From: a virus
Direction: 5' to 3' (one strand)
Virus genome (UHGV): UHGV-0371537
Length of the DNA stretch: 64,000 nucleotides
The notes below the pieces were generated by a model. The model saw nothing but the letters and a program-made list of their open reading frames with translations, had not been told where the DNA came from and did not search any database. Positions 1 to 64,000 of this stretch are shown here, one piece after another (within the stretch, counting starts at the first letter, position 1; the number at the start of each line of letters is the position of its first letter). Made by a program: the position numbers and the translations under genes.

Positions 1-21
1 GCCCCCGTCGACACCGACAAA

Positions 22-1626
22 ATGGTCACGAACCAGGAAGAAAAGTTGCTTTCAAAAGCGACTGTTGTTGCGCTGGACGATGCTCAGGATGGTTCCATCA
101 TCCTCCAGGGCGGCGCAAATACATTCAATTTCGTAGGCGTTGAAAGCGAACTCCTCAACGTCAAACAGCTGGTCGAAGAGTACCAGAGCATGGCACAACA
201 GCCTGAGATCCGTAAGGCTGTGGATATCATTGTTAACGACGTCGTCACCTGTGAAGAGGACGAAACTCCCGTATCTATCAACCTGGAAAAGGTAGAGGGC
301 ATCACAGACGACGTCAAAGAGAAGATCACCGAAGCGTTCAAAGAGATCATGCATCTCTTGGACTTCGACAACACTGCCTACCAAAAGATTCGCAAGTGGT
401 ATGTCGAAGGTCGTCAGGCTTATCATGTCGTAGTGGACCCGAAGAACAAGAAAGCGGGTATCGCCAAACTCATCATGATGGATTCTCGTTGTATCCGACC
501 TGTGTATATCGTCCAAAAAGCGATGCGCGACGGTATCGAAGTCATCAATGATGTCAAACTTCAATACTACTACAACCCCAATTACAACCGCAACCAGTTC
601 ACTGGCCAGTCCGGTACATCTCAGAACTTCCAGCCTTCACAGCAAGAACTGGTGTTTGATGACGAGAGCATCGTGTACCTGGACAGTGGTGAAGAGCCAT
701 TGGCGAATGGGGTTGTTCCAAGCCTGTTAAACCCGGCTATTCGTCCCCTGAACAACCTCGTCACAACCGAGGATGCAACGGTCATCTACGCCATCACGCG
801 TGCTCCCGAGAAGCGTGCATTCTATCTCGACGTGGGTACTTTGGGTAAGAAGTCTGCCGAAGAATACATGCAAGCTATGATGGGCAAGTTCAAGAACCGC
901 CTGGCATATGATCGCATCACAGGTAAAGTCGCAGGCAACACGCATCTGATGGGCATCGCAGAGGATTACTGGCTGCCACGTCGTGAAGGACAGAACGCAA
1001 CCGAGATCTCTAACGTCGGTGGTGGTGATCAGCTTGGCCAGATGGATCACGTGAACTATTTCCGTGAGAAGCTGTATGAAGCCCTGATGATCCCGAAAGG
1101 GCGTCTACAAGAGGAAGGGTCCATCAACATCGGTGGTTCCAACCTGGCTGAGATTACTCAGGAAGAACTGCGCTTCAACAAATTCTGCGCCAGTCTGCGT
1201 CGTCGTTATTCAGGTGGTATATTCCTGGAACTTCTGCGTCGTCAGTTGATTCTGAAGAACATCACAGATCAGGCCGATTGGAACGAGAAGATCAAGCCGT
1301 TCGTCAAGTTCGAATTCACGTCCGACAGTTTCATCCGCGAGCAGCAAGAGAACGAAATCTTGGCACAGCGTATGTCAGCTTTGGGACAGATCGAACCGTA
1401 TATTGGCACCATCTTCTCTATCGATTATGCTCAACGCAATCTGCTGCGTATGTCTGATGAAGACATCAAAGATCAGCAAGAGAAGATCGCAAAAGAGAAG
1501 AAAGAAGGCAAATATCCTGAAGTGCAGGCAGATGAATCCGGCGGCTTTGGCGGCGGGGAAGTCAGCCCACTGAAATTCAGACCTAATGTCATCCCAGCGC
1601 CGACCCCGCCTGGTGGTGAAGAATAA
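22..1626 (+). CDS. portal vertex protein (T4 gp20-like); frame is open back to position 1, so the true start may lie upstream of the window
   Basis: 534-aa ORF directly upstream of a T4-order head module (core proteins, gp21, gp22, gp23); size fits portal; assigned by synteny, not motif. Confidence 0.6.
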   Translation: MVTNQEEKLLSKATVVALDDAQDGSIILQGGANTFNFVGVESELLNVKQLVEEYQSMAQQPEIRKAVDIIVNDVVTCEEDETPVSINLEKVEGITDDVKEKITEAFKEIMHLLDFDNTAYQKIRKWYVEGRQAYHVVVDPKNKKAGIAKLIMMDSRCIRPVYIVQKAMRDGIEVINDVKLQYYYNPNYNRNQFTGQSGTSQNFQPSQQELVFDDESIVYLDSGEEPLANGVVPSLLNPAIRPLNNLVTTEDATVIYAITRAPEKRAFYLDVGTLGKKSAEEYMQAMMGKFKNRLAYDRITGKVAGNTHLMGIAEDYWLPRREGQNATEISNVGGGDQLGQMDHVNYFREKLYEALMIPKGRLQEEGSINIGGSNLAEITQEELRFNKFCASLRRRYSGGIFLELLRRQLILKNITDQADWNEKIKPFVKFEFTSDSFIREQQENEILAQRMSALGQIEPYIGTIFSIDYAQRNLLRMSDEDIKDQQEKIAKEKKEGKYPEVQADESGGFGGGEVSPLKFRPNVIPAPTPPGGEE

Positions 1627-1664
1627 TTCGACTAAGTATAGAAAACATTTTAGAGGATACGAAC

Positions 1665-1835
1665 ATGGCCGCTATCGATCTGGTAAAAGCAATCATCGCT
1701 GGTGACACCGATGCAGCTGTAGCTGAGTGTGAAACTGAACTGTCTGCTCGCGCCCAAGAACTGGTACAGCAGGGCACTGCATATGTCATGAACTCTCTGA
1801 GTCAAGACATGAATCCTGTTGACGACGATCAATAA
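1665..1835 (+). CDS. small acidic prohead core protein (gp67-like position)
   Basis: 56-aa ORF MAAIDLVKAI..., RBS GAGGAT 7 nt upstream, between portal and protease as in T4; not in ORF track (<60 aa). Confidence 0.4.
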   Translation: MAAIDLVKAIIAGDTDAAVAECETELSARAQELVQQGTAYVMNSLSQDMNPVDDDQ

Positions 1836-1847
1836 GAGGGTGGTATC

Positions 1848-2153
1848 ATGGAAATCGAAGAAATTGCAACGTTCGCTGATTTCCTGGCTTCCCGCATGGA
1901 CGAGCAGAAAGTCATTGACAAGGTGAACGCGAAAGGTAAACGCCGCCGTCGCCTGCAGTGTGCTCCTGGTTTCAAACTGTCTGCAGACGGTTCCCGTTGT
2001 GAGGTTATGGTCGCCAGTGAGCGCCGGACTCGCAAGCTGGGCAACCGCAAGGCAATTCGAGCCAAGAAACGCATGGGTATGGGCTACCAGCGCAAAATTG
2101 AACGTCGTAAGAAGAAAGCGATGAAGTTCCGTCGTATGATGGGGCTGAGTTAA
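1848..2153 (+). CDS. basic prohead core protein (gp68-like position)
   Basis: 101 aa, Arg/Lys-rich (KGKRRRRLQ, RRKKKAMKFRR), RBS GAGGGTGG; position between gp67-like and gp21-like. Confidence 0.45.
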   Translation: MEIEEIATFADFLASRMDEQKVIDKVNAKGKRRRRLQCAPGFKLSADGSRCEVMVASERRTRKLGNRKAIRAKKRMGMGYQRKIERRKKKAMKFRRMMGLS

Positions 2154-2160
2154 GGAGCGA

Positions 2161-2829
2161 ATGATGAAACTGTTGCGTGAGATCACTGCGATAGGGAAAG
2201 ACCTTCAGATTGGTGAAGCGGCCACGGCGACTGGCGGTAAAGCCATGTACATCGAAGGTCCATTCGTGATGTGTAACCAGGTGAACCGTAATCGTCGCAA
2301 CTACGATCTCCAGAAAGTGGGTATCCCTGCCGTGGAAGCATATGACAGGGAGTACATCCAGGATCGTCGCGCAATCGGTGAACTCAAACATCCGGATTAT
2401 CCTTTCCCTGATATTGAACATGCTGCACTCAAAACCGAATCTTTGCGCTGGGAAGGCACCAACGCTATCGGTCGAGCGCGGATCTTAAATACACCGAAAG
2501 GCCAGATCATTCGTGCTCTGGCTGAAGCAGACTTCAACCTGGCCGTGTCTACACGCGGTCTTGGTGAGACCAAGTCGGTAGACGGTTACGATGACGTCCA
2601 ACCTGGCTTTATGCTCACTGCTGTTGATGCAGTCGACCGTCCTTCTGGACAAGTTTGTTATGTAAAGGCTGTGAGCGAATCTGTTGAATGGCAGCTTGAT
2701 GAATCTTCAGGAATCTGGGTTCCTAAAGACATCAAAGGGCAAGTGGTCGATTCATTGGTGAAAACCAATATTCAGTTCGAAGACGACTTCCTGCGCCGCC
2801 TCGATATCGCATTGAGACATCTGGGCTGA
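2161..2829 (+). CDS. gp21: prohead core protease (T4 gp21-like)
   Basis: 222 aa, RBS AGGAGCGA; position and size match T4 gp21; conserved-looking core GELKHPDYPF; precedes scaffold and capsid. Confidence 0.75.
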   Translation: MMKLLREITAIGKDLQIGEAATATGGKAMYIEGPFVMCNQVNRNRRNYDLQKVGIPAVEAYDREYIQDRRAIGELKHPDYPFPDIEHAALKTESLRWEGTNAIGRARILNTPKGQIIRALAEADFNLAVSTRGLGETKSVDGYDDVQPGFMLTAVDAVDRPSGQVCYVKAVSESVEWQLDESSGIWVPKDIKGQVVDSLVKTNIQFEDDFLRRLDIALRHLG

Positions 2830-2840
2830 ATTCAGCCTCA

Positions 2841-2848
2841 CTAAATAC
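2841..2848 (+). promoter_or_regulatory. candidate late promoter element (CTAAATAC) ahead of the scaffold gene
   Basis: CTAAATAC about 27 nt upstream of ATG 2875; resembles T4-family late -10 (TATAAATA / CTAAATA variant). Confidence 0.35.
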
Positions 2849-2874
2849 TGAAAATCGTTCAGAAGGAAACAATC

Positions 2875-3747
2875 ATGAAACCTGAATTGCAAAAACTGTT
2901 TGAGGGCGTTAACGGCCTCAGCACCGACTTCCTGGATAAAGTGTCTGGCCTGCTGGAATCTAAAGTAGAAGCTGCTCGCCTGACTGCTATCCAAGAAACC
3001 GAAAACGCTGCCAACATTGAGCGTCTGCGTCTTGTTGAAGCTCACCAGTCTGAAATTGCTCAGCTGAAAGAGTCTCACATCCAAGAGCTGGCCATCAAAG
3101 TCGACGGCTTCCTGAACGCCGTTGTAGAAGAGTGGGCTAACAAGAACGCTCCTGCTATCGACGCTCAGATCAAACGTGAAGCGGCTGAAAATCTGCTGAC
3201 TGGTCTGACTGGCGTTCTGAAAGAAGCTGGTATCAACTTCGCTACCGACGAAAACGGCCAGATCGCTGCGCTGACTGCTCGCCTGACCGAAGCTGAACGC
3301 CGTGCGGCTGAAGCTGAAGCAGAAAACCGTCAGATCAAAGAAGCGGCCAATGCGACTCTGCGCGACTCTGTTGTTGCCCGTATCTGTGAAGGTATGGTAG
3401 ACACCAAGAAAGCCACCGTCGTCGGCCTGCTGGAAGCGGTTCAGTTCACCACCGAAAGCGAATTCGCTTCTCGTGTTCAGACCTTCCGTAATCTGGTAGA
3501 AGGTAAGTCTGCCAAGAAAGAAGGTGACGACAACGACGATGACGACTTCAAAGACAAAGTCGGCGGCAAAGACGGCGACGATGACAACAAAGAGTCGAAA
3601 GACAAAGTCGACGAGAGCAAGAAATCCAAGAAAGAAGGCGACGACGACAACGACGACGATGAAGATGATGAAGCTGGTAAAGAGCTGAAAGAATCTATCC
3701 GTCGTCAGCGCGAATTGTATCGTGCGAAGTACAACGTCAACGGCTAA
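2875..3747 (+). CDS. gp22: prohead scaffolding protein (gp22-like)
   Basis: 290 aa, helical/coiled-coil-like with strongly acidic C-terminal tract (DDNDDDDFKDK...DDDNDDDEDDE); immediately upstream of major capsid gene. Confidence 0.7.
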   Translation: MKPELQKLFEGVNGLSTDFLDKVSGLLESKVEAARLTAIQETENAANIERLRLVEAHQSEIAQLKESHIQELAIKVDGFLNAVVEEWANKNAPAIDAQIKREAAENLLTGLTGVLKEAGINFATDENGQIAALTARLTEAERRAAEAEAENRQIKEAANATLRDSVVARICEGMVDTKKATVVGLLEAVQFTTESEFASRVQTFRNLVEGKSAKKEGDDNDDDDFKDKVGGKDGDDDNKESKDKVDESKKSKKEGDDDNDDDEDDEAGKELKESIRRQRELYRAKYNVNG

Positions 3748-3759
3748 TTTTAGCAGCCA

Positions 3760-3785
3760 CAGCCCTCGAAAGGGGGCTTGATTTT
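3760..3785 (+). terminator. rho-independent terminator-like hairpin after scaffold gene
   Basis: AGCCCTC-GAAA-GGGGGCT stem-loop then TGATTTT. Confidence 0.45.
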
Positions 3786-3838
3786 GAACTACTAAGTAAT
3801 TTCAACTTAACTGAATATCAATGTAAGGAATGAGCATC

Positions 3839-5161
3839 ATGGCTAAGAAACTTGTAACCGAAGAAATGCGCAAAGAGTGGCTGCCTGTTCTTCAAAAAGA
3901 ATCTGAACAGATCCAGCCTCTGTCTGCCGAAAACGTCGCTGTCCGTCTCCTGGAAAACCAGGCTGAGTGGAACGCCAAAAACCTGGGTGAATCCGAAGCC
4001 CCTGGCTCTCTGAACAACACTGTCGGTAAATGGCAGCCAGTTCTGATTGACATGGCTAAACGTCTGGCTCCGATCAACATCGCGATGGACTTCTTCGGCG
4101 TTCAGCCGCTGTCTGGTCCTGACGGTCAGATCTTCGCACTGCGTGCTCGCCAGGGCGTTGCAGATAGTTCCAACACCGCGCAGTCTCGTAAAGAACTGTT
4201 CATGCAGGAAGCTGATTCCGGCTACTCTGGTGACGGTACTGTACAGGCTGGCGACCCATCTGGCTTTACCCAGGCTGAAATCGAAGGTTCCGGCGCTGGT
4301 ACAACCACCATCGGTAAAGGTATGCCAAGCACCGACGCTGAACTGCTGGGTACTACCACCAACCCATGGGCGCGTGTTGGTATCACCGTGCAGAAAGCTA
4401 CCGTGACTGCGAAGTCTCGCGGCCTGTACGCTGACTACAGCCATGAGCTGCGCCAGGACATGATGGCGATTCACGGCGAAGACGTGGACAGCATCCTGTC
4501 TGACGTGATGGTCACTGAAATTCAGGCGGAAATGAACCGTGAGTTTATCCGCACCATGAACTTCAGCGCAGTACGCTTCAAAAAATTCGGCGCAAACGGC
4601 ATCGTGGACATCTCCACCGATATCTCCGGTCGTTGGGCTCTGGAAAAATGGAAGTACATGACTTTCATGCTGGAAGTTGAAGCGAACGGTATCGCCGTTG
4701 ACACCCGTCGTGGTAAAGGGAACCGTGTTCTGTGTTCTCCGAACGTAGCATCTGCCCTGGCGATGTCCGGCATGCTGGATTACGCTCCGGCGCTGCAGGA
4801 AAACACCAAGCTGGCGATCGACCCAACTGGCCAGACCTTCGCTGGTGTTCTGTCTAACGGCATGCGCGTTTACATCGACCCGTATGCAGTAGCAGAGTAC
4901 ATCACCCTGGCATACAAAGGCGCGACCGCGCTGGATGCTGGTATCTTCTTCGCGCCGTATGTGCCGCTGGAAATGTACCGCACCCAGGGTGAAACCACCT
5001 TCAGCCCACGTATGGCGTTCAAGACCCGCTACGGGATTTGTGCTAACCCATTCGTTCAGATCCCAGCGAACCAGGATCCACAGGTCTATGTGACTGCGGA
5101 TGGTATCGCCCAGGACAGCAACCCTTACTTCCGTAAAGGGTTAATAAAAGGCCTGTTTTAA
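3839..5161 (+). CDS. gp23: major capsid protein (T4 gp23-like)
   Basis: Aligns to recalled T4 gp23 (FFGVQPLSGPDGQIFALRA, FAGVLSNGMRVYIDPYA, GIFFAPYVPL, FKTRYGI); start moved to ATG 3839 (AAGGA 9 nt upstream). Confidence 0.9.
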   Translation: MAKKLVTEEMRKEWLPVLQKESEQIQPLSAENVAVRLLENQAEWNAKNLGESEAPGSLNNTVGKWQPVLIDMAKRLAPINIAMDFFGVQPLSGPDGQIFALRARQGVADSSNTAQSRKELFMQEADSGYSGDGTVQAGDPSGFTQAEIEGSGAGTTTIGKGMPSTDAELLGTTTNPWARVGITVQKATVTAKSRGLYADYSHELRQDMMAIHGEDVDSILSDVMVTEIQAEMNREFIRTMNFSAVRFKKFGANGIVDISTDISGRWALEKWKYMTFMLEVEANGIAVDTRRGKGNRVLCSPNVASALAMSGMLDYAPALQENTKLAIDPTGQTFAGVLSNGMRVYIDPYAVAEYITLAYKGATALDAGIFFAPYVPLEMYRTQGETTFSPRMAFKTRYGICANPFVQIPANQDPQVYVTADGIAQDSNPYFRKGLIKGLF

Positions 5162-5190
5162 TAATTAAAACAATGGCTTACGTCCTAACA

Positions 5191-5217
5191 AACCCCGCTT
5201 CGGCGGGGTTTTTGTTT
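5191..5217 (+). terminator. rho-independent terminator after major capsid gene
   Basis: AACCCCGC-TTCG-GCGGGGTT then TTTTTGTTTG. Confidence 0.75.
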
Positions 5218-5268
5218 GTTCATAATACCAAACAGGTTATACTAGATACCATACGAAGGAGAACAATT

Positions 5269-6741
5269 ATGTATCAGGTAATCTGTAGTGTCTGTCATGA
5301 ACAGTTCAAAGCATCCAGGAAAGATAAGAAATTTTGTTCAGATGGTTGTAAAACGTTTTCTAGCAACACATTGAAAAATCTATCACCGGAATTTGTTGCT
5401 GATGCGACGTGCCTTTCGGATGAAGAATCTTATCGTCAATTTTTCCATAAACACATGTTCACTAAGAACAATAAATTGGATATTCAGAAATGCAAATCTA
5501 ATTTGTTAATGAAGCACATCAGATTGGACCTGTTGATATTTGCCAACGCCCATAACACCCTACAAGATCTGGCCTGTAAAGTCACAGCATGGTTACACAA
5601 TAGAACCGTGAAAATGTGCCCTGTGTGTTCCAAAGAAACCAACTTTTACATCAATGACAAAGATTACAGAACATATTGTTCCGAAGAATGTTATCAGATT
5701 TCTATGTGTAAAGGCGGGGTTGGTCGGAAAGCTATAGAGGCTTCAAATATATCCAAATATGGGAGCTGCTCTACACTACAACTACCTGGTGTGAGGAAGA
5801 AGGCGTTGATAACATTACAAGAACGTTATGGTGTTGACAATCCCATGAAAAACTCGATCATATTGAAACGTGCATTGTTTAACAATGGTTCTGTCAGGAA
5901 TAAGAAATCTTCTTATGAAAAAGAAATATCCGAGTTCCTCACCTCAATAGGAGTTGTGAACAAGGTTTCTAATTACAGTATATTGTCAGGCAAACAATTG
6001 GATATCTACTGCCCGGAACACAAACTTGCAATAGAATTCAATGGGTTGTACTGGCATTCAGAAGTTTTTAAAGAAAAACGGTATCATCTAGAAAAGACTG
6101 AAATGTGTGAATCTCAGGGTATCCAGTTGATCCATATTTGGGAAGACGAATGGGCTGAGAAACAGGATGTGGTCAAATCTCTTCTGAAGGCAAAACTCGG
6201 CATTAAAACGCCTGTCTCATACGCTCGCCAACATAAAGTTGTTTGGGGTAATATAAACGGTGTGAGGGAGTTTCTAGACGCCCATCATATACAAGGTTCC
6301 GTGTCGTCCACCCACCACTTATCGCTAATTGATAAGGCTGGTGTGATACAGGCCGTGATGTTGTTTACCAAAAGGAAAGATGGCCTGGAATTAGTCAGAT
6401 TTGCCTCTAATGATTGCCACGGGGCGTTCAGTAAACTTCTATCGCACTTCAGAAGGAAATTTGTTGGTGTCCCAATCTATTCTTTTGGCGACAGGTGTGT
6501 CGTAAGCAGGCTGTCGAACATTTACCTATCCCACAGGTTCATAGAAGAGGAAGTACAGAAGCCGGATTACAAATATCACAAGCCTGGTACATTTATGCGT
6601 GAGCACAAGTTCGGTTTCAGAAAAGATTCATTTGCTCGGATGGGTTATGACATAGAAGGCAAAACAGAAAGCCAGTTAGCAACCGAAGCCGGGCTGGTCA
6701 GGATTTGGAATTGTGGTCTGATCAAATATACCTTGAACTAA
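5269..6741 (+). CDS. free-standing homing-endonuclease-like protein: N-terminal CxxC zinc fingers plus PD-(D/E)XK (DUF559/Vsr-like) nuclease core
   Basis: CSVCHEQF, CPVCSKE...CSEECY zinc-finger pairs; LDIYCPEHKLAIEFNGLYWHSE nuclease motif; AAGGAG RBS; sits right after capsid gene where T4 carries segD. Confidence 0.6.
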   Translation: MYQVICSVCHEQFKASRKDKKFCSDGCKTFSSNTLKNLSPEFVADATCLSDEESYRQFFHKHMFTKNNKLDIQKCKSNLLMKHIRLDLLIFANAHNTLQDLACKVTAWLHNRTVKMCPVCSKETNFYINDKDYRTYCSEECYQISMCKGGVGRKAIEASNISKYGSCSTLQLPGVRKKALITLQERYGVDNPMKNSIILKRALFNNGSVRNKKSSYEKEISEFLTSIGVVNKVSNYSILSGKQLDIYCPEHKLAIEFNGLYWHSEVFKEKRYHLEKTEMCESQGIQLIHIWEDEWAEKQDVVKSLLKAKLGIKTPVSYARQHKVVWGNINGVREFLDAHHIQGSVSSTHHLSLIDKAGVIQAVMLFTKRKDGLELVRFASNDCHGAFSKLLSHFRRKFVGVPIYSFGDRCVVSRLSNIYLSHRFIEEEVQKPDYKYHKPGTFMREHKFGFRKDSFARMGYDIEGKTESQLATEAGLVRIWNCGLIKYTLN

Positions 6742-6804
6742 AAGATCATTTCAATAACGGGGTGAGAGGTATTATTGCCCCGTCTACTATCCGAGGGCTG
6801 TGAC

Positions 6805-7032
6805 ATGTACCTGAAAAAGATTGTGAAGAAGCCGAAAGGCGAAGTGATCGAAGTATGCCTTATTGAGGCTTATGTTGACTCCTGGAACAACGAGCAGCGT
6901 TACTTCATGGTCAACACATTGGTGTATGTCCCAGCCTCTCACCTTAACCGTGATTTCATCACACCCGAGAACATCGTCCGTTGGGAGATTGCAACGCAGT
7001 CCGACACCGACGAACACCCTATTTTGAACTGA
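6805..7032 (+). CDS. hypothetical protein
   Basis: 75-aa ORF, GAGGG RBS before ATG 6805; no recognisable motif. Confidence 0.4.
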   Translation: MYLKKIVKKPKGEVIEVCLIEAYVDSWNNEQRYFMVNTLVYVPASHLNRDFITPENIVRWEIATQSDTDEHPILN

Positions 7033-7044
7033 AGGATCTATATC

Positions 7045-7488
7045 ATGTCAAAAGAGAAATACATCTTCATCAGCCCAGCCACGAAGGAGTTCTTTATCTC
7101 CGAAGTGAAAGATCGCGTTGAGAAGTTCCGCTACATGCGCAGCTATGGCCTGGCATCTGGTGAAATCGATTACCAGTCACTGGACAATGATCGCCAAGAT
7201 CTGATTGATGATGGCTGGCGTTTAGTCCCTTCCCCTCAGTATATCCACATCAAGCTGTACTACATGAAGGACAGCGGGAAGTATTACTCTGAAGGCGAAC
7301 TCATCCTCAATCGTGGCGAGGCTGAAGCTGAACCTGCTAAGTCCTGGATGGTCACTATGGATAAAATCCGCTATCTGCTCGACTCAGGCAATTTGCCCGG
7401 TTTGGTTAAAGGTGCCAGGTACGAGGTCTTCGTGACCGGAGAAGGGCATCCAGGTGGTTATCCACATCTGTTCCGCATTAACAACTGA
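7045..7488 (+). CDS. hypothetical protein
   Basis: 147-aa ORF, tightly packed after previous gene; no recognisable motif. Confidence 0.5.
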   Translation: MSKEKYIFISPATKEFFISEVKDRVEKFRYMRSYGLASGEIDYQSLDNDRQDLIDDGWRLVPSPQYIHIKLYYMKDSGKYYSEGELILNRGEAEAEPAKSWMVTMDKIRYLLDSGNLPGLVKGARYEVFVTGEGHPGGYPHLFRINN

Positions 7489-7495
7489 GGTCATC

Positions 7496-7732
7496 ATGAG
7501 AATCAAAAAGATCGGCGCAAGTCCGCTCACTGGGACAATCTTCCAGGGCACCTTGAACACCAAAACCAGCATGTGGGTTGGTGAGAAGACCGACGTGACA
7601 GAGGACTGCGTGGCTGCCACGGCTGAACACATGCGACACATCAATAAAGACTACTGCTTCCCAACGACGGATGGTAAGTTCTTGGTGCTGAGCGCCGAGG
7701 TTCACGAGACCCTTCCTGATCGCTTCAAATAA
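7496..7732 (+). CDS. hypothetical protein
   Basis: 78-aa ORF from ATG 7496 (GAGG RBS); followed by hairpin and promoter. Confidence 0.45.
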   Translation: MRIKKIGASPLTGTIFQGTLNTKTSMWVGEKTDVTEDCVAATAEHMRHINKDYCFPTTDGKFLVLSAEVHETLPDRFK

Positions 7733-7758
7733 ATTTTAAATTTATTCAATAAACGGGG

Positions 7759-7786
7759 TTTACTTCTTCAATAAACCCCGTATACT
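7759..7786 (+). promoter_or_regulatory. early-type sigma70-like promoter (TTTACT-N16-TATACT)
   Basis: -35 TTTACT 7759-7764, -10 TATACT 7781-7786; embedded in a 10-bp inverted repeat (7753-7781); ahead of gene 7836. Confidence 0.5.
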
Positions 7787-7835
7787 TCATTCCATAAGCA
7801 GCACAACACTGACTCTGAAATGAAGGAACTACACC

Positions 7836-8132
7836 ATGAACAATATGCCAACCACCAAAACTGCTCTGGAAATCGATTCTCGCTTTATCGTTGAAGCATG
7901 GGCAAATAGCCAAAATGCGTATGTGTACTCCCTTTATATCGGCGACACCTATATTTCTTGTCTCGGTATCGACGGTTCTGTGAACGAGCACGGCGTGAAC
8001 GAGCGCTATACCAAGAAGCAGGCTATCGCGGATGCTACCAAATTCGCAACCGACATTCTGGATCGCATCAAAGCAGGCAAGCCGTACAAACGCGGTGAAA
8101 AGGGCTATGCCACCCAATTGCTCGGCGCTTGA
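7836..8132 (+). CDS. hypothetical protein (first gene behind an early-type promoter)
   Basis: 98 aa; preceded by TTTACT-N16-TATACT promoter and GAAGGAACTACACC-ATG initiation context. Confidence 0.5.
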   Translation: MNNMPTTKTALEIDSRFIVEAWANSQNAYVYSLYIGDTYISCLGIDGSVNEHGVNERYTKKQAIADATKFATDILDRIKAGKPYKRGEKGYATQLLGA

Positions 8133-8201
8133 TTTGTTCTAAATCTTTGAACGGGGTATGTTAACTGCATACCCTTATCCCTACAAATAGAGGACTTTAC
8201 C

Positions 8202-8546
8202 GTGGCAAACGAAACCAAGGCAACGAAATCTGTGGAGATTCCCCACATCGTCAAGTTCGAAAAGCCGAGCGAGCGTAAACCGCGCAAAACTCGCCGCTTG
8301 GTCACCAAGTTGGACCTCCTGAAACAGAAGTTTGGCAACCACAGTGTGTTCACCCGCATTCGTAATGCATTAAAGGAAGGGCGAACCGAGCTGGAGCTAT
8401 ACCGTCCGAACGGTTCGACACGTGCGTATCAGACCACCGACGGCTTGCTGGAACTGATCCGCCTGAGCGGGATGACGATCGAACCTCGTTCGTCAGGCAC
8501 TCCCCTGTGCTCCCTCTATGTCATCGGCAATCTTGGGGCGCTGTAA
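8202..8546 (+). CDS. hypothetical basic protein
   Basis: 114 aa, GTG start with AGAGGA RBS 8 nt upstream; Lys/Arg-rich N-terminus. Confidence 0.45.
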   Translation: MANETKATKSVEIPHIVKFEKPSERKPRKTRRLVTKLDLLKQKFGNHSVFTRIRNALKEGRTELELYRPNGSTRAYQTTDGLLELIRLSGMTIEPRSSGTPLCSLYVIGNLGAL

Positions 8547-8551
8547 GTTCT

Positions 8552-8974
8552 ATGAAGAAGTATATCGTTGTCATCACTGGTTCCCGCTCAATTACCGAGC
8601 GGGATAAGGTCTTCGCCAAGCTGGATGAACTCCTCGATCCTCATGAAGTCTACACATTGATCGAGGGTGAGGCCAATGGTGTGGACAAGATTTGTCGCGA
8701 TTGGGCTGAAATCAATTATGTTGATGTCACTCCTATGCCGATCCCATCGGGCTATTATGAAAAATATGGCAAAGGGATGGGCAACAAACGCAATCAGGAC
8801 ATGTTAGACAAGGCATTGGATCTCGCTAGGCAGACTAAGCTGGAGGTGTATCCGATTGCGATGTGGGATGGTTCGTCCACTGGCACCCTGGACATGATAA
8901 ACAGGCTGAAGAAGGCAGGTCTCCCTGTGGATATCACTCTGATGGGTAAACCCAAAACCAAGCGCCTTTTGTAA
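8552..8974 (+). CDS. small Rossmann-like protein, possibly SLOG/DprA/LOG superfamily (DUF2493-like)
   Basis: 141 aa; VVITGSRSI, EGEANGVDK, WDGSSTGTLDMI motifs resemble the nucleotide-binding loops of DprA/LOG/SLOG proteins; assignment from memory. Confidence 0.45.
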   Translation: MKKYIVVITGSRSITERDKVFAKLDELLDPHEVYTLIEGEANGVDKICRDWAEINYVDVTPMPIPSGYYEKYGKGMGNKRNQDMLDKALDLARQTKLEVYPIAMWDGSSTGTLDMINRLKKAGLPVDITLMGKPKTKRLL

Positions 8975-9015
8975 CCTGTCATAAATAATCTGAGTTCACA
9001 CAGCGGAGATACATC

Positions 9016-9183
9016 ATGTTTGTCGTCAATCTGTTCTGCTATATCTTCACGGCTTACTTCCTTGCAGCAGTAGCGCATGAGACGTATACTGATCTGAAGG
9101 AGGGCGAATACGCCGACTGGAAGGTCTATGCCAAGAAGTTCGCTCGCAAGTTCTGGTCCAACTTCGTTTACAAACTACCCTGA
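9016..9183 (+). CDS. small hydrophobic (membrane) protein
   Basis: 55 aa MFVVNLFCYIFTAYFLAAVAH..., one predicted TM helix then basic tail; GGAG RBS; not in ORF track (<60 aa). Confidence 0.4.
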   Translation: MFVVNLFCYIFTAYFLAAVAHETYTDLKEGEYADWKVYAKKFARKFWSNFVYKLP

Positions 9184-9186
9184 TCC

Positions 9187-9195
9187 CTAAATACC
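9187..9195 (+). promoter_or_regulatory. candidate late promoter element (CTAAATACC)
   Basis: CTAAATACC about 27 nt upstream of ATG 9222; followed by GGTATTTTCTT-ATG context shared with the endolysin gene. Confidence 0.35.
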
Positions 9196-9221
9196 CCCAT
9201 CATCCATGGGGGTATTTTCTT
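9192..9221 (+). terminator. hairpin with T-run immediately ahead of gene 9222
   Basis: TACCCCCA / TGGGGGTA 8-bp stem then TTTTCTT; overlaps candidate late element and RBS region. Confidence 0.45.
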
Positions 9222-9950
9222 ATGAACGCACAGATCTATGACGCCCTTGAGCAGGGTAACGCATTTAACAATCCTCTCCCGTCCCTCAGCAGCACGTCAC
9301 AGGGTTTAATCACCAGTGGTAAGGCGACTACAGCTTCACTGGCTAACACAGGCGATACGCAAATCCAGGGCGCTCTGACGGCAGGTGGGCTTACCACAGC
9401 CAAACTGAACGAAGCAACCACTATGTTCAACTCTGCAGGTACGAGCCTCACCACCCTGAACAACTATGGTGACCAGACTGTCAGTGAAGCATATTCTCGG
9501 ATCGGGACTTCTGTTTCTTACAAATCTGGCCTGAAATCCATAGAGCGCGAGCCAACGAATTGTGATCTGATCAACAATGCATTCGGTGTCATTCAGACCC
9601 TTGGACGCCAGTGGATCGGTGCCATGGAGACCGCTCTCAGCACTGTCACGGCAAAAATGACCGAACTAGCCGAATTAGTAGCGCAGGGTGTGAGCGCAGG
9701 CCTGGCAAAGATCCAGGCGCTGGCTGCTGAGGTCACCGGGTACGTCAACACTGCCATAACTCAGGTCTCCCAGATAGCCCAGGATATTACGAGCGGTATC
9801 GCGGCAGAGCTAGCCCACATACAAGACATGGTTAGCAAGTGTCTGAACTTCTCATTTGCTAACGTCCTGTCTGAGTGGGCTAAAGATCTATGTGCTGGTG
9901 GTGTTATCAACAACATCGGTTCAGATAATCTCAAGAGTGCGCTGAAGTAA
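9222..9950 (+). CDS. hypothetical protein, Thr/Ala/Ser-rich (possibly structural)
   Basis: 242 aa; behind CTAAATACC element and GGTATTTTCTT-ATG context shared with the endolysin gene. Confidence 0.5.
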   Translation: MNAQIYDALEQGNAFNNPLPSLSSTSQGLITSGKATTASLANTGDTQIQGALTAGGLTTAKLNEATTMFNSAGTSLTTLNNYGDQTVSEAYSRIGTSVSYKSGLKSIEREPTNCDLINNAFGVIQTLGRQWIGAMETALSTVTAKMTELAELVAQGVSAGLAKIQALAAEVTGYVNTAITQVSQIAQDITSGIAAELAHIQDMVSKCLNFSFANVLSEWAKDLCAGGVINNIGSDNLKSALK

Positions 9951-10592
9951 TCAACGCTCCCTCGCCGGAAGAACTCCCACTGGCTCGATACCATCCAACA
10001 GTAGGGAGTTCACACCCACATTACTCAGTCTAATCCAGATCGTTCCCCCTGGGTTAACTTCAAAGATATTCATCTCATTCCCAACTGCGTCGTTGTTGAC
10101 AAACACACCCTGGGTTGCGATTCGTACTGGTTTATCTGAGTCATTCATGATTTTGAACGTCACGATTATATCCGATGTTGTACCCAGTCGCCCAACCATG
10201 TGTTGCTTCAGCTTGGCGTAGAATGATGGATTAAAAGTGATGATAATGCTGTTGTTCTGAGAGTAATAAATACTTGCTGATAGGTATGGAATCTTCCCTT
10301 CGTCGCCACGCCGCAGGAGGGGAATCGTGGTCTTCCAGTAAGGCTTGAGGGTGCTCGTGTTCTCCTCGAAGCAACCTAAAGGTACGAGCTTCTGGAAGGT
10401 CTGGAACTCTTGCACGATGATGTCCAGAATACCCTTGTTACAAGTGGGAACACTGGCCGACAACGTCACAGGTACGGTGCGTACTTCTGGGTTCCAGAGT
10501 TCGGAAACAGAAATTATTGGCGTGACAAAGATGCGACAGCTCGTGAGTAAGAGCATCGCGCATGCCAACAACAATCTACTGATCCCGCGCAT
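9951..10592 (-). CDS. predicted lipoprotein (possible envelope or superinfection-exclusion factor)
   Basis: Minus-strand ORF; ATG at 10592 gives MRGISRLLLACAMLLLTSC with lipobox L-T-S-C; convergent with the upstream + gene. Confidence 0.55.
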   Translation of the reverse strand: MRGISRLLLACAMLLLTSCRIFVTPIISVSELWNPEVRTVPVTLSASVPTCNKGILDIIVQEFQTFQKLVPLGCFEENTSTLKPYWKTTIPLLRRGDEGKIPYLSASIYYSQNNSIIITFNPSFYAKLKQHMVGRLGTTSDIIVTFKIMNDSDKPVRIATQGVFVNNDAVGNEMNIFEVNPGGTIWIRLSNVGVNSLLLDGIEPVGVLPARER

Positions 10593-10630
10593 CAGGGTCA
10601 CAAAATATCTCCACAGCAAAAGGTGCTATT

Positions 10631-11131
10631 ATGTCCGACGTACAATTCAAGAACGAAAACCCTAATTTTGCGGCGTCCGATAAGTGGCGTTTATCTATCG
10701 GAGACCTTGTACTCGTGTCCCGCAACATCCATGACTTCAGCATCCCTGGCTTGTATTCCGAGGGTATCGATGGTCCATCACCCGGTGACGTTCTCGTTTC
10801 CATATCTTCAGAACGTATCACATATGACCCCGTCGTATTTACTTTCGTAATCGATGAGGACTGGAAAACTTGGTTGGCGTTACACAACTGGATCCGCTCA
10901 AACGTCAAGCTGGACCAGCCTGTGAGCAAAGACATCACAATTGACTTGCTGGACAACCTCAATCGCCCCATCGGGCTGACTTTGGTGTTACAAGAATCAC
11001 GCCCAACTGCTCTTGACAACGTGTTGGTAGACGTGGATGCTGCTGTGCCTCAGCTGGTGTCGACTGTGACGTTCAAATTCCAGGAGATGGTGCCGACTCT
11101 TGTGAGCCGTGAGATAGATTCTAATCCGTGA
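10631..11131 (+). CDS. hypothetical protein
   Basis: 166 aa, AAGGTG RBS; no recognisable motif. Confidence 0.5.
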   Translation: MSDVQFKNENPNFAASDKWRLSIGDLVLVSRNIHDFSIPGLYSEGIDGPSPGDVLVSISSERITYDPVVFTFVIDEDWKTWLALHNWIRSNVKLDQPVSKDITIDLLDNLNRPIGLTLVLQESRPTALDNVLVDVDAAVPQLVSTVTFKFQEMVPTLVSREIDSNP

Positions 11132-11173
11132 TGCGCGGTATAATTTTATGACATTGACAAGCTGGGATATTTT

Positions 11174-11626
11174 ATGAAAGAACAACTACAGACAATGGCA
11201 ACCGAGGATATCATGGACGAACTGGAGCCGCTGATAACAGTGGACCCAGAAGACATGAACCTTGACCAGATATCATTGAAGATTGGGCGCTCATGGATGG
11301 CCGTGCAGCGCCATTATCTGCGTGAAGGGCGTTATCTGGAATTCCTCAATGGACGCTTCCGGCAGATTGATCTTTACCTGCGCCGCTACTATGCAGGGGA
11401 GTTGCCACCGAATATCTATGCAGAACGCCCCCTGAAGGTTCGCCCCCTGAAGTCCGACCTGGACACATGGGTGAAAGCCGACGAAGACTATGTAGAATTG
11501 TCCGTTCTGCTACAAGAGCAGAAGGCAAAGGTCAAGTTTATTGAGACTTGTTTGGATCGTTTGAACAAGCTCGGCTACGAAGTGAAGAACGCCATAGATT
11601 GGCGTAAATACATGGATGGTTCATGA
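11174..11626 (+). CDS. uvsY: UvsY-like recombination mediator
   Basis: 150 aa; pattern similarity to recalled T4 UvsY (LYLRRYYAG vs LKARLDYYSG; C-terminal amphipathic helix); adjacent to uvsW as in T4. Confidence 0.5.
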   Translation: MKEQLQTMATEDIMDELEPLITVDPEDMNLDQISLKIGRSWMAVQRHYLREGRYLEFLNGRFRQIDLYLRRYYAGELPPNIYAERPLKVRPLKSDLDTWVKADEDYVELSVLLQEQKAKVKFIETCLDRLNKLGYEVKNAIDWRKYMDGS

Positions 11627-12372
11627 TGGCATCTCTCCAGGCTCTCAGAAAGCTGAACGACTTCGAAAATCGTCACTACACATTCCAGCAGTATGAACTC
11701 CCATACAAAGAACTGGAGTGTGTGACGACGGAGAATGGTCGACATTATGTGTCTCCGACTGGCGTCAAACTCACGTCTGTCACAACGATGCTGGGTCGAA
11801 CCGGAGACCATGAATGGCTCGAAGCCTGGAGGGAGAAGTTGGGCGCAGAGGCCGCCGATCTTGAGACCATGCGTTGTGCGGAACGTGGGGAGAAGCTGCA
11901 TCTTGCGTGTGAATTGTATTTGAAGAACCGCCCAATGAAAGAAGTGCTCGAGGCGGCTGGTGAATACATGTTCATGTTCAAGCAACTCTTCCCATACCTG
12001 AACAAGATGACCAAGATCTATGCTCAGGAGATTCCATTATATAGCGAAGTCCTTGGCCTCGCTGGGCGCGTAGACCTCATCGGGGTGTATGAGGGCAAAC
12101 CAGCCATAATCGACTTCAAGACCTCCAATGTAATGAAGACTCGGGGTATGATTGAGGACTACAGCATCCAGCTGTGTCTATACTCAGTCATGTTCCAACA
12201 GATGTTCGGCGTGAAGATCACCCGGTTGATAAACGTCATCGCCAACGAATCCTCTTTGAACCCAACTATCATCGAGTTCCATCGTGATGACATCCTGAGC
12301 AAGATGTTTGAGCGTGTCCGCCTGTACCATCGCATGGATAAAGAACAGAACGGAGTCTGGGCGAACCACTAA
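11623..12372 (+). CDS. PD-(D/E)XK family nuclease (RecB/Cas4-like fold)
   Basis: 249 aa; GRVDLIGVYEGKPAIIDFKTS matches D...(E/D)xK nuclease core; ATGA start/stop overlap with uvsY-like gene. Confidence 0.5.
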   Translation: MMASLQALRKLNDFENRHYTFQQYELPYKELECVTTENGRHYVSPTGVKLTSVTTMLGRTGDHEWLEAWREKLGAEAADLETMRCAERGEKLHLACELYLKNRPMKEVLEAAGEYMFMFKQLFPYLNKMTKIYAQEIPLYSEVLGLAGRVDLIGVYEGKPAIIDFKTSNVMKTRGMIEDYSIQLCLYSVMFQQMFGVKITRLINVIANESSLNPTIIEFHRDDILSKMFERVRLYHRMDKEQNGVWANH

Positions 12373-12377
12373 ATACC
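12369..12377 (+). promoter_or_regulatory. candidate late promoter element (CTAAATACC) ahead of uvsW
   Basis: CTAAATACC about 24 nt upstream of ATG 12401. Confidence 0.35.
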
Positions 12378-12400
12378 CCATATATCTTGGGAGATTTTGT

Positions 12401-13909
12401 ATGGCAGACGTTCAGATTGTTAAGGTTAACGAAGTCCGCATGCGTTGCATCGCAGATCTTTCTATCAGGGAAGAGCTGAACGATTACTTCAAATTCGAAG
12501 ACCCCAATTACACACCAAATCCATTCTCGAAATGGGATGGAATCGTTCGCCTTTTCACCAAGTCGTCCGGCCTCATCGATATCGGTCTCCTGTTCGAGGT
12601 TTTTAAATTCTGTAAGCATCACGGATACACAGTTGAATTGGACCCGGCGCTGAAGTACATACAGGACATCCCTGATGAAGAGATCTATGAATTCATCAAC
12701 AGCCTACACGCCAAAGTACGTACAGAAAATCATGAGTACATCGATGCGATCACCCGTGATTACCAGTTCGACACGATAGCCAAGGCGATGCGTCAAACCA
12801 GATGCGTCTGCGAACTGGCTACGAGTGCCGGGAAGTCCTTTGTTCTGTATGTCATGGCGCGGTACTACAGGCAACGCAGAGAAGCCCTAGAAAGCAATCT
12901 GAGGACGCTTATCGTGGTGCCGTCAATCCACCTGGTTACACAGCTGTACGACAACTTCGAAGAATACTCCCACGGCACTGACTGGAAGCCAGTTGTCCAC
13001 ACTCAGCTGATCTTTGAGGGGGCAACCAAGAACATCACCAAGCCGATTGTCATCAGTACCTGGCAGGGCATACAAGACCAACCGAAGGAGTGGTTCCACC
13101 AGTTTGGCGACATCGTTGTGGATGAAGTACATACATCCAAGTCCGAGAAGCTGTCCTACATCCTCAACAATTGTATCTACGCCGACCAGCGTCTGGGCGT
13201 GACGGGTACGCTGGCAAACACCAAAGTCGCTGGGCTTCAGGTGGTGGCTCACTTCGGCACTTATCACAAGATCATCACGGCTCGCGACCTTATCAATCTT
13301 GGGTACGCCACTGACATCAAGGTCAAGATGATCGAGCTGAAGCACACCATCGCTGACGCAATGACTCTTGACGGGGAGTACAGCAAGGAAATTGAATATC
13401 TTATCACCCATCAGTCGCGAAACGAAGTGATTGCGAAGATGGCGCTGAACCTCAAGGGGAATGTTGCTGTTATGTTCGAGCGTATTGACGCCCACATGAT
13501 GGTAGTGTATGAGATGCTGAGCGCAGTAAAGCCAAACGTGTTTGTCATCAACGGTGAAGTGAAGATCGAAGATCGTCGACGCATTCAGAAAGCGATGGAA
13601 GATGGCGAGGATATCACGTTGCTGGCTTCTTACGGGACAATGCAGCAGGGTGTTTCAATCAAGAAGTTGCATCACCTGGTACTGGCCCACCCGAGCAAGT
13701 CATATATCCGTGTCATACAGACATTGGGTCGTCTGATGCGTCAGCACTCCTCTAAGGATGTGGCATGGATCTGGGACTTAGTCGACAATGCGTCGTATAA
13801 AGGATCCCAGAACCACGCTGTGAGGCATTCGCAAGAGCGATACAAGTTCTATCTGTCTGAGCGCCACCCAGTAGAATTCATGAAAGTGGCGCTCGGTAAT
13901 CACGATTGA
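12401..13909 (+). CDS. uvsW: UvsW-like SF2 DNA helicase
   Basis: Aligns to recalled T4 UvsW: ELATSAGKSFVLYVMARYY, WQGIQDQPKEWFHQFGDIVVDEVH, HHLVLAHPSKSYIRVIQTLGRLMR; start at ATG 12401 (GGGAGA RBS). Confidence 0.85.
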   Translation: MADVQIVKVNEVRMRCIADLSIREELNDYFKFEDPNYTPNPFSKWDGIVRLFTKSSGLIDIGLLFEVFKFCKHHGYTVELDPALKYIQDIPDEEIYEFINSLHAKVRTENHEYIDAITRDYQFDTIAKAMRQTRCVCELATSAGKSFVLYVMARYYRQRREALESNLRTLIVVPSIHLVTQLYDNFEEYSHGTDWKPVVHTQLIFEGATKNITKPIVISTWQGIQDQPKEWFHQFGDIVVDEVHTSKSEKLSYILNNCIYADQRLGVTGTLANTKVAGLQVVAHFGTYHKIITARDLINLGYATDIKVKMIELKHTIADAMTLDGEYSKEIEYLITHQSRNEVIAKMALNLKGNVAVMFERIDAHMMVVYEMLSAVKPNVFVINGEVKIEDRRRIQKAMEDGEDITLLASYGTMQQGVSIKKLHHLVLAHPSKSYIRVIQTLGRLMRQHSSKDVAWIWDLVDNASYKGSQNHAVRHSQERYKFYLSERHPVEFMKVALGNHD

Positions 13910-14277
13910 TCTTGGTTCACATAGGCGGGGGTTGCCTCGCCTTCTTCACCCGCTGCGCCGAACAATTTGTCCAAAGAAGCCAGGCACTGAGAATTCAGAT
14001 GTTCACTAATCGTGTCTTTCAACGTTCGTTCGCTGTCTAATTTGAACGGCAACACCTTCGCTTCAATGCCGTTTTCAAAGGTGACAACGCCGATGTACAG
14101 ACCAACTTTCATGCCTGTCATCAAGCCAAGAGGCACAAAGCGCGGCTCCGATGGTAAGTTCTTGTCTGACGCCAGCTGTGCCAGATAAACTGGAGTTCCG
14201 GTAACAAACTCTCCTGCGGTGAGGATGGCATCTGGCTTGCTGCATCCCACTGCGTACAATCCTACAAACTGTTTCAT
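13900..14277 (-). CDS. hypothetical protein (minus strand)
   Basis: 125-aa ORF with ATG at 14277, non-repetitive composition; only long ORF in a region with no + strand coding; weak RBS. Confidence 0.4.
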   Translation of the reverse strand: MKQFVGLYAVGCSKPDAILTAGEFVTGTPVYLAQLASDKNLPSEPRFVPLGLMTGMKVGLYIGVVTFENGIEAKVLPFKLDSERTLKDTISEHLNSQCLASLDKLFGAAGEEGEATPAYVNQDQS

Positions 14278-14490
14278 ATATTACTCTCGTGTGTTGGTTA
14301 ACCTGACATACATATTATTTCGCGCCCATGTTTAGACCAAATTAAATTATTTTGCTGTTGAATAAAAACTGCTTTCTTGTTGAACAACTGGCGTGGTATT
14401 ATACGAGTTGTGAGTGTTAACGAGCAACGAGTATTTGTTTTATGAGCGAAGCGAATAGGATTAATAAAGGTTGTTATCTTTAATAAATTC

Positions 14491-14514
14491 CATAAATGCC
14501 GAAGGCATTTATTA
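14491..14514. terminator. palindromic hairpin flanked by A/T runs (bidirectional terminator-like)
   Basis: ATAAATGCC-GAA-GGCATTTATT in the 343-bp noncoding region before gp45. Confidence 0.4.
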
Positions 14515-14620
14515 ATAACGCGTAGCGGCAAATCACCACTTGTTCTATAAGCACAACACAGCGATACTAGATTGCGTCAAACATGACTTGAACCCCACTA
14601 TATTTTGAGGATACATACAA

Positions 14621-15289
14621 ATGCAAGAGATCACTCTCTCCGAACGTACACTTCAGTTGCTGGCCAACTTTGAGACCATCAACCCTTCTATCGTTCTGAC
14701 ACCGGGTAAAATGCTGCGCAGCATCAACGATTCTTCTACTGTGATTGCCGTGGCGCAGATCGAAGAAGACTTCCCGTTTGAGTTCCCTATCCTGGACCTG
14801 ACAAAGCTCCTGGCCATCCAGCGCCTGCCTTCCTTCAAAGGCGGTAAAGCCGAATTCCATCAGGACTACATCCTGCTGAAAGGTGAAAGCTCTCAGTTGC
14901 AGTTCTGGCGCTCTGCGAAGGAACTCACTGTTGTCCCGGCTGACACCATCGAACTGCCGTCTGTCGACTTCGAAGCGATCATCACTCCAGAAAAGATGAA
15001 AGAACTGACCCGCGCCTGTTCTACCCTCGGCCACAAGACCGTGCGCCTGGTTGCTCAGGGTGGCAAAACTCGCTTGGTTGCAACTACCACTACCCTGGAC
15101 AACTCTAACAACTACACCGTTGAGCTGGGTGAAACTGCTCTGCCGGACTTCGTCATGCCGCTGGACGTTGCCAACCTGAAGATGATCGAAGGCAACTATA
15201 CTCTGCGCGCCTGTGCAGAACTGCAGATGGTCAACTTCCAGTCCTCCGACGCGACGATCAATTACTTCGTCGGCGCACAGATTGAGTAA
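14621..15289 (+). CDS. gp45: sliding clamp (T4 gp45-like)
   Basis: 222 aa; N-terminus TLQLLANFETINPSIVLTPGK parallels T4 gp45 (TALLKNFATINSGIMLKSGQ); followed by gp44/gp62/regA in T4 order. Confidence 0.8.
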   Translation: MQEITLSERTLQLLANFETINPSIVLTPGKMLRSINDSSTVIAVAQIEEDFPFEFPILDLTKLLAIQRLPSFKGGKAEFHQDYILLKGESSQLQFWRSAKELTVVPADTIELPSVDFEAIITPEKMKELTRACSTLGHKTVRLVAQGGKTRLVATTTTLDNSNNYTVELGETALPDFVMPLDVANLKMIEGNYTLRACAELQMVNFQSSDATINYFVGAQIE

Positions 15290-15305
15290 TCAATCTCCAG
15301 CCTGA

Positions 15306-15314
15306 TGCTATAAT
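15306..15314 (+). promoter_or_regulatory. extended -10 promoter-like element (TGCTATAAT) ahead of the GIY-YIG endonuclease
   Basis: TGnTATAAT at 15306-15314, followed by a GC hairpin (15319-15340) and the endonuclease RBS. Confidence 0.35.
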
Positions 15315-15318
15315 GTGT

Positions 15319-15340
15319 GGGCGGGGGTTTCCCGCCCATT
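15319..15340 (+). terminator. GC-rich hairpin after gp45
   Basis: GGCGGG-GGTTT-CCCGCC then CATTTG (weak T-run). Confidence 0.4.
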
Positions 15341-15368
15341 TGAAATGATTCTTCTACAAGAGGCTGAA

Positions 15369-16025
15369 ATGAGGAATCAACCGTTTGTATATCATTTGTT
15401 AGGAAAGGATGGTTCTTTCTATTTTGGTTCTAGAACGAAATTGGGTGCGCATCCTTTACAATTGTTCACTTCGTATTTCACTTCTTCACAAACGGTCAAG
15501 GAAATCATATCTAAGAAAGGTTCTGATTTCTTTGATGTGATATTTGTAGAATTGTTCGACTCTCCAGAAGATGCATATTGGAGAGAGCAGCAGTTGATTA
15601 GTGAGAACATTGATCACCCAAAATGTTTAAACAAATCATTTCAACCACTGGGTTGTGGTATCGCCAACGGTAGGTCAGCGGGACCCAAACATCACCGAGT
15701 TGGTGTCTCGAGTTGGTTGAAGGGTAAGTCTGGGAATCTTCATCCCATGCACGGAAGAACTGGTAAAAGCCACCCCGCCGCAGGAATAAAACCCTGGGAC
15801 ACCGGGGCTGCGCTGCTACACAACACCAGACCGATGTGGTTAAAGGCTGGGGTAGTGTATGATCACTGGGTTTCTACTGGTGATGGGTGCCATAGAATTG
15901 CCCGTTTGTTCTCTATCAAAGAGAACACCGCAACGAGTATGTTAAACAAATTCAAAGAGGGCTGGAACCCGTATGATGACGACGCTTGGGTTCTGTTCTG
16001 TAAACTATATCATGGAAATACATAA
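15369..16025 (+). CDS. GIY-YIG family homing endonuclease with NUMOD3-like repeats (seg-like)
   Basis: FVYHLLGKDGSFYFGSR (GIY-YIG-like), GKSGNLHPMHGRTGKSHPAAG (NUMOD3-like); inserted between gp45 and gp44; AAGAGG RBS. Confidence 0.65.
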   Translation: MRNQPFVYHLLGKDGSFYFGSRTKLGAHPLQLFTSYFTSSQTVKEIISKKGSDFFDVIFVELFDSPEDAYWREQQLISENIDHPKCLNKSFQPLGCGIANGRSAGPKHHRVGVSSWLKGKSGNLHPMHGRTGKSHPAAGIKPWDTGAALLHNTRPMWLKAGVVYDHWVSTGDGCHRIARLFSIKENTATSMLNKFKEGWNPYDDDAWVLFCKLYHGNT

Positions 16026-17014
16026 TGTCTAATATCACGATTGTAAAAGACCAGTACGCTTGGGAGAACCGTTTCCGCCCTGACAACCTTGATGAGATTA
16101 TCATCCCTCAAGACGTCCGTGCTAAAATCCATGGCTACATTACCAGTGGCAACGGTAACATTCCTTCCATGCTGTTTTACTCCCCTCAGCCTGGTACTGG
16201 TAAAACCACCTCTGCCCTGGCTGTGTGCAACGAGATCGGTTGTAAACAACCCCTGATGATCAACGCATCCCTGGACAACAGCATTGATGTTATCCGTGAT
16301 CGCGTGATTCAATACTCTACTGGCGTGAGTGTATTCGGCGGTCGCAAAGTCGTTATCCTCGACGAAGTGGAGCGCCTGTCTATGGCGGCGCAAGAATCCC
16401 TGAAGGGTATTGTAGAGAAGGTCTCCAAGAACTGCTCGTTCATCCTGACCACCAACGCCAAGCAACGCGTGAACGAACCTTTGCGATCTCGTTGCCGTGA
16501 AATCGACTTCATCTGGAACGAGCAGGAAGCACTGGAAGTTCAGAACAAGTTCTGTTTGCGTTGCGTTGAAATCCTCCGCGCCGAAGGTGTTGAGTTCGTT
16601 CCCCAGGTTCTGGCTGCTATCGTTAAGCGCCATTTCCCCGATAATCGCCGCATTATGGGCACCCTGCAGGATAACGTCACCACCTATGGCAAGATTGACG
16701 AACGCGCCCTGGCTGTCTTGAAAGCGGCTGACCTTGGTACTCTGGTCGGCATGCTGAAAGCCAATGACTGGGCTGGTATGAAGCAGTGGGTGACTGACAA
16801 CCAGAACTACATCACAGAAGACTTCTATTCTCGCTTCTTCCAGTTCTGTGTACCGCAAGACAAAGAGAAGCCGATGATGGTTCAGAACGAGTCCATCCCA
16901 GACCTGGTCTGCGTCTGCGGCCAGTCACAAATCGAACATCGTCAGGTGGGTGATGTGTGGCTTCACGCCGTTTATTTCCTGACCAACGTCATGCTCAACA
17001 TTAAGTGGAAGTGA
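16025..17014 (+). CDS. gp44: clamp loader large subunit (T4 gp44-like AAA+ ATPase)
   Basis: Walker A SPQPGTGKTT, VVILDEVERL (DExx), SRCREI sensor; aligns to recalled T4 gp44. Confidence 0.85.
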   Translation: MSNITIVKDQYAWENRFRPDNLDEIIIPQDVRAKIHGYITSGNGNIPSMLFYSPQPGTGKTTSALAVCNEIGCKQPLMINASLDNSIDVIRDRVIQYSTGVSVFGGRKVVILDEVERLSMAAQESLKGIVEKVSKNCSFILTTNAKQRVNEPLRSRCREIDFIWNEQEALEVQNKFCLRCVEILRAEGVEFVPQVLAAIVKRHFPDNRRIMGTLQDNVTTYGKIDERALAVLKAADLGTLVGMLKANDWAGMKQWVTDNQNYITEDFYSRFFQFCVPQDKEKPMMVQNESIPDLVCVCGQSQIEHRQVGDVWLHAVYFLTNVMLNIKWK

Positions 17015-17018
17015 TACT

Positions 17019-17441
17019 ATGGCCGCCCCTGGATTGTTCGATTATCTGTCTGCTCTGAACAGCAGCAAAGAGAACCTTCTGCAAACCGATGATCCGGAAG
17101 TGCAGAAGGGCTTCGACCCGTTCATGACGCGGCGTGGTCTCGCCCAGAGCAAAGACACTCTGGTGTTTGCGCAGCAGATGAATAAGCTGCATGCCACCAC
17201 TCCATGGATGCAATGGTCATACGCCTTTCATTCCATTCCAGCGCGTAAGCGTTATGACAAATGGTCTAAGAAAGGCGCTGTCGACCCTGATGTGAAGATG
17301 CTATCCGAGTATTTCTACATCAGCATGGAGAAGGCATCCGAGTACGTCCGTTTCTTGCCGCAGGAAGTCCTGGCTGAGATACGCGAAAAGATGGGACGTA
17401 CTGAGCTAAACGCCAAAGCGAAACCGCGCAAGGCTAAGTAG
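17019..17441 (+). CDS. gp62: clamp loader small subunit (T4 gp62-like)
   Basis: 140 aa; IPARKRYDKWSKK resembles T4 gp62 VPRGKRYGKWAKL; between gp44 and regA as in T4. Confidence 0.6.
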   Translation: MAAPGLFDYLSALNSSKENLLQTDDPEVQKGFDPFMTRRGLAQSKDTLVFAQQMNKLHATTPWMQWSYAFHSIPARKRYDKWSKKGAVDPDVKMLSEYFYISMEKASEYVRFLPQEVLAEIREKMGRTELNAKAKPRKAK

Positions 17442-17471
17442 TTCAAACTATTGCAAAAGGGGAAATAAGTC

Positions 17472-17936
17472 ATGGCGCGTAATACGCTGGACATATTGAA
17501 CATCTCAGCCGTCAACGATGAGGCCAGCATCGTTGATTGTATGGTTGAGGTTCAATTGAACCAAGATCGGCCAGGGATCTTCCTGGGGATCAAGGAAACA
17601 CTGAGCCGAATTGGGGTAAACACGCGCCAAGAGCCGAATACTCTGTACCAGACTTGTCATATCCTTCACAAGTATGGCAAGTATTATATCGTTCACTTCA
17701 AGCATCTGTTTATGCTGGATGGCCATTACAACGGCTTCAACCGTGAGGACATCCTGCGAATGAACCGCATCATCAAACTGCTTGAGCAGTGGAACATGGT
17801 GAAGGTCATTCACCCGGAACAGATCACCGAGGCCGCCGATATGTCACGCATCAAAGTGGTCAAACACGATCAGGTTCCCGAATGGAAACTGGTCCCAAAA
17901 TACATTATCCGGCCTACAAAGGCCAAAAGCGAATAA
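17472..17936 (+). CDS. regA: RegA translational repressor
   Basis: LYQTCHILHKYGKYYIVHFKHLFMLDG and EWKLVPKYIIRP match recalled T4 RegA (LYQSCHILQKKGLYYIVHFKEML...EWKLVPKYTIG). Confidence 0.8.
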   Translation: MARNTLDILNISAVNDEASIVDCMVEVQLNQDRPGIFLGIKETLSRIGVNTRQEPNTLYQTCHILHKYGKYYIVHFKHLFMLDGHYNGFNREDILRMNRIIKLLEQWNMVKVIHPEQITEAADMSRIKVVKHDQVPEWKLVPKYIIRPTKAKSE

Positions 17937-17952
17937 CTGGAGTCGCTAAATC

Positions 17953-18825
17953 ATGACAACTACATTTTCTAAGAACGTGAATCTGAATCTGGCTTTCGGT
18001 AATGCAAAGGGTGATGTGACGTCGCCCAATTTTGACAAGATCCGCAATCAGGCGAAACTGGTGCTGGAAGAAACCCGTGAACTGCTGGAAGCGGCGTATT
18101 TCGACCACGAGGTGAAAATTGAGTTCACTGCATCTCCGCGAGTCCTGAAAGAACCTGCTGTTGCCGACATCAAAGGCATTATGCGCCAGATTCTGGACGC
18201 TCAGGGCGACATCACAACAGTCAATGACGGCGTGGCTCACATTGCTGGTTTCGACGGCGATGAGTGCCTACAGCGCGTTTATGCTTCCAACATGAGCAAG
18301 TTCGTCCGCAATGCAGCTGAAGTTGTTCCGGCGCTGGAGTATTACTACAACAAAGGCTTCCCGCGTGAAAGCCTGCGCATCGAAGGTGAATTTCCACAGG
18401 CGTGCATCAAAGTGGTGGATACCATCACAATCGACGGCAAAGAGTATCCAGCAGGTAAGTTCCTGAAGAACATGGCGACATTCAAAGAGCCTGACTTCTC
18501 TGATATGCTGACTGCTGAGCCTAAGCGCCAGATCACAGAAATCATCTTGACGGGCACAGCCACTCCAGGCCAGCTTGGCTCAAATGAACATGCTGGTGTC
18601 GCTTTCGCTCCATTCGACTTCGTGGACGAGATCGTAGAATATTCCAAGATGGGCTTCCAGGCGTATTCAGGCGAAGCGATTGAGAGCTACATTCCTGTGT
18701 TTGTTTTTAATGAAGACAACTTCCCAACCCTGCCGATGATCTGGGGTGAATGGAAAGCCAACGTGCGCATTTACGTGGCTAGCCCAGTGCAGTCTTCAAT
18801 CACCCAGCTGACCCGTATCGATTAA
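17953..18825 (+). CDS. hypothetical protein; N-terminus weakly MazG/all-alpha NTP-pyrophosphatase-like (EExxELLEA)
   Basis: 290 aa; LVLEETRELLEA motif only; occupies the slot where T4 carries gene 43. Confidence 0.45.
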   Translation: MTTTFSKNVNLNLAFGNAKGDVTSPNFDKIRNQAKLVLEETRELLEAAYFDHEVKIEFTASPRVLKEPAVADIKGIMRQILDAQGDITTVNDGVAHIAGFDGDECLQRVYASNMSKFVRNAAEVVPALEYYYNKGFPRESLRIEGEFPQACIKVVDTITIDGKEYPAGKFLKNMATFKEPDFSDMLTAEPKRQITEIILTGTATPGQLGSNEHAGVAFAPFDFVDEIVEYSKMGFQAYSGEAIESYIPVFVFNEDNFPTLPMIWGEWKANVRIYVASPVQSSITQLTRID

Positions 18826-18849
18826 GATATCCGGTTATTCACTAAACAA

Positions 18850-18876
18850 CAGAGGCTATAATGGCCTCTGTTTTCG
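18850..18876 (+). terminator. rho-independent terminator after gene 17953
   Basis: CAGAGGC-TATAATG-GCCTCTG then TTTTCG. Confidence 0.65.
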
Positions 18877-18893
18877 TATTCTAAGAGGATACC

Positions 18894-20093
18894 ATGAAAG
18901 ATAAAGCCCTGGACGTCCCGTACTGCGGTGTCCGCGAAGAAAAGATAAAGTCGGCCAAACCGGTTCTCAGTCCGACCCATACCCGCCTGTCTTATGACTG
19001 GATGAGCGAGCGCTATAAGATCCACGTTCGAAAGGACGTCCAGCGTCTTCCTGCTCCTTGGACGAATAATCCTATACTACGGCAGGTCAAGTTCTGTAAC
19101 GTCCGGAGAGAGCACGACAGGCAGTCTCTTAACCTGATCAACAACATCGTCAACAACGATGCTCTGGGTATGGCAGACAAGATGTTTAACTGCGTGCTGT
19201 TCCGCATGTTCAACCTCTGGGATCCGATCCAGGCTATCGGCGGCGCGATGACGATCAAAGAATTCGCCAAGATTAATCTTGACGCAACCCGTGAACGACT
19301 TCAGAAGTTCGAGGCTGACGGTGGTAAGGTATTCACCAATGCCTTCAACACAGGCGGCCTGAAGCAATGCCTGGCTTTCCCTGAGATGGTTGTCAACCAC
19401 AAGGAGCAGCTCTTCGGTGGGATGATGGTGAAAGTGTATCGCGTTGGCCAGGGTATTGTGGACGAGATGGACTACAAGGTCGCCAAGAAGCTGGTCGAAG
19501 AGAATCCTGGTGAATATACCATCGAGGGATGGGAACCGTACATGCCAATGCGTGTCATCCGTTCCCTGAAGGCATTCGTCAACAAGTATCCAAATTACTT
19601 CCATGACCTGCTGCGCCTTGGTACTCCTCTGGAAGTATACCAGCGCATGTACGACGACATCGAAGGGCTTGGTCCATTCCTGGCTTATCAGATCTGGGTG
19701 GACTTCACGTACATTCCTGAGTATCCGTTTAGTGAGAACCACTTCACGGTTGCTGGACCAGGCTGTCGTGCAGGCATCGACCTGATGTTCCTGAACAAAG
19801 ACGGTATGACCCACGAAGAATGCATCTTCTGGTTACGGGACAACCAGGACGCAGTGTATTCCCAATATGGATATGTTCGTGAGCAATTCTGGTCTGCGGA
19901 AGAGCCTTGGGATCAGTGTATGAATGTTCAACAATTAGAAAACCACTTTTGTGAATTGTCGAAATATACCCGTTGTGTAGAGGCTTTACAGCAAGGTAAA
20001 AAACCGCGCGGGAAGGTTGGATACGATGGGGAAGGACAACCTAAAGCGGCGACATCTGGTTCTAAAAACCTACTAAATTTATTTAAAAAGTAA
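18894..20093 (+). CDS. hypothetical protein (conserved-looking, function unknown)
   Basis: 399 aa, AAGAGGA RBS, preceded by terminator hairpin; no motif I can assign. Confidence 0.5.
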   Translation: MKDKALDVPYCGVREEKIKSAKPVLSPTHTRLSYDWMSERYKIHVRKDVQRLPAPWTNNPILRQVKFCNVRREHDRQSLNLINNIVNNDALGMADKMFNCVLFRMFNLWDPIQAIGGAMTIKEFAKINLDATRERLQKFEADGGKVFTNAFNTGGLKQCLAFPEMVVNHKEQLFGGMMVKVYRVGQGIVDEMDYKVAKKLVEENPGEYTIEGWEPYMPMRVIRSLKAFVNKYPNYFHDLLRLGTPLEVYQRMYDDIEGLGPFLAYQIWVDFTYIPEYPFSENHFTVAGPGCRAGIDLMFLNKDGMTHEECIFWLRDNQDAVYSQYGYVREQFWSAEEPWDQCMNVQQLENHFCELSKYTRCVEALQQGKKPRGKVGYDGEGQPKAATSGSKNLLNLFKK

Positions 20094-20123
20094 CTTACTT
20101 TGTGAGTTAAGAAAGTATATTAT

Positions 20124-20152
20124 AACAGGAACTTTCATTTGGAGTTCCTGTT
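20124..20152 (+). promoter_or_regulatory. RBS-sequestering hairpin ahead of the HNH homing endonuclease
   Basis: Perfect 10-bp inverted repeat AACAGGAACT / AGTTCCTGTT (loop 9 nt) encloses the GGAG Shine-Dalgarno and ends at ATG 20153. Confidence 0.5.
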
Positions 20153-21082
20153 ATGTTTTACGAATTATTGATTTCTAAAGGCGGTAAACCGCATTTTATC
20201 AAGAAGTATTTGAGGATGGTTCAATCTTTCAAATATTCTGATAGTGACTACACTGAATTACACCACATCCTTCCCAAGAGCATGTTCCCTGAATATTCTA
20301 AAGATAAGATAAATTTGGTTCGATTAACAGGCAGACAACATTATCTTGTCCATGTATGCTTGGCCTTGGCTTTCCCAAACACGAGAATGGTGTATGCTGT
20401 TGTAGCTATGAGAAAGGGAGGAAGAAGAAATAAATCAGGTATTCGGTTTAATTCTCATTTGTATGAAAGTTTCAGAATTAAATTCAGCGAACAACTATCT
20501 TTACAATGGAAAGGGGTTTCTCGGTTTGTGGGTAAAGACAACCCAATGTATGGGAGAAGAGGAAAGAATAATCCCCAATATGGGTATAAGAGAACTCCAG
20601 AGCAAGTCAAGAAAATTACCAAAGGATTGATGAAAATCCATGAAAGGATGGCTTCTGATCCGGAATATAAAAGAGAAGTTTTAGAGCAGCGTCGTACCAA
20701 TACGGATTTAAAGCAATTTTCTGAGCGTTCCCGCCAAGCAAAACTCGGTGAACTCAATCCTAATTATGGGAAGGACTTAACCAACTCTTTCACACCGGAA
20801 CAACGCGCCAAACAGAAAGAAAACGCTCAGAAAGGCATGTTGGCTAAGATGCCTTGGGAGAAGGGTAAATGGAACCCCGACAATGACGTATATTGGGAGA
20901 AAGCTGATCAATTCCTTGAAGCCCTGAATACGATGAAACGTTCAGAAGCCCTCTTGTTCGTGTATGGAACAAAAGATCTGAAGGCGTTTAATGCCACCAG
21001 TGGGATAATCGAACGTTTCAATAAAGGCTGGGAACCATTAAAATGCGTAAAATGGTTAAAAAGATATAAGGGTGAAAAATGA
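20153..21082 (+). CDS. HNH family homing endonuclease with NUMOD repeats (mob-like)
   Basis: ELHHILPKS...NLVRLTGRQHY (HNH), GKDNPMYGRRGKNNPQYG and NPNYGK NUMOD-like repeats; RBS inside a 10-bp hairpin. Confidence 0.75.
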   Translation: MFYELLISKGGKPHFIKKYLRMVQSFKYSDSDYTELHHILPKSMFPEYSKDKINLVRLTGRQHYLVHVCLALAFPNTRMVYAVVAMRKGGRRNKSGIRFNSHLYESFRIKFSEQLSLQWKGVSRFVGKDNPMYGRRGKNNPQYGYKRTPEQVKKITKGLMKIHERMASDPEYKREVLEQRRTNTDLKQFSERSRQAKLGELNPNYGKDLTNSFTPEQRAKQKENAQKGMLAKMPWEKGKWNPDNDVYWEKADQFLEALNTMKRSEALLFVYGTKDLKAFNATSGIIERFNKGWEPLKCVKWLKRYKGEK

Positions 21083-21303
21083 GCTGGAAATTGTTCAAAC
21101 TGTGTAAAGCGACTGATGAGTTTCTTCTGAAAGCCCGTATGGAAGGACGTCTCGTGTACACTCCTTACCCAGGCACTATTCGGTTTTGTAGTACGTTGAG
21201 GAAACAGAAATCAGTTTCTGGGCCAAGACGTTTGTTGATGCAGGGGATGCTGGCATACAACTCCGGTGATACTCGGCCTTGTGACGGTGGTAAGATCGTC
21301 TGA
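21079..21303 (+). CDS. hypothetical small protein, 4-nt overlap with the HNH gene
   Basis: 74-aa ORF starting in ATGA overlap with the homing endonuclease stop; may travel with the endonuclease. Confidence 0.35.
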   Translation: MSWKLFKLCKATDEFLLKARMEGRLVYTPYPGTIRFCSTLRKQKSVSGPRRLLMQGMLAYNSGDTRPCDGGKIV

Positions 21304-21422
21304 ATAAAGATTCCCTTTACTTCATTCTTCAATAACTTTTTTCAACGTATTATTGACCTCACTTAAACGAAGCGCCCTGGCAAACGGGGCGCACATTTGA
21401 ACTGAAACAGGAAGACTACATC

Positions 21423-23441
21423 ATGTCAGAATTTAAGCCCTTCGCAGTAGCTGTTAACAACAACGTGCTGGCCATGTCAGCAACTGGTCTGTTCATGACC
21501 AACATCGATAAAGATGCTCTGTGGGATCTGTATCTGTCTTCTTTCCCTGCTGGCACCAACCCGCTCTACCGTGAGCGTACCGAGCACGACTGCACCTGCT
21601 GCAAACAATTCATCCGTAATATCGGTGGTGTGGTTACCATCGACACTGACCTGAACGTGATCTCTATCTGGGATAACATTCAGCTGGGCAACGAATACGA
21701 CGTTGTCGCTGCGGCGCTGTCTGCGTATGTCAAGCAACACGCAATCGTCGACGTGTACTTCAACGATACCAAGAAAGTCGGTGTTGAGTCGAATCACGAA
21801 ATGAAAGACGGTAATGTCCGCACCTACAACCACTTCCACACCGACCTGCTGCCCAGCTATGTTCTGCGGGCTGATGCCATCGCTTCTAAGAAGGGTGAAA
21901 TCCGTCAGGCGATTGAAGTGTTTGAGCGCGGCCTGCGTGAACTGTCTCTGGAATCGGCTGAAATCGTTCTGGAATTGATCGACCAGAATTCTCTGTATCG
22001 CGGTGAAGAGCACAAGGCGGCAGTGCAGGCGTTCGTGGTGAACAAGACCCTGTACGAACAGACTGCAGAAGAGAAACGCGCTCTGTGGGCTTGGCGCACT
22101 GGCTATCATGCGAACGGTCATACCCCTCACGGCATTCGTAATACCGTGATTGGCTCTCTGTTGGTAGACCTCAACGAAGGCCGCGACCTGGAAACCGCCG
22201 TCAAGTCTTTCGAAGCCAAAGTAGCTCCGACGAACTACAAGCGCCCAACCGCGCTGGTAACTAAGTCGATGATCGAAAATGCGCAGAAAGAAGTTGAAGC
22301 GCTGGGTCTGACCGATTCACTGGGTCGCCGTTATGCCGTGTATGACGATCTGACCATCAACAACGTTCTGTTTGCCGACCTGGCAGCACAGAAGAAGATG
22401 GACCCGTTTGCTCAGCTGGCGTCTGAAGTGAAGACTCCGACCAAGTCCCTGGACAAGGTTGAAGAGATCACCATCGACGACTTCCTGGCGAACGTGCTGC
22501 CGAAAGCGCACTCAATGGAAGTGCTGGTTGAGAACTCTCACACTGGCAACCTGATGTCCCTGATCGCTCCGGCTACGGCAGGTGCTCCTAACCTGTTCAA
22601 GTGGAACAACGGCTTCAGCTGGTCATACAACGGTGAAGTGGCCGACTCCATCAAAGAGCGCGTGAAGACAGCAGGTGGCAACGTTGACGGTTTCCTCCGT
22701 GTGTCGCTGGCGTGGCATAACAACGACGACCTGGATCTGAGCCTGAACGATCCTTTACACAATCATGTGTATTACCACAACCGTCGCTCAGCAACTGGCG
22801 CAACCCTGGATATCGACATGAACGGTATGGACGGCATTGACCCGAATCGCCGCCCGGTGGAGAACATCTTCTTCAGCGATGAGCGCAAGCTGCGTAATGG
22901 TCTGTACGAGTTCTATGTCACTAACTTCAGCCAGCGTGAAACCTGTGATATGGGCTTCGAAATCGAAGTCGAATACAAAGGCCAGACCAAGCGTTTTTCG
23001 CATCCTGGCCTGAAGCACAAAGATCGCACTCTGGCTGTTGTGATTGATGTCCGCGCCGGACAGGTGGTAGACATCCGCTCTACTCTGAAAGACGATGCTC
23101 GTTCTCAGGAAATCTGGGGCATCAAGACCTCGGTCTTCCAGAAGGTACAGCTGGTTCTGAACTCACCAAACCATTGGGACGGCGAGCAGACGGGCAACAA
23201 GCACGTGTTCTTCATCCTGGAAGGTTGTGCTAACCCTGTCGGCACTCGTGGCTTCTATAACGAATATCTGAAGCCGGAACTGGATAAACACCGTAAGGTT
23301 TTTGAAATGTTAGGTAGTAAGATGAAAGTACAGCCAAGCACTGAGCAGCTGTCCGGTCTGGGCTTCTCTACCACCCAACGCAACCACGTGTTCGTGAAGG
23401 TGAGCGGCTCGTTCAACCGCACTGTAAAAGTTGTGTTCTAA
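21423..23441 (+). CDS. large hypothetical protein (672 aa), unassigned
   Basis: AGGA RBS; no Walker, vWA or nucleotidyltransferase motif seen; first gene of a + strand block running to the NAD cassette. Confidence 0.6.
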   Translation: MSEFKPFAVAVNNNVLAMSATGLFMTNIDKDALWDLYLSSFPAGTNPLYRERTEHDCTCCKQFIRNIGGVVTIDTDLNVISIWDNIQLGNEYDVVAAALSAYVKQHAIVDVYFNDTKKVGVESNHEMKDGNVRTYNHFHTDLLPSYVLRADAIASKKGEIRQAIEVFERGLRELSLESAEIVLELIDQNSLYRGEEHKAAVQAFVVNKTLYEQTAEEKRALWAWRTGYHANGHTPHGIRNTVIGSLLVDLNEGRDLETAVKSFEAKVAPTNYKRPTALVTKSMIENAQKEVEALGLTDSLGRRYAVYDDLTINNVLFADLAAQKKMDPFAQLASEVKTPTKSLDKVEEITIDDFLANVLPKAHSMEVLVENSHTGNLMSLIAPATAGAPNLFKWNNGFSWSYNGEVADSIKERVKTAGGNVDGFLRVSLAWHNNDDLDLSLNDPLHNHVYYHNRRSATGATLDIDMNGMDGIDPNRRPVENIFFSDERKLRNGLYEFYVTNFSQRETCDMGFEIEVEYKGQTKRFSHPGLKHKDRTLAVVIDVRAGQVVDIRSTLKDDARSQEIWGIKTSVFQKVQLVLNSPNHWDGEQTGNKHVFFILEGCANPVGTRGFYNEYLKPELDKHRKVFEMLGSKMKVQPSTEQLSGLGFSTTQRNHVFVKVSGSFNRTVKVVF

Positions 23442-23484
23442 ACCCTTTTGAAACTGTAACCCATTTATCATTGAGGAAAGTAAA

Positions 23485-23856
23485 ATGTTCGATAAAGCAA
23501 CCCGTCTGAAACTGCGCTTCGAGTCCAACAAAGGTCTGCTGTCTGTTGAGCAGGTTTGGGACCTGAGCCTGACCGCCCTGAACGAAATGGCCAAAGGTCT
23601 GAGCCGTCAGGTGAAGGCAGCGGAAACCGATGAAGAAGATTTCATCGGCACCAAAAGCGCCGTTGACTCCGAACTGCAGCTGCGCTTCGACGTTGTCAAG
23701 CACATTATCGGCGTTAAGCTGAAAGAGCGTGACGACAGCAAAGACGCGGCACAGCGTAAGGCGGACAACCAGGTTATTATGGAGCTGATCCAGCGTAAGA
23801 AACAGCAGGAGCTGGAAGGCAAATCTGTTGAAGAACTGGAAGCGCTGCTGAAATAA
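23485..23856 (+). CDS. hypothetical protein, charged/helical
   Basis: 123 aa, GAGGAAAG RBS, followed by a strong rho-independent terminator. Confidence 0.5.
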   Translation: MFDKATRLKLRFESNKGLLSVEQVWDLSLTALNEMAKGLSRQVKAAETDEEDFIGTKSAVDSELQLRFDVVKHIIGVKLKERDDSKDAAQRKADNQVIMELIQRKKQQELEGKSVEELEALLK

Positions 23857-23878
23857 CCCTGTTGGCTCCGGCCTGAGC

Positions 23879-23907
23879 AACCCCGCCTTGTGCGGGGTTT
23901 CTTTTAT
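23879..23907 (+). terminator. rho-independent terminator after gene 23485
   Basis: AACCCCGC-CTTGT-GCGGGGTT then TCTTTTAT. Confidence 0.7.
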
Positions 23908-23921
23908 CTGAGGAAACCGTT

Positions 23922-24716
23922 ATGACAACCATCAATCGTAATGAACCCAAAGGTGTTGAGCTGAAGGGTAAATCTGTTCGCGAAGGTCTGAAGCTGTCTC
24001 CAGACCTCCTGAAGTCCCACATTGCTGAAGTCATCTATGAAGACCGTGAAGTCGGCGGTCATCGTGTCATCACCTGCCACTTCAAGATGGATAATGGATT
24101 TATCGTCTGGGGCAAGAATAGCTCTACTTCCATCGACCCTGCCAACTTTGATGAAGAGTTGGGTAAGAAGCTGGCCTATGACAAGACCTTCTCTCAGTTG
24201 TGGGAACTGGAAGCCTACCGCGCCGTTGTGGAGAAGCAGATGTTGGAGGTGGCTACCGCCGATGCGAAGATAGACATCTTCCAGTACATCTCCGAAAGGG
24301 GGAAGATAAATCAGATGGCTGGTATGGAATTCTTGCAAGGCCACGGTCAGTCTTTCGTGTTCCGACATCCACGAGACCCAAGCCGGGGTTTCTGTGCTGA
24401 ATTTATTCAGACTGACAACGAACGCCACAACGAACAATTCAATGGTAAATCCCGAGAGAAGGTTGAAACCTATCTGCGTTCGTTCATGCACCCGGATGAA
24501 TTGTATTCTGAACTCGTTGTCCGTCTGGCAAAGACATGCATGGCGGCTTACAAGGGTGGGATCTACTTCAATGCCACCACTTGGGATAAGATGAGCGCCG
24601 AAGAACAGAAAGACTGCTGTGAAGGCATCAGGCGGCTCTTGCTGGCTCCGGCGGATTATATCCCAACTGATCAGAAGGACGCGCTGTTCAAGGCCATCGT
24701 CGATTCCTACAAATAA
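23922..24716 (+). CDS. hypothetical protein
   Basis: 264 aa, GAGGAAA RBS; antisense 274-aa ORF rejected; no motif assigned. Confidence 0.55.
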   Translation: MTTINRNEPKGVELKGKSVREGLKLSPDLLKSHIAEVIYEDREVGGHRVITCHFKMDNGFIVWGKNSSTSIDPANFDEELGKKLAYDKTFSQLWELEAYRAVVEKQMLEVATADAKIDIFQYISERGKINQMAGMEFLQGHGQSFVFRHPRDPSRGFCAEFIQTDNERHNEQFNGKSREKVETYLRSFMHPDELYSELVVRLAKTCMAAYKGGIYFNATTWDKMSAEEQKDCCEGIRRLLLAPADYIPTDQKDALFKAIVDSYK

Positions 24717-24746
24717 CTGAATCAGCAAACTCCTTCAATAACAATG

Positions 24747-24778
24747 ACGCCCAGTATATTTGCTGGGCGTTTCAATTT
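24747..24778 (+). terminator. terminator-like hairpin after gene 23922
   Basis: ACGCCCAG-TATATTTG-CTGGGCGT then TTCAATTTG. Confidence 0.5.
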
Positions 24779-24789
24779 GTGCATCACAG

Positions 24790-24795
24790 TATAAT
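24790..24795 (+). promoter_or_regulatory. -10-like TATAAT box ahead of the Prs-like/NAMPT-like gene pair
   Basis: TATAAT at 24790-24795 after hairpin 24747-24770; no convincing -35. Confidence 0.3.
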
Positions 24796-24826
24796 ACGAC
24801 TGTACAATACACCATGAGGCTACATT

Positions 24827-25681
24827 ATGTTTCGTTTGAAATTGAACGACCAAGATGTGTTCTATAAGCACTTCACCTTCCCAGGTGGTGAGGAACATAT
24901 CAAGATCCAAAAGGCTGGAATCCCTATCGGCCACGTCCAGAACGTGGTGATTGATGCTCACATCAAATCCTCTGCTGACTTCGTTGAGCTGGCACTGCTG
25001 GTTAACGCTGTTCGTGGCCTGGGTAACGTGGACCGTCTGACGGCATTCCATGCATATATCCCGTACTTCCCATATGCGCGTCAGGATCGTCATTGTGACT
25101 TTGGTGAGCCTCTGTCCGTGAAGTGGGCGGCTGAGTTCATCAACAGCATGAACTTTGACCGCGTGGCGATCAAAGACCCTCATAGCCATGTCGTGTCTTC
25201 TCTGATCAACAACGTCCATGTGGTCCCGCAAGATTACATCGTGCGTCAATATCTGGGCTGGTTCATTCGCGGCAACAATGCTGTGCTGGTAGCCCCTGAC
25301 GGCGGCGCGGCGAAGAAGACCGAAGCCCTCAGCCTGTCATTGGACGGCGTTCCTGTTGTCTACGGACACAAGAACCGTGACACCAAGACTGGTGAGATCA
25401 TTGGGGTGAGTATTACAAACCCTGAACTGATCAAAGACCGCTATCTGGTTGTGGTTGATGATATCTGCGACGGTGGGCGCACGTTTGTTGAGCTGGGCAA
25501 AGAGCTTCAGAAGCACGAGCCTAAGCACATGACGCTCTTCGTCACCCATGGCATCTTCAGCAAAGGTCTCTCTGTTTTCGACGGGATCTATGATGCTGTG
25601 TATGCCGACACTGTCTGGTGGGAGAACATCACCGCCGACGGTCTTCCTTTCAAAACTGAAAATACAGGACGTGTAAAATGA
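24827..25681 (+). CDS. ribose-phosphate pyrophosphokinase (Prs) homolog; candidate ADP-ribose pyrophosphate synthetase (Adps) of an NAD+ reconstitution pathway
   Basis: IPYFPYARQDR and VVVDDICDGGRTF match Prs motifs (E. coli IPYFGYARQDRR, VLVDDMIDTGGTL); 4-nt overlap with downstream NAMPT-like gene. Confidence 0.8.
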   Translation: MFRLKLNDQDVFYKHFTFPGGEEHIKIQKAGIPIGHVQNVVIDAHIKSSADFVELALLVNAVRGLGNVDRLTAFHAYIPYFPYARQDRHCDFGEPLSVKWAAEFINSMNFDRVAIKDPHSHVVSSLINNVHVVPQDYIVRQYLGWFIRGNNAVLVAPDGGAAKKTEALSLSLDGVPVVYGHKNRDTKTGEIIGVSITNPELIKDRYLVVVDDICDGGRTFVELGKELQKHEPKHMTLFVTHGIFSKGLSVFDGIYDAVYADTVWWENITADGLPFKTENTGRVK

Positions 25682-27342
25682 GCATGCGCCACTTAGATCC
25701 GATCCATGCAATCGACTTCTACAAATCAGGGCACATCTATCAGTTCCCTGAAGGCAGCGAGCTGGTGTTCTCCAACGGAACTCCGCGCTCCAACAAACTG
25801 TTCAACTCTCACCTGCCGAAGAACGGCGTGGTGGTCTGGGGCATCCAGGGCTTCATGACTTGGTTCCATGAACTGTTTGACGAAGCATTCTTCCAGCGCC
25901 CGAAGGCCAAGGTGTTGAAGAAGTATGCCCGTCGCATGAACAAAGTCCTGGGTCCAGGTCGTGTTGGTACAGAGCATATTGAAGCCCTGCATGACCTCGG
26001 CTACCTGCCTATCGAAGTCCGTGCGCTGCCCGAAGGCACCATGTGTCCGTATGGCGTTCCGGTGTATGTGATGTTCAACACCTTGCCGGAGTTCTACTGG
26101 CTGACCAACTATCTGGAGACTGTGTTCAGCTCTGAGATCTGGAAGCCGATGACGAACGCCACCATCGCCCTGCATTACAAGGCACTGATGGTGAAAGCCG
26201 CTATCGCTACAGGTGTGTCGCCGGACCATTGGTTCATCGACTACCAAGGCCACGACTTCTCCTTCCGTGGCATGAGCGGGTGGCATGACGCGGCGTCTTC
26301 CGGTTCCGGCCATTTGGTATTCTTCAAAGGCACCGATACCAACCCTGCCCTGGACTTCGTAGAAGAGTATTATGGCGCAGACATCGACGAAGACTATGTC
26401 GTTGCTGGTTCTGTTGCGGCTACCGAACACGCCGTGATGTGTATGGGCACGAAGGATGGTGAATTCGAAACCTTCCGCCGCCTGGTGCAGGACGTGTATC
26501 CTGATGGCATCGTCAGTATCGTATCTGATGCATGGGATTACTGGCAGGTCATCGACGACTATCTCCCTCGCCTGAAAGACATTATCATGGCGCGTAACGG
26601 TAAAGTCGTGATCCGCCCCGACTCGGGCGACCCAGTACACATCGTTGGCGGCTACCGCATCGAGGGGTTCAAAGACCGCGCCACGCTGAACATCAGCGGC
26701 GTGTCTAGCAGCACCGAAGTCATTCACATCGAAGAGACGAACACCTATCACCTGATCACAGGCGAAGGCACGATCAATTCTCTGATGGCAGACGACCGTA
26801 ATATCATCAGCCGTTCTGAAGCAGTCGGCTCTATCCAGCGCCTGTGGGAGATCTTTGGCGGTACTCAAACTGAGACTGGTCACTTCCTTTTGGATGATCA
26901 CATCGGTCTGATCTACGGCGACTCCATCACCCTGGCACGTGAAGACCAGATCTTTAGCCGTCTGGCTGGCCGGAACTTCGCTTCCATCAACGTGGTGTTC
27001 GGTATCGGTTCCTACACCTACCAGATGAACACCCGTGACAGTACTGGCACGGCAGTGAAAGCCACGGCTGGTAAAGTGAACGGCGAATTCCGTGAGATCT
27101 TCAAAGAGCCGAAGACCGACAAAGGCGGGACTAAAAAGTCTGCACGTGGTTTCCTTAAAGTCATTAAAGACTCTCAGGGTAAACTAGTGTTGGTTGACGG
27201 TATCACCTTTGATCAGGTACAAGACGCCGACAACCAGCACCAACTGGTGTATCGTGATGGTAAGTTCTTCAACACTCAGACTCTGGAAGATGCGCGTGTT
27301 CGTGCTGCTCCTCTGGTGGCGGAACTGGCCTCACAAATCTGA
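25678..27342 (+). CDS. nicotinamide phosphoribosyltransferase (NAMPT) homolog; candidate nicotinamide ADP-ribose transferase (Namat)
   Basis: 554 aa; N-terminal AIDFYKSGHIYQF resembles the NAMPT DSYK region; family call from memory; no NMNAT (HxGH) gene seen nearby. Confidence 0.75.
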   Translation: MSMRHLDPIHAIDFYKSGHIYQFPEGSELVFSNGTPRSNKLFNSHLPKNGVVVWGIQGFMTWFHELFDEAFFQRPKAKVLKKYARRMNKVLGPGRVGTEHIEALHDLGYLPIEVRALPEGTMCPYGVPVYVMFNTLPEFYWLTNYLETVFSSEIWKPMTNATIALHYKALMVKAAIATGVSPDHWFIDYQGHDFSFRGMSGWHDAASSGSGHLVFFKGTDTNPALDFVEEYYGADIDEDYVVAGSVAATEHAVMCMGTKDGEFETFRRLVQDVYPDGIVSIVSDAWDYWQVIDDYLPRLKDIIMARNGKVVIRPDSGDPVHIVGGYRIEGFKDRATLNISGVSSSTEVIHIEETNTYHLITGEGTINSLMADDRNIISRSEAVGSIQRLWEIFGGTQTETGHFLLDDHIGLIYGDSITLAREDQIFSRLAGRNFASINVVFGIGSYTYQMNTRDSTGTAVKATAGKVNGEFREIFKEPKTDKGGTKKSARGFLKVIKDSQGKLVLVDGITFDQVQDADNQHQLVYRDGKFFNTQTLEDARVRAAPLVAELASQI

Positions 27343-27350
27343 TAACCGAA

Positions 27351-27373
27351 GGGGAGGCAACTCCCCTGTTTCG
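27351..27373 (+). terminator. hairpin after NAMPT-like gene (weak T-run)
   Basis: GGGGAG-GCAA-CTCCCC then TGTTTCG. Confidence 0.4.
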
Positions 27374-27383
27374 AGGTCGAGGA

Positions 27384-27554
27384 ATGTCCAAACCATTCAA
27401 AAATGCGGGTGTCGACAACCTCGACCGCCGCTTTAGCCCATCGGAAACGCTGATGAGTCAGATTGAACTCAATCGCGATTTCCTGGAACATATGCTGGTC
27501 AAGCCGGAAGGTGAGGCCGAAGACAACCCTGAAGAAGGCAATAACGATGATTGA
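27384..27554 (+). CDS. small acidic protein overlapping the vWA gene start
   Basis: 56-aa ORF MSKPFKNAGV...EEGNNDD; GAGG RBS; stop overlaps vWA start (ATGATTGA); not in ORF track. Confidence 0.35.
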   Translation: MSKPFKNAGVDNLDRRFSPSETLMSQIELNRDFLEHMLVKPEGEAEDNPEEGNNDD

Positions 27555-29808
27555 ATCCCTGGAGTTTAAGAATGCGGTTTCGACTGTTGCTCCGTCCAAC
27601 CATGTAATCGTTGTGGACATCTCTTATTCGATGTACCGTGCGCTCCCTGAAGTCCGTAAGCACCTGAAGGAGAACCTGCCTTCCCTGGTGAAACCGGAAG
27701 ACACTGTGAGCCTCCTATACTTCTCATCCCGTGGCGACTTTGGTACTGTGTTCTCTGGTCGCCAGATCAGTGTTGCGTCTGATCTGAGCGAGCTGAACAA
27801 ACTGATTGATCGCTTCCTGCAACCATCCGGCTGTACTGGTTTTGTTGAACCTCTGGGTCTGGCGGTAGATACTGCGCGCAGTCTGAAGAAACCCGGCTAT
27901 GTCAACAACCTGGCATTCATGACCGATGGTTATGACAACTGCTGGCGCTCCAATGAGATCCTGGCCGTTGCCGAAACCTTGCCATTCGTCTTTGATAACA
28001 TCACTTTCATCGAATACGGCTGGTACTGTAACCGCGAACTGCTGGCTCAGATGTCTGAGCGTTCCGGCGCGACTCACGTGTTCGCCGAAGGCCAGACTGA
28101 ATATCAGACTGAGCTGGAAAACGTGTTGAAGTCCTCGGTGCCGAAGGTTCGTGTTGACGTTCCTCTGGTGTACACTCACGCCATTTATGTCGAAAACGGC
28201 GTAGCAACCGTGCTGGCGGTGCAAGCCGAAGCAAGAATGGATTTCCAGATTGGCGATGAGTCCGTAAAACGGAAAGTGATTGAAGTAGGCCACGTGAGCA
28301 TCCCTGAGAGCGTCACGAAGCTGTGGGTTGTCAATCCTAACATGATCGACCAGCTTGATGCGCTGGCGGACATCCAGGCGGCATACGTGCTGGCGTTCTA
28401 CGGCGTACACATCATGGACGCAGACCTGGTGTGGGCTGCACTGAAGAAAACGGGCGACGTTCGCTTCATCAAACAGTACAGCAACTGCTTCACCAAGCAG
28501 GACTACTCCAACATCAAAGTTGATCTGACCCAGGCCATCGTTGATGACCAGCTGCGCGGCGTTGATGGTATCGATTACAATATGGTCCCGGCTGAAGATG
28601 CCACGACCGTGGTTGATGTGCTGACGTACCTGGCCGAAGCTGGCGTGTCTGTTGCCACCAAGCACCCGATGTTCTCCTACAAGAGTATCGGTCGCGGTAC
28701 TGTACAGAAAGCCGACGACACCGAAGACAAACTGGCCGAAGAAATCGCGAACGCCCAGTCCAAAGAAGAGCGCAAAGCCCTGGCTCTCAAGCTGGCCGAG
28801 CACGAAGAGTGGACGCCGTCGTTTGAACCTGCCAATGATCTGGGTGTGGTTCCAATCAGCGACCTGGTCTATAACTCCGAGCGCCCGAACATCAGTGTGC
28901 GGACAGTGCAGCATGGTACTGTTGCAGTTCCTGAGTTCGCGCAGAAGAAGTACGGCCTGCCTGAAGAACTTGACACCTTCCAGTGGCGCAATTACACCAT
29001 CGTCAAAGATGGTATCATCAACGTGAAGACTCTACCGTTTAGACATACCGAATCACCAGTCCGGGGTGCTGAGGTTGTGCAAAAGCTGATCGAGATGGGC
29101 GTTCACGTGTTTGGTGGTCCAGAAGTGTTCATCTTGAACCTGGAAAGCGTACCGCTGGTCAACCGTGCGATGGTCAAGAACATCAGTGCTGCTCAGTTCT
29201 TTGCGGACAATGTCCGCCTGGAAGCCCTGAAAGGCAAGCAGAAGGTGCTGAAGTTCTATCGCGACGCTCTGGTTGGTAAAGGCAATGCCAAAGGTCTGGC
29301 TATTCAGTACGGCGCTGAGGCCGCAGAATACCTGTCTGGTGTTGGCATTCGCGATTACGGCTTCTCGCCGAAGACTGAGACCAAGGAGTCTACCGACTTC
29401 TACATGAGCCGTGAGCTGAACGTTAAGATCGCTGGCGCTTCTTCCCTGCCGAGCATCGCAGCGGTACAGAAGAAGATTGCCGACAAAAAGACTCTCAATG
29501 CGGGTGATATGTTCATCGCCAATGCCCTGAAAGAGTACGATGCATTCGTGAAGTCCCCGGCGATCACTGCCGTGCCTGAAGCCGTACAGAAACAGCTGAT
29601 CGAAAACTGGATCGACGCTGCTGCCAAGGCGGCCATCACTGAAGTCCGCGCTCTGAACAAGACGCTGTCTAAAGTGGTTTATGGTATCGTTGCTGGCCAC
29701 GGCTGGTTCACCGACCTCGACCTGGAAGAGTCCACCATGGAAGTTGAAGTGGATGGCGTGAAGTACAAGGTCACTGCCGAACTGGCAGAGAAAGAGATCA
29801 AAATCTAA
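27547..29808 (+). CDS. von Willebrand factor A (vWA) domain protein, 753 aa
   Basis: MIDAS-like HVIVVDISYSMY (DxSxS) with downstream T and MTDGYDN; start moved to ATG 27547 (GAAGAAGG RBS); rest unassigned. Confidence 0.65.
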   Translation: MIESLEFKNAVSTVAPSNHVIVVDISYSMYRALPEVRKHLKENLPSLVKPEDTVSLLYFSSRGDFGTVFSGRQISVASDLSELNKLIDRFLQPSGCTGFVEPLGLAVDTARSLKKPGYVNNLAFMTDGYDNCWRSNEILAVAETLPFVFDNITFIEYGWYCNRELLAQMSERSGATHVFAEGQTEYQTELENVLKSSVPKVRVDVPLVYTHAIYVENGVATVLAVQAEARMDFQIGDESVKRKVIEVGHVSIPESVTKLWVVNPNMIDQLDALADIQAAYVLAFYGVHIMDADLVWAALKKTGDVRFIKQYSNCFTKQDYSNIKVDLTQAIVDDQLRGVDGIDYNMVPAEDATTVVDVLTYLAEAGVSVATKHPMFSYKSIGRGTVQKADDTEDKLAEEIANAQSKEERKALALKLAEHEEWTPSFEPANDLGVVPISDLVYNSERPNISVRTVQHGTVAVPEFAQKKYGLPEELDTFQWRNYTIVKDGIINVKTLPFRHTESPVRGAEVVQKLIEMGVHVFGGPEVFILNLESVPLVNRAMVKNISAAQFFADNVRLEALKGKQKVLKFYRDALVGKGNAKGLAIQYGAEAAEYLSGVGIRDYGFSPKTETKESTDFYMSRELNVKIAGASSLPSIAAVQKKIADKKTLNAGDMFIANALKEYDAFVKSPAITAVPEAVQKQLIENWIDAAAKAAITEVRALNKTLSKVVYGIVAGHGWFTDLDLEESTMEVEVDGVKYKVTAELAEKEIKI

Positions 29809-29815
29809 TCCAACA

Positions 29816-29839
29816 GGCGGGGCAACCCCGCCTTTCTTT
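29816..29839 (+). terminator. rho-independent terminator after vWA gene
   Basis: GGCGGGG-CAA-CCCCGCC then TTTCTTT. Confidence 0.7.
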
Positions 29840-29851
29840 GGGAGAAGTAAC

Positions 29852-30175
29852 ATGAGCGGTAAACCAACATATGTTGAGGTAATGCGCCACCTGGCCCGGT
29901 ACGCCACCGATAATCTGAATATGGATCTGTGGCGTGACGATGACAAGCGCAAACTGCTGGATGATGTGGCGGCTCAAAACGAGGATGCCCTGGACAAGCT
30001 GGCTGGCCTCCGCACCAAGAAAGACCTCGGCGGCGACGAACTCGATGCCATAGAAATCGTAATGGATCTCGAAGAAGAGTTTCAGGTCGAAATCGACGAC
30101 GGTTGGCTGGGTAGTAAAGGCGATGACCCGACCATGGGTGAACTCGCTGAACTCGTGGTCGCCCTGCGCAAATAA
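29852..30175 (+). CDS. acyl carrier protein-like protein with acceptor Ser replaced by Glu
   Basis: DLGGDELDAIEIVMDLEEEFQVEI vs E. coli AcpP [24 protein letters not shown]; the phosphopantetheine-accepting S of DSL is E here. Confidence 0.7.
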   Translation: MSGKPTYVEVMRHLARYATDNLNMDLWRDDDKRKLLDDVAAQNEDALDKLAGLRTKKDLGGDELDAIEIVMDLEEEFQVEIDDGWLGSKGDDPTMGELAELVVALRK

Positions 30176-30181
30176 CAGAAG

Positions 30182-30207
30182 TCCCCAACAAACGTTGGGG
30201 ATTTTTA
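30182..30207 (+). terminator. rho-independent terminator after ACP-like gene
   Basis: TCCCCAAC-AAAC-GTTGGGGA then TTTTT. Confidence 0.7.
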
Positions 30208-30217
30208 CTTTTAGGGG

Positions 30218-30246
30218 TTTACTTCCTCTAAGGAATGTCCTATTAT
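30218..30246 (+). promoter_or_regulatory. early-type sigma70-like promoter (TTTACT-N17-TATTAT)
   Basis: -35 TTTACT 30218-30223, -10 TATTAT 30241-30246; directly after terminator 30182-30207. Confidence 0.5.
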
Positions 30247-30297
30247 TCAATAACTGGCGAACGATGGGTTCATCAGGTTGAAAGGTAAGATTATATC

Positions 30298-30537
30298 ATG
30301 AAGAACAAAATGGTCGAAACTTCAGTAGAGATTGATCGCAATTGGGGCTTGCTGCGCGCAAAGGGGTTCCGTCGTGTGTATGCGACCAAAGAAGTCTACG
30401 CACAGCGCCGTGACGTTATTATCAGTAAGAAGGGTAAAGAGTGGGTTGCTGAAGAAGTCGATGTTGAGACTGGCGTCGTCGGCAAGATAAAGGCCAAATC
30501 TGCAATTCTCTTCGCTCTTCTGAAGCATATCAGTTAA
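30298..30537 (+). CDS. hypothetical small basic protein
   Basis: 79 aa behind TTTACT-N17-TATTAT promoter and GATTATATC-ATG context. Confidence 0.45.
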   Translation: MKNKMVETSVEIDRNWGLLRAKGFRRVYATKEVYAQRRDVIISKKGKEWVAEEVDVETGVVGKIKAKSAILFALLKHIS

Positions 30538-30597
30538 TTCTATAAACCCACGGCGGGGTATGTTTACTCCGCCTATTTGACATCAAGAGACTATATC

Positions 30598-30975
30598 ATG
30601 AAAAAGTTAATCCTCGCTGTTGCTATGCTGGGCGCTTCCTTTGCTGCTGTTTCCGCTCCTACTGTCATCACCGGAGTGTCTACCAACGGCGTTTATGCTT
30701 TCAAGGCGTATGGACAAGACCTCGTCCTGTATAAGAACGGGAAGATGATTGAGCGCTGTGTAGCGGACGGTGTAAACCGTGGGATCGACAATCAGGGCAG
30801 TCCGTTCATTCTGGACTTCTATGCCTGCTCCAACGGGACGAAGACCTTTGGTGTCAAGACCTTCGGCAACGTCGCCGACGGCGGTTGGGGGTTTATGGTT
30901 GAAACCCGCAATCGCCGCCCGGTCACGACTATTGAAGAAGAGTTCTTGATCTCTGTCGGGGGTGGTTCGTTATGA
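30598..30975 (+). CDS. secreted (periplasmic) protein with Sec signal peptide
   Basis: MKKLILAVAMLGASFAAVSA signal peptide; GAGACTATATC-ATG initiation context. Confidence 0.55.
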   Translation: MKKLILAVAMLGASFAAVSAPTVITGVSTNGVYAFKAYGQDLVLYKNGKMIERCVADGVNRGIDNQGSPFILDFYACSNGTKTFGVKTFGNVADGGWGFMVETRNRRPVTTIEEEFLISVGGGSL

Positions 30976-31259
30976 AAAAGGACGAAGAACTCGCTCTATT
31001 CTCTATGGTGCGCAGTGAAGTCGAAACAGGTTTCAGGGAGACAGACGCGATTATTGACTTAATGAAAGTCAAAAACGATATCGACAATGAACGGTACAAA
31101 ACAGCGCTCTACGGCCTTCTCGAGTTCATTCTGCGCAAGGCCGATCTTGGTCCTGTCGACACCCTTGATGATCTGACCAAGCTGTTGAACACGGGCGGGG
31201 AAACTTTCGACACCGCTCGTATCCTGATTGACGGTGGACCTGAAGAAGACGAGGTGTGA
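30972..31259 (+). CDS. hypothetical acidic protein
   Basis: 95 aa, ATGA overlap with upstream gene. Confidence 0.45.
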   Translation: MKKDEELALFSMVRSEVETGFRETDAIIDLMKVKNDIDNERYKTALYGLLEFILRKADLGPVDTLDDLTKLLNTGGETFDTARILIDGGPEEDEV

Positions 31260-31260
31260 T

Positions 31261-31347
31261 ATGGACTGGGGAATTATTCTTCAATGTGTTGCTACTTTCG
31301 TCTTGGTGTTCCTGATTGTGTTCTGTTTTGGTTTCAGGATGCGCTAA
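31261..31347 (+). CDS. very small hydrophobic peptide
   Basis: 28 aa MDWGIILQCVATFVLVFLIVFCFGFRMR, single TM-like segment; start 1 nt after upstream stop; speculative. Confidence 0.3.
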   Translation: MDWGIILQCVATFVLVFLIVFCFGFRMR

Positions 31348-31380
31348 CTAAGGGATAATCCATATCCCGAGGTGAATCTC

Positions 31381-31830
31381 ATGTTCATGTCTTCCTTCAT
31401 AGACTGGTTGAACATTATCAACGGCCTGAGGATTCCTGTTGGAAATCTCGGGCTTTCTCGTTCTTCTATGCCACAGATTGACGATGACAAGCAGCAGGCG
31501 TTCCATGACTACCTGGAGGAACTCGGCATCACTATCGATGCTGGCCAGGTTCCTATCAAATCGCTCCGTCTCACCCAGAACGAAATCAACAAGATGAAGG
31601 TCTGGAAGATCATGAAGAACATTCGAAACAAGAAGCCGATGGGTCGGGTTTGGGTGTCTTCTGACAATTATGTGGTCGACGGCTCCCACCGCTATGTTGC
31701 TGCCCTGAACATGGATGATCGCCAGCGCATCAAGGTCTACAAAGTGGACATGCCAGCGATGGAGTTCGTCAAGGTTGCCAAGCAGTTCAAGGGTGTGAAG
31801 TTCAGAACTGTATCTGATGCCCGATACTAA
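31381..31830 (+). CDS. ParB/sulfiredoxin-like N-terminal domain protein (ParB-like nuclease domain)
   Basis: YVVDGSHRYVAA resembles the ParB-family DGxHR motif; GAGGTG RBS before ATG 31381. Confidence 0.5.
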   Translation: MFMSSFIDWLNIINGLRIPVGNLGLSRSSMPQIDDDKQQAFHDYLEELGITIDAGQVPIKSLRLTQNEINKMKVWKIMKNIRNKKPMGRVWVSSDNYVVDGSHRYVAALNMDDRQRIKVYKVDMPAMEFVKVAKQFKGVKFRTVSDARY

Positions 31831-31914
31831 TCTGAATACGATAGTTTATTGAAACCCTTTACTCAACATGGTGAGCCGCCTATCATTTCATCCAATGAAA
31901 TAAGGAGAATCACC

Positions 31915-32601
31915 ATGAAACGTTTAATCCTCGGGGTCGTGCTGGCTGGTCTGGCATTACCCGCCGCCGCCAAGCTGAACTCCACAGGTGACAAACTGTG
32001 GTCTGATCTTTCCTACTGTGCTGGGTTCTCCCAGGCAGTCGCCATCGACAAGTCTGGTTCCATAGAGAACTTTGCTGAACTCTGGAACACGGGCAACGTC
32101 TCCACTGCTGTGGTCAATGCTGGGATTGAGTTCAACCGTTACAAACAGGGAGCCTATAACCTCAAGGGCTACCTCAATGACGATGAATTTAATCGAGGCG
32201 GAATGGAGGCTGGCGATTTGATCATGACTGGCCGAATGGGCACCCAAGGCCGAATGACAGTCAGACAGTGCCGTTCGCTTCCTTCTCCGGCATTACAGAA
32301 GGGTGTGCAGATAGGCCGCCGTCACCTGAACCTCATCAACGATGGCAACCAGTGCATCAAAGTATTCGAATACAGCGCTACACAGACCTCTGATCGCGTC
32401 CTGAAGAAGGAATGGCGTACTCGCGCTCTTGGTCTCAGAGCCTGGCTGGTTGAGAACGATCATTATTTTGAGGATCGTGTTCAGAACGGTCTGAAAGACC
32501 TGGCCACGAATCTGAGCGTGAACCTTGATGATCCTCGCATGTCGCGCGAACTTCAGCAGACTCGTGTTGACTGCGACAATATGATGAAGGAGAACGAGTG
32601 A
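31915..32601 (+). CDS. secreted protein with Sec signal peptide
   Basis: MKRLILGVVLAGLALPAAA signal peptide; AAGGAG RBS. Confidence 0.55.
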   Translation: MKRLILGVVLAGLALPAAAKLNSTGDKLWSDLSYCAGFSQAVAIDKSGSIENFAELWNTGNVSTAVVNAGIEFNRYKQGAYNLKGYLNDDEFNRGGMEAGDLIMTGRMGTQGRMTVRQCRSLPSPALQKGVQIGRRHLNLINDGNQCIKVFEYSATQTSDRVLKKEWRTRALGLRAWLVENDHYFEDRVQNGLKDLATNLSVNLDDPRMSRELQQTRVDCDNMMKENE

Positions 32602-32915
32602 TGAAAGGTAAAATCCTACTCCTGCTGTTACTGATGACCGGGTGTGTAAACGCTACACCACCGTCTAAACTGAATACCTGCGCCGCCTGGATGGAGACGT
32701 ATCAGCAGTTCCACCCAGATGACAAAGATACATCTATCCTCCTGTCTGACTTCGAGGGGGAGCTGAAGCGCCTTGATCTGTTCAGTGTTGATCAGATAGA
32801 GAATGCGCTGGATCTTCCCATGATGCTGACTGCGGCTGATAACAGCCCACAGACGAAGAAAGATCTGATGTATTGCCGGGGGATTGCCCAAGACTTTGTT
32901 GGCGTTTCAAAATAG
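32598..32915 (+). CDS. predicted lipoprotein
   Basis: MMKGKILLLLLLMTGC with lipobox L-M-T-G-C; ATGA overlap with upstream secreted-protein gene. Confidence 0.55.
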   Translation: MMKGKILLLLLLMTGCVNATPPSKLNTCAAWMETYQQFHPDDKDTSILLSDFEGELKRLDLFSVDQIENALDLPMMLTAADNSPQTKKDLMYCRGIAQDFVGVSK

Positions 32916-32965
32916 ATTTCAGGGTAAAATTTAACCCTCCATTGAAATTGAAGGAATACATTGTG

Positions 32966-33913
32966 ATGCTCCTGACGAAAACAATCGCTGCGGCGATCAT
33001 CGAAAAGAATAAATCATTCGCTCCAAACTCAGCGCGGGTGATGCTCGTACATGATGACGCCCGTGTCATCTTCGCCGAGAAGTTCGAGCAAGGCTCTACA
33101 TTCTGGTTCGCTGACACCATGCGTGAAAGCAAACTGCAGGGCATCATCCACAAACTGACTTTGGTTGCCAAGCGCAATGATCAGGGCGACTGGGTGGGTG
33201 TTTCCGACTTCAGTACGAAGATCACACCAAAGGCTCCGCTTTCTCGTCAAGAGCGCATTCTGGAAGCCCAGGAAAAGCTGCGTGCGGCTCGGAGCACACC
33301 GAAGGCGAAACCAGATGCAAGTCCGGTCATAACTCCTGCCACCAAACTGCCTCCCGTGAGCGAAAAGTCTGTTGAGCAATATGCGGAGAAGCGCAAGGGT
33401 GTGGTTGTGGAATCACAACGTCTGGTGAAAACAGAGAATGGTCACGCAGTTGTCAAGACCGAAAAGACTGTAGAACCCTTTAAGGATTCTTCAAAATCAG
33501 CTGTTGAAGTCGTGTCCGCAGTAACTGAAGTTGTCAGTAAAGTTCGCGAAGACATGATCGCCTTGGGTGCCTTGAGCGAACCCTCTGAATTCATTTCCCT
33601 GCGCGAACTTGAACCGCCTGCCCGCCGCCGGGTTGCCAATGAGATGTTTGTATCATTCAGGCCGGATGGAAAGATCATTCTGTGTAAAGCCCTGCGCGAT
33701 GCACTCCCTTGGACAACTCTGAACATGATGGTGACCCGCGACTTCAAACGTTTCGGTGTCTGTGCTGGAAAGGACTACAACGTCAACCAGAGCGGGACTT
33801 ATGTCAACCGCGCCATGTGCTCCAAGCTGACCTTCCCAGAAGATTCCGGAACTATCCGTGTCGTCGTAGAGTGGGATGACAAGCTGAACATGTATGTTGG
33901 CGATTTCCAATAA
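32966..33913 (+). CDS. hypothetical protein
   Basis: 315 aa from ATG 32966 (AAGGAA RBS); Lys/Pro-rich central linker; no motif assigned. Confidence 0.5.
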   Translation: MLLTKTIAAAIIEKNKSFAPNSARVMLVHDDARVIFAEKFEQGSTFWFADTMRESKLQGIIHKLTLVAKRNDQGDWVGVSDFSTKITPKAPLSRQERILEAQEKLRAARSTPKAKPDASPVITPATKLPPVSEKSVEQYAEKRKGVVVESQRLVKTENGHAVVKTEKTVEPFKDSSKSAVEVVSAVTEVVSKVREDMIALGALSEPSEFISLRELEPPARRRVANEMFVSFRPDGKIILCKALRDALPWTTLNMMVTRDFKRFGVCAGKDYNVNQSGTYVNRAMCSKLTFPEDSGTIRVVVEWDDKLNMYVGDFQ

Positions 33914-33969
33914 TCAATAACCTCGGGCGGCTTATCATAAAGTCGCCCTTTCATTTGAGAGACTATATC

Positions 33970-34632
33970 ATGGAAAAACTTTATTCTATTATCGTCGGTC
34001 CTGATCCCGACGGATTATTCTTCGCCCCGTTGTCCTATGTCGCCCACGCCCGTATCGGCAGTCATTACGCGTATTGCACACATGGTCACGACGGTTCCAA
34101 TGTGCTCCATTATAGTCGCCTGAACGATTTCCTGGCACTTCAACCAGAAGACGTTGTGCTGGCGCGTCGCGTGTTCATTGATTTCAACGCGATGCACAAC
34201 AACGAAATCGACGCTCGCTACCATGCCATGCGTTCTATGGAAGGGCGAGACTGCATTTATCGTATCGACCATTTTGGTGAGTTTACCCAATCGATCGATT
34301 GGTTCGTTTCGGACAAGACATTGGGCGAAAGAATTGTCACGACTCCGTGGGTGCATGCGGAACAACTTCGTGTGTCTACCGATGCGTACAAAGAAGTCGA
34401 CAATCTGTGCAACAAGTTCCGCATCTCGGTGACCTGTAATCAAGACCTGGGAGAAGAGATCCAATGGACAGCTGAGTCTCCTCATTTCAGTGACCTGGTG
34501 ATGACAGCAGAAACCCGTTCCCGCGCTGTCGTTCAGTTGGTTCTATGGGCGTTCTACCAGCGCACCCCGTTCTCCTACATGGGGCAGAAAGCGATTGACG
34601 AACTCCTGAAGTCTCACGCGGTGGAGGTATAA
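33970..34632 (+). CDS. hypothetical protein
   Basis: 220 aa; GAGACTATATC-ATG initiation context identical to gene at 30598. Confidence 0.5.
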   Translation: MEKLYSIIVGPDPDGLFFAPLSYVAHARIGSHYAYCTHGHDGSNVLHYSRLNDFLALQPEDVVLARRVFIDFNAMHNNEIDARYHAMRSMEGRDCIYRIDHFGEFTQSIDWFVSDKTLGERIVTTPWVHAEQLRVSTDAYKEVDNLCNKFRISVTCNQDLGEEIQWTAESPHFSDLVMTAETRSRAVVQLVLWAFYQRTPFSYMGQKAIDELLKSHAVEV

Positions 34633-34633
34633 C

Positions 34634-34921
34634 ATGGCTGGCGTATGGTGTGATGTCTTGCTGGTTCGATACAGCGTAAATGGGTGCGCCCAAGTGCGTT
34701 CCACCTTCTATCCGGTTCCATTCTCTTCCGGCGGCCTGACAATTCAAAGAGTTCTCGACATAGAGTCAGAACTGAACAAACGATCTTGGGGTGTGCGTGG
34801 TGTACAAGTCCTGGGGTACGATCTTCTGAATGAAATGATGGTTGAAGAAGACAAAGTTGAGACTGTCATTGGTCGCCCGGAGATGGAATTGTTAATCTCC
34901 AAATCGGAGGTCAAATCATGA
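34634..34921 (+). CDS. hypothetical protein
   Basis: 95 aa, GGAGGT RBS. Confidence 0.4.
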   Translation: MAGVWCDVLLVRYSVNGCAQVRSTFYPVPFSSGGLTIQRVLDIESELNKRSWGVRGVQVLGYDLLNEMMVEEDKVETVIGRPEMELLISKSEVKS

Positions 34922-35166
34922 GTCCCAACATGGCAATAATCTGGGTTGGTGAATCGTCAATACGTTGTCTTCACAAGACGATCACCTTCTTGGATGATGA
35001 GCGCCTGGCCGAACAACGGGTTGAAGTCCGCGAAATGCAGGTTTCTTCAAAGGCGGTGAACGTTCCTGTGTCTAATGTTCAGACTTTTAAGCCTTGCGTC
35101 AGAGTGATTTGTGAACGCTGTGGATGTTATGGCACGATGACGACTGAAGACGTGGCGAAAGGCTAA
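34918..35166 (+). CDS. hypothetical protein with C-terminal CxxC pair
   Basis: 82 aa, GGAGG RBS, ATGA overlap; CERCGC motif. Confidence 0.4.
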   Translation: MSPNMAIIWVGESSIRCLHKTITFLDDERLAEQRVEVREMQVSSKAVNVPVSNVQTFKPCVRVICERCGCYGTMTTEDVAKG

Positions 35167-35259
35167 TAATTTCGCTTTATTCAATATGTTTTGTTAGGTA
35201 AGCTGTAGTCCTCTTGTAGTGAACATGAAAGTAAACATTAACCCAACGGAGAAATCCAG

Positions 35260-35538
35260 ATGAATCGTACTGAATTTGTTGCCCACATTGCTTCGACCCA
35301 GAACATCACCAAAGGCGAAGCGGAGAAAGTAGTGGCATCCTTTATCGACGGCGTTAAAACTGCAGTTGCTGCAGGTGCGTCTGTACAGCTGGTCGGCTTC
35401 GGCGCGTTCGAAGTTAAAGCGCAAGAAGCGCGTGAAGGTCGCAACCCTCTGAACGGCCAGACCATTCAGATCGCGGCGAAAAACGTTGTGAAATTCAAAG
35501 TGGGCGAAGGTCTGAAGAACGCTGCCAACGGCAAGTAA
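35260..35538 (+). CDS. HU/IHF-like histone-like DNA-binding protein
   Basis: GFGAFEVKAQEAREGRNPLNGQTIQIAAKNVVKFKVGEGLK matches the HU family arm; GGAG RBS; terminator follows. Confidence 0.8.
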   Translation: MNRTEFVAHIASTQNITKGEAEKVVASFIDGVKTAVAAGASVQLVGFGAFEVKAQEAREGRNPLNGQTIQIAAKNVVKFKVGEGLKNAANGK

Positions 35539-35590
35539 TTCTATCTGACGCGCGGCCTGGCTCTGCGACGCAGGGTATGGCAAAAGAGAA

Positions 35591-35619
35591 AGCCGGGGCA
35601 AACGCTCCGGCTTTTTCGT
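35591..35619 (+). terminator. rho-independent terminator after HU-like gene
   Basis: AGCCGG-(10-nt loop)-CCGGCT then TTTTCGTT. Confidence 0.6.
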
Positions 35620-35666
35620 TCCTGGGAATCGGTTAAACTAAAGGCGAATCCCATAGGAGGAAGCAA

Positions 35667-37385
35667 GTGACAGCATTCAATCAATATACCAAGGCGCTTG
35701 ATGGCGTCGGACCAGTTAGCATAGACCGCATCAAGTCTCTTGCCACTGAGTTCTTCCCATACGACACCGCCAACCCCGGCCAGATGGAGTGCATCGTTGA
35801 AGCCGTTGATGCCCTTGTGAATAAGAAATTCAAACACGTGATCATCGAGGCTCCAACTGGTGTGGGCAAATCCCTCATTGGCACGACCATCCATAACGTG
35901 CTTCGCCATCTGGTTCTTGAGCGCAACCCATATGGTCAGTTCCGCACGTCTATCACGACGCCGACCAAAGGGCTACAGGATCAGTATGCGGCGGAGAAAG
36001 CCGTGGCGATAGACATCCTGAAGGGTAAGAAAAACTATCGTTGCCATATCAGTCCCGACCTGTACTACAACGCCATTCAGTGTCGTATGGCATGCCGTGA
36101 CGGCCACTGTAGTAAGAATCGTTGCCCATATGTTCAGGCTCGTCGTCTTTGGACGGATATCTCCTCCCTGCGCTGCACCAACGCCGCCATGATGGTGGAG
36201 ATGTGCACGACGATCTGTATGAAGCCCGAAAACCGCGCCGATATGCTGATCCTTGACGAGTGCCATAAGATGCCCTCTACGCTCCTAGAGCACACGATCA
36301 TGGAATACAGTATAAATGCTGTAAGAGGGTTGCTTACAATCCCCGAGGGAGTGCCTATCGTGGAGACCATCACGGATATCATCAGGCGCACAGAAAACTA
36401 TGAGCTGGGCAAGCTGTACTCACTAACAGGTGAGATGCATGCGATCTTTGACGACCTGCATGACAAGGTTGAAGCCCTCTTAGAAACCCTTGAGGAACTG
36501 GTAGAAGACGAGCGCCTGACGGAAGCTCAGGTGATGAAGCTGTCTGACATCATTGACACCCTTCACAACCTCAGCGACTACTGTGGCATCATGGGTCAGA
36601 CCAACGCCAGCACCTTCATCGTTCAGGAAAAAGACAAGGGTATGATCCAGTTCAAGCCTGTCATCGCATCTGATGTGTCTCAGTTCGGCCTGTTCCGCAA
36701 GGGCGATTACCATGTTCACATGTCAGCGACCATCTGCGGGATTGAGTCCTATGCTCGTTCTCTGGGTATCCGTGAGGGCGAATATCACAAGATTCAAATC
36801 GGCAACCCCATCCCGATTGAGAATCGTAAGGTCAACTACATGCCCGTCATGAAGATGTCGGCCAACATGGGCGACTACGAGATGAAGAAGCTGGCCGAGT
36901 ACGTGGATGAGATCATTGCATTCCATCCAGGACAGTCTGGCATCATTCACACAGTCAGTTATGACCGCGCTCTGGCTCTACAGAAGTTCAGCAAGTACCG
37001 GAATATGATTCACGTTCCTCGTACTCGTAAGGCTCTGATGGATATCATGGAGCAGGCGTTCAGGACGAAGACGCCTTGTGTCATCGCCAGTCCGGCTATG
37101 GAAGAGGGGTATGACTTCAAAGGCGATTACAGCCGCTTCCAGATCCTGATCAAGGTTCCATACGATTACCTTGGTGACCCGCTTGTGGCTCATGTAAACA
37201 GTGTAGACCCTTCGGCATACTTCAGGATGGCGGTACTGCGTATCGTGCAGATGTGCGGGCGCTCGGTCAGGGGTGTGAATGACTGGGCTGCGACATACAT
37301 CCTTGATTCTTCATTTGAATCATTAATGATGCGCAACCCAGAGTTCTTCCCCGCATGGTTCACCGATGCTGTGTTCGAGGTTTAG
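35667..37385 (+). CDS. DinG/XPD-like SF2 DNA helicase with Fe-S cluster domain
   Basis: Walker A EAPTGVGKS, DEAH-type LILDECHK, four-Cys cluster CHISPD...CRMACRDGHCSKNRCPY; GTG start with AGGAGG RBS. Confidence 0.7.
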   Translation: MTAFNQYTKALDGVGPVSIDRIKSLATEFFPYDTANPGQMECIVEAVDALVNKKFKHVIIEAPTGVGKSLIGTTIHNVLRHLVLERNPYGQFRTSITTPTKGLQDQYAAEKAVAIDILKGKKNYRCHISPDLYYNAIQCRMACRDGHCSKNRCPYVQARRLWTDISSLRCTNAAMMVEMCTTICMKPENRADMLILDECHKMPSTLLEHTIMEYSINAVRGLLTIPEGVPIVETITDIIRRTENYELGKLYSLTGEMHAIFDDLHDKVEALLETLEELVEDERLTEAQVMKLSDIIDTLHNLSDYCGIMGQTNASTFIVQEKDKGMIQFKPVIASDVSQFGLFRKGDYHVHMSATICGIESYARSLGIREGEYHKIQIGNPIPIENRKVNYMPVMKMSANMGDYEMKKLAEYVDEIIAFHPGQSGIIHTVSYDRALALQKFSKYRNMIHVPRTRKALMDIMEQAFRTKTPCVIASPAMEEGYDFKGDYSRFQILIKVPYDYLGDPLVAHVNSVDPSAYFRMAVLRIVQMCGRSVRGVNDWAATYILDSSFESLMMRNPEFFPAWFTDAVFEV

Positions 37386-38149
37386 TAACCCGCCACGAAG
37401 GACAGATGGCATTTGACATTAGGTTCCAATGATGTCACTGAAATTGTCATGCTGTCCGAATCTTGGCTGAAACTAATGTTGGCGAGAGGTTTGGTCTGTA
37501 TGTGATTGTAGATGCTGTAGAACAGATCCTCGCCACGATACCCGACCTTGCCATCGGTGTCCTGCCAATGCCCCAGGGTTTCATCGTATACATGCACACG
37601 AAACTCGATCATGTGGAAGAGTGCCTTGGGGATGTCTTTGAGTATACTGGTGCCAACCACCGGAATCTCAATAGCTGAATCATTAGAATTCCCTTCATAG
37701 ACCGAAGCCCATGCGAAGGTAGGATCACCGCCTGCAACAGGTGTACGCTTCCAGTATTGGAACTCAGGGTTGCCTGAAGTGTTCTTCTGAAGTAGAATGA
37801 CTTCGCCACCTGTGAAGTTCGTGGTGTCAATGTCATCTCTCTCAAGTACATCGGCCGGAGACCCAATAAATTTCCAGCCTTCGCGATCCAGAAGAGACTT
37901 ATAATAGTCGGTGAACACGTTGCTATCGCCAGCGGAGTTGATGGCGTCTTTGAGGCCTTGGCCTGTCACCATCTCATTCAGGCGAAGCCACATGTCCTTG
38001 ACGGCAGACGCAGCTGCGACCTGCCCGACAGTCCCACCTGCAGTGTAATCATAGATGATATCTTCGAACTTGATAGCATCATTGATGGACAAGAGCAGTT
38101 GCTCAATCTGCGGTGCGGTGAGACTGAAACGATATGCGCGGGGTGCCAT
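37382..38149 (-). CDS. hypothetical protein (minus-strand gene between + strand helicase and RNase H)
   Basis: 256 aa from ATG 38149 with AAGAGGA RBS; longer than any + strand ORF here; function unknown. Confidence 0.5.
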   Translation of the reverse strand: MAPRAYRFSLTAPQIEQLLLSINDAIKFEDIIYDYTAGGTVGQVAAASAVKDMWLRLNEMVTGQGLKDAINSAGDSNVFTDYYKSLLDREGWKFIGSPADVLERDDIDTTNFTGGEVILLQKNTSGNPEFQYWKRTPVAGGDPTFAWASVYEGNSNDSAIEIPVVGTSILKDIPKALFHMIEFRVHVYDETLGHWQDTDGKVGYRGEDLFYSIYNHIQTKPLANISFSQDSDSMTISVTSLEPNVKCHLSFVAGY

Positions 38150-38194
38150 AGTTTCATTCCTCTTTCTATAAAACCAGTTTGGGATATTTATATC

Positions 38195-38722
38195 ATGATA
38201 GAAATTTATTCTGACGGGGGTTCTAACCCGAAGACCAACCAGGCCGCAGGCTGGGCATTTGCCATTAAGCCGATGTCGGGTATGCAATGGAAAGTGTTCT
38301 TTGGGCACCTTCCGCCGCCATCGACGAATAATATCGCCGAGTTGTTGGGAGTCACGAACGCATTGAAATTACTGTGGGCATTCTCTAGAAAGGGTGAGCG
38401 CAGCATACCGGACGTCCGCATCTGGTCCGACAGCCAATACACCATCAATAGCGTACTGGAGTGGCGAGCGAAGTGGGAGTATCAGGGGTTCCCGGAAAAG
38501 AACGTTGAACTCATAAAAGATCTGTTCAGGATCTATGATCTCGTTAGTTCAATTTGTGAAGTTGAACTAAAATGGGTCAAAGGTCATGCGGGTGTTGAAG
38601 GTAACGAACTCGCAGACACGTGGGCTACTGCAGCCAAGAATGACAGCAACTTCCTGATTGAGAACGACAAGATCTCTGTGAAGAAAGTTGTTGGATCTTT
38701 TGATGAATTTATCGGTATCTGA
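38195..38722 (+). CDS. rnhA: ribonuclease HI
   Basis: MIEIYSDGGSNP...NNIAEL...IWSDSQY...WVKGHAGVEGNELAD covers the RNase HI catalytic signature; ORF-track start 37958 rejected. Confidence 0.8.
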   Translation: MIEIYSDGGSNPKTNQAAGWAFAIKPMSGMQWKVFFGHLPPPSTNNIAELLGVTNALKLLWAFSRKGERSIPDVRIWSDSQYTINSVLEWRAKWEYQGFPEKNVELIKDLFRIYDLVSSICEVELKWVKGHAGVEGNELADTWATAAKNDSNFLIENDKISVKKVVGSFDEFIGI

Positions 38723-38733
38723 GGGTTCCCACA

Positions 38734-39462
38734 ATGGGTATGAATTATGTTGATCGTGGCGAGAATGTCGTCAAATATTTTACGGACGAAGATAACGAGC
38801 GTGTCATCAGTATCCTTCGTGACTGGATCCCCGCCCGTAAGAAAGCACTGGCCGAAGGAACAAGACTTCCAAAGATCCCCAACTATGTTGCTGTCCAAGT
38901 CCAGCGCATCATCACCAAGATGAGCACCCGCTACAATTATCGTGACTATCCCTTCCGTGAGGACATGGTCTCTGAAGCCGTCGTGAACATCCTTCGTTAC
39001 CTCCACACGTTTGACGTCGGCCATGTGGGCAAGAAAGGCAAAATCAATTTCTTTTCCTGGGTGACCATGTGTGCTGATCGTTCCTTCGCTCGCAAACTGA
39101 ACATTGAAGAAGAACACACTTACATCAAGTTGCGCTCCTTTGAAGAGGCAGGCGGTTTCGCAGGGCTGGCTGATGACCCAGATTTCCAACAAGAGGTCTT
39201 CGTTGATGCTACTGGGATTGGTATGGACTTCCGCGAGCGCATCGGTAACTTCGAAAACAAGAAGGACGCCCAAAGACAGCGGGAACGCGAAAAGGTAGAG
39301 ACCGCCCGAGCCGCTGAATCGAACAAAAAGATAGCGAAAGGCATACTTCAATACATGTCTCAGGGTAAGAATACCCCAACAGCGCAGGCCGAAGACGATT
39401 CAGATCAGGACTTCGGTAATACCCAATTCGATCTGGAAGAAAACGAAGGAGAAACAGAATAA
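38734..39462 (+). CDS. gp55: late-transcription sigma factor (T4 gp55-like)
   Basis: Pattern similarity to recalled T4 gp55 (RYNYRDYPFREDMVSEAVVNILRYLHTFD vs [31 protein letters not shown]); upstream of gp47/gp46 as in T4. Confidence 0.6.
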   Translation: MGMNYVDRGENVVKYFTDEDNERVISILRDWIPARKKALAEGTRLPKIPNYVAVQVQRIITKMSTRYNYRDYPFREDMVSEAVVNILRYLHTFDVGHVGKKGKINFFSWVTMCADRSFARKLNIEEEHTYIKLRSFEEAGGFAGLADDPDFQQEVFVDATGIGMDFRERIGNFENKKDAQRQREREKVETARAAESNKKIAKGILQYMSQGKNTPTAQAEDDSDQDFGNTQFDLEENEGETE

Positions 39463-40577
39463 TGGCGATTGCTAAAATCGGCGATCTGCATATCGGGAGC
39501 CGTAATGGTTCCCGTTACGTTCGCGACTTCATTAAGAACTATCTCATCAATTATTTCATCCCCGAGCTGGTCGCCTCCGACATCTATGAGGTGTGGCAGT
39601 TCGGTGATACGTTTGATGTCCGTAAATTCATGTACGGGCGTGACAAAGACTGGATGAAGGATGAACTCACCCCTGCGTTGAAAGCGGCTGGTATCAAGTG
39701 GAATGGTATCGTGGGCAACCATGACATCACCCTGGAAGAGTCCAACCGCATCAACTGGCCATCCTACCTGAACGAACTCGACCCTGACGTCTACCACTAC
39801 TACAGTGAACCGACCGAAGTGATGATTGAGGGTGTTAAGACCCTGCTACTGCCGTGGATCAACAAGGAGAACTATGATGCGTCTATTAAGGCGATACAAA
39901 ATACAGACGCCAAGTACTGTTTTGCGCATTTGGAGTTGGCAGGGTTCAAAATGTACCAGTCCTCTACTTGTGATCACGGTCAGATCGACGTTACTCTCCT
40001 TTCCAAGTTTGACCGGGTCGATACGGGGCATTTCCATACCCGTTCGATGGAAGGTAACATTCAGTATATTGGGACTCCGTATCACCTGAACTGGGAAGAC
40101 TACAAAGACGGCACCAACCGTGGCTTCTATGTAGACGACATGCGTGGCGGTGAAGTCTTCATCCCTAATGCCGAGCACCAGACGCTGTTCCGCTACGTGG
40201 AATATGACTACACCAAATTGTCCTCCGATGACGAAGGCAATTGGATCGACCCGGAATGGCTGAACACAGGCTTGGGTATTGAAGGACAGATCGTTAAGGT
40301 AATCGTACAGAACCGCGACAACGCCAAGCATTATGAGAAGTTCTGTGATGCGATGAAGCGTTGCAAGTGTATTGACTACAACTTCATCGACCGGACGATT
40401 ACCGTGGCGGCCGAGAAGGTTGAGGTCACCGAAGAGATGGTGGCAACCGATGCGGTGGAAGTCCTGAAGAAGGATATCCGCGCCGGGAACAACATCCAGC
40501 GCCCAGAAAATGTCTGCAAGCTGGCTGAGTACTTCTACAACGCTGCCCAACAACGCCTGAACAAACTGGACGCATAA
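39462..40577 (+). CDS. gp47: recombination nuclease subunit (T4 gp47 / SbcD-Mre11-like)
   Basis: Calcineurin-like phosphoesterase motifs IGDLHIG, QFGDTFDVR, GIVGNHD, GHFH; paired with Rad50-like gene. Confidence 0.8.
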   Translation: MAIAKIGDLHIGSRNGSRYVRDFIKNYLINYFIPELVASDIYEVWQFGDTFDVRKFMYGRDKDWMKDELTPALKAAGIKWNGIVGNHDITLEESNRINWPSYLNELDPDVYHYYSEPTEVMIEGVKTLLLPWINKENYDASIKAIQNTDAKYCFAHLELAGFKMYQSSTCDHGQIDVTLLSKFDRVDTGHFHTRSMEGNIQYIGTPYHLNWEDYKDGTNRGFYVDDMRGGEVFIPNAEHQTLFRYVEYDYTKLSSDDEGNWIDPEWLNTGLGIEGQIVKVIVQNRDNAKHYEKFCDAMKRCKCIDYNFIDRTITVAAEKVEVTEEMVATDAVEVLKKDIRAGNNIQRPENVCKLAEYFYNAAQQRLNKLDA

Positions 40578-40578
40578 C

Positions 40579-42915
40579 ATGACCCAAAGTACAGATATCC
40601 TGGCCAAATTTGGCAATCTTCTGAAGGAAGCTGACACCCCGGTAGAGGTGGAAGTCCCATTCGAAGTGCGTGATAACATTACGCACAAACTGACCTTCCG
40701 CAAAGGCCGCGCCAAGAACTTCCGCTCCATCGGCAATCAGTTCATGGAGATTGATTACCAGCGCAACCCGGCTACCCTCGTCACGTCCGATGACAACGGC
40801 GCGGGTAAATCCACGATGCTGGTGTGGCTGTTGTTCTTCGTATTGTACAACGACACGTACAGCAAGAAGGAGAAGAAGGCAGGTCTGGTGAACTCACAGA
40901 GCCGCAAGGAATGTGTGGGCGAGGTGGAGTTTGCCTGTCGCGGCAGCGAATGGAAGGTTCGCCGTGGCATTAAACCTGACTTTGTTGAAGTCTACCAGAT
41001 GGCGGACGGCAAATGGATGCAGATCGATAATGAAGCAGCCAAGGCCGACATGAACAAGTACATCGTGAACCTCATCGGCGTGGACCAGAAGATGTTTGAG
41101 AACTCTCTGGTTCTGGGTAAAGAGAAGTTCATTCCGTTTACGGAGATGTACACTGCCGACCGCCGCGCCATGGTGGAGACGATTTGGGACTTGGGCTTCT
41201 TCAGCCTGATGAACGAAGATGTCAAGGCCGCCATCAAGAAAGCAAACGAAAAGCTGGACACAATCGCAAATGAATGTGCTTTGAAGGTTGTTGACCACAC
41301 CAACAAGAAGACGCAGCTGCAGCAGATAGAGCAGTCCAATGCCCTTATCCAACAGCAGTCGGCTGATATTCTTGTGCAGCAACAGGAAGCACTGACTTCC
41401 CTGGACGCTGACATCGCCACCCAGAATGAAGAGCGCACCCGCCTCACAGCTGTGGAGTTTGAAGCCACCCAGGAAATGAAGACGGTGGAAAGCCGCCTGC
41501 ATGATGAATCCATGGTTGAGATCGAGGCTGTGAAGAAAGACTTTGAAGCCAAGATCCAAACCGTGAAGAATGCTGCTCAGGACAAGGCTGACGATTATGA
41601 ACGCATCGAAGTGTCTACCGCCGAGCATGATCTTCAGGTCTTGCGTGACCGCGCCTTTACAGTGGCCGAAAGCAAGAACACTCTACTCACCGAGCGCAAT
41701 GCAAACCTGGATGCCCTGAACGCTGCTATCCAACGCCGCCAGCAGGGTGAGAACTTCCGCATCAAGTTCCAGACCGAAATGGACGGACATCAGTCGGCCA
41801 TCAAGCGCTTCCACGACATGGGGACTTGCCCTACCTGTACCCAACTGGTCTCCGATGACACCAAGGCGCGGATTGAGAGTGAGTACAATCCTCAGATCCA
41901 GGAACTGCAGTCGAAGTTAGATCAACTGGACAAAGTTACCGCCGATATCAATGTCCTGATCGATGACCACAAGGCTCAGGACGATAAGTTGGTTGCCGAT
42001 ATTGCTGTGTTGGACGCTGAACTGGATGCAATGCGCAAGCAGGCCGACGAAATCGTTGACAACATCAAACAGCTGCGCCGTGACATTCAGGGGTTCCATG
42101 ACGCCGCCACGATCGAGTGTAACTCTCTGAACCGTGAATGTCAGCAGAAGATCCTTGACATCCGTAAGGCGTTGAACGTTCGTTTTGAAGACATCACTGC
42201 ATCGCTGCAACAGACGCGGGAGAACGCCGTTAGCGGGATTAAAGCCGTCGATGATAAGATCGCCGAGCTGAAAGCCCGTCGTGCTCCTCTCGTGGCGTCG
42301 ATTGCCGATCTGGAGCGTAAACTGTCTATACAGCCGACACCCACAGCCGACCTGGAGAATGCCATCTCCTCGATTGAGGGTGAACTGGAAGATCTATACC
42401 AGCGCCGCGAGGATGCTGACCAGGAACTTCAAGACTTACAGCACCTGTTGTTCTTCCTGAAGGATGACCAGACCAAGGCGCGCATCATCGCCCTGTACCT
42501 GCCATTCCTCAATAGCAAGATCAACGAGTATCTTGAAGCCCTTAACATGTTCCTGGACATCGTTGTTGACGATACCTTTGAGATCACCATGAGTGCAGCA
42601 GGTCGCAAGGGGCAGAGCATCTTTTCCTTGTCTACTGGCCAACGCAGTCGTCTGAACCTGGCTGTGACATTAGCCCTGCGTGATGTGGCTAACCTCAAGG
42701 CATCAGTGCAGTGCAACCTGTTCGTGCTGGATGAAATCCTTGAGAACATGAGCGAGCGCGGGGTGCAGGAATCGGTTGAGATGCTGAAGCATAAGTTCGG
42801 CGGGAACAACCTGTTTGTCATCAGTCAGCGTGAGCAGGAGTTCCAGGAATACTTCCAACACAACATCCGTTATGGCCTGCGAAACGGCCTGACCGAAGTT
42901 ATCAAGAAGGATTGA
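40579..42915 (+). CDS. gp46: recombination ATPase subunit (T4 gp46 / SbcC-Rad50-like)
   Basis: Walker A SDDNGAGKST, long central coiled coil, C-terminal LSTGQRSRL (signature) and FVLDEIL (Walker B). Confidence 0.8.
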   Translation: MTQSTDILAKFGNLLKEADTPVEVEVPFEVRDNITHKLTFRKGRAKNFRSIGNQFMEIDYQRNPATLVTSDDNGAGKSTMLVWLLFFVLYNDTYSKKEKKAGLVNSQSRKECVGEVEFACRGSEWKVRRGIKPDFVEVYQMADGKWMQIDNEAAKADMNKYIVNLIGVDQKMFENSLVLGKEKFIPFTEMYTADRRAMVETIWDLGFFSLMNEDVKAAIKKANEKLDTIANECALKVVDHTNKKTQLQQIEQSNALIQQQSADILVQQQEALTSLDADIATQNEERTRLTAVEFEATQEMKTVESRLHDESMVEIEAVKKDFEAKIQTVKNAAQDKADDYERIEVSTAEHDLQVLRDRAFTVAESKNTLLTERNANLDALNAAIQRRQQGENFRIKFQTEMDGHQSAIKRFHDMGTCPTCTQLVSDDTKARIESEYNPQIQELQSKLDQLDKVTADINVLIDDHKAQDDKLVADIAVLDAELDAMRKQADEIVDNIKQLRRDIQGFHDAATIECNSLNRECQQKILDIRKALNVRFEDITASLQQTRENAVSGIKAVDDKIAELKARRAPLVASIADLERKLSIQPTPTADLENAISSIEGELEDLYQRREDADQELQDLQHLLFFLKDDQTKARIIALYLPFLNSKINEYLEALNMFLDIVVDDTFEITMSAAGRKGQSIFSLSTGQRSRLNLAVTLALRDVANLKASVQCNLFVLDEILENMSERGVQESVEMLKHKFGGNNLFVISQREQEFQEYFQHNIRYGLRNGLTEVIKKD

Positions 42916-42917
42916 TT

Positions 42918-43082
42918 ATGAACTACGAACAAATTAAACTGGCTATTCTGATCTTTGCATGCATCATTGACATCATTGCATTTTCTCGTGAAACCGAAAG
43001 GAAAAACTACCTGAAAGCACTGGGGTATCTCGGGTTCTCTGCCTGGTTCTGTTATCTACTTGCAGGTCAAATCCTGAAATGA
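42918..43082 (+). CDS. small hydrophobic membrane protein
   Basis: 54 aa MNYEQIKLAILIFACIIDIIAF..., AAGAAGG RBS; overlaps next gene by ATGA; not in ORF track. Confidence 0.35.
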   Translation: MNYEQIKLAILIFACIIDIIAFSRETERKNYLKALGYLGFSAWFCYLLAGQILK

Positions 43083-43408
43083 AAGTCGTCCACTTCAAGA
43101 AGGAGCCATATGACGTCTACATCGGGCGTCCCGGGAAATGGGGAAACCCGTTCGAGGTCAAAGACCACGGGCGGGGGAACTGCATCGAGTTGTTTGAAGA
43201 CTACTTGTATGTGCGCCTGATTGAAGGGGATATCACCGAGGATGAACTCCTTGAGCTTGATGGGAAGATCTTGGGGTGTTGGTGTAAGCCGCGCCCCTGT
43301 CACGGAGATGTTTACGTCAAAGTCATTGGTCGTATTAAACTATTCCGCAAGCTGGGTAAATCCTTTACTGAACACCTGAGACAAACATATGTCAGAATCA
43401 AAAGATGA
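43079..43408 (+). CDS. conserved small protein with YIGRPxKWGNPF motif (DUF4326-like)
   Basis: 109 aa; EPYDVYIGRPGKWGNPFEV; domain name recalled from memory, not verified. Confidence 0.45.
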   Translation: MKVVHFKKEPYDVYIGRPGKWGNPFEVKDHGRGNCIELFEDYLYVRLIEGDITEDELLELDGKILGCWCKPRPCHGDVYVKVIGRIKLFRKLGKSFTEHLRQTYVRIKR

Positions 43409-43673
43409 AATCCAAGACTCCTGTGACATTGCGGTTGAAATCTGGAACCGTCGGAACCCGCATTACCAGGTGACCGTCACGCCAAATCGCTACCTTGAGC
43501 AGGGTGGTTTGATTGTTGTTGATGCTGTGGTTGCGTTCAACAAGTACGCCGACATGCAAATCCTGGACGGCAACTTCACTGTCGCGACCAAGACGGCTTG
43601 GGATGACCCGATGGAGTTTGTCTACGGCTGGCTGGAGTGTATCGAAGAATCCTACCACCTCATCTACGAATGA
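43389..43673 (+). CDS. hypothetical protein
   Basis: 94 aa, overlaps upstream gene end. Confidence 0.4.
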   Translation: MSESKDEIQDSCDIAVEIWNRRNPHYQVTVTPNRYLEQGGLIVVDAVVAFNKYADMQILDGNFTVATKTAWDDPMEFVYGWLECIEESYHLIYE

Positions 43674-43772
43674 GGCTGAAGGGCACTAAATATCACGTGC
43701 CCTTTATCTTTTAACCCCTGTCAGGAGGCTCAATCGAGCTGCAAGTCGACAAACCACATAAGGAACGCCATC

Positions 43773-44387
43773 ATGACGATGACAACGTTGAAGGCCATGG
43801 CCTTGTCCGTGACCTTTACCATTGCCAGCGGGAATGTGCACGCTTCCCAAAATACAAGTCAATGTGTTTATGATTTCTCTGAGCAACAACTTAATACGCT
43901 GGCAACTGCCTATCACATAGGCAAGACACAAGATCTTGGTTACACTCTGGCCGCCATATCTTGGCGAGAGAGCCGCGCTGGTGAAGATGTAGTGTCAATG
44001 CGCTATGGACTCAAGGCGGCCAACATGGGAGCCTTTCAGAACAAGGTGAAGACAGTTGGTGATCGCGAAGGTTGTAAGAATCGCAAGTGCTATGCCAATG
44101 TCGCCATAAAGTTGCTGACCGACCAAGAATATGCCGCGCAAGCCGCCCTCGAAGAGATGCAGTTCTGGCTGACCTATCACAAGCAGAATGTACGCAAATC
44201 CCTCTCCTCTTACAATGCTGGCTTCGCCCGTAATCCCGCATCGAACGCTTATGCCGCTGACGTCGTGAAGAAAGCTAAATATCTTCAGAAATGTGTGTCC
44301 TTCAAAGGCCGGACCATCTCCGAGGTAGATCCTCAGGTGATCGCCATGAACAAGCGCACGATAGAGAAACTGAAGAGGACAAGATAA
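43773..44387 (+). CDS. secreted protein, possible lytic transglycosylase (SLT-like)
   Basis: Signal peptide MTMTTLKAMALSVTFTIASGNVHA; AISWRESRAG...MGAFQ resembles the SLT catalytic E-S...G.MQ region; AAGGA RBS. Confidence 0.45.
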   Translation: MTMTTLKAMALSVTFTIASGNVHASQNTSQCVYDFSEQQLNTLATAYHIGKTQDLGYTLAAISWRESRAGEDVVSMRYGLKAANMGAFQNKVKTVGDREGCKNRKCYANVAIKLLTDQEYAAQAALEEMQFWLTYHKQNVRKSLSSYNAGFARNPASNAYAADVVKKAKYLQKCVSFKGRTISEVDPQVIAMNKRTIEKLKRTR

Positions 44388-45025
44388 TGAACATCACTCC
44401 ATCTCAGACCGGATATGAACATATCTTGGTCTTCATCGCTCTACAGGGCGCGAAGGAAGGCATCATCGTATCCGAGTACTCGGGGACTGTGCGCCTTGCC
44501 GATTACGTCGCACCCGAGGCGTTCATTAAGAAGTGTATTGATGCGTGGTGCCTCTATGCCCTCGGCACGTATCCTGCCCCTCCTGAGGGCGAGCTGTTGT
44601 TTACTGTACCGACTCCGGCTGCTGGCGATACGGACGCGATCTTTGCCGATATGCTGGCCAAGGGGTATCTGGTGTATGATATCACTCACGATGTCTACTC
44701 CTTCACCTCGCTGAACACCGTGTTTGGGTTCACCATCACGTCTGAAGCCAACATCCCTGACTGGGGCATCTTGGCGTGGGGCGTTGACGGCCTGGGCGCA
44801 ACCTATGCATCGTCCGATGTCGGTCCTGTGTTGATTGATGAGGGTGTAACCATGGAGCAGTACCTTGCTCAGTTCCCTCAGCACAATATCACAGGCAGCG
44901 ACATCATTTTAGTTCAGCCTGGTGCTATCGCTCTCCCCCGTTTGGTGGATGGATGGAAGCCTCAGCTGAAGGATATCATCGCCGGGATCAGATTCCATAT
45001 TCCTGTGGTGAACCCAACGCCGTAA
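44387..45025 (+). CDS. hypothetical protein
   Basis: 212 aa from ATG 44387 (TAATG overlap with upstream stop). Confidence 0.45.
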   Translation: MNITPSQTGYEHILVFIALQGAKEGIIVSEYSGTVRLADYVAPEAFIKKCIDAWCLYALGTYPAPPEGELLFTVPTPAAGDTDAIFADMLAKGYLVYDITHDVYSFTSLNTVFGFTITSEANIPDWGILAWGVDGLGATYASSDVGPVLIDEGVTMEQYLAQFPQHNITGSDIILVQPGAIALPRLVDGWKPQLKDIIAGIRFHIPVVNPTP

Positions 45026-45040
45026 AAATAATTCAATAAA

Positions 45041-45065
45041 AGGGGCTTTCGCCCCTTTACTTCTT
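45041..45065 (+). terminator. rho-independent terminator after gene 44387, abutting an early promoter
   Basis: AGGGGC-TTTC-GCCCCT then TTACTTCTT. Confidence 0.6.
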
Positions 45066-45084
45066 CAATATCCTTCCCTATACT
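45056..45084 (+). promoter_or_regulatory. early-type sigma70-like promoter (TTTACT-N17-TATACT)
   Basis: -35 TTTACT 45056-45061, -10 TATACT 45079-45084; downstream TTCATTCCATAAGCAG block also found at 7787-7802. Confidence 0.55.
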
Positions 45085-45132
45085 TCATTCCATAAGCAGT
45101 ACGACACCAACTTGAAACGAAGGAACTATATT

Positions 45133-45492
45133 ATGGCTATCACCACAAAAACTGAATTGAACGCGATCCTGAAAGAAGCTGGCTTCGGTAGTATCAAACG
45201 CCAGGGCAAGGTTTTACGCGATGGCGGTAAAATCGTAAAGGGCATCATGTTGGGAAGTACTGGCCCGTTGAGCATCAGCTCCCCTCAGTATGACAATCTT
45301 CGTAAACTGGCGCGTGAACTTCTCCAAGAAGACCTCCATATCACGACGCAAGAAACCAATTATGTGGTTTTGGAATGCAACAAATTCATCGTCAGCCTTT
45401 ACATCTGCAGCACCCGCTCATATCCGGTGTCTGAAGGTTATGACCCAATGTATCTGACCCATTATGCTCAGGTTACTGTCAAAGCAAAATAA
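45133..45492 (+). CDS. hypothetical protein behind an early-type promoter
   Basis: 119 aa; N-terminus MAITTKTELNAILKEAGFG resembles gene at 51446; promoter TTTACT-N17-TATACT upstream. Confidence 0.5.
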   Translation: MAITTKTELNAILKEAGFGSIKRQGKVLRDGGKIVKGIMLGSTGPLSISSPQYDNLRKLARELLQEDLHITTQETNYVVLECNKFIVSLYICSTRSYPVSEGYDPMYLTHYAQVTVKAK

Positions 45493-45504
45493 TCAAATTC
45501 AACG

Positions 45505-45530
45505 GGGAGCTTCGGCTCCTCTTTTGTTTT
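45505..45530 (+). terminator. rho-independent terminator after gene 45133
   Basis: GGAGC-TTCG-GCTCC then TCTTTTGTTTTCG. Confidence 0.65.
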
Positions 45531-45576
45531 CGCTAATTAAGGAAAACCGCACCGATTTATTATCAGGAGAATTACA

Positions 45577-47565
45577 ATGGCCACCCCATCTTTCTTAAAT
45601 TTCCTTGAAGAGTCTAAACAATTAGACGAAGCGTTCAACTCCGCTCCGTATGAGCTGACCATGGGTAAGAAGAACGCAGGCGATGTGTTCTTCACCTTCA
45701 TCGACGAAGATGAAAAGGAATACCGTATTCAGTTCTATACCCCACAGGGGCTGGGCAAGAACGTTCGTCAGGTCTTCATCGGCCAGAAGCGCGGCTCCGT
45801 CTACCCTGATGCCATCGCTCGCTTCAAAAACCCAATGCGCGTCATCGCCTCCATGATCGAAGCGACCAAGCAGTTCCTGGCGACCCCTCTGGGCAAGACC
45901 ATCGATGGTTATGCTGTCAACTTCTCTAAGAAAGCGCTGGAACGCGGGATGACCCTGATTCCTAAGATCATCCGCCAGTCCGGCCTGAAGCAGAAACTGA
46001 ACGTCATGGACCTGACTTACGCGCCTGTCCCTGACCGTGGTTATGTGTGGTTGGTCCGCAAGGGCAAAGATCCGGCTCAGGTATTCGACGGTCCGAAGAT
46101 GCAGGGCATCACCTGGGATGATCCAGACAAGGTCGGTGACGTTCCGGTTCAGAACAATACCCCAGATGTGGGGACTTCATCTTCTGTTGATGATTCCAAC
46201 GGATGGAAATTAACTTCAAACGGGGATCAGCCTATGTTGATCTGGGTTGGCAAAGAGAGAGGCCGCATGAACACGGCAAATATCGCTCCCCACTACAATG
46301 AGCCAGGCGTGTATGTTGGCGCATACATGAATGAGAAATCTGTGCGTGGGCAAAGTGCTGATTTCATTGCTCGTCAGTTGAAATTACCGCAAGTCCCTAT
46401 CAGTATCCTGAATGATTTCACCACGGCGTCCACAAAATTTTGGAAAGGTTCTCAGCAGAAGTCTGCGCCAGCTGACTCCAACACCACTATTGGTGCTCGG
46501 GGTGTGGGAACTGGGTCTGGTTCTTCTGAAATCGAAATCAACCGCGACTGGTACAACAGCTCAGACACTGGTCTGGTGTTGAAGAGCGGGCGCGACCCGA
46601 TTCGCGGAAACTACACCCGCTTGATGAGCGGTTCGAGAGAAGTAGCCACATTCTATGGCTATGATTTTGACAAATACCCAGACGGAACTGAAGTATCTTG
46701 GAATATGAAGCGCGGCTTCACCAACCAAGACTTGGTCGGTGCGTCCATGACCAAACAGAAGAAAGGCATGTACGATCAGTACACTTTCAAGAAAGGTGCT
46801 CAGTTAATTCTGGTGGTGGACGTTGATACCAGCAACAATACCAACACCCTCAGTTCTAACGACCTAAAAATCCCGCGCAACGCCGAAGTATTCGGTGAAA
46901 CTGGTAGTGGTTTCTCCGTTCGGTGGGCTGTCAATTTCCCCGAAACGGGAAAATATGCCGGTACTTCTATGATAACCAACGTAACCTATTATCATGACAA
47001 AGGCAAAGTTGCATTCACCCCAATTGTCTCTCAGAAAGGGCGTACCCTGAACAATCCGAAGACATATGAACTTCCTTTGAACAAAGATTTGGTCCAGAGT
47101 GTGATTGATGAGATTTCATCAAAAATGGTATATCTTTCCAGAAACCTCCAACAGTTGAAAAGTCAGACATACAACCCAAACCAGGTTTTCTTGAATGATA
47201 TAACCATCACGGATAAAGGTGAAGTGATTTGGAACGATTACAACTTGTCTGACGGCAAAGTTACACAAATTATGCTGTCCATGATAAGCGCAGAAAATAA
47301 ACGCTTGGAGAAAGTGACAAACAGGCCGGATATCACATTACCAAAGAAACAAGCCGAAGTAGTAGAATTTATAAACCGGATGATTGATATTGATCTCGGA
47401 CCTTATTTGAGAGAACCCAAAAAACGTGATGTGGTATTATTCGACTCTTCTGAATTGTCGATAAACCAACTCAACAACATAGAACGCCTGGGAAGAGAAA
47501 CAGGAAAATGGTCTCTTCAGTCAAACGGCGGTATGGGTCATGCACTATTTCTGAATGTTTGGTGA
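45577..47565 (+). CDS. large hypothetical protein with possible capsid-targeting N-terminus (Alt-like position)
   Basis: 662 aa; N-terminus MATPSFLNFLEES resembles T4 internal-protein targeting leaders; no ADP-ribosyltransferase motif confirmed. Confidence 0.5.
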   Translation: MATPSFLNFLEESKQLDEAFNSAPYELTMGKKNAGDVFFTFIDEDEKEYRIQFYTPQGLGKNVRQVFIGQKRGSVYPDAIARFKNPMRVIASMIEATKQFLATPLGKTIDGYAVNFSKKALERGMTLIPKIIRQSGLKQKLNVMDLTYAPVPDRGYVWLVRKGKDPAQVFDGPKMQGITWDDPDKVGDVPVQNNTPDVGTSSSVDDSNGWKLTSNGDQPMLIWVGKERGRMNTANIAPHYNEPGVYVGAYMNEKSVRGQSADFIARQLKLPQVPISILNDFTTASTKFWKGSQQKSAPADSNTTIGARGVGTGSGSSEIEINRDWYNSSDTGLVLKSGRDPIRGNYTRLMSGSREVATFYGYDFDKYPDGTEVSWNMKRGFTNQDLVGASMTKQKKGMYDQYTFKKGAQLILVVDVDTSNNTNTLSSNDLKIPRNAEVFGETGSGFSVRWAVNFPETGKYAGTSMITNVTYYHDKGKVAFTPIVSQKGRTLNNPKTYELPLNKDLVQSVIDEISSKMVYLSRNLQQLKSQTYNPNQVFLNDITITDKGEVIWNDYNLSDGKVTQIMLSMISAENKRLEKVTNRPDITLPKKQAEVVEFINRMIDIDLGPYLREPKKRDVVLFDSSELSINQLNNIERLGRETGKWSLQSNGGMGHALFLNVW

Positions 47566-47637
47566 AACAAGCTGAACTTGAACAGAATAAAGCCCCTCCG
47601 GGGGCTAATTACATCTAAATCCCCGAGGAGAGATCCA

Positions 47638-48210
47638 ATGAAACCTTTTATCGAATATTTTAAAGAGCAAGCTGCACAGCCTCAGACCCATGCTGGTGTC
47701 CAGGGTAAGACCGTATCCATCACCAAGCAAGCTGACGGCACCCAGTGGTGTTCCGGCGCTACCGTGACCCAGATCACTCCTGACAATCAGGCGGATGTCT
47801 ACAACCTGGAGTTAACCAACGGCAACACCATCAAGGTGAAGCTGACCCCAGACCAGACTCACGGTATCTCCCAAGGTCAGGAAGTTGTTGCTGTCCACGA
47901 TGGCTTCGAATTCTTCTTCTTCGGCAAGTCCGCCGACAAAGGCCAGGTGACTGAAGCCTATGCCCAGGAACTGGCGAACATGGACAAGATGATCGGTAAA
48001 GCACTGGGTGTTGGCAAGTCCCGCAAGAGTGGTCGCACTGAGTTCGAATACTCTGGCATCCCTGGCATCGGCAAGGCGATCACCGTGAACTTCGGCGGCG
48101 AAGATGACCCATATGTGATCGTCACCTGCAACGGCAAAGAGCAGGACATCAGCAAGGGTAAAAACCTGGCTGCTGACATTGCCAAGTTCCTCGGTGTTAA
48201 GCCTGTGTAG
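47638..48210 (+). CDS. internal-protein-like head protein candidate
   Basis: 190 aa; N-terminus MKPFIEYFKEQAA resembles T4 IP leader MKTYQEFIAEA; GAGGAGAG RBS. Confidence 0.5.
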   Translation: MKPFIEYFKEQAAQPQTHAGVQGKTVSITKQADGTQWCSGATVTQITPDNQADVYNLELTNGNTIKVKLTPDQTHGISQGQEVVAVHDGFEFFFFGKSADKGQVTEAYAQELANMDKMIGKALGVGKSRKSGRTEFEYSGIPGIGKAITVNFGGEDDPYVIVTCNGKEQDISKGKNLAADIAKFLGVKPV

Positions 48211-48240
48211 AAGGGTGAACTTTGCAACCGGGTGAGTCGT

Positions 48241-48276
48241 AAAATAAACCCCGCTTTTCGCGGGGTTTTGTTATTT
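48241..48276. terminator. bidirectional rho-independent terminator between convergent genes
   Basis: AAAATAAACCCCGC-TTTTC-GCGGGGTTTTGTTATTT; A-run on one side, T-run on the other. Confidence 0.75.
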
Positions 48277-48876
48277 CACATACATACTGACTTGTACTTT
48301 CTTACCTTTTTCGTTTTTGACGTCCATCAGCTTGGATGCACCATTCAGTTTCATGACGGTTCCGCGTTCTTTGCCGCCATTCGGTAACTCGTATTCAATA
48401 TCTTCCCCAGGAGATGGCATACCCGCATGAGGTCCCATAACCATGGCGATCTTATAACGAGCCAAGCCGGGGCGACCGCCTTTATACGCATACCAACCAC
48501 CTTCAGTCATTTCTTTCCATTGCTTGTTACCGTCAATGGAGATAAAGGAATTGCCCATACCTGATTTGACATCCAACAAGTCAATATATTTGCCTGATTT
48601 GTTGTACTTGACAGCGGTGTCAGTATCAACCTTGTCAATCATCTGGGCGCTGGCAAACTGTCCATCTTTCAATCCAGATGCTGAGATGATGTCTTTGGCA
48701 TTGGCCAGGATTATCTTGCGACCGTCAGGGGTTTCAAAGGTGGCTTTGTCGCCACTAACACTAACTCGCAAGAAAGTGCCGATATTGTCTTCGGTGGACT
48801 TGCCGATCTTGTCTGACTTGATATGAACAGACATCGGTGGCGCGGCTTCGGTCAAAAAGTCTTGAAAAGTTTTCAT
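48271..48876 (-). CDS. internal-protein-like head protein candidate (minus strand)
   Basis: 201 aa; N-terminus MKTFQDFLTEAA closely matches T4 IP leader MKTYQEFIAEA; GGAG RBS; convergent with 47638 gene. Confidence 0.55.
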   Translation of the reverse strand: MKTFQDFLTEAAPPMSVHIKSDKIGKSTEDNIGTFLRVSVSGDKATFETPDGRKIILANAKDIISASGLKDGQFASAQMIDKVDTDTAVKYNKSGKYIDLLDVKSGMGNSFISIDGNKQWKEMTEGGWYAYKGGRPGLARYKIAMVMGPHAGMPSPGEDIEYELPNGGKERGTVMKLNGASKLMDVKNEKGKKVQVSMYVK

Positions 48877-48965
48877 TTTCGTTCTCCAGTTATATTATTC
48901 TATATAGTACCTCATGGACCCATTAACACTAAATACTAGATGGTTCACAATACAGGAAACAAATC

Positions 48966-49319
48966 ATGGTTAACGCGAGTATTTTCATCAACCGTGGACT
49001 GCTTGCTATAGCCCACTCTCATGCCCTGCACTTCGTTACAACGTCCTATGCCAAGCACAAAGCTCTCGGGGAGTTCTACGGGGAACTGGAGGACTTGCTG
49101 GACACGTTTACCGAAGCATACATCGGTGCGGGTGGCCAGTACGTTCCGTCGTTTGAGAACATCAAGCTCTATAACCCAGACCCTATCTCCTATGTCAACA
49201 GCGTGGTGATAGACGTCGATGGCATCTACAGGCAGTGCGACTCCCACCTTCAGAACACGCTTGATGAAATCAAGACGCTGTGCTATCAGACGATCTACAA
49301 ACTGAAGCAGCTGTCGTAA
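48966..49319 (+). CDS. hypothetical protein
   Basis: 117 aa, AGGAAACA RBS. Confidence 0.45.
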   Translation: MVNASIFINRGLLAIAHSHALHFVTTSYAKHKALGEFYGELEDLLDTFTEAYIGAGGQYVPSFENIKLYNPDPISYVNSVVIDVDGIYRQCDSHLQNTLDEIKTLCYQTIYKLKQLS

Positions 49320-49376
49320 GTCAATACGAAATAAAGGCATATAATTTTGCTCATTATTCACCGAAAGGAAAGGACA

Positions 49377-49988
49377 ATGAGCAAAATCTTTACCCCGACA
49401 CATCGTGAAGGATGTGAGATCGCGGCCAACTACCTGCGCGGTCGCATGAACTGCGGCGCAGTCTTCATCGAACCAAACTCCTTCGACAACAAAGAATCGC
49501 CAGATGCCATCGGGTTTCGTTCAGGCGGGTGCTCTGTCCTGATGGAAGTGAAGGTGTCCCGCGCCGACTTCCTCACCGACAAGAAGAAGCCCCATCGGAT
49601 GGACCCCACAACAGGGATGGGCGCATACCGCTTTTATGTCTGCCCTCAGGATGTGATCAGGGTTGAAGACCTGCCACCAAAGTGGGGGTTGTTCTACTTC
49701 ACACCTCGCAAGTCCCTGATGCCCGTTCATGTGCCGGACATGCAATACTCCTCGTTGTCATCACCAGAGCATTATCAGAAGTATCTTGATGAACAGATCA
49801 AGAGAGGAAGAACCGTCACCCGGCATATGCGCAGCTACATGGAACTTCTCGACGGCTTCGCCCACTTTGAGCGCAACACGGCTGGAGAACAGAATATCCT
49901 GTATGGGGCTTGGCGGCAACTGTGTATAGCTCAAAGTCGTGGTGTAGACTATACTGTGACCGAAGTGTTCCAGAGGCCGAAGATCTAA
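49377..49988 (+). CDS. hypothetical protein, possible PD-(D/E)XK nuclease fold
   Basis: 203 aa; PDAIGF...CSVLMEVKVSRADF fits a D...E-V-K nuclease core; weak call. Confidence 0.4.
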   Translation: MSKIFTPTHREGCEIAANYLRGRMNCGAVFIEPNSFDNKESPDAIGFRSGGCSVLMEVKVSRADFLTDKKKPHRMDPTTGMGAYRFYVCPQDVIRVEDLPPKWGLFYFTPRKSLMPVHVPDMQYSSLSSPEHYQKYLDEQIKRGRTVTRHMRSYMELLDGFAHFERNTAGEQNILYGAWRQLCIAQSRGVDYTVTEVFQRPKI

Positions 49989-51046
49989 TGAAATTTCTTG
50001 ACGAGCAATTTATCAACAACGTGTCGCCCCGCCTTGACAAGTTCAAGTGGGAGCGCGTTGGTACTGTCGCAAACTTCCGTTGTCCCCTGTGTGGTGACTC
50101 CACGAAGTCTGCCAACAAGCGCCGTGGATACTTCTTCTATGATCGGGATCATGACTGCTTCCGGTTCAAGTGCCACAACTGCAACCAGATGAATGGCTGG
50201 TCATTTGAGTTCTGGCTGAAGAAGTTCGATGAGCGCCTCTCAACCGAATACAACATGGAGAAGTTCCGTCTGCTGGGCGATACATCAGGCAGACCGCTTC
50301 CTTCCCTGAAGCCGTTACCAAAGCTGACACAGACCGCCCGTATTGGATCAGTGGCGGCGAAACGCGACGAGAGCCTCCTCGGCAATATGCTGCGCCTTGA
50401 TCTGCTACCGCCTGACCATAAGGCTCGACAGTACGTACAGTGGCGAGGACTACCGGAGAGCACGTGGTCTTTGCTGTATTACACGCAGCACTTCCGACAG
50501 GATCTAAAACAGTTCGAAACAGATCCTGAAAAGCAGCTGAAGATCCCTGATGATGAACGGCTGGTGATTCCATTCTGGACGCAAGACGGGCGCATGAAGA
50601 TCGTCCAGGGGCGCGCATTCGACGAAACAGCCACATTGCGTTATGCAACAGTCAAACCCAAGGACGAAGACACGAAGGTGTACGGTGAAGACCGGGTTAA
50701 CTTTCACAAGACCAAGCTGGTCGTGGAAGGTCCGATTGACAGCCTCTTCCTACCCAATTGCATGGCATCAGCTGATGCGGATTTGCTGAGTGTGAAGGGT
50801 GACATCTATATCCCTGATAACCAGTACCGGAACCCGCAGGTGTGTGACGGCATTCAGAAGATGATAGATAAAGGTGTCAAGGTCGTGTTGTTCCCGCCGA
50901 GTATGCCATGGAAAGATATCAACGACATGGTCATGCCATCGAAGGGTAACATGGCCATACGAGACCTCCTGAAGCTGATTGCCCAGAACGTCTACCAGGG
51001 GATGGCCGCATCACTGCAATTTGCCGAACTGAGGAAAGTGAAATGA
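49988..51046 (+). CDS. gp61: DNA primase (T4 gp61-like)
   Basis: FRCPLCGDS zinc ribbon, VVEGPIDSLFL TOPRIM, WKDINDM; aligns to recalled T4 gp61 (FRCPVCGDS, LEGPIDSLF, WKSKDVNDM). Confidence 0.85.
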   Translation: MKFLDEQFINNVSPRLDKFKWERVGTVANFRCPLCGDSTKSANKRRGYFFYDRDHDCFRFKCHNCNQMNGWSFEFWLKKFDERLSTEYNMEKFRLLGDTSGRPLPSLKPLPKLTQTARIGSVAAKRDESLLGNMLRLDLLPPDHKARQYVQWRGLPESTWSLLYYTQHFRQDLKQFETDPEKQLKIPDDERLVIPFWTQDGRMKIVQGRAFDETATLRYATVKPKDEDTKVYGEDRVNFHKTKLVVEGPIDSLFLPNCMASADADLLSVKGDIYIPDNQYRNPQVCDGIQKMIDKGVKVVLFPPSMPWKDINDMVMPSKGNMAIRDLLKLIAQNVYQGMAASLQFAELRKVK

Positions 51047-51249
51047 CGTTAGAAGAACTGAACAAGCTGGACGACGGGGAGATCGTGCGGGGGTACTTGA
51101 AATCCCGTGAGGGTTATGTCCTATCTGGGGAAGAGTCTCCGAGTTTCATCCACGGCTGGAAGAATGGTCAGGTGGACTTCCATGGTGTTCCCATCAGTCC
51201 TGAGCAGGCCGAATTGGCTCGCGAGTTTGTAAGATTTCGCCCGAGCTAA
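51043..51249 (+). CDS. hypothetical protein
   Basis: 68 aa, ATGA overlap with primase stop. Confidence 0.4.
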   Translation: MTLEELNKLDDGEIVRGYLKSREGYVLSGEESPSFIHGWKNGQVDFHGVPISPEQAELAREFVRFRPS

Positions 51250-51343
51250 AACTTTTTACTTCACATCACCCTCCCTCCAGGCCTCGTCGAATGAGGCCTT
51301 TTAAAATACTTCAAAAATATTTTAAAAATTTATTGAAAAAGAC

Positions 51344-51372
51344 TTTACTCTTCAATAATGATGCACTATTAT
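51344..51372 (+). promoter_or_regulatory. early-type sigma70-like promoter (TTTACT-N17-TATTAT)
   Basis: -35 TTTACT 51344-51349, -10 TATTAT 51367-51372; in an AT-rich spacer ahead of gene 51446. Confidence 0.5.
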
Positions 51373-51445
51373 AGTTCACATAGGGCGGTAACACACCGCC
51401 GAATGAAAAGTGAAACGAACCAACTACATTATGAGGAATTACATC

Positions 51446-51934
51446 ATGGCTACTACCAAAACTCTGATCACCAACGGCACCATCTCTTTCGAACTGAACA
51501 CCGAAGTTGCTAAAGTTGAAATGTTCCGCATCGCTCAGGCAGCTGGCTTCACTGGTGGCAAAACTTCCTTCATGAACCTGCTGAACGGCAAAGTGGAAGC
51601 GACTAACGGCTTCACCCTGGTAGAGCAGACTGTGGTTGACAAAGCCGTGGTTGCTAAGGCTGCTGACAAAGTTGGCATGCTGAAAGACCTGGGTCACGAC
51701 ATCCACGTTGTCGAAGCGAATACCGAAACTTACGGCACCATCGTAGTCGGTAAAGGTCGCATCCAGCTGAACCCACTGAACAACGGTTCCTTCTCTGTGA
51801 TGGTCTTCCCTAAGAAGGGCTATGACAACACAGACATCGTGAAAGCTGCTGGCGGCGAAGCGAAAGCTCAGTATGTCAAAATGGGTAAACTGAGCGCCAA
51901 AGACGTTCAGACCCTGGTGAGCAAACTGGCTTAA
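51446..51934 (+). CDS. hypothetical protein behind an early-type promoter
   Basis: 162 aa from ATG 51446 (GAGGA RBS); N-terminus MATTKT...AAGFTG resembles gene at 45133. Confidence 0.5.
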   Translation: MATTKTLITNGTISFELNTEVAKVEMFRIAQAAGFTGGKTSFMNLLNGKVEATNGFTLVEQTVVDKAVVAKAADKVGMLKDLGHDIHVVEANTETYGTIVVGKGRIQLNPLNNGSFSVMVFPKKGYDNTDIVKAAGGEAKAQYVKMGKLSAKDVQTLVSKLA

Positions 51935-51939
51935 TCGAA

Positions 51940-51965
51940 AGGGGGAGGAAACTCCCCTCCTTATT
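51940..51965 (+). terminator. terminator-like hairpin after gene 51446
   Basis: GGGGAG-GAAA-CTCCCC with T-run (GATTTTT) about 12 nt downstream. Confidence 0.45.
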
Positions 51966-51988
51966 CAGATTTTTGGTAGGAGACCATC

Positions 51989-52177
51989 ATGTCCCGCGCT
52001 GTCATTCAAGCCTCTCCAGGCGCTCTCTGGGTTGTCAACCGCATTCCGAACAAAGTCTTTCCTCAGTTTCAAGAGGAACTCGAGCAGGCGATGTTAGCAG
52101 TCCTGGAAAAATACGGGTACGACACTGAAGTTCGTACGTCCTTCAACGAAGTCATGCCAGTGGTGGTAGCAAGATGA
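51989..52177 (+). CDS. hypothetical protein
   Basis: 62 aa, TAGGAGA RBS. Confidence 0.4.
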   Translation: MSRAVIQASPGALWVVNRIPNKVFPQFQEELEQAMLAVLEKYGYDTEVRTSFNEVMPVVVAR

Positions 52178-52473
52178 AACTGAGCAGCTCAGAAGCGACC
52201 AAGATTGCGGAAGAATCAGCACAACTGCTGGCTTCACATACTTCAAAACCCTGGGTAATAGACACATGTTCTTTCTCCCAAGTTATCCTTTCTTGCGGGG
52301 ATGTTTACGTTCAGCATCTACTAACCACGGGATCTTGGTTTGCTGGTTTTAAAGAATATGATGATAGTATTACCAGTCGTTATGTTGGTTCTGCAATAAT
52401 GGCATATGAAGGTTTAAAGTCCGCTGTCGAAGATTACATTACCCAGTTGAAAGAAATCCACGATAATATGTGA
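52174..52473 (+). CDS. hypothetical protein
   Basis: 99 aa, ATGA overlap with upstream gene. Confidence 0.4.
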   Translation: MKLSSSEATKIAEESAQLLASHTSKPWVIDTCSFSQVILSCGDVYVQHLLTTGSWFAGFKEYDDSITSRYVGSAIMAYEGLKSAVEDYITQLKEIHDNM

Positions 52474-52504
52474 CACGGCAGTTCCTCAAGTAGTTCACTT
52501 TCAC

Positions 52505-52514
52505 TTTAAATACC
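52505..52514 (+). promoter_or_regulatory. candidate late promoter element (TTTAAATACC) ahead of the endolysin gene
   Basis: TTAAATACC about 29 nt upstream of ATG 52543; GGAGGTATTTTCTT-ATG context. Confidence 0.35.
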
Positions 52515-52542
52515 TTCGCATTCATTGCGGAGGTATTTTCTT

Positions 52543-53337
52543 ATGGCCATTCTAAAACTTGGCAACCGTGGCACTGAAGTGAAGGCACTTCAGGATAGCC
52601 TCAACAAAATCGGCTTCACCCTCGTCGCCGACGGCATCTTTGGTAAGGCAACAGAGAACGCTGTCAAGACTGTTCAGGCGGGTGCGGGGCTTGTCATCGA
52701 CGGTATCGTGGGTCCAAAGACCTCCTATGCTATTCGCAACGCTGGAGACGCCCATCAAGATCACCTGACCGAGGCTGACCTTATCGATGCGGCTAATCAG
52801 CTTGGAGTTGATCTCGCCTCTGTAAAGGCGGTCAACCAGGTGGAATCCCGTGGCACTGGCTTCACCAAGTCAGGTAAGATCAAGACATTGTTCGAACGCC
52901 ACATCATGTACAAGAAGCTCATGGCGAAGTTCGGCCAGGCTCGGGCGAATGCTATAGGGCAGATGTACCCGACGTTGGTCAGTCCTTCTGCAGGTGGGTA
53001 CACGGGCGGCGATGCAGAACTGGATCGACTTCATGCGGCCATCAACATCGACGAGGATTGTGCGTACGAGAGTGCCTCATACGGTCTCTTCCAGATCATG
53101 GGCTTCAACTGCCAGGTCTGTGGGTATGCCAATGCCAAGGAGATGTTCAATGACTTCCTGACAGGCGAACGTGCTCATCTGATGGCATTCGTGAAGTTCA
53201 TCAAGGCCGATGCCAAGCTCTGGCAGGCTCTGAAGGACAAGAACTGGGCTGAGTTTGCGCGGCGCTATAATGGTCCGGCGTATGCCAAGAACCAGTACGA
53301 CACGAAGCTCGCTGCTGCATACAAGAGTTTCAGTTAA
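52543..53337 (+). CDS. modular endolysin: N-terminal peptidoglycan-binding domain plus C-terminal muramidase-like domain
   Basis: N-terminus LKLGNRGTEVKALQ...DGIFG...DGIVGP (PG-binding repeat); C-terminus ESASYGLFQIMGFN; GGAGG RBS. Confidence 0.75.
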   Translation: MAILKLGNRGTEVKALQDSLNKIGFTLVADGIFGKATENAVKTVQAGAGLVIDGIVGPKTSYAIRNAGDAHQDHLTEADLIDAANQLGVDLASVKAVNQVESRGTGFTKSGKIKTLFERHIMYKKLMAKFGQARANAIGQMYPTLVSPSAGGYTGGDAELDRLHAAINIDEDCAYESASYGLFQIMGFNCQVCGYANAKEMFNDFLTGERAHLMAFVKFIKADAKLWQALKDKNWAEFARRYNGPAYAKNQYDTKLAAAYKSFS

Positions 53338-53340
53338 CTC

Positions 53341-53367
53341 AAAGGCCGGAAACGGCCTTTTTCTTTA
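53341..53367 (+). terminator. rho-independent terminator after endolysin gene
   Basis: AGGCCG-GAAA-CGGCCT then TTTTCTTTAT. Confidence 0.75.
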
Positions 53368-53441
53368 TCCGCCCCTCGGGTATGCTGGGTGTGTCGCCTT
53401 AATTAAGGTTGATGACACCCCTGAGATATAGGAAGGTTCCC

Positions 53442-54284
53442 ATGCAATCTGCCACCAAAGTTGTAAGTATGAAGCCAGCGGGCAAGACCAAGTCAGCACG
53501 TAAGAAGGAGACTGTTCAGAAAGAAGATGACTGGATGAAGTTCTCCAAAGGCGACTTTAGAATCGCTCCGTTCAATGGCCTCTCAGAGAATCAGAACCTC
53601 GCATATCAATCTGCTCTTGAAGAAAACCTCACCATCGCGATTGGTCCGGCAGGCACGGGTAAATCGTACTGCGGTGCCTCAGCCGCCGCCAAGCTCCTGA
53701 TCGATAAAGTTGTCAGTAAGATCGTCATCACACGCTCTCCGCTGCCAACAGGCCAGACAGCAGGCTTCCGTCCTGGCGACACTTACGAAAAGCTCATGCC
53801 ATACCTGATGCCCCTGATTCAGACGCTGAAAAAGGTGCTGAAGACCGATACTGGCAGCGACGGGTTCTTCAACTATCTGTGGGAGAAACGGATCATCGAG
53901 ATCCAGGATCTGGAGACCATCAAGGGGATGACCTTTGACGACACCTTCCTGATTATCGAAGAAGCGCAGGAATGCGATATGGAGCAGCTGAAGAACCTGC
54001 TGACCCGCGCATCCGACTCGACTTACATCTTTGTCAACGGTGACATCAAGCAATCCAACAAGCGCCTGCGCGACAGCGCTCTGGAAAAGTACGTCGGTTC
54101 CTTCCGCGACTTCAACGCCAAGCTGGAGGCCGGAACTCTGAAGATCGATGGTGTTGGAGTCGGTGATGAATACCCTGAATGGGTACAACCGTTCAGTATC
54201 ATCGAATTCAACAAGACCGACCGCAACGGGCGCGGCGACTTCACTCGCCTGATGCTGGAAGTCAACGATCTGTACGACATTTAA
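53442..54284 (+). CDS. phoH: PhoH-like ATPase
   Basis: Walker A AIGPAGTGKSY, Walker B-like FLIIEEAQ; start at ATG 53442 (AGGAAGG RBS). Confidence 0.8.
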   Translation: MQSATKVVSMKPAGKTKSARKKETVQKEDDWMKFSKGDFRIAPFNGLSENQNLAYQSALEENLTIAIGPAGTGKSYCGASAAAKLLIDKVVSKIVITRSPLPTGQTAGFRPGDTYEKLMPYLMPLIQTLKKVLKTDTGSDGFFNYLWEKRIIEIQDLETIKGMTFDDTFLIIEEAQECDMEQLKNLLTRASDSTYIFVNGDIKQSNKRLRDSALEKYVGSFRDFNAKLEAGTLKIDGVGVGDEYPEWVQPFSIIEFNKTDRNGRGDFTRLMLEVNDLYDI

Positions 54285-54330
54285 GTAACTCACCAACACT
54301 CCCCGCCGCCTTCAATCTACGAGGGCGGCG

Positions 54331-54336
54331 TATAAT
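54331..54336 (+). promoter_or_regulatory. -10-like TATAAT box ahead of the HNH endonuclease
   Basis: TATAAT directly after a 7-bp GC hairpin (54304-54330) and 18 nt before ATG 54354. Confidence 0.3.
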
Positions 54337-54353
54337 ATGTTCCGAGACTAATC

Positions 54354-55013
54354 ATGAATTATCAAAATATCTATGACTCTCTGATACAAAGAGCCAAGAC
54401 CCGTTCATTGGTTGGTTATTCTGAAACCCACCATATTATCCCTAGATGTATGGGAGGGAAAGATGACAAACATAATCTGGTGGAGTTGACACCAGAAGAA
54501 CATTATTTAGCACATCAATTGTTAGTCAAAATATATCCCAAAAATTTCAAATTAGCATTTGCAGCTAATGCTATGTGCGTAAACAATGAATTCTCCGGTA
54601 GATCTTGTAACAAATTATTCGGTTGGTTGCGGAGAAAACTTTCTCATTCCAATAAACAGATGTACAAAGACAACCCTAATTTGAGGAAAATTCGTTCCGA
54701 TCAAATGAAACAGACACATGTAAAGTATTCTCATTTGCGGGAAATACAGTCTAAACGTTTGAAGGAAAACAATATATGCGTGATAAAACAACCTTGGGAA
54801 AGTAACCATGCCACCAAAGAGTCTTTGGATATATGGAAACGCGCCGACGAATATTATGATTGGTGGTTGTGCAACCAAAAAGGTTGCACGTTCATGGCGA
54901 AAGCGTTTGGGTTCAAAAACAAGACGACTCCGCATTTCACAATGATTAATAAATTTAAATCTGGGTGGAATCCCAAAGCCGACCCAGAGTGGTTAGAGTT
55001 TGTAAGTCAATAA
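54354..55013 (+). CDS. HNH family homing endonuclease (mob-like)
   Basis: YSETHHIIPRCMGGKDDKHNLVELTPEEHYLAH (HNH); inserted between phoH and nrdA; C-terminal NKFKSGWNP motif shared with two other endonucleases. Confidence 0.75.
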   Translation: MNYQNIYDSLIQRAKTRSLVGYSETHHIIPRCMGGKDDKHNLVELTPEEHYLAHQLLVKIYPKNFKLAFAANAMCVNNEFSGRSCNKLFGWLRRKLSHSNKQMYKDNPNLRKIRSDQMKQTHVKYSHLREIQSKRLKENNICVIKQPWESNHATKESLDIWKRADEYYDWWLCNQKGCTFMAKAFGFKNKTTPHFTMINKFKSGWNPKADPEWLEFVSQ

Positions 55014-55072
55014 GCCCCGAAGAGTTTATTATTGGGGTGGAGTTCATTCACCAATAAATCCAGGAAATATAA

Positions 55073-57361
55073 ATGAGCGAAATTAACGTCATTAAGCGGG
55101 ACGGATCTTCTGTCCCCTTTGATATTGAGAAACTACACGCAGTCGTAGACCGCGCATGTGACGGCCTGCCTGGTGTATCAATGTCAGAGGTGATCGCTGC
55201 ATCGAAGATTCAGTTCACCGACAACATGAGAACAGATCGCATTCAGGATATCCTCATCCAGGCTGCGGCTTCGCTGATCTCTGTAGACAAACCCAATTAC
55301 CAGTATGTGGCTGCTCGCCTGAAGTCATATGATCTGCGCAAGGCTGTCTATGGCCAGTACAAGCCGCCTCACCTGCTGGATATCTTCGTCAAGAACATCA
55401 AACAGCGTGTGTATGATCGTGAGTTCCTTGATCTCTACACGACCGAAGAGTTCAACGAGCTGAACGATGTTATCAACCACAAACGTGACAAGAACTTCAC
55501 CTGGGCGGCCATGGGTCAGCTGACAGAGAAGTATCTGCTGCGTGACCGTTCCAAGAAGGACAGCAAGATCTTCTATGAAACCCCACAGGTCATGTACATG
55601 GGCATCGCCATGGCGTTGTTCTCCAACTGGGACAAAGACAGCCGCCTGGATATGGTGAAGAAGTTCTATGAATATGCCAGCACAGGCAAGTTCAGTCTTC
55701 CAACCCCGATTATGGCAGGCGTTCGTACTCCTACCCGTCAGTTCAGTTCCTGCGTGTTGATCAAAACTGGTGACACCCTGGACTCTATCAACGCAACAGC
55801 CAAGACCATCGTTGACTATGTGTCCAAACGTGCGGGTATCGGCTTCGACATCGGGGCGATACGTGGGATTGGTAGTCCTATTCGCGGCGGAGAGATGGTT
55901 CACACAGGCCTGATCCCATTCATCAAGTATCTCACTGGGGCGCTCAAGTCTTGCTCCCAGGGCGGCATTCGTGGTGGTGCAGCAACAGCTTATATCCCTC
56001 TGTGGCATTACCAGTTCGATGACGTCGTTGTACTGAAGAATAACCGTGGCACTGAAGAAAACCGCGAACGCCGTATCGACTACGGTATTCAGATCAACCG
56101 CGTGATGTTTGAGCGCCTGGTTGCCAAGCAGCCTCTGTATCTGTTCGACCCGAAAGACAACCGCGAAATGTACGAAGCATACTTCTCCGACGTCGACAAG
56201 TTCCGTACTCTGTATGAGAACATGATCAAGGCCGCCGATGCTGGTCTGGTACGTTCTAAGAAGCTGCAGGCTGAAGAAGTGTTCCAGATGCTGTTAGACC
56301 AGCGTTCAGACACAGGCCGCATCTACATCGCATTTGTCGATCACATGAATGAATACAGCCCATTCAACCTCGACACGATCTACAGCTCCAACCTGTGTCT
56401 TGAAATCGCCCTGCCGACCCGTGAGTTTGAGCAGTACAACGATGAAAACGGGCGCGTGGCTCTGTGCACCCTGGCTTCCTTTAACCTGACGGCGTTCGAA
56501 GACCCGACTGAGATGGAAGACGTGGCGTTTGTGTTGGTGTCTGCGCTGGACATGCTGTTGGAATATCAGGACTATCCGGCAATCCAGGCTCGTAAGGCTG
56601 TTGAGGATTATCGCCCTCTGGGTGTTGGTATCGTGAACGTGGCTCACTTCTTGGCCAAGAACTTCACAGGCTATGGTTCTCCGGCTGGTCTTGAGATGTT
56701 GGATGCGTGGATGGCACACCTGCACTACTATCTGGTCAAGGCATCCAACCGTCTGGCGATGAAGTTCGGTGCATGCAAACGTGGAACCATCCACAATAAT
56801 GGGCAGGTCACTGCCGATCTTCAGCCGCTTCCACTTGATATCCTGCCGAATGGTAAGAAACCGGAAGGCATGGCATACGGCCTGGATTGGGAAGAACTGA
56901 AGGATGATCTGAAGACCTATGGTATCCGCAATGCCACCCTGCTGGCAGTAGCCCCTACCGAAAGCTCCTCACAAGTCCTCAACGCAACGAACGGCATTGA
57001 GCCACCGAAGGGCTTGGTAAGCATTAAGGGCAGCAAGGACGGCACGTACAAGCAGGTCGTTCCGGATGTAGAGACCCTTGGACCGCTGTATGACCTGAAG
57101 TGGGACCTGGAATGCATCGAGTACCTGAAGACCGCTGCTGTCATCCAGCGCTGGGTTGACCAGTCCATCAGTACCAACACATGGTATGACCCAGAGAAGT
57201 ACCCTGACGGCAAGATCCCTCGTGCTAAGATGATGCAGGATATCCTGTCGTTCTATATGTGGGGTGGTAAGACTCTGTATTACAACACGAACAAGGACGC
57301 CAAGGAAGACGAAGAGCTGAAACAGGCTGATGCCGTGGAATGTGAAAGTTGTATCGTGTAG
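55073..57361 (+). CDS. nrdA: ribonucleotide reductase large subunit (class Ia NrdA)
   Basis: 762 aa; N-terminal ATP-cone (VIKRDGSSVPFDIEKL), catalytic region SSNLCLEI..., C-terminal CESCIV tail. Confidence 0.9.
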   Translation: MSEINVIKRDGSSVPFDIEKLHAVVDRACDGLPGVSMSEVIAASKIQFTDNMRTDRIQDILIQAAASLISVDKPNYQYVAARLKSYDLRKAVYGQYKPPHLLDIFVKNIKQRVYDREFLDLYTTEEFNELNDVINHKRDKNFTWAAMGQLTEKYLLRDRSKKDSKIFYETPQVMYMGIAMALFSNWDKDSRLDMVKKFYEYASTGKFSLPTPIMAGVRTPTRQFSSCVLIKTGDTLDSINATAKTIVDYVSKRAGIGFDIGAIRGIGSPIRGGEMVHTGLIPFIKYLTGALKSCSQGGIRGGAATAYIPLWHYQFDDVVVLKNNRGTEENRERRIDYGIQINRVMFERLVAKQPLYLFDPKDNREMYEAYFSDVDKFRTLYENMIKAADAGLVRSKKLQAEEVFQMLLDQRSDTGRIYIAFVDHMNEYSPFNLDTIYSSNLCLEIALPTREFEQYNDENGRVALCTLASFNLTAFEDPTEMEDVAFVLVSALDMLLEYQDYPAIQARKAVEDYRPLGVGIVNVAHFLAKNFTGYGSPAGLEMLDAWMAHLHYYLVKASNRLAMKFGACKRGTIHNNGQVTADLQPLPLDILPNGKKPEGMAYGLDWEELKDDLKTYGIRNATLLAVAPTESSSQVLNATNGIEPPKGLVSIKGSKDGTYKQVVPDVETLGPLYDLKWDLECIEYLKTAAVIQRWVDQSISTNTWYDPEKYPDGKIPRAKMMQDILSFYMWGGKTLYYNTNKDAKEDEELKQADAVECESCIV

Positions 57362-57393
57362 GTTAGGTCTAAACCTGCTACCGTTATATCATC

Positions 57394-57416
57394 AGGGGTG
57401 AGAGATCACCCCTTAT
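57394..57416 (+). terminator. hairpin between nrdA and nrdB (possible attenuator)
   Basis: AGGGGTGA-GAGA-TCACCCCT then TATTCAT (weak T-run). Confidence 0.4.
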
Positions 57417-57432
57417 TCATCAGGAAAGAAAC

Positions 57433-58536
57433 ATGAGCGAACAGAAACAATTTTCCGTATTCGACCCAAGCTCGGACAACACTGGCCTGCCGTTCTTCGG
57501 CGACCCAGTGAGCATCCAGCGCTATGACATCGTGGCTTGGCCATTCGTACAGAAGTGGTATGAGAAAGGCCTCAGCCAGTTCTGGCGTCCGGAAGAAGTA
57601 GACATCACCAAGGACAAGGCCGACTATGCCACCCTCACACCTGCTGAAAAGCGCATCTATGAGAGCAACCTGAAGCGCCAGACCATGCTGGATTCTATCC
57701 AGGGCGCGGCTCCGTTCGAGGCGTTTGGTCCATGGGCGTCTACCCCTGAAATGCAGTTCGCCGTCCTTGAGTGGACGCGCCAGGAAGCCATTCACTCCCT
57801 GTCGTACACCCACATCCTGCGAAACACTGTGAACGATCCTGGTATCGTGTTTGACCACGTGTTGGACGTTGCAGAGATCGTGGATTGTGCTCATCAGATT
57901 AGTACTCACTATGACGATATGGTTCGTTACAGTGGCATGCGTATGGCTGGTCGCGCCTTTACCCGTGAAGACATGATGAATGCCAAACGTGCATTCTGGC
58001 GTGCTCTGTTTGCTGCCAACACACTGGAAGGCATCCGCTTCTACGTGTCCTTTGCATGCTCTTGGGCGTTCACGCAGTTCCAGAAGAAGATGGAAGGTAA
58101 TGCTAAAATCATTCGCCAGATCGCCCGTGATGAGCAAGATCACCTGATCCTGACTCAGACGCTGCTGAACCGTCTGCCTGGCATGGACCCTGACTTCGAA
58201 ATCATCCGTGAGGAACTGCGTGGTGAGATGACCCAGATGTTCTTGGACGTGGGTAATCAGGAGAAGCAATGGGCTGACTATCTGTTCCAGGACGGCTCCA
58301 TGCTTGGCCTGAACGCGAAGATCCTACACCATATGGTAGACTGGTTGCTCACCCACCGCATGGGCGCTATCGGACACCCATATCCTGGGGAACCACGTAA
58401 GGAATGCCCAGTGCCATGGATCAACGAGTGGCTAAATAATAAGACAATGCAGTACGCGTTGCAGGAAGCTGAAGCTCCTGATTATCTTATGGGTGTACTG
58501 ACTGGTTCAGTATCCGACGGCCTCAAATTCGCTTAA
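57433..58536 (+). CDS. nrdB: ribonucleotide reductase small subunit (NrdB)
   Basis: 367 aa; di-iron ligand pattern (EAIHSLSYTHIL, EGIRFYVSFA); directly downstream of nrdA. Confidence 0.9.
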   Translation: MSEQKQFSVFDPSSDNTGLPFFGDPVSIQRYDIVAWPFVQKWYEKGLSQFWRPEEVDITKDKADYATLTPAEKRIYESNLKRQTMLDSIQGAAPFEAFGPWASTPEMQFAVLEWTRQEAIHSLSYTHILRNTVNDPGIVFDHVLDVAEIVDCAHQISTHYDDMVRYSGMRMAGRAFTREDMMNAKRAFWRALFAANTLEGIRFYVSFACSWAFTQFQKKMEGNAKIIRQIARDEQDHLILTQTLLNRLPGMDPDFEIIREELRGEMTQMFLDVGNQEKQWADYLFQDGSMLGLNAKILHHMVDWLLTHRMGAIGHPYPGEPRKECPVPWINEWLNNKTMQYALQEAEAPDYLMGVLTGSVSDGLKFA

Positions 58537-58545
58537 AGGTGAGAA

Positions 58546-58770
58546 ATGATTACGATCTATTCCAAACAAGGTTGCGCTCAGTGTGTTACAGCTGAAAATC
58601 TGTGTAAGATGAAAGGGCTGGAACACAAGATCCTCAAGCTGGACAAAGACTACCAGCTGGAAGAACTTCAGAAGTTGACGGGTAAGCAGCGCATGTCTAT
58701 GCCTGTAATCGTCCTCGCTGACCAGACCGTGACCGACGTTACTGGACTCGCCGCCAGCCTCAAGCGCTGA
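58546..58770 (+). CDS. glutaredoxin-like protein (NrdH/NrdC-type)
   Basis: 74 aa, N-terminal YSKQGCAQC (CxxC) typical of glutaredoxin/NrdH; downstream of nrdAB. Confidence 0.7.
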   Translation: MITIYSKQGCAQCVTAENLCKMKGLEHKILKLDKDYQLEELQKLTGKQRMSMPVIVLADQTVTDVTGLAASLKR

Positions 58771-58777
58771 TCTGTCA

Positions 58778-58805
58778 AAGCCCCTCAATGAGGGGCTTTA
58801 CTTTT
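58778..58805 (+). terminator. rho-independent terminator after glutaredoxin gene, abutting an early promoter
   Basis: AAGCCCCTC-AAT-GAGGGGCTT then TACTTTT. Confidence 0.6.
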
Positions 58806-58825
58806 GAAACACCCTCCCCTATACT
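58797..58825 (+). promoter_or_regulatory. early-type sigma70-like promoter (TTTACT-N17-TATACT)
   Basis: -35 TTTACT 58797-58802, -10 TATACT 58820-58825; directly after terminator hairpin 58778-58798. Confidence 0.55.
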
Positions 58826-58875
58826 TCCCAATAATTCATTGGCATTCGCCACAAATTGAAAGCGGGAACTATATC

Positions 58876-59337
58876 ATGACAAACAAAGTGCTCACCAACC
58901 CACTGCACAACTTCGGTTACATTCAGCTTCCTCTGGTGATTGATACCCTATACGCTGATGACAAAGAGGAGATCTGTTGGTCTCCAACCGCTCTGATTGA
59001 ACGCGAAATCTTCAAGTCTGTTGTTGATGTTATGTTCCGTATCGGTCGCAATGCACCTCTGGTCTACCTCGGCAAAGCAACTGAACTGAAGACAAGCCAC
59101 AACGAACGCTTCCTGCGCATTGATACTACCGGGTGCTCCCAGCAAGACTTCAACACACTGCGCAATTATGTTCTGGTCAACCGCCCGGTATCCCAGCATC
59201 GTCCTTACCTGACGTCAATGCACATAGACAGTTTCATCACTGACGTACACCTGCAGGCTGAAACCCTCCATGAAGAGGAAACAGGCCGAGCTATCGACAC
59301 TGTCTTAAATATGGTTGTGATCACCCTCGCGGAGTAG
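58876..59337 (+). CDS. hypothetical protein behind an early-type promoter
   Basis: 153 aa from ATG 58876 (GGAACTATATC-ATG); promoter TTTACT-N17-TATACT upstream. Confidence 0.45.
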   Translation: MTNKVLTNPLHNFGYIQLPLVIDTLYADDKEEICWSPTALIEREIFKSVVDVMFRIGRNAPLVYLGKATELKTSHNERFLRIDTTGCSQQDFNTLRNYVLVNRPVSQHRPYLTSMHIDSFITDVHLQAETLHEEETGRAIDTVLNMVVITLAE

Positions 59338-59342
59338 CCATC

Positions 59343-59732
59343 ATGAACTATCCTCTTGACGCGAAATTTATTCTTCCAAGGAAGGAACTAGACACCTTCC
59401 GGGTTCTGCATCAACTTTTGGCCGCCGGGGAAACAATCCCGCTATACGAAGGTGGAAAGAAGGTAGGAAAAGGAATTTCGTGTGCGATCGATGACAGTGA
59501 ATACTGGGCATTTGATTTCAATCGCACCGAGAATTTCAAGCCAAGGGATTCATCAATGATGATGAGGTTCATGATTGACAAACCAATTGACCTACAGAAG
59601 TATGATCTGTTCTTGGACGCGATCCCATACGAATTCAGGGAGGAGGGTCTGAAGTACAGATTTGCGTTGTTGGTGTGCTTCAAAATGACTATCGTCCTGA
59701 AGCCTATGTTCACACCGCCCAACGCAAGTTAA
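59343..59732 (+). CDS. hypothetical protein
   Basis: 129 aa, GGAG RBS. Confidence 0.45.
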   Translation: MNYPLDAKFILPRKELDTFRVLHQLLAAGETIPLYEGGKKVGKGISCAIDDSEYWAFDFNRTENFKPRDSSMMMRFMIDKPIDLQKYDLFLDAIPYEFREEGLKYRFALLVCFKMTIVLKPMFTPPNAS

Positions 59733-60113
59733 TCAGTTCGTCCTTTTCAACCACACGGTGTCTGTTATTGGATCTGGGTTGTTGACCACATAGAAAGTGA
59801 TGGTCACGCCCAGAGAGTGGTAATCTTCCGACAGACTGACCGTGACTTCCTCCACCTCGGCTCGTGGTTCATACAGAGCAATAGCATCTTCAACTTTGTT
59901 CTTCACATCTACCTGAATCGTCGGGTTCGTGTTCTCCCCGAGTAGATTGTAAAGCCCCGCTCCGATCCCAGGGTATGTCGGCCAATCTCCAACCGACGAC
60001 ATGACGATATTCCTCACAGATTGTAGGACAGCGTAAATCCCAGATTTCATGGTGACATCTTTGGTCACAGGGTGCATGCCGAACTTCAGATCGACATCTT
60101 TGTATTCTTTCAT
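59733..60113 (-). CDS. gp25: baseplate wedge protein (T4 gp25 / GPW-like)
   Basis: Aligns to recalled T4 gp25 (SVRNIVMSSVGDWPTYPGIGAGL vs SIKNSLLGIITTRKGSRPFDPEFGCDL; YEPRAEVEEV vs YEPRIDKLAV; VNNPDP vs IDNPDD); GAGGAG RBS. Confidence 0.7.
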   Translation of the reverse strand: MKEYKDVDLKFGMHPVTKDVTMKSGIYAVLQSVRNIVMSSVGDWPTYPGIGAGLYNLLGENTNPTIQVDVKNKVEDAIALYEPRAEVEEVTVSLSEDYHSLGVTITFYVVNNPDPITDTVWLKRTN

Positions 60114-60187
60114 TACAACACTCCTCTCAGGGTGCCTAGAAGGAGCAGAGAGGAGCGTTGCCCCTCTGCCACTAAACTTATACCAAC

Positions 60188-61798
60188 TTACTCTTCGGTG
60201 CCGAAATTACCACCATTGTCTTTTAATTCTGCCTTGATATCAATCTCACCTGGACCCGTAGGGGATGCAGGGGTTGCACCTGACAGAGAAGAGGCGCGAC
60301 CAGCACCTTCCGCATATTTGATGTTGCCATTAATCGTCTGGGCCACAGTCAGTTTGTCGGCGATGATCTCTGTTGCCAGAATCTTAGGAACCTTCAACGT
60401 CCCGCCGACCTCCAGAGTCTCACAGATAATACGCAAAATATTCTGCGCCTGCAACTCAGCCAGGTTGCTGAATTTCATCAACGCTGTGCCAGCAACAACA
60501 TTAGAATAGTTGTTGGAATGCAAATGATAGACTTCACCAGTCTTGCGCTGCACTTCCGTTCCTTTGATCGTCAGGTTGTGATCGCCGCCAACATAATAAC
60601 GTTTGTTGAACATCGTCAGATCATAATGATCTTTCACAGACTTGTTCACAACGTCACCGTCTGGCAGCATTTGTTTGTACGACCCGGACATGTGCATCCA
60701 GTGAAGACGTTCGCCCCCCGGTGTGTCATCCACTTCCATGATGTGGCCAGCCCGAGAAGCCATGACGTTGTTGTACGGATACTTGGACCCACCCGCAGCC
60801 GGAACCATAGTTTCGCCAGTGTTGTCAATGTCCTGAACACGGCCTGTTGGTGCTGGCGTTGCCTGCTCTTTCGGAGTCCGATCTGGAATTGGTTCTGACC
60901 ATTTACCGTTCTGTTGGGCGGGGGCAGCCGCAGCTGTGTTTGCAGGTCCAGGCCAGCGATAGCCCAAGACCGAAGAACGGCTGAAACGACTGACCTTCAC
61001 TGAATCGGATTGGTTGCCCCCGATACACCAGACATAGTTGGCATCGAACTTCTGCACGAACGCCACATGGCCGAATGTCGGGTTGTTACCGCGCCGGAAG
61101 ACCACGATAGCGCCATACTGAGGTGCCGACAATGGACTACCCCACGTCAGGTAAGATCGGGCAAGAGCGGAGCGTGTGGAAGTGTATCCGGCCTTTAACA
61201 TAACCCAACCAACAAACGCAGCGCACCAGGATACTTCATCTTCAGATGCACCAAGCGAGGTTGTCTTGTGATACTCAACGATGCGGGGGTTGTTGTTGAA
61301 CTTGCCAGCATATTCTTTGACGCCAAGTTCACCACGGGCGATAGTCATCCATTTTTCAGGATCATACCCACCCACAGGAGGCTGAGGGTCTGGCTGAGGT
61401 TCGTCTTCTTGCTTTACAGGTACATCAGTGACAGCATTGTACGCCTGACGTTCAACAGACATGACGACCTGCCCCAGAGCCAGGGGGTTTGTGTCCGCCC
61501 CATCAGTCGGGGTCGCACCCGGCCAGGTCCATGCGATTCTGAGATTCTGGTATGCGTCATCCAGCGCGAACCCCATGACTTCCGTGCCGACAATGATACC
61601 CGTAGGGGACCAACCTAAACCTGCCGAGGAGGCATTCGACGCAGGCATCATCACTTTTGCCCATGGGAGTTTATCCGTAGGCAAGAGGACGGGATCATCT
61701 GTATGTATGCCGTGTATGCGAACGGCCACGCGCCCGTTTTCATCAGGATCATTGACGTCTTCAACGGTGCCATAAAACCATCTCATTTTGTCTAACAT
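60188..61798 (-). CDS. baseplate hub/central spike protein (gp5-like) with CHAP peptidoglycan-hydrolase domain
   Basis: N-terminus FYGTVEDVNDPDENGRVAVRIHGIHTD...LPWAKVMMP (gp5 OB-fold signature); central SWCAAFVGWV...GHVAFV (Cys/His CHAP-like). Confidence 0.7.
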   Translation of the reverse strand: MLDKMRWFYGTVEDVNDPDENGRVAVRIHGIHTDDPVLLPTDKLPWAKVMMPASNASSAGLGWSPTGIIVGTEVMGFALDDAYQNLRIAWTWPGATPTDGADTNPLALGQVVMSVERQAYNAVTDVPVKQEDEPQPDPQPPVGGYDPEKWMTIARGELGVKEYAGKFNNNPRIVEYHKTTSLGASEDEVSWCAAFVGWVMLKAGYTSTRSALARSYLTWGSPLSAPQYGAIVVFRRGNNPTFGHVAFVQKFDANYVWCIGGNQSDSVKVSRFSRSSVLGYRWPGPANTAAAAPAQQNGKWSEPIPDRTPKEQATPAPTGRVQDIDNTGETMVPAAGGSKYPYNNVMASRAGHIMEVDDTPGGERLHWMHMSGSYKQMLPDGDVVNKSVKDHYDLTMFNKRYYVGGDHNLTIKGTEVQRKTGEVYHLHSNNYSNVVAGTALMKFSNLAELQAQNILRIICETLEVGGTLKVPKILATEIIADKLTVAQTINGNIKYAEGAGRASSLSGATPASPTGPGEIDIKAELKDNGGNFGTEE

Positions 61799-61830
61799 AT
61801 TGAGTTCCGGTTGTCAAACAAGGATTTGAA

Positions 61831-61840
61831 GGTATTTATG
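61831..61840 (-). promoter_or_regulatory. candidate late promoter element (CATAAATACC on minus strand) ahead of the gp5-like gene
   Basis: Reverse complement of 61831-61840 is CATAAATACC, about 33 nt upstream of minus-strand ATG 61798. Confidence 0.4.
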
Positions 61841-62130
61841 CGCAGCGGATTTTGCCTTATATACTATAGGAAGCTCTGCTTCCGTTCAGTTATTGTCTTA
61901 TTCGATCTTATTCGCTTCGCTCATCACACCGCCTTATGCAGGCAGCACCATTCCAATGCCATGGAGGCATAAGGGCGAGGCAATAACTGTACACCTCAGA
62001 ACATCCCTTGAAAAATGGTTTTTAATTGACAATCTGATTCAAAATAGACGATCCCCAACAATGACTCAGGAACAAGCCCATTATAACAATTTCAGGTAAA
62101 GAGAGCGCGTGTTAACCTGTTTTGCAGTTA

Positions 62131-62160
62131 AGCCAATAAAAATCCCGCCGAAGCGGGATT
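62131..62160 (-). terminator. rho-independent terminator for minus-strand gene 62308-63114
   Basis: AATCCCGC-CGAA-GCGGGATT hairpin; on the minus strand it is followed by TTTTATTGG. Confidence 0.65.
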
Positions 62161-62307
62161 ATGGTTTCTTAGACAACCTGACCTTGAGGGCTTCAGTTAA
62201 CAAGTCAAGGTGCCATGGCATCGATTCATTGATTTCAAATATGTTATAGCCGTGTAACTTCAATTCATCACACATCACGAAATAGGATAATAAATCAGTT
62301 TCAAACA

Positions 62308-63114
62308 TTAAATGAAAATTTCATTAATGCTATTGAACTCAATAGGATGCTCTTTACCACATTTAGGGCATTTGATTTTGTTCTTGTAGTGGATGCGAGG
62401 AATTTTATGGAAGAAGTTCTTCGTAATATCCTCGATAACATCCGATTCAAGATTGTCTTTTACCCATTCAATGAAAGCGTCTTTGACACGACGACGCTCA
62501 ATAGATTCTTCGGGCGTGATGCCCGGTTCATCCGGGTTCTCTACACGCCATACTTGTCCATCGTCATCATACAGACAATCAATGAAAGTCGCCAGCATTT
62601 CTTCAATGCTAGATGATTCAGACAGAGCCGTGGCATCGGCAAAGGAGGGCTGGCGCATCTTCAGATGATAACCACCCGGCAGGTCAAAGATTTCTTTAAA
62701 CCCTTCCTTCGCTACACACTTGACATTCAGTAGAGGGATAGGCAGCACCAGTTCCTGCTTACAAGGAACCATGGTTTTCTTCTCGATTCCTTCCCCGACG
62801 TCTGTCGTTTCTTCGATTTGGTTGTTGCATTCATAGCGGATTTTCATCAATTCGCCAATAGCGATGCTACGCATGCGGATGAACACTTCTTCAACAACAC
62901 CGATCGGCAGTTTGTTAAACGGTGCCCCGGCTTCAACACAATCTGCAAACAGGCTTTCCATAATCGCAGCACGCTCTTCAACCGGAGTCTGAGGATCCGC
63001 GACCTGTAGCATGAGAGTTTGTTGCCCGGCAGTGAAAGCGCGATATCTGATGACACTCGGCCAAAAATCGCTTTTGAATGTCTTTTCTGTTCTGGGCAAT
63101 GAAGGTAATTTCAT
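62308..63114 (-). CDS. hypothetical protein, possibly baseplate/tail-associated, with C-terminal zinc ribbon
   Basis: 268 aa from ATG 63114 (GGAG RBS 8 nt upstream); C-terminal CPKCGKEH; upstream of gp5-like gene on same strand. Confidence 0.5.
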   Translation of the reverse strand: MKLPSLPRTEKTFKSDFWPSVIRYRAFTAGQQTLMLQVADPQTPVEERAAIMESLFADCVEAGAPFNKLPIGVVEEVFIRMRSIAIGELMKIRYECNNQIEETTDVGEGIEKKTMVPCKQELVLPIPLLNVKCVAKEGFKEIFDLPGGYHLKMRQPSFADATALSESSSIEEMLATFIDCLYDDDGQVWRVENPDEPGITPEESIERRRVKDAFIEWVKDNLESDVIEDITKNFFHKIPRIHYKNKIKCPKCGKEHPIEFNSINEIFI

Positions 63115-63163
63115 AATGTATCTCCATGGTATATTGTAAGGATATTTATAACGAGGAATGAAA

Positions 63164-63688
63164 ATGCGCGGATTCTGTTTTAGCGAAATTGGCAAAGAAC
63201 TGTCGATACAATATCCAGACCCCAATACAGACTTCTTTATTTTCTTGTCTGACTATGCCCAGAAAGAGAATATTAGTCACATTGCGATGAAGTACGAAGA
63301 TTATAAATTTTGTCGATTGGGTGTTAAGGATCTCTTGCGCTTCGGACTGTGTGTCATTATCGTAGATCAAACCTATAGCCCCATTGATGATGAAGAAGTC
63401 CTTCCTGTTTTCGTACATCGCAATATCAACACTCTGGATACACATTTTCCTGGGTGTGTGGTCGTTGGTGAGCTGGTTCCTTATTTCCACCGTTTGCGGA
63501 AGTTGGAACAAATTAAAAGTTATTTTCAAGATGGCGTGGGTCAATATAAGATGAACGTCCTCGGTAGTGGATGGAAAGTGTTGTCAACAGCTGGTGGCAC
63601 CGACTATATCAAAATGCGGGTCTATGGTTATGACGTGGACCGCGATTATGAACTGGAGAAAAGTAATGCAAAAAGAAAACGCCGTTGA
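63164..63688 (+). CDS. hypothetical protein
   Basis: 174 aa, divergent from the minus-strand gene at 63114; GAGGA RBS. Confidence 0.45.
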   Translation: MRGFCFSEIGKELSIQYPDPNTDFFIFLSDYAQKENISHIAMKYEDYKFCRLGVKDLLRFGLCVIIVDQTYSPIDDEEVLPVFVHRNINTLDTHFPGCVVVGELVPYFHRLRKLEQIKSYFQDGVGQYKMNVLGSGWKVLSTAGGTDYIKMRVYGYDVDRDYELEKSNAKRKRR

Positions 63689-64000
63689 ACGTACTCCTAT
63701 TGAGGAAGTACAACAATATGTGTTGGATCTGTTGAAACACACCGTATCCGACGCCGACGGTAAAGTACCGGATGAGTTTGTCGGTGCATTCGAAGAAGTC
63801 GCTCACGATACCGAAGGTGTTCCTCTGATCCAGACGATTGGTGGCCTGTTAATGTTTGATGAAAAAGCACTGGCTGATGGCGCTGTGCTGTACTCTGCAA
63901 ACATTGGGGTTGATGGTGAGTCATTGTCTATCGAAGTGTGTAACCTCGCCAAGTACCTGCTGCAATGCGGCTATGATCTGCGTGTCGTTACAGCTCATTA
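63666..64000 (+). CDS. hypothetical protein, 3'-truncated by window end
   Basis: Open frame from ATG 63666 (GGAG RBS) to the last base, about 111 codons, no stop. Confidence 0.4.
   Translation, partial: MQKENAVERTPIEEVQQYVLDLLKHTVSDADGKVPDEFVGAFEEVAHDTEGVPLIQTIGGLLMFDEKALADGAVLYSANIGVDGESLSIEVCNLAKYLLQCGYDLRVVTAH

Follow-up and report, generated by a model that had tools for sequence, protein, structure and literature searches.

The gene at 27547 to 29808 of the window, the 64,000-nucleotide stretch of UHGV virus genome UHGV-0371537 analysed here, is real and is strongly conserved among large phages of the T4-like and Vi1-like kinds. Its product, a protein of the vWA family, is a large and slowly evolving core gene product with one fixed architecture. 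We tentatively propose, with a little less than even confidence, that it serves as a stand-alone Mg2+-dependent protein-binding adaptor in the cytoplasm of the infected cell; that the product of the small acidic ORF lying just upstream is its ligand or regulator is the weaker part of this proposal.

The vWA protein family and its domains

The gene and the parts of its product are as follows.

27547 to 29808, + strand: vWA-family gene, 753 aa, 83.3 kDa, pI 5.2, full-length member of PHROG 2426
27547 to 28137, + strand: vWA (Rossmann-like alpha/beta) domain, residues 1-197
27616 to 27630, + strand: MIDAS DxSxS motif (D24-I-S26-Y-S28); the other MIDAS residues are T97 (27835-27837) and D127 (27925-27927)
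28138 to 28335, + strand: beta-sandwich, residues 198-263, packed like those that follow the vWA domain in ArnB, Sec24, ITIH1 and 4fx5
28336 to 29805, + strand: C-terminal region, residues 264-753

The window belongs to an Agtrevirus-like phage of the Ackermannviridae. The PHROG 2426 profile, labelled "unknown function" in the database, aligns with the whole protein (E = 0, 1232 bits; residues 1-753 on profile positions 2-736 of 736) and matches all 48 of the aligned homologues. The family extends over 504 phage records and 1,384 clusters at 50% identity, with an identical architecture throughout. At the DNA level, the gene is 88-91% identical to its counterparts in Agtrevirus and related Ackermannviridae phages, while protein identity is 46-48% with members from Straboviridae and 33-50% across phage families. 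Named members include LIMEstone1 ORF108 ('vWa containing protein'), the Vi01 and CBA120 orf143 homologues, EspM4VN gp161, KP15_100 from a Klebsiella phage and TH1_124 from Shewanella phage Thanatos; all display the same succession of vWA domain, beta-sandwich and C-terminal region as the window protein, and nothing essential differs. The gene had already been annotated as encoding a vWA-domain protein before the present analysis.

The family is part of the 114-gene core of Vi01-like phages, and also occurs in Straboviridae, Slopekvirus among them, in phages of Rhizobium, Shewanella, Ralstonia and Bacillus, and in metagenomic viral contigs of 300-450 kb. A bacterial, non-phage branch of homologues was rejected: a search of 185,579 species genomes gave just 6 loci, and their contigs either have the size of a phage or carry uncharacterised genes only. 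Our literature search found no transcriptomics of Kuttervirus and no functional study of the PHROG 2426 vWA protein.

The Rossmann-like fold of about 180-200 residues by which the vWA superfamily is recognised is present in the window protein, and its MIDAS is complete. Over 48 sequences, D24, S26 and S28 are conserved at 90% or more and T97 and D127 are invariant, metal binding being a prediction. The window protein scores below the 27-bit gathering cut-off of Pfam (VWA_3, 15.6 bits; VWA_2, 15.2 bits), and across the family VWA_2 is matched by 42 of 48 members (best E 2e-9) and PF00092 by 21 of 48. These scores and counts point to a divergent vWA branch, which only profile and structure recognise securely. 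The beta-sandwich is the least conserved stretch of the protein; the copy in the window phage is longer here by some 15-20 aa, inserted at roughly residues 227-247, where the confidence of the model is low.

The C-terminal region makes up about 490 of the 753 residues and is as constrained as the recognisable vWA domain. In the predicted structure it begins with a helical bundle, passes through an alpha/beta part to a beta-rich one, continues in long paired helices and closes with a beta-hairpin. The C-terminal part holds 22 near-invariant polar or charged residues, and the invariant motifs R446-P-N-x-S450 and R481-N...D488-G-I490 sit in the beta-rich part. Sequence and structure searches with residues 264-753 returned no relative whose structure or function is known, and the BFVD fold search returned family members only. 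The initial annotation had described a 753-aa MIDAS-type vWA protein with some 550 further residues free of assignable motifs and distinct from rIIA. This description stands, the beta-sandwich being the sole addition; moreover, in a related genome rIIA and rIIB are annotated as genes of their own.

The small acidic ORF and the genome setting

Upstream and downstream of the vWA gene, the following elements were identified.

27350 to 27367, + strand: short G+C-rich hairpin AGGGGAG-GCAA-CTCCCCT, downstream of the NAMPT/Namat stop codon and upstream of the small ORF
27373 to 27383, + strand: Shine-Dalgarno-like GAGG (27373-27376, 7 nt 5' of the ATG) and a second GAGGA, for the small ORF, from sequence reading
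27384 to 27554, + strand: small acidic ORF, 56 aa, pI 4.36, PHROG 8656
27531 to 27538, + strand: GAAGAAGG, Shine-Dalgarno-like element for the vWA gene, within the final small-ORF codons and 8 nt before the vWA ATG
27547 to 27554, + strand: ATGATTGA, where the vWA ATG overlaps the small-ORF stop codon, from sequence reading
29815 to 29833, + strand: intrinsic-terminator-like hairpin of 8 bp (7 G-C) followed by TTCTTT, -18.6 kcal/mol, z -2.4

The overlap between the vWA start codon and the stop codon of a 56-aa acidic ORF (pI 4.4), noted earlier, is indeed found at ATGATTGA; the layout is suited to translational coupling, and the annotations of EspM4VN, CBA120, Maynard and KpS110 show the identical overlap. 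Judged on its sequence, the small ORF is a real gene. It has a dN/dS of about 0.3, and its product, which has neither cysteine nor detectable domain, comprises a helix-like conserved core (vL..Q.E.NR.F.E.ML) and a G-x-N-D-D tail at the C-terminus. Some of the conservation in the tail may come from the vWA gene, whose Shine-Dalgarno element and start codon overlap it. The small ORF is limited to one of the 28 lineages compared, the one holding the core Ackermannviridae loci, and elsewhere the upstream ORFs are unrelated or absent; a coupled small ORF as a family-wide trait was therefore rejected, and with it the idea of a general companion of these vWA proteins.

The hairpin upstream of the small ORF (-16.1 kcal/mol, z -1.5, not significant) was not picked up by the terminator scan and has no proper T-run, and is at most a weak attenuator. 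No promoter-like site was seen in the 41-nt spacer between NAMPT/Namat and the small ORF, so that in the window phage the small ORF and vWA gene are probably co-transcribed with the Prs/NAMPT pair. The terminator-like hairpin begins 7 nt past the vWA stop codon, ahead of an acyl-carrier-protein gene. The vWA gene is not part of the structural module and shares its strand and its block with early and replication genes; from this position and one promoter-like site, we infer expression in the early or replication phase.

Candidate partners and possible roles

The neighbourhood of the gene was compared over 75 loci from 28 lineages (1,944 ORFs within 8 kb on each side, clustered at BLAST level). 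No gene family neighbours the vWA gene in more than 6 of the 28 lineages, and the recurrent neighbour families inspected include no AAA+ family, MoxR/CobS ATPases among them. The complete, collinear EspM4VN genome has no annotated MoxR/CobS gene in the portions read, that is all but about 6 kb (100-106 kb), and the sole AAA+ protein among the scanned ORFs of the window is the gp44 clamp loader. Over this scope, the initial annotation was right in finding no MoxR/CobS partner.

A link to thymidine hypermodification was also considered, as a 5-hmdU DNA kinase gene lies 7 kb upstream of the vWA gene, but it was rejected since the distributions differ. Among Klebsiella-phage records, the kinase is found in 45 and the vWA family in 160, which suggests that Slopekvirus-type phages are without it; the kinase also occurs in Vibrio, Microbacterium and Pseudomonas phages, groups that are not prominent among the phages with the vWA family. 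The question had also been raised by Bacillus phage SP-15, a distant relative from the BFVD fold search, whose DNA is hypermodified.

In the adaptor role that we propose, the vWA protein, a phage-specific protein of the cytoplasm, would act alone through Mg2+-dependent protein binding. As in all characterised MIDAS-type vWA domains, its MIDAS would bind a carboxylate group on a partner protein, whether from Asp, Glu or the C-terminus, and residues 264-753 would supply a family-specific activity or a second binding surface. The protein would act in the early or replication phase and not as a major virion part. More weakly, the co-translated 56-aa protein of core Ackermannviridae, with its conserved helix and -NDD tail, could be the MIDAS ligand or a regulator, and the small ORF and vWA gene could form a two-gene unit made in fixed proportion.

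The 22 conserved polar or charged C-terminal residues, among them those of the two invariant motifs, speak against a purely passive adaptor, as the protein could on this reading of the sequence be an enzyme or a nucleic-acid binder. An unlikely extension is that residues 264-753 form a new fold with an activity of its own, the 22 residues suggesting a catalytic or nucleic-acid/nucleotide-binding site; the MIDAS would gate this activity through a carboxylate ligand, which in core Ackermannviridae would be the 56-aa protein. Such a minimal, AAA+-independent two-protein switch, loosely like ArnA/ArnB, would if true represent a core function of Ackermannviridae and several T4-like phage groups.

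Virion proteomics has to be weighed as well. The protein might be present in the virion at low copy number, be ejected from it or help to assemble it; its vWA domain would then bind a structural partner or, once ejected, a target on the host surface or in the periplasm. Mass spectrometry of LIMEstone1 virions identified ORF108 by 6 unique peptides with 11.4% coverage, similar to low-copy baseplate proteins and well above four 'unexpected' one-peptide proteins, and this argues for some virion association and against the adaptor role. The Sajous1 result conflicts with it, as in CsCl-purified virions the homologue gave 1 spectrum against 80-900 for true structural proteins. The homologue was also detected in Thanatos particles, but the PEG preparation contained ligase, polynucleotide kinase and rII proteins as well, so that this detection does not discriminate; the reports on stained virion bands of EspM4VN, phiPD10.3/23.1 and phiD3 do not mention it among their proteins. 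Some records label homologues as tail or minor tail proteins, although these are unverified automatic labels, and there is precedent in the MoxR-vWA pairs proposed for virion or tail assembly. The position outside the structural module, and an N-terminus in which neither a signal peptide nor a protease-cleaved targeting sequence can be made out by eye, speak against a virion role, which we consider improbable.

A role as nucleic-acid accessory factor, comparable to TFIIH p44/p34, Ku or INTS13-14, is rather more doubtful; the vWA domain would dock on a helicase or replisome protein, with DNA or RNA contacted by the C-terminal part, which is basic and conserved. As in that comparison, the gene is set among DNA-metabolism genes. 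That the protein pairs with the Rad3-like helicase at 35667-37385, in the manner of p44 and XPD, was rejected on mismatched distributions, the vWA protein seemingly not being co-distributed with the phage XPD-like helicase.

There is little likelihood that the protein serves host takeover or anti-defence, its MIDAS sequestering a host protein, possibly together with NARP1. The Prs/NAMPT pair beside the gene is the known NARP1 anti-defence operon (Adps and Namat), KP15 has an NMN adenylyltransferase/Nudix gene some 6 kb from its vWA gene, small unknown ORFs abound in the early-gene regions where the family sits, and vWA domains serve as peptide-binding modules in conflict systems. However, Prs/NAMPT adjoins the vWA gene in only 7 of the 75 loci, from 2 of 28 lineages with a common synteny, and this adjacency is absent in Kuttervirus and Taipeivirus (CBA120, Maynard, KpS110). 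NARP1 has moreover been described as a two-gene NAD+ reconstitution operon sufficient by itself. The adjacency being lineage-specific and the operon self-sufficient, the link was rejected: the vWA protein is not a component of the NARP1 NAD+ pathway, and its position beside the NAD cassette appears incidental. PADLOC returned no match, on which a defence-system component was rejected and which also counts against anti-defence, and the gene is large, slowly evolving and core, unlike typical anti-defence genes, which are sporadic and evolve fast. Thus the initial observation was real and its interpretation is supported in part, but the association with the NAD cassette that it implied is not, the co-occurrence check having come out against it.

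That the protein is a chelatase-type or MoxR-dependent cochaperone (CobT-, ChlD/BchD-, ViaA- or NorD-like), whose AAA+ ATPase would come from another locus or from the host, is highly improbable given the partner search above, a vWA domain that is N-terminal and not C-terminal, the lack of CobT or chelatase matches in Pfam and NCBIfam, and hosts ranging from Enterobacteria to Rhizobium, Shewanella and Bacillus, which make a common host AAA+ partner unlikely.

Comparison with known vWA systems

Nothing found so far overturns current understanding. Among the conserved "dark" proteins of big virulent myoviruses, PHROG 2426 is one of the larger, several Vi01-like phages have been studied for biocontrol and therapy, and a function assigned to the family would annotate well over a thousand protein clusters.

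Like RavA-ViaA, NorQ-NorD, BchI-BchD/ChlD and CobS-CobT, the phage system has a MIDAS-type vWA domain in an intracellular protein of prokaryotic type. In CobT, ChlD, ViaA and NorD the vWA domain is at the C-terminus; that of the phage protein is N-terminal (1-197), and is accompanied neither by an AAA+ partner nor by the family-specific domains. CobT or chelatase identity was rejected, as neither Pfam nor NCBIfam gave a CobT, CobT_C or Mg-chelatase match. Clear homology to a known structural or metabolic vWA protein, CobT for example, would by the initial annotation have made the gene unremarkable, but no such homology to a characterised protein was found. TFIIH p44/p34, Ku70/80 and INTS13/14 likewise carry an N-terminal vWA domain in a larger intracellular protein. 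By comparison with TFIIH p44/p34 and Ku70/80, the phage MIDAS is intact, and neither a Ku-like barrel nor zinc-finger domains were found.

The module of vWA domain plus beta-sandwich is common to the phage protein and the Sec23/Sec24 trunk, ITIH1 and the structural-genomics protein 4fx5. The helical and gelsolin domains of Sec23/24 are unmatched by the phage C-terminal model, and a full Ku-like or Sec23/24-like architecture was rejected as the match is confined to this module; Sec23/24 has no functional MIDAS, and ITIH is extracellular. The partner ArnA of ArnB reportedly carries zinc-ribbon and FHA domains, and the partner or fused zinc-finger (and FHA), helical and gelsolin modules of the ArnB and Sec23-24 systems are not found with the phage protein. 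ArnB, which has 380 aa and 15% sequence identity to the phage protein, is without its 490-aa C-terminal module; regulation by Ser/Thr phosphorylation is not indicated for the phage protein. In ArnB of Sulfolobus acidocaldarius (PDB 8s05_B; paralogue VWA2, 5a8j; ArnA-ArnB complex), the vWA domain is directly followed by a packed beta-sandwich, as in the window protein. A function assigned to PHROG 2426 would add to these systems a vWA architecture that apparently works without the usual AAA+ partner.

Layout of the small-ORF/vWA gene pair

In the window, the vWA gene follows a small acidic ORF whose end it overlaps, in this order:

24827-25681: Prs-like gene, upstream of the pair
25678-27342: NAMPT-like gene, upstream of the pair
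27384-27554 (+): small acidic ORF, 56 aa (MSKPFKNAGV...EGNNDD), pI 4.36, 14 acidic versus 6 basic residues
27547-29808 (+): vWA ORF, 753 aa, 83.3 kDa
29815-29833: strong terminator-like hairpin (-18.6 kcal/mol), downstream of the vWA gene
29852-30175: acyl-carrier-protein (ACP) gene (PHROG 4154, PP-binding), just 3' of the hairpin

The Prs-like and NAMPT-like genes share a 4-nt overlap (25678-25681), while the small ORF and the vWA ORF overlap by ATGATTGA. A GAAGAAGG element lies within the last small-ORF codons, 8 nt before the vWA ATG, a position that would suit translational coupling. The ORF finder also gives a longer vWA start, TTG at 27463; homologue alignments begin at the MI... start. 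The vWA signature reads VIVVDISYSMY at residues 20-30 and MTDGYDN at residues 124-131. Read directly from ORFs, residues and coordinates, the signature, the overlap and the gene positions are in every particular as the initial annotation described them. An ACP gene follows the vWA gene in EspM4VN and Serratia phage 3M as well; no cognate synthase or phosphopantetheinyl transferase was seen near the window copy.

The small ORF is present in 210 Ackermannviridae records and overlaps the vWA start in all five inspected (EspM4VN, CBA120, Maynard, KpS110 and the window). It is under purifying selection (median dN/dS 0.31 over 45 pairs). Conserved features are its helix-like core and the G-x-N-D-D at its C-terminus, although the overlapping vWA ribosome-binding site and start codon may account for some of the conservation in the tail. 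The ORF was found in only one of 28 lineages, and in Miltonvirus, KP15 and others the ORF upstream of the vWA gene is unrelated or absent.

A phage-specific family with a conserved C-terminal region

The 2.4-kb stretch that holds the pair is 88-91% identical to Ackermannviridae phages, namely Salmonella phage pSal-SNUABM-02, Enterobacter phage EspM4VN, Shigella phage Ag3 and Dickeya Limestonevirus phages. The vWA protein belongs to a family already catalogued though uncharacterised, PHROG 2426 ("unknown function"), whose match spans it from end to end and many members of which are annotated in databases as vWA-domain proteins. The Pfam vWA model barely detects the window protein (15.6 bits against a 27-bit cut-off); among 48 homologues, VWA_2 matches 42 (best E 2e-9) and PF00092 21.

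At the MIDAS positions D24, S26, S28, T97 and D127 conservation is complete or at least 90%. The C-terminal region (264-753) is conserved nearly as well as the vWA domain: columns at least 90% conserved make up 15% of residues 426-545 versus 16% of the vWA domain, and 22 near-invariant polar or charged residues are spread over 264-753, such as R446-P-N-x-S450, R481-N482, D488-G-I490, N539-R540 and K562/K566. The least conserved part is the beta-sandwich, in which the window copy carries, relative to its 733-743-aa relatives, an insertion of about 15-20 aa (AEARMDFQIGDESVKRKVIEV; 28225-28287, approximately residues 227-247) that causes the megablast alignments to fall into two pieces and falls where the structure model is least confident. 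The protein is a stand-alone one, in which a MIDAS-complete vWA domain with its beta-sandwich is joined to a large and conserved C-terminal region that has no structural match.

The vWA protein has 210 matches among 5.8 billion proteins, and the best 120 are nearly all about 675-790 aa long with 96-100% query coverage. A profile of residues 196-753 alone retrieved 1,384 representative clusters at E <=1e-3 (887 at <=1e-30), and in nearly all of the best 150 some 200 residues precede the match; the few clusters with a shorter N-terminal part may be truncated ORFs. By tblastn the family is present in 504 phage records, including Ackermannviridae, Straboviridae (KP15, classified as Slopekvirus, and other 170-180-kb coliphage-like genomes), Shewanella phage Thanatos, Rhizobium phages, Ralstonia phage RP13 and some Bacillus phages, and in IMG/VR it also occurs on metagenomic viral contigs of 300-450 kb. 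A search of 185,579 bacterial and archaeal species genomes gave only six loci, all on contigs that are phage-sized or carry only uncharacterised genes. The 114-gene core genome of Vi01-like phages lists the vWA gene, which is phage-specific and a core gene in Ackermannviridae.

A homologue with 33% identity is present in a bacterial assembly, on a very large contig of Achromobacter anxifer (NZ_CAHLAR010000005.1, 486,889 bp; locus 296911-310965). None of the ten neighbouring ORFs tested there has a PHROG match, and the larger candidate ORFs are mostly on a single strand; the contig may belong to a jumbo phage not recognised as such, or to a megaplasmid.

Expression and virion proteomics

In Salmonella phage Maynard, an annotated terminator followed by TTGGCA-N16-TAATAT (L010, the Maynard locus, 290-345, upstream of Maynard_86) lies directly ahead of the pair. 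This is a predicted near-consensus sigma-70-like, early-type promoter, and in Kuttervirus the pair may form its own early transcription unit. In the window, the 41-nt spacer between the NAMPT-like gene and the small ORF has a weak hairpin but no promoter-like site, and transcription of the upstream Prs-like and NAMPT-like genes (NARP1, below) therefore probably continues into the small-ORF/vWA pair.

Virion proteomic evidence is mixed across four phages. The homologue was recovered from LIMEstone1 virions with six unique peptides (11.4% coverage), from CsCl-purified Sajous1 virions with one spectrum, and from a PEG preparation of Thanatos alongside ligase, PNK and rII proteins; the text of the EspM4VN account of 18 proteins from stained bands does not mention it. 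The protein is certainly produced and is not a major virion component, while minor or adventitious packaging is possible. Rivals to the adaptor role proposed below, possible but less likely, are a minor protein of the virion, an assembly protein, or a factor that serves DNA transactions in the manner of p44/Ku.

Gene neighbourhood and proposed role

The Prs-like and NAMPT-like pair (24827-27342) matches NARP1, a published anti-defence operon. Its Adps pyrophosphorylates ADP-ribose and its Namat attaches nicotinamide, and NAD+ is thereby rebuilt against NAD-depleting defences; the route is not classical PRPP/NMN salvage. The initial annotation placed the vWA gene beside these genes, which is correct, and suggested a tie to them, which did not stand. 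NARP1 is described as two genes sufficient alone, and a review reports NAMPT and RPPK as variably present across Agtrevirus phages. NARP1 was found within 8 kb of the vWA gene in only 7 of 75 IMG/VR loci, from two lineages sharing wider synteny, and in CBA120, Maynard and KpS110 another gene precedes the pair. A host-takeover or anti-defence function of the vWA protein is possible, though less likely than the adaptor role; shared ancestry and insertion site account best for its adjacency to NARP1, rather than a functional tie. In Klebsiella phage KP15, a gene noted as similar to bifunctional NMN adenylyltransferase/Nudix hydrolase (L008, the KP15 locus, 1-1044), which we take to be a NARP2-type enzyme, lies about 6 kb upstream of the homologue KP15_100; this looser proximity is regarded as shared early-region location.

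We clustered 1,944 ORFs from the 75 loci and the window, 8 kb either side of the vWA gene, in 28 lineages set at 55% vWA identity. No neighbour family was shared by more than six lineages, and the recurrent ones inspected were housekeeping-like (e.g. topoisomerase II subunits, a capsid-like protein, a PhoH-like protein) or not identifiable. That no MoxR/CobS-type AAA+ partner is found, as first noted, holds for the window ORFs scanned (sole AAA+, the gp44 clamp loader), for recurrent neighbours in the 28 lineages and for the EspM4VN annotation apart from about 6 kb at 100-106 kb; a MoxR-dependent cochaperone is possible, with that search against it.

Other genes of the window were recorded:

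18894-20093: 399-aa ORF with a Pfam match (E 3.8e-81) to the 5-hmdU DNA kinase helical domain; in Vi1-like phages this kinase serves thymidine hypermodification, and it is distributed among phages differently from the vWA family
20153-21082: 309-aa ORF with a NUMOD3 motif, a probable free-standing homing endonuclease located between the genes for the kinase and the 672-aa protein; found in only 8 of 75 loci
21423-23441: 672-aa protein without Pfam match, hypothetical in EspM4VN; its place upstream of the vWA gene is the same in three lineages, one of which holds the distant locus L082 (1009-3045)
35667-37385: Rad3/XPD/DinG-type helicase (Helicase_C_2, ResIII), with relatives in Ackermannviridae, Vibrio and Rhizobium phages, haloarchaeal tailed viruses, Bacillus phage G and Lak megaphages

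To our knowledge, every characterised MIDAS-type vWA domain (integrin I-domains, ITIH, MoxR cochaperones) uses its metal to bind a protein ligand at a carboxylate, and for this reason the most economical mechanism would be a stand-alone Mg2+-dependent protein-binding adaptor, acting in the cytoplasm in the early or replication phase, with the C-terminal module supplying its specific role. In core Ackermannviridae the co-translated acidic 56-aa protein would be the obvious candidate ligand or regulator. Nothing highly surprising was found, and the protein is a good target for structure-function work. The pair may be loosely analogous to ArnA/ArnB. The phage protein differs from characterised vWA systems in that no AAA+ partner was found for it, in its N-terminal vWA domain and in its novel C-terminal 490 aa.

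Follow-up and report, generated by a model that had tools for sequence, protein, structure and literature searches.

What might a phage gain from an acyl carrier protein (ACP) that lacks the serine to which phosphopantetheine is attached? The question is raised by a small gene in a 64,000-nucleotide stretch of viral DNA, UHGV-0371537 (hereafter the window), which derives from an Ackermannviridae (Vi01-like) phage and in which a 2-kb region is ~91–93% identical to Dickeya (Limestonevirus), Salmonella and Escherichia members. An initial annotation, made from the letters of the sequence, described an ACP-like gene with glutamate in place of the serine of the DSL motif, and our analysis bears this out, with E63 standing opposite AcpP S36. 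The gene family and its ACP annotation are already known. In the literature searched, no paper described the loss of the serine, its consistent acidic replacement or a functional study of the phage gene, and the family-wide serine loss with consistent acidic replacement is the new point that we add to it. That literature, which took in serine-less phage ACPs, ACP mimics, AcpP in defence against phages and Ackermannviridae transcriptomes, bears directly on the gene only through annotation tables and one trace identification by mass spectrometry.

The features discussed below are listed with their coordinates in the window, their strand and, in brackets, the evidence for them.

27544..29808, +, vWA-type protein (phrog_2426), directly upstream neighbour and possible partner (MIDAS motif, synteny)
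29815..29840, +, terminator-like hairpin and T-rich tract between the vWA and ACP-like genes (folding; LIMEstone1 and Maynard annotation)
29852..30175, +, coding sequence of the 107-aa serine-less ACP-fold protein (open reading frame, PHROG 4154, PF00550, fold, dN/dS)
29852..29923, +, extra N-terminal helix, residues 1–24, conserved and without counterpart in canonical ACPs (model, conservation)
30023..30100, +, DLGGDELD motif, helix II (the 'recognition helix') and start of helix III, residues 58–83 (column entropy, AcpP alignment)
30038..30040, +, codon 63, GAA, encoding Glu at the phosphopantetheine-acceptor site equivalent to AcpP Ser36 (alignment register, conservation)
30104..30133, +, family-specific loop W85-x-G87-x3-D91-D92-P93-T94, residues 85–94 (conservation)
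30182..30206, +, intrinsic terminator 3' of the ACP-like gene, with an 8-bp core stem, a 4-nt loop and TTTTT (folding; LIMEstone1 annotation)

An ACP homolog without the acceptor serine

The open reading frame runs for 107 codons from an ATG start to a TAA stop and is preceded by a GGGAG Shine-Dalgarno sequence (29840–29844). BLASTP aligns residues 57–83 without gaps to residues 31–57 of E. coli AcpP (17 of 27 identical, E = 5e-9), and a phmmer search of the PDB returns the same register in B. subtilis ACP (segment DLGGDELDAIEIV, E = 1.4e-5), with ~60 more ACP chains matching. PF00550 is matched over residues 58–101 at 24.6 bits against a cut-off of 20.8. PF14573 remains under its cut-off (27.5 versus 32), as does the AcpP equivalog model TIGR00517 (33.8 bits versus 70.45), and seven other NCBIfam ACP models score far under theirs, with matches confined to residues ~54–83. 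The fit to phrog_4154 ('acyl carrier protein') extends over the whole protein (E = 3.8e-56, residues 1–107 against profile positions 1–108 of 108). A check of the serine-to-glutamate register against PF00550 had been proposed in the initial annotation; the family is matched, and the AcpP and PDB alignments put Glu63 at the position of Ser36. Nor can a corrected alignment bring in an acceptor serine, since the acceptor position and its immediate neighbours are neither Ser nor Thr and residues 45–87 contain no Ser at all. By its sequence, then, the protein belongs to PHROG 4154 and is truly homologous to ACPs, but it lacks the acceptor serine that defines a functional carrier.

Homologs are found by tblastn, at query coverage of at least 80%, in 271 phage records spanning phages of Salmonella, Klebsiella, Escherichia, Dickeya, Shigella, Serratia and Enterobacter, most of which label the PHROG 4154 protein 'acyl carrier protein'. 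Because this number about equals that of records with the Ackermannviridae-type vWA gene (~270 at 60% identity or more), we regard the ACP-like gene as an Ackermannviridae core gene. The best PDB match is B. subtilis ACP and the TIGR00517 score is less than half its cut-off; no special closeness to enterobacterial AcpP is seen, so nothing points to a recent mimicry of the host.

The family alignment was used to build an AlphaFold2 model (mean pLDDT 78.8, pTM 0.71), which contains six helices, at residues 7–21, 30–40, 44–51, 66–77, 83–88 and 95–105. Its Foldseek matches in the PDB are nearly all ACPs or related carrier proteins, the leading ACPs having target-normalised TM scores of 0.58–0.69, and the independently made BFVD model of the ortholog from phage ViI superposes on it with a TM score of 0.86–0.88. 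As modelled, the protein has the four-helix ACP fold. For short ACPs, alignment to the family profile starts only at about position 25, so the helix at 7–21 is an N-terminal addition to the ACP bundle. The W85...DDPT loop replaces helix III of AcpP and the loop leading into helix IV, and a related G-x3-DDP loop is present in other phage ACP-like proteins. Thr55 occupies the place of AcpP Phe28, which is a core and pocket residue. The net charge is −13 over the 107 residues; AcpP is also strongly acidic (−15 over 77 aa), as is every AcpP.

The acidic residue at the acceptor site is a property of the family and not of this genome. Among 37 full-length representatives of 90%-identity clusters, 35 carry LGGD-E-LD and two carry LGGD-D-LD, and DDL is found in the orthologs of Salmonella phage CRW-SP2 (37% identity) and Cba120. 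A profile search of 1.84 billion representative proteins yielded seven more full-length relatives (P0039–P0044 and P0046, ~35–40% identity), all seven with D-[E/D]-L. Codon 63 is GAA, GAC or GAT in nine orthologs, some only ~35–40% identical, and from any of these a Ser codon is reached only by two substitutions; although synonymous sites are saturated between genera, the codon still specifies an acidic residue. A Ser-bearing member was thus found neither among the 37 cluster representatives nor in the nine sequenced loci or the seven remote relatives, and position 63 has evidently been acidic through the entire history of the family. The conservation check suggested in the initial annotation therefore gives Glu or Asp everywhere and never Ser. 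With Glu or Asp conserved there, a phosphopantetheine arm is impossible at the canonical site, and to that site the earlier statement that no prosthetic group can be carried holds.

Wherever dS was measurable, pairwise Nei–Gojobori dN/dS lies between 0.10 and 0.32, so the gene is under purifying selection, and at least 31 alignment columns show no variation among 26 sequences. In an alignment of 27 diverse sequences, mean column entropy is 1.18 bits over residues 1–24 (the N-terminal helix), 2.18 bits over residues 25–52 (ACP helix I and its loop) and 0.9 bits over residues 53–94 (loop, helix II and helix III region), with residues 58–83 forming the most conserved block of the protein. Y7, D62, L64, I67, E68, E74, D83, D91 and P93 are invariant in this set, and M71, E76, I81, W85 and G87 nearly so; in the N-terminal helix, V10, L14, A18, N21 and L22 join the invariant Y7 as near-invariant positions. 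In the BLASTP alignment, D62, L64, D65, I67 and E68 correspond to AcpP D35, L37, D38, V40 and E41, and M71, E74, E75, E76 and D83 to M44, E47, E48, E49 and D56. The partner-contact residues of AcpP helix II are, in other words, invariant or nearly so in the phage family, and in AcpP these residues make up the face of the recognition helix that docks on the basic patches of partner enzymes, as in the AcpS–ACP, FabA–AcpP and LpxA/D–ACP complexes.

Beyond the family, 180 aligned domains from the listed profile matches have Ser at the acceptor position in 132 cases, Glu in 24, Asp in 16 and another residue in six, a count that is biased toward Glu by the query profile; it suggests that a lost serine is usually replaced by an acidic residue. 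Many of the proteins with such Glu or Asp domains carry lipoprotein-type signal peptides; the contigs traced for exported DEL and DDL proteins of this kind are short. Others are small ACP-like proteins on phage-like contigs (P0049, P0050 and P0054, all with Glu in a DEL motif) that also encode an HNH endonuclease, ThyX and a CxxCxxCC protein among packed small genes. A protein of Vibrio phage 277E43-1 has D-N-L and a C-terminal extension, and D-S-L is kept in similar settings in P0055 and in Caudoviricetes sp. MW202777.

Genomic setting and expression

The gene is flanked by hairpins, in agreement with the terminators that the initial annotation had seen on both sides and with the annotation of LIMEstone1, which has terminators at both equivalent sites (that of Maynard has the upstream one). 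Upstream, a hairpin at 29815–29833 with an 8-bp stem, seven of its pairs GC, is followed by a T-rich tract whose tail abuts the Shine-Dalgarno sequence, and the region 29809–29851 folds at −18.6 kcal/mol. Downstream, the hairpin at 30182–30201 is followed by TTTTT (−18.5 kcal/mol, z −5.8), and in LIMEstone1 a putative early promoter comes directly after this terminator. No T4-type late promoter (TATAAATA) was found near the ACP-like gene. It is the last of a + strand run of early/middle-type genes that includes clamp loader subunits, regA, MazG, a Prs-like and NAMPT-like pair and the vWA protein, a context from which expression with the early/middle block for DNA metabolism and host takeover appears likely. 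In proteomic data from virions and lysate of Sajous1, a Vi01-like phage, the ACP-like and vWA proteins were retrieved once each, among many non-structural proteins (PMC10892097), which shows expression and not virion incorporation.

Two statements about the surroundings need correction. The gene had been placed just downstream of the NAD cassette, but the 2.3-kb vWA gene (27463/27544–29808) intervenes, and the implied association with that cassette is not conserved. Of relatives that retain the ACP-like gene, some have a degraded cassette or none: Cba120 lacks a NAMPT gene beside its vWA gene, and in LIMEstone1 just 333 nt of nadV are left. The constant neighbour is instead the vWA gene with its MIDAS motif, which the initial annotation did not mention. 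It encodes a protein of ~735–750 aa in which the MIDAS residues D25-x-S27-x-S29, T98 and D128 are invariant in eight homologs. The order vWA gene, then ACP-like gene, is kept in eight loci (LIMEstone1, CRW-SP2, Cba120, 0507-KN2-1, IME250, Maynard, L005 and L006), the last two being metagenomic contigs of two of the seven remote relatives, where the ACP-like gene follows a ~738-aa vWA homolog. We rejected the idea that the vWA gene always travels with the ACP-like gene, as Straboviridae homologs of the former (47% identity) have unrelated neighbours.

Enzymes that would serve a carrier were also sought. Pfam scans of the ten neighbouring proteins revealed no acyltransferase, ketosynthase, thioesterase or phosphopantetheinyl transferase (PPTase), so for these ten the earlier observation that no acyltransferase, ketosynthase or PPTase is encoded nearby stands. 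A tblastn search for AcpS-type PPTases, with E. coli AcpS as the query, matched nine phage records, none of them from Ackermannviridae.

Candidate roles of the serine-less protein

Our preferred reading, held tentatively, is that this serine-less ACP-fold protein acts as a non-acylatable, charge-mimicking AcpP decoy or adaptor, with a client of AcpP in the host as its likeliest target. Carrier function has been lost permanently, Glu or Asp at the acceptor leaving no prosthetic group or acyl chain at the canonical site. Selection preserves the acidic face of helix II and a negative charge where holo-ACP has its phosphodiester, together with the extra N-terminal helix and the Trp-containing loop, and a protein that keeps a docking face, a charge and these two additions is most likely a protein-binding module. 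We infer that it would dock, as AcpP does, on the basic patch by which a partner binds ACP, the E63 carboxylate taking the place of the phosphate of phosphoserine, and that, delivering no acyl group, it would serve as a dead-end mimic or an adaptor. Its most probable targets would be host AcpP clients that bind without need of an acyl chain, such as PlsB and MukB.

Several precedents fit. Apo-ACP strongly inhibits the glycerol-3-phosphate acyltransferase PlsB and arrests growth (reviewed in PMC3896788), apo-AcpP stimulates the MukB ATPase as strongly as holo-AcpP does (PMC8602292), and a phage protein that targets MukBEF, T7 gp5.9, has already been described (PMC7617805). In Plasmodium mACP, the residue that replaces the serine, Phe113, lies in the interface with Isd11, and canonical partners hold the phosphopantetheine phosphate with an Arg (PMC8547962), a contact that Glu or Asp at position 63 would preserve. 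The decoy reading is thus consistent with the invariant recognition helix, with an acceptor position that admits only Glu or Asp and with the behavior of apo-ACP.

Other observations sit less easily with a general decoy. A generic decoy would need neither the departure from AcpP in helix III and the loop before it nor the conserved N-terminal helix, which makes a dedicated and possibly phage-encoded partner plausible. The N-terminal helix and the W85...DDPT loop argue for one specific partner over general titration. AcpP is present at ~100 µM (PMC8602292), so the phage protein would have to be made in very large amounts to titrate all AcpP clients simply, whereas its gene is preceded by a terminator. 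Apo-ACP is reportedly not bound by SpoT (PMC3896788), so the clients listed in the initial annotation are not all realistic targets. Retention of Glu or Asp could also reflect helix capping or stability alone.

A more specific form of the decoy reading, which we put forward as possible but more doubtful, is a locked, virus-encoded 'pseudo-holo' ACP, in which the carboxylate imitates the phosphodiester and a single host client is switched off or hijacked during takeover. The recognition helix, the N-terminal helix and the Trp loop would together provide high affinity for that one client, for which the MukB neck, PlsB, LpxA/LpxD and IscS are candidates. If true, it would define a new and recurrent class of viral host-hub mimics, because DEL and DNL ACP-like proteins occur in unrelated phage contigs.

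The alternative that survives best, although we think it unlikely, looks to the neighbouring gene. MIDAS sites take an acidic residue from their ligand, the MIDAS of integrin I domains being completed by a ligand Glu or Asp. The ACP-like protein might likewise be a dedicated partner of the vWA protein, the exposed acidic residue at the helix II tip completing the metal coordination, so that the two genes would form a module and the ACP fold would have been repurposed as a vWA ligand. The gene order kept in every locus examined, including those at ~35–40% identity, the invariant DxSxS, T and D residues and the strict requirement for Glu or Asp, as expected of a metal ligand, all agree with this, as does the trace-level presence of both proteins in one phage-lysate proteome (PMC10892097). 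However, synteny is general among Ackermannviridae genomes (PMC10892097), which makes adjacency a weak argument for a module, and a conserved terminator lies between the two genes. When the same pairs of genomes are compared, the vWA proteins are 73–76% identical and the ACP-like proteins only ~35–40%, and more than 200 Straboviridae and other phages have a vWA homolog without an ACP-like gene beside it. A metal-ligand role would also leave the invariance of the whole AcpP recognition helix unexplained.

We consider it improbable that the acidic residue is only structural, as an N-cap or dipole stabilizer of helix II, and that the protein works not by ACP-like docking but through bulk negative charge, for instance by mimicking DNA or another nucleic acid or by serving as a generic acidic chaperone. 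Asp is a good N-cap residue, the predominance of Glu and Asp in other serine-less ACP-like domains, exported ones included, might reflect a general rule of stability, and the net charge of the phage protein would suit a mimic of nucleic acid. The acidic T7 gp5.9 is such a DNA mimic, acting against RecBCD and MukBEF (PMC7617805). Conservation in the phage family is motif-specific, however, and not compositional, as it falls on the ACP recognition-helix positions and on the hydrophobic L64, I67 and M71. Ser, Thr and Asn are good N-caps too, yet none of them occurs at this position in the family. A salt-bridge staple is also unsupported: Glu or Asp at position 63 does not covary with the basic residues R54 (−9) or K56 (−7), and Arg at −9 is equally frequent in Ser-containing ACPs (30% versus 38%).

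The two remaining possibilities have very little left in their favor. That the protein is still a carrier, by way of a non-canonical residue or chemistry, would agree with the 'acyl carrier protein' label on most records and with a PF00550 score above the gathering threshold, but we find it scarcely credible given the lack of any Ser or Thr at or beside the acceptor and of any Ser in residues 45–87, the lack of an AcpS-type PPTase in Ackermannviridae records and of ACP-dependent enzymes nearby, and scores far under the cut-off for every NCBIfam ACP model. That the gene is a functionless, decaying relic of a former phage ACP gene, as rare truncated metagenome variants (P0038, 80 aa; P0047, 54 aa) and the degraded NAD genes of some relatives might hint, is effectively refuted by the selection analysis, given low dN/dS at saturated synonymous sites, the invariant columns, open reading frames intact in the 271 phage records and a peptide detected by mass spectrometry (PMC10892097).

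AcpP is among the best-connected hub proteins of the bacterial cell; it serves the synthesis of fatty acids, phospholipids, lipid A, biotin and lipoate and binds MukBEF, IscS and SpoT. If the decoy reading is true, a phage core gene would be the first viral mimic of this hub and a ready-made probe of those ACP interactions that are vulnerable during infection. The serine loss also calls for correction of a label that has spread to ~270 Ackermannviridae genomes, among them those of many candidates for phage therapy or biocontrol: their 'acyl carrier protein' is not an acyl carrier, nor is its gene an auxiliary lipid-metabolism gene. Serine-less ACPs have been thought nearly confined to apicomplexan mitochondria (PMC8547962), and our profile search shows that ACP folds with an acidic substitution are recurrent, both in phages and in bacterial lipoproteins that appear to be exported.

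Comparison with known systems

The closest reference is AcpP itself, from which the phage protein differs in being ~30 residues longer, with a conserved extra N-terminal helix; in having Glu or Asp at the position of Ser36, and hence neither phosphopantetheine nor acyl cargo; in having the W-x-G-x3-DDPT loop in place of helix III and the loop that follows; and in being encoded by a lytic phage without fatty acid synthase (FAS) genes or an AcpS-type PPTase. Apo-AcpP provides the functional logic that we propose for the phage protein, that of an unmodified ACP binding clients (PMC3896788, PMC8602292). Its effects, however, are those of the host's own under-modified protein, whereas the phage protein is barred from modification by its own coding sequence and, unlike apo-AcpP, has a putative charge mimic at the site and extra conserved surfaces.

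Plasmodium falciparum mACP, with its Ser-to-Phe change, and other apicomplexan serine-less mACPs resemble the phage protein in keeping the fold and the helix II acids while losing the serine. P. falciparum mACP is a phosphopantetheine-free protein-binding subunit whose substituted residue lies in the partner interface (eLife 2021, PMC8547962). Unlike the phage protein, mACP is eukaryotic and organellar, has the LYR protein Isd11 as its partner and is not orthologous; its substitution is a hydrophobic one (Phe, Cys or Gly) and the Arg of the partner has been lost in co-evolution with it, whereas the substitution in the phage keeps a negative charge. Other organellar ACP-like subunits (T. brucei mt-SAF32, Euglena NDUEG11, Tetrahymena ATPTT11 and a complex IV subunit) are only 7–16% identical and, unlike the phage protein, are eukaryotic and embedded in known complexes.

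Among phage proteins, those of PHROG 5934 and metagenomic phage ACP-like proteins are likewise small and stand-alone, encoded in early or replication regions without FAS, PKS or NRPS partners. Some share the G-x3-DDP loop and several are serine-less, but they lack the N-terminal helix, W85 and the vWA neighbour. Finally, the ACP-like protein is strongly negative, as are DNA mimics of the Ocr and gp5.9 type, although strong negative charge is shared by all AcpP proteins.

Serine-less ACP-like proteins in other phages and in metagenomes

Stand-alone ACP-like genes lacking the acceptor serine also occur on four unrelated phage or phage-like contigs, with DEL at the acceptor motif in the three metagenomic proteins and DNL in that of Vibrio phage 277E43-1, which carries a C-terminal extension of roughly 95 aa. 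Comparable genes elsewhere retain DSL, and the acceptor serine seems to have been lost on repeated occasions among phage ACP-like proteins.

ACP-like genes in the compared loci
L004:936-1223, no acceptor serine
L007:1825-2085, no acceptor serine
L015:7079-7375, no acceptor serine
L017:2980-3513, no acceptor serine
L012:8001-8273, DSL retained
L019:2489-2770, DSL retained

Our profile search also retrieved many metagenomic ACP-like proteins that combine a lipoprotein-type signal peptide with DEL or DDL, not DSL (P0099, P0105, P0109, P0115, P0142, P0170, P0180, P0182, P0073, P0075 and P0048; loci L020-L022), some with two or three ACP-like domains in tandem. These are apparently exported, serine-less ACP folds, and the contigs that encode them are short.

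Within the Ackermannviridae, two rare natural variants of the gene, P0038 (80 aa) and P0047 (54 aa), have lost the ACP core by deletion or frameshift past roughly residue 36-56, which points either to a gene that some settings do not require or to assembly errors.

Genes and RNA around the ACP-like gene

Neighboring genes
Window 27463/27544-29808, large vWA-type protein with invariant MIDAS residues (phrog_2426, unknown function)
Window 30577/30598-30975, 125-132-aa protein with a signal-peptide-like N-terminus (phrog_5474)
L008:4235-4741 (Cba120 orf140) and L005:4029-4535 (remote metagenomic relative), Mod-like RNA polymerase ADP-ribosyltransferase (PF26816)

The vWA-type protein is 73-91% identical among Ackermannviridae and has a 47% homolog in Straboviridae-type phages of Klebsiella, Enterobacter and Cronobacter; it gave no Pfam match at E<=0.01, and no sequence relative was found in the PDB. 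Its label varies by record, being either 'confirmed structural protein' or 'minor tail protein'.

In the minimum-free-energy fold of the intergenic RNA that follows (window 29809-29851), an outer 5-bp stem beyond the terminator hairpin pairs UCCAA (29809-29813) with UUGGG (29838-29842). Because this stem overlaps part of the Shine-Dalgarno of the ACP-like gene, it may dampen translation.

Downstream, LIMEstone1-type Dickeya phages carry denV (endonuclease V) two genes past the ACP-like gene; it is absent from the window phage (30537-31260 compared with locus L001:9687-10600), where the phrog_5474 protein takes its place. In Kuttervirus and the remote metagenomic relative, the ACP-like gene is followed, two to four genes further downstream, by the Mod-like ADP-ribosyltransferase, and this supports a host-takeover character for the gene block.

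The upstream NAD-related pair

Paired genes
Window 24827-25681, Prs-like gene (PF00156/PF13793)
Window 25678-27342, NAMPT-like gene (NF006629, 471 bits)

These genes overlap by 4 nt, and the Prs-like gene scores 105 bits against TIGR01251, below the cut-off of 113. In LIMEstone1, only a 333-nt remnant of nadV is left. NARP1 (Adps and Namat) reconstitutes NAD+ and serves to counter NAD-depleting defence, and we take the Prs-like and NAMPT-like pair to be closer to this two-enzyme pathway than to a plain PRPP synthetase with NAMPT.

Follow-up and report, generated by a model that had tools for sequence, protein, structure and literature searches.

Annotated spanins of an Agtrevirus-like Ackermannviridae phage are probably soluble periplasmic proteins, co-translated as a pair

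The window, i.e., the whole stretch of 64,000 nucleotides of the virus genome UHGV-0371537 that was analyzed, shares 92-94% nucleotide identity with the phages Ag3, ChubbyThor, and SKML-39 and can be assigned to an Agtrevirus-like (Ag3/SKML-39-like) Ackermannviridae phage. The run of small genes at positions 30598-32915 is located in the early/replication region of this genome, flanked by NAMPT, vWA, and ACP genes on one side and by HU, helicase, RNase H, and gp55 genes on the other, and all of its open reading frames (ORFs) lie on the + strand at the coordinates given by a first, sequence-only reading. A sigma-70-like promoter candidate on the same strand (TTTACT-17-TATTAT, 30218-30246), which precedes a 79-aa gene, possibly marks the start of the transcription unit, and a terminator-like hairpin on the + strand (33925-33948), placed after the gene that follows the run (32963-33913), probably marks its end. 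In the run itself, two gene pairs, one core and one accessory, are juxtaposed with a hypervariable slot for micro-ORFs; these three units are unrelated and do not make up one system.

The sequence-only reading had described the run as envelope-targeted, and the two Sec signal peptides, the lipobox protein, and the 28-aa single-pass membrane peptide that it named are all present. Signal peptides were called by rules (n-, h-, and c-regions, the -3/-1 rule, and conservation in homologs), and envelope targeting is supported for all four proteins; signal peptides and Cys pairs are kept in the homologs of the exported proteins. This conservation, low dN/dS values, and an ortholog of the 28-aa ORF in SKML-39 show that the genes are real. 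When 89 greedy ORFs of the 64-kb window were scanned by the same kind of rules, signal-peptide-like N-termini were flagged in four + strand ORFs, three of which fall inside the 2.3-kb run. This enrichment of exported proteins is modest, and the clustering is only partly independent, because two of the three flagged ORFs are one co-translated pair. No family match for any of the envelope proteins was returned by Pfam, NCBIfam, and PADLOC scans, and PDB sequence searches gave no match to a characterized protein.

The accessory pair consists of sec125 (30598-30975, + strand, phrog_5474), which encodes a secreted protein of 125 aa, and g95 (30972-31259, + strand, phrog_4458), which encodes an acidic cytoplasmic protein of 95 aa (pI 4.3). 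The N-terminus of sec125, MKKLILAVAMLGASFAAVSA, can be divided by rule into MKK, LILAVAMLGASF, and a final A, with Sec signal peptidase (SPase) I cleavage before the next A, while cleavage after VSA is disfavored because Pro would occupy position +1. The mature part of about 105 aa contains two conserved Cys, C54 and C77, which are retained together with the signal peptide down to 50% identity. The sec125 gene was found in 103 phage records and, among the loci compared, is absent from Vi01, Kevin, and one distant contig; g95 has the same accessory distribution. As the start of g95 overlaps the stop of sec125 (ATGA), the two genes are probably translationally coupled. Taken together, sec125 and g95 would be a dispensable coupled pair, the secreted member of which is predicted to be a disulfide-bonded protein.

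The micro-ORF slot is occupied by tm28 (31261-31347, + strand), which encodes the 28-aa single-pass membrane peptide MDWGIILQCVATFVLVFLIVFCFGFRMR and is preceded by a GAGGTG Shine-Dalgarno sequence 6 nt upstream. In the relatives compared, the slot is a variable insert between invariant flanking DNA. An ortholog of 26 aa is present, unannotated, in SKML-39; ChubbyThor (37 aa), Marshall (52 aa), and 0507-KN2-1 (62 aa and 32 aa) carry other peptides in this slot, all with a single transmembrane segment, and Limestoneviruses have an 80-aa soluble ORF instead. An N-out/C-in orientation of tm28 is suggested by its acidic N-end and basic C-end. The slot thus appears to be recombination-prone and repeatedly to house tiny membrane peptides, N-out/C-in in orientation and unrelated in sequence; it illustrates how membrane micro-proteins in phage genomes can turn over fast and go unannotated.

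A ParB-like domain protein had also been read within the run. The corresponding gene (31381-31830, + strand, phrog_2859) does encode a cytoplasmic protein, which is basic (149 aa, pI 9.8), has no export signal, and is not an envelope protein, but its likeness to ParB/Srx is weak: phrog_1033 was matched at E 1.7e-4 over 55 residues, Pfam gave no match at E<=0.1, and PDB gave no sequence match. A homolog in Dickeya phage JA15 is labeled 'unknown structural protein'. In all loci compared, the ParB-like gene is directly upstream of the first gene of the core pair.

The core pair is formed by two genes, here called LARGE and SMALL. LARGE (31915-32601, + strand, phrog_4260, 'i-spanin' in relatives) encodes an exported protein of 228 aa, with AAGGAG 7 nt upstream of its start. 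Its signal peptide (31915-31971) is MKRLILGVVLAGLALPAAA, followed by K, and comprises MKR, LILGVVLAGLAL, and PAAA before the cleavage site, in line with the rules for Sec SPase I. Across homologs, the N-terminus is MK(R) followed by an h-region of 11-13 residues (30/30 clusters), and P16, A17, and A19 of the P-A-x-A cleavage motif are invariant ahead of K20 (20 aligned sequences). LARGE therefore seems to lack a membrane anchor, given its short h-region and invariant cleavage site. AxA-type signal peptides are also present in the distant homologs P0069 and P0070 and in the Miltonvirus copy. A rough insertion-energy sum was +4.5 for LARGE versus -1.4 to +0.6 for five of six comparator i-spanins. 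The 16-residue stretch L4-A19 could conceivably remain as a weak anchor.

After cleavage of the signal peptide, mature LARGE is predicted to be a soluble periplasmic protein of 209 aa with neutral charge and four invariant Cys. It is 85-100% identical across four genera, and mature LARGE, like the ParB-like gene, has a dN/dS of 0.04-0.08 in comparison with Vi01, Taipeivirus, and Limestonevirus. A deep HMM search gave only 11 matches among 1.84 billion representatives. These were fragments, two full-length homologs from contigs resembling Ackermannviridae, and a repeat protein with a marginal score (E 7e-4), none of which provided a functional lead. The AF2 model of LARGE, built on a low-diversity alignment of 20 sequences, is unreliable (pLDDT 42).

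SMALL (32601-32915, + strand, phrog_3843, 'Rz-like spanin') encodes an exported acidic protein of 104 aa. Its N-terminus is MKGKILLLLLLMTG followed by C, and the lipobox LMTG before C15 (Cys codon 32643-32645), with V at +2, is of the type seen in o-spanins. The same copy contains an SPase I site, VNA before T19. Members of the close lineage retain the lipobox, with MAG, IAG, or IVG as compatible replacements. The lipobox Cys occurs in 7/37 clusters, or about 24% of member sequences, but not in Vi01, LIMEstone/PP35, Taipeivirus, Miltonvirus, 0507-KN2-1, Kevin, and two distant contigs (L009 and L010). By contrast with this patchy lipobox, an SPase I site is located directly ahead of the conserved mature start in every member examined. 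Hence, SMALL is probably lipid-anchored only in this lineage and a plain soluble protein cleaved by SPase I in most relatives.

The mature part of SMALL (about 86-90 aa, pI 4.4) contains two invariant Cys and was modeled by AF2 as a compact all-alpha bundle of five helices (pLDDT 82.5 overall and >90 in the mature part), for which no known structural relative was found. SMALL occurs in 278 phage records. In comparison with PP35, dN/dS of the mature part is 0.04, while synonymous sites are saturated versus Vi01 and Taipeivirus (dN 0.18-0.24). Paralogy of LARGE and SMALL was considered in view of a motif common to both, L-x-x-C-A-[GA]-[FW], and was rejected with an hhalign probability of only 10.7%.

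The stop of LARGE and the start of SMALL share one base in the window (TGATG), and the two adjacent genes overlap by 1-4 nt across relatives. The pair is present in 8/8 loci compared, and the order ParB-like gene, LARGE, SMALL is retained even at 28-36% identity. LARGE and SMALL are thus co-translated, family-restricted exported proteins. Ahead of them is a sigma-70-like promoter candidate (TTTACT-17-TATCAT, 31858-31886, + strand), itself preceded by TTATTGAAA at 31846-31854. Its -35 and -10 hexamers are conserved in Taipeivirus while the spacer has diverged, and the composite of TTATTGAAA and hexamers recurs at 51330-51372. The pattern TTTACT-N16-18-TAnnAT occurs three times in the window versus 0.14 expected, each time on the + strand and intergenic. 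No T4-type late promoter TATAAATA was detected on the + strand near the locus; this argues only weakly, because the rest of the window has few copies of the motif as well, and the late consensus of these phages may differ. Promoter-like motifs and genomic position point to expression of LARGE and SMALL before the late phase. We infer that the two proteins form a stoichiometric, disulfide-stabilized periplasmic complex, produced in the pre-late phase from a dedicated sigma-70-type promoter. No transcriptome or functional literature on Ackermannviridae lysis or periplasmic genes was found.

The sequence-only reading had seen no resemblance to known T4 spanin sequences and regarded clear homology to lysis spanins as a counter-argument. 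Formally, such homology exists: in Marshall, ChubbyThor, and PP35, the counterparts of LARGE and SMALL (93-100% identity) are labeled i-spanin and o-spanin, and SMALL matches phrog_3843. This label appears to be traceable to one unverified in silico annotation, that of phage Marshall, on whose entry the curators of the spanin database remarked 'Too long?... taking his word!'. According to the spanin survey, spanins are extremely diverse (>40% singleton families), lysis genes of T4-like phages are not clustered, the Marshall spanin is a singleton family and the longest pair, and the majority of the remaining Vi01-like phages (Ag3, Maynard, Vi01, and CBA120 among them) are listed as spanin-less. 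The Kongari tables give no coiled coil and 35% helix for the Marshall i-spanin, and 94 aa with 56% helix for the o-spanin. In one section of the spanin table, six bona fide i-spanins that served as comparators have uncharged anchors of 17-26 residues.

When the defining features of spanins were examined, LARGE did not show, by the rules applied, the uncleaved type II N-terminal transmembrane domain that i-spanins require, and SMALL did not show a lipoprotein anchor conserved across its family. As well, neither protein shows the domains expected (coiled-coil or extended in i-spanins; short, proline-rich, and unstructured in o-spanins), and no coiled coil was predicted in the pair. No homology to any experimentally validated spanin was detected in Pfam and NCBIfam, and the sole PHROG match was to the family of the protein itself, which was named after annotations. 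No experiment on a role of the pair in outer-membrane disruption at lysis was found in the literature. The spanin label fails because its two defining membrane anchors are missing, LARGE being cleavable and the lipobox of SMALL being confined to a minority of clusters, and LARGE and SMALL look like a co-translated soluble periplasmic pair rather than spanins.

What this pair does can be proposed only tentatively, and superinfection exclusion, receptor masking, and lysis inhibition, which the sequence-only reading had put forward, are candidates. The reading that we favor is that LARGE and SMALL would be a periplasmic binding or inhibitor module whose target would be conserved, either muralytic or part of the envelope, possibly the gp5-like tail lysozyme of the phage or an exported basic protein with an SLT domain, and would thereby protect the wall of the infected cell from superinfecting particles or from premature lysis. 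Lipidation of SMALL would not be essential, in parallel to the lipoprotein MliC and its soluble counterpart PliC. The SLT-domain protein (pI 9.6) and SMALL (pI 4.4) have opposite charges. No link of the pair to any lysozyme was detected, neither by sequence or fold similarity to Spackle nor by Pfam or PDB matches. A search for endolysin and holin genes among the ORFs at about 42.9-52 kb identified only the SLT-domain protein, which is exported and encoded at 43773-44387, and an ORF of 56 aa containing two hydrophobic stretches; they are about 11 kb from LARGE and SMALL and not adjacent to them. To the explanation as a whole, i.e., three separate units, a core pair that is exported to the periplasm and is not a spanin, and the wall-protecting or inhibitor module as the favored function, we give roughly even chances.

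Superinfection-exclusion genes are usually accessory and fast-evolving, and LARGE and SMALL, being core and highly conserved, are unlike them in this respect. In Vi01, Taipeivirus, and Miltonvirus, a gene labeled 'superinfection exclusion' lies close to LARGE and SMALL; it belongs to Pfam GP17 and is irrelevant to the run, because its product is cytoplasmic and it is absent from the window.

Other explanations were weighed against the inhibitor module. It is rather unlikely, though worth bearing in mind, that LARGE and SMALL constitute a so far unrecognized system specific to Ackermannviridae, either a replacement for spanins that needs no anchors or a wall-protection or superinfection-exclusion complex of novel fold, unrelated to Spackle, Imm, and Llp. 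Less likely still, the pair could be a non-canonical lysis module, in which a soluble, sometimes lipid-tethered complex would replace spanins and might be directed against the outer membrane or against its tethers after degradation of the wall. The core status of the pair, with SMALL so widely recorded and both genes at every locus compared, would suit such a role, as would the fact that Vi01-like phages lyse enterobacteria yet have no recognizable spanin, the gain of an outer-membrane-type lipobox (+2 Val) by SMALL in one lineage, and the additional envelope genes nearby in Vi01 and a distant contig (a 69-aa protein with two transmembrane segments and a Band_7 lipoprotein). However, SMALL is acidic and LARGE neutral, and neither has membrane-active features of an amphipathic or cationic kind; the type of promoter and the position in the genome point to pre-late expression; the pair is unlinked to endolysin or holin; and no mechanism is apparent that would restrain a soluble disruptor of the outer membrane.

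Masking or modification of the host surface or receptor, in the manner of T5 Llp or Cor or by interference with O-antigen or capsule export, would block adsorption of progeny or competitors and is quite improbable here. In its favor, the proteins are exported, a lipoprotein form of SMALL exists in this lineage, and the accessory, variable nature of sec125 and the micro-peptide slot matches what is usual for genes of host-specific exclusion. The core pair, however, is unlikely to be directed at host-specific receptors because it is nearly invariant across phages of Salmonella, Klebsiella, Dickeya, and Shigella, whose O-antigen or capsule receptors differ; moreover, its lipid anchor is not conserved, and no similarity of the run proteins to Llp or Cor was detected in Pfam and PHROGs.

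A canonical two-component spanin, in which LARGE and SMALL would jointly bridge the periplasm and bring about membrane fusion at lysis, is very improbable: adjacent overlapping genes with an N-terminal hydrophobic segment in one product and a lipobox in the other in this window, Cys in the periplasmic parts of both, the entries in Marshall, ChubbyThor, PP35, and the spanin database, the lack of another recognized candidate in these phages, and the distance from the remaining lysis genes, as T4 spanin genes are likewise unlinked to other lysis genes, are outweighed by the short, cleavable h-region of LARGE, the loss of the lipobox Cys in 30/37 SMALL clusters, including type phage Vi01 and the PP35 'o-spanin', the absence of coiled coils in the longest pair of the survey, a helical o-spanin candidate modeled as globular, the doubts of curators about a singleton family without homology to any tested spanin, and an identity across genera that is atypical of spanins.

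The labels 'Rz-like spanin' and 'i-/o-spanin' are carried by relatives and by RefSeq, and correcting them would halt their spread, including into genome reports of therapy phages. It would also sharpen the question raised by the spanin survey of how Vi01-like phages breach the outer membrane, for which LARGE and SMALL are a strongly conserved and easily cloned candidate pair. If they were an anchor-less replacement for spanins, the breach of the outer membrane by 'spanin-less' phages would be explained. If the pair is non-lytic, it would be a core, pre-late periplasmic complex of novel fold in phages that are widely used in biocontrol and therapy, and its target would be worth knowing.

In comparison with known systems, LARGE and SMALL resemble two-component spanins (lambda Rz/Rz1; the separated type of T4, PseT.3/PseT.2) in their adjacent overlapping genes with envelope-directed products, in a downstream protein with a lipobox (SMALL of this window), and in periplasmic Cys in both proteins, and they have been catalogued as such in the Marshall entry, PHROGs, and RefSeq. 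Unlike spanins, LARGE has a cleavable signal peptide instead of a type II membrane anchor, SMALL is a globular helical bundle instead of an extended proline-rich protein and lacks the lipobox in most members, and the pair, which has no coiled coil, shows very high conservation and has an early-type promoter ahead of it. Llp of T5 and Cor of lambdoid phages are small phage outer-membrane lipoproteins that act on the surface of the infected cell, as SMALL might; they are single, variable, host-receptor-specific genes, whereas LARGE and SMALL are a conserved pair with a dispensable lipid anchor. Like T4 Spackle (gp61.3), a periplasmic inhibitor of the gp5 tail lysozyme, SMALL is a small, exported, helical protein with a cleavable signal peptide and a Cys pair, and its gene lies in the early region of the phage, a myovirus related to T4 that likewise has a gp5-like tail lysozyme. 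The likeness is one of logic and not of ancestry, as no similarity in sequence or fold was detected, in agreement with the sequence-only reading, which had seen no resemblance to T4 Sp. Finally, the lysozyme inhibitors MliC and PliC, like the SMALL family, are lipoprotein and soluble periplasmic forms within one family; they are of beta-barrel type versus the all-alpha SMALL, and no homology was detected. As this family occurs in both forms, anchoring would be optional for a binding or inhibitor function.

LARGE (228 aa) and SMALL (104 aa), the core pair of the run, are family-restricted exported proteins under strong constraint, encoded by overlapping genes, and across the family neither has the membrane anchor required of a spanin. 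The run of envelope-targeted small proteins, proposed from sequence alone, is real and lies on the + strand. A 79-aa gene (30298-30537) is followed by sec125, a secreted 125-aa protein (30598-30975; N-terminus MKKLILAVAMLGASFAAVSA...), and g95, an acidic cytoplasmic 95-aa protein whose start overlaps the sec125 stop (30972-31259). Next are tm28, a 28-aa single-pass membrane peptide with a GAGGTG ribosome-binding site (31261-31347; MDWGIILQCVATFVLVFLIVFCFGFRMR), a basic 149-aa ParB-like protein (31381-31830), LARGE (31915-32601; MKRLILGVVLAGLALPAAA/K, slash marking predicted cleavage; AAGGAG 7 nt upstream) and SMALL (32601-32915; MKGKILLLLLLMTG/C), whose ATG has one base in common with the LARGE stop. 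When 89 non-overlapping ORFs from the whole window were scanned by rule, signal-peptide-like N-termini appeared in four + strand ORFs, three of them in this run, which confirms a run of envelope proteins with modest enrichment. The sequence-only interpretation is supported in part, in that its envelope targeting holds.

Region 30000-33500 of the window matched 276 phage records, nearly all Ackermannviridae, the closest being Shigella phages ChubbyThor and Ag3 and Salmonella phage SKML-39 (93-94% identity); a 24-kb query gave the same relatives. In SKML-39 the locus sits within a replication and nucleotide-metabolism block, preceded by clamp loader, RegA-like repressor, MazG, PRPP synthetase, NAMPT, vWA protein and acyl carrier protein, and followed by HU-like protein, helicase, RNase H and a gp55-like late sigma factor. 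The window proteins were searched for by tblastn at eight loci, six of them from phages (five genera) and the other two from distant metagenomic contigs. The ParB-like protein, LARGE and SMALL were found in all eight, with LARGE 85-100% identical between Agtrevirus, Kuttervirus, Limestonevirus and Taipeivirus. The same search found neither sec125 nor g95 in Vi01, Kevin or contig L009, only a weak g95 match in contig L010, and no detectable homologue of tm28. SMALL occurs in 278 phage records and sec125 in 103; mature LARGE and the ParB-like gene have dN/dS values of 0.04-0.08, with synonymous sites saturated. Judged by these comparisons, the run is heterogeneous in make-up.

The tm28 slot (31200-31400) is bordered by invariant DNA on both sides (...GAAGAAGACGAGGT and CTAACTAAGGGATAATCC...), and its content, tiny single-pass peptides rather than one peptide, differs by phage. 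It holds a 26-aa unannotated tm28 orthologue in SKML-39 (L004 31622-31735), a 37-aa peptide in ChubbyThor (L001 ~4330-4450), where the annotation uses another frame, one of 52 aa in Marshall, two (62 aa and 32 aa) in Klebsiella phage 0507-KN2-1 (L006 1393-1673) and an unrelated 80-aa soluble ORF in Limestonevirus. The tiny single-TM ORFs of SKML-39, ChubbyThor and 0507-KN2-1 are unannotated or mis-framed. Such a hypervariable slot is reminiscent of the sites at which T4-like genomes exchange modules.

The ParB-like domain protein noted earlier in the run is present, but its match is weak (phrog_1033, E 1.7e-4, no Pfam hit). It also aligns with the central part of PHROG profiles that are very long (phrog_2859, positions 314-467 of 740), bears the annotation 'unknown structural protein' in Dickeya phage JA15 (L008 3494-3943) and is invariably encoded directly upstream of LARGE; it may therefore be carried in the virion or injected.

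LARGE homologues fall into 30 Ackermannviridae-like clusters with identities of 76% or more, and every cluster begins with MK(R) and an h-region of 11-13 residues. Since P16, A17 and A19 are invariant in 20 aligned sequences while the h-region varies, the pattern indicates that selection maintains a predicted signal-peptidase I site rather than a membrane anchor. A LARGE profile run against 1.84 billion representatives gave 11 hits only, and distant full-length homologues (32-36% identity) have canonical signal peptides ending AWS/E and ASA/A. In Miltonvirus (Serratia phage Kevin, L007 2555-2935), only the N-terminal half of LARGE remains (126 aa, signal peptide included) and SMALL is kept, which implies a putative two-domain LARGE with a dispensable C-domain. 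The longer LARGE start annotated for the 'putative i-spanin' of ChubbyThor, 99 nt upstream of the conserved RBS-preceded ATG, has no ribosome-binding site, would put the promoter-like element within the gene, and adds a stretch abutting an inserted NUMOD3 homing-endonuclease gene, which lies between the ParB-like gene and LARGE (L001 4909-6511). That start makes the signal peptide look like an internal hydrophobic segment.

Of 37 SMALL clusters, 7 have the lipobox cysteine (~24% of member sequences); in one close relative the position is Ser, and the cysteine is missing from Vi01, PP35, 0507-KN2-1, Kevin and the two distant contigs. An AxA-type SPase I site directly precedes the conserved mature start in every SMALL examined. 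The window copy is probably lipidated (LMTG/C, Val at +2), but because most clusters lack the cysteine, the family function cannot depend on an outer-membrane anchor. The invariant cysteines (LARGE has four, SMALL two) are far apart with none in CxxC motifs, an arrangement that would fit periplasmic disulfides.

A sigma-70-like element (TTTACT-17-TATCAT, 31858-31886) lies directly upstream of LARGE in a region near-invariant between genera; Taipeivirus keeps both hexamers with a diverged spacer. Three matches to TTTACT-N16-18-TAnnAT lie in the window, all of them intergenic and on the + strand, where chance would give 0.14, and TTATTGAAA precedes two of the three. The composite TTATTGAAA-N3-5-TTTACT-N17-TATyAT has two copies, in 31846-31917 and 51330-51372. 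Nucleotide conservation is far higher in the LARGE promoter region and signal-peptide codons (dS 0.06-0.46) than in the gene body (0.43-1.6), and an inverted repeat, ATTTCAT-cca-ATGAAAT (31885-31901), shares bases with the -10 hexamer and lies directly next to the Shine-Dalgarno sequence. No T4-type late motif was found near the LARGE/SMALL locus, and we infer from these signals that the pair is expressed before the late phase. Terminator-like hairpins flank the unit at 29815-29833 and 33925-33948. The former, of intrinsic type, separates a ~730-aa protein gene (27463-29808; vWA-domain per relatives' annotation; 781 aa if counted from an upstream TTG) from the adjoining phage-encoded acyl carrier protein gene (29852-30175; Pfam PP-binding, phrog_4154).

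Elsewhere in the window, a 204-aa protein (43773-44387, +) matches the Pfam SLT lytic-transglycosylase domain at the cut-off (E 2e-4; phrog_600, 'unknown function'). Its N-terminus is Sec signal- or SAR-like (MTMTTLKAMALSVTFTIASGNVHA/SQ), and the mature protein has a pI of 9.6 and four Cys. About 700 nt upstream, a 56-aa ORF (42912-43082, +; phrog_34593) has two hydrophobic stretches by eye, one of them flagged by a KD scan; a possible reading of the two is a muralytic enzyme that is exported and a partner resembling a holin. Vi01 (L005 5913-6258) and the distant Ackermannviridae-like contig (L010 6028-7028) carry further envelope genes near the pair, for a 69-aa two-TM protein and a 263-aa Band_7/SPFH lipoprotein (MKRFAMVLMLGLGSLLLTGC...), neither with a homologue in the window.

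LARGE and SMALL would assemble into a complex in the periplasm, produced ahead of the late phase. We tentatively favor the possibility that they are a binding or inhibitor module whose target is a conserved component, either muralytic or of the envelope. Both are predicted to be soluble, the lipid anchor is optional in the SMALL family, much as it is between MliC and PliC, SMALL is acidic (pI 4.4), the phage encodes the basic exported SLT-domain protein, a gp5-like tail lysozyme is a core gene in relatives, and the very high conservation of the pair fits a conserved target. Against this, no similarity of the pair was found to T4 Spackle or any characterised inhibitor, and exclusion genes are usually accessory, not core. 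A non-canonical lysis module is unlikely, and is kept in play because phages with the pair have no other spanin candidate.

That the pair is a canonical spanin is highly improbable, since the anchors required of spanins are not conserved in the family. The pair is annotated i-spanin/o-spanin in Marshall, ChubbyThor and PP35 (whose SMALL gene, despite lacking the lipobox Cys, is a 'putative o-spanin'), and SMALL is a 'Rz-like spanin' in RefSeq and PHROGs; this annotation, the nearest thing to the clear lysis-spanin homology that the sequence-only reading had set against itself, fails on the membrane anchors. In the survey of Kongari et al. 2018 (PMC6139136), the Marshall proteins are singleton families and the longest two-component spanin (300 periplasmic residues), a length that its curators themselves queried ('Too long?'); its secondary-structure tables give the i-spanin 0 coiled-coil segments and the o-spanin 56% helix, versus ~20-25% helix plus strand for most separated o-spanins alongside. 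In the portion of the survey used here, six accepted i-spanins have uncharged anchors of 17-26 residues; a rough insertion-energy sum was +4.5 for LARGE versus -1.4 to +0.6 in five of these six. The survey lists as 'spanin-less' Vi01, Maynard, SFP10, SJ2, SJ3, CBA120, ECML-4, PhaxI, phiSboM-AG3 and Dickeya RC-2014, all ten Vi01-like; in our searches Vi01, Maynard, SFP10, SJ2, PhaxI, Ag3 and RC-2014 matched the pair or SMALL. A literature search found no experimental work on the pair. Because the genes were already catalogued, the novelty is limited to two points: the spanin label lacks support, and phages of a family listed as spanin-less share a core pair of predicted periplasmic proteins of novel fold.
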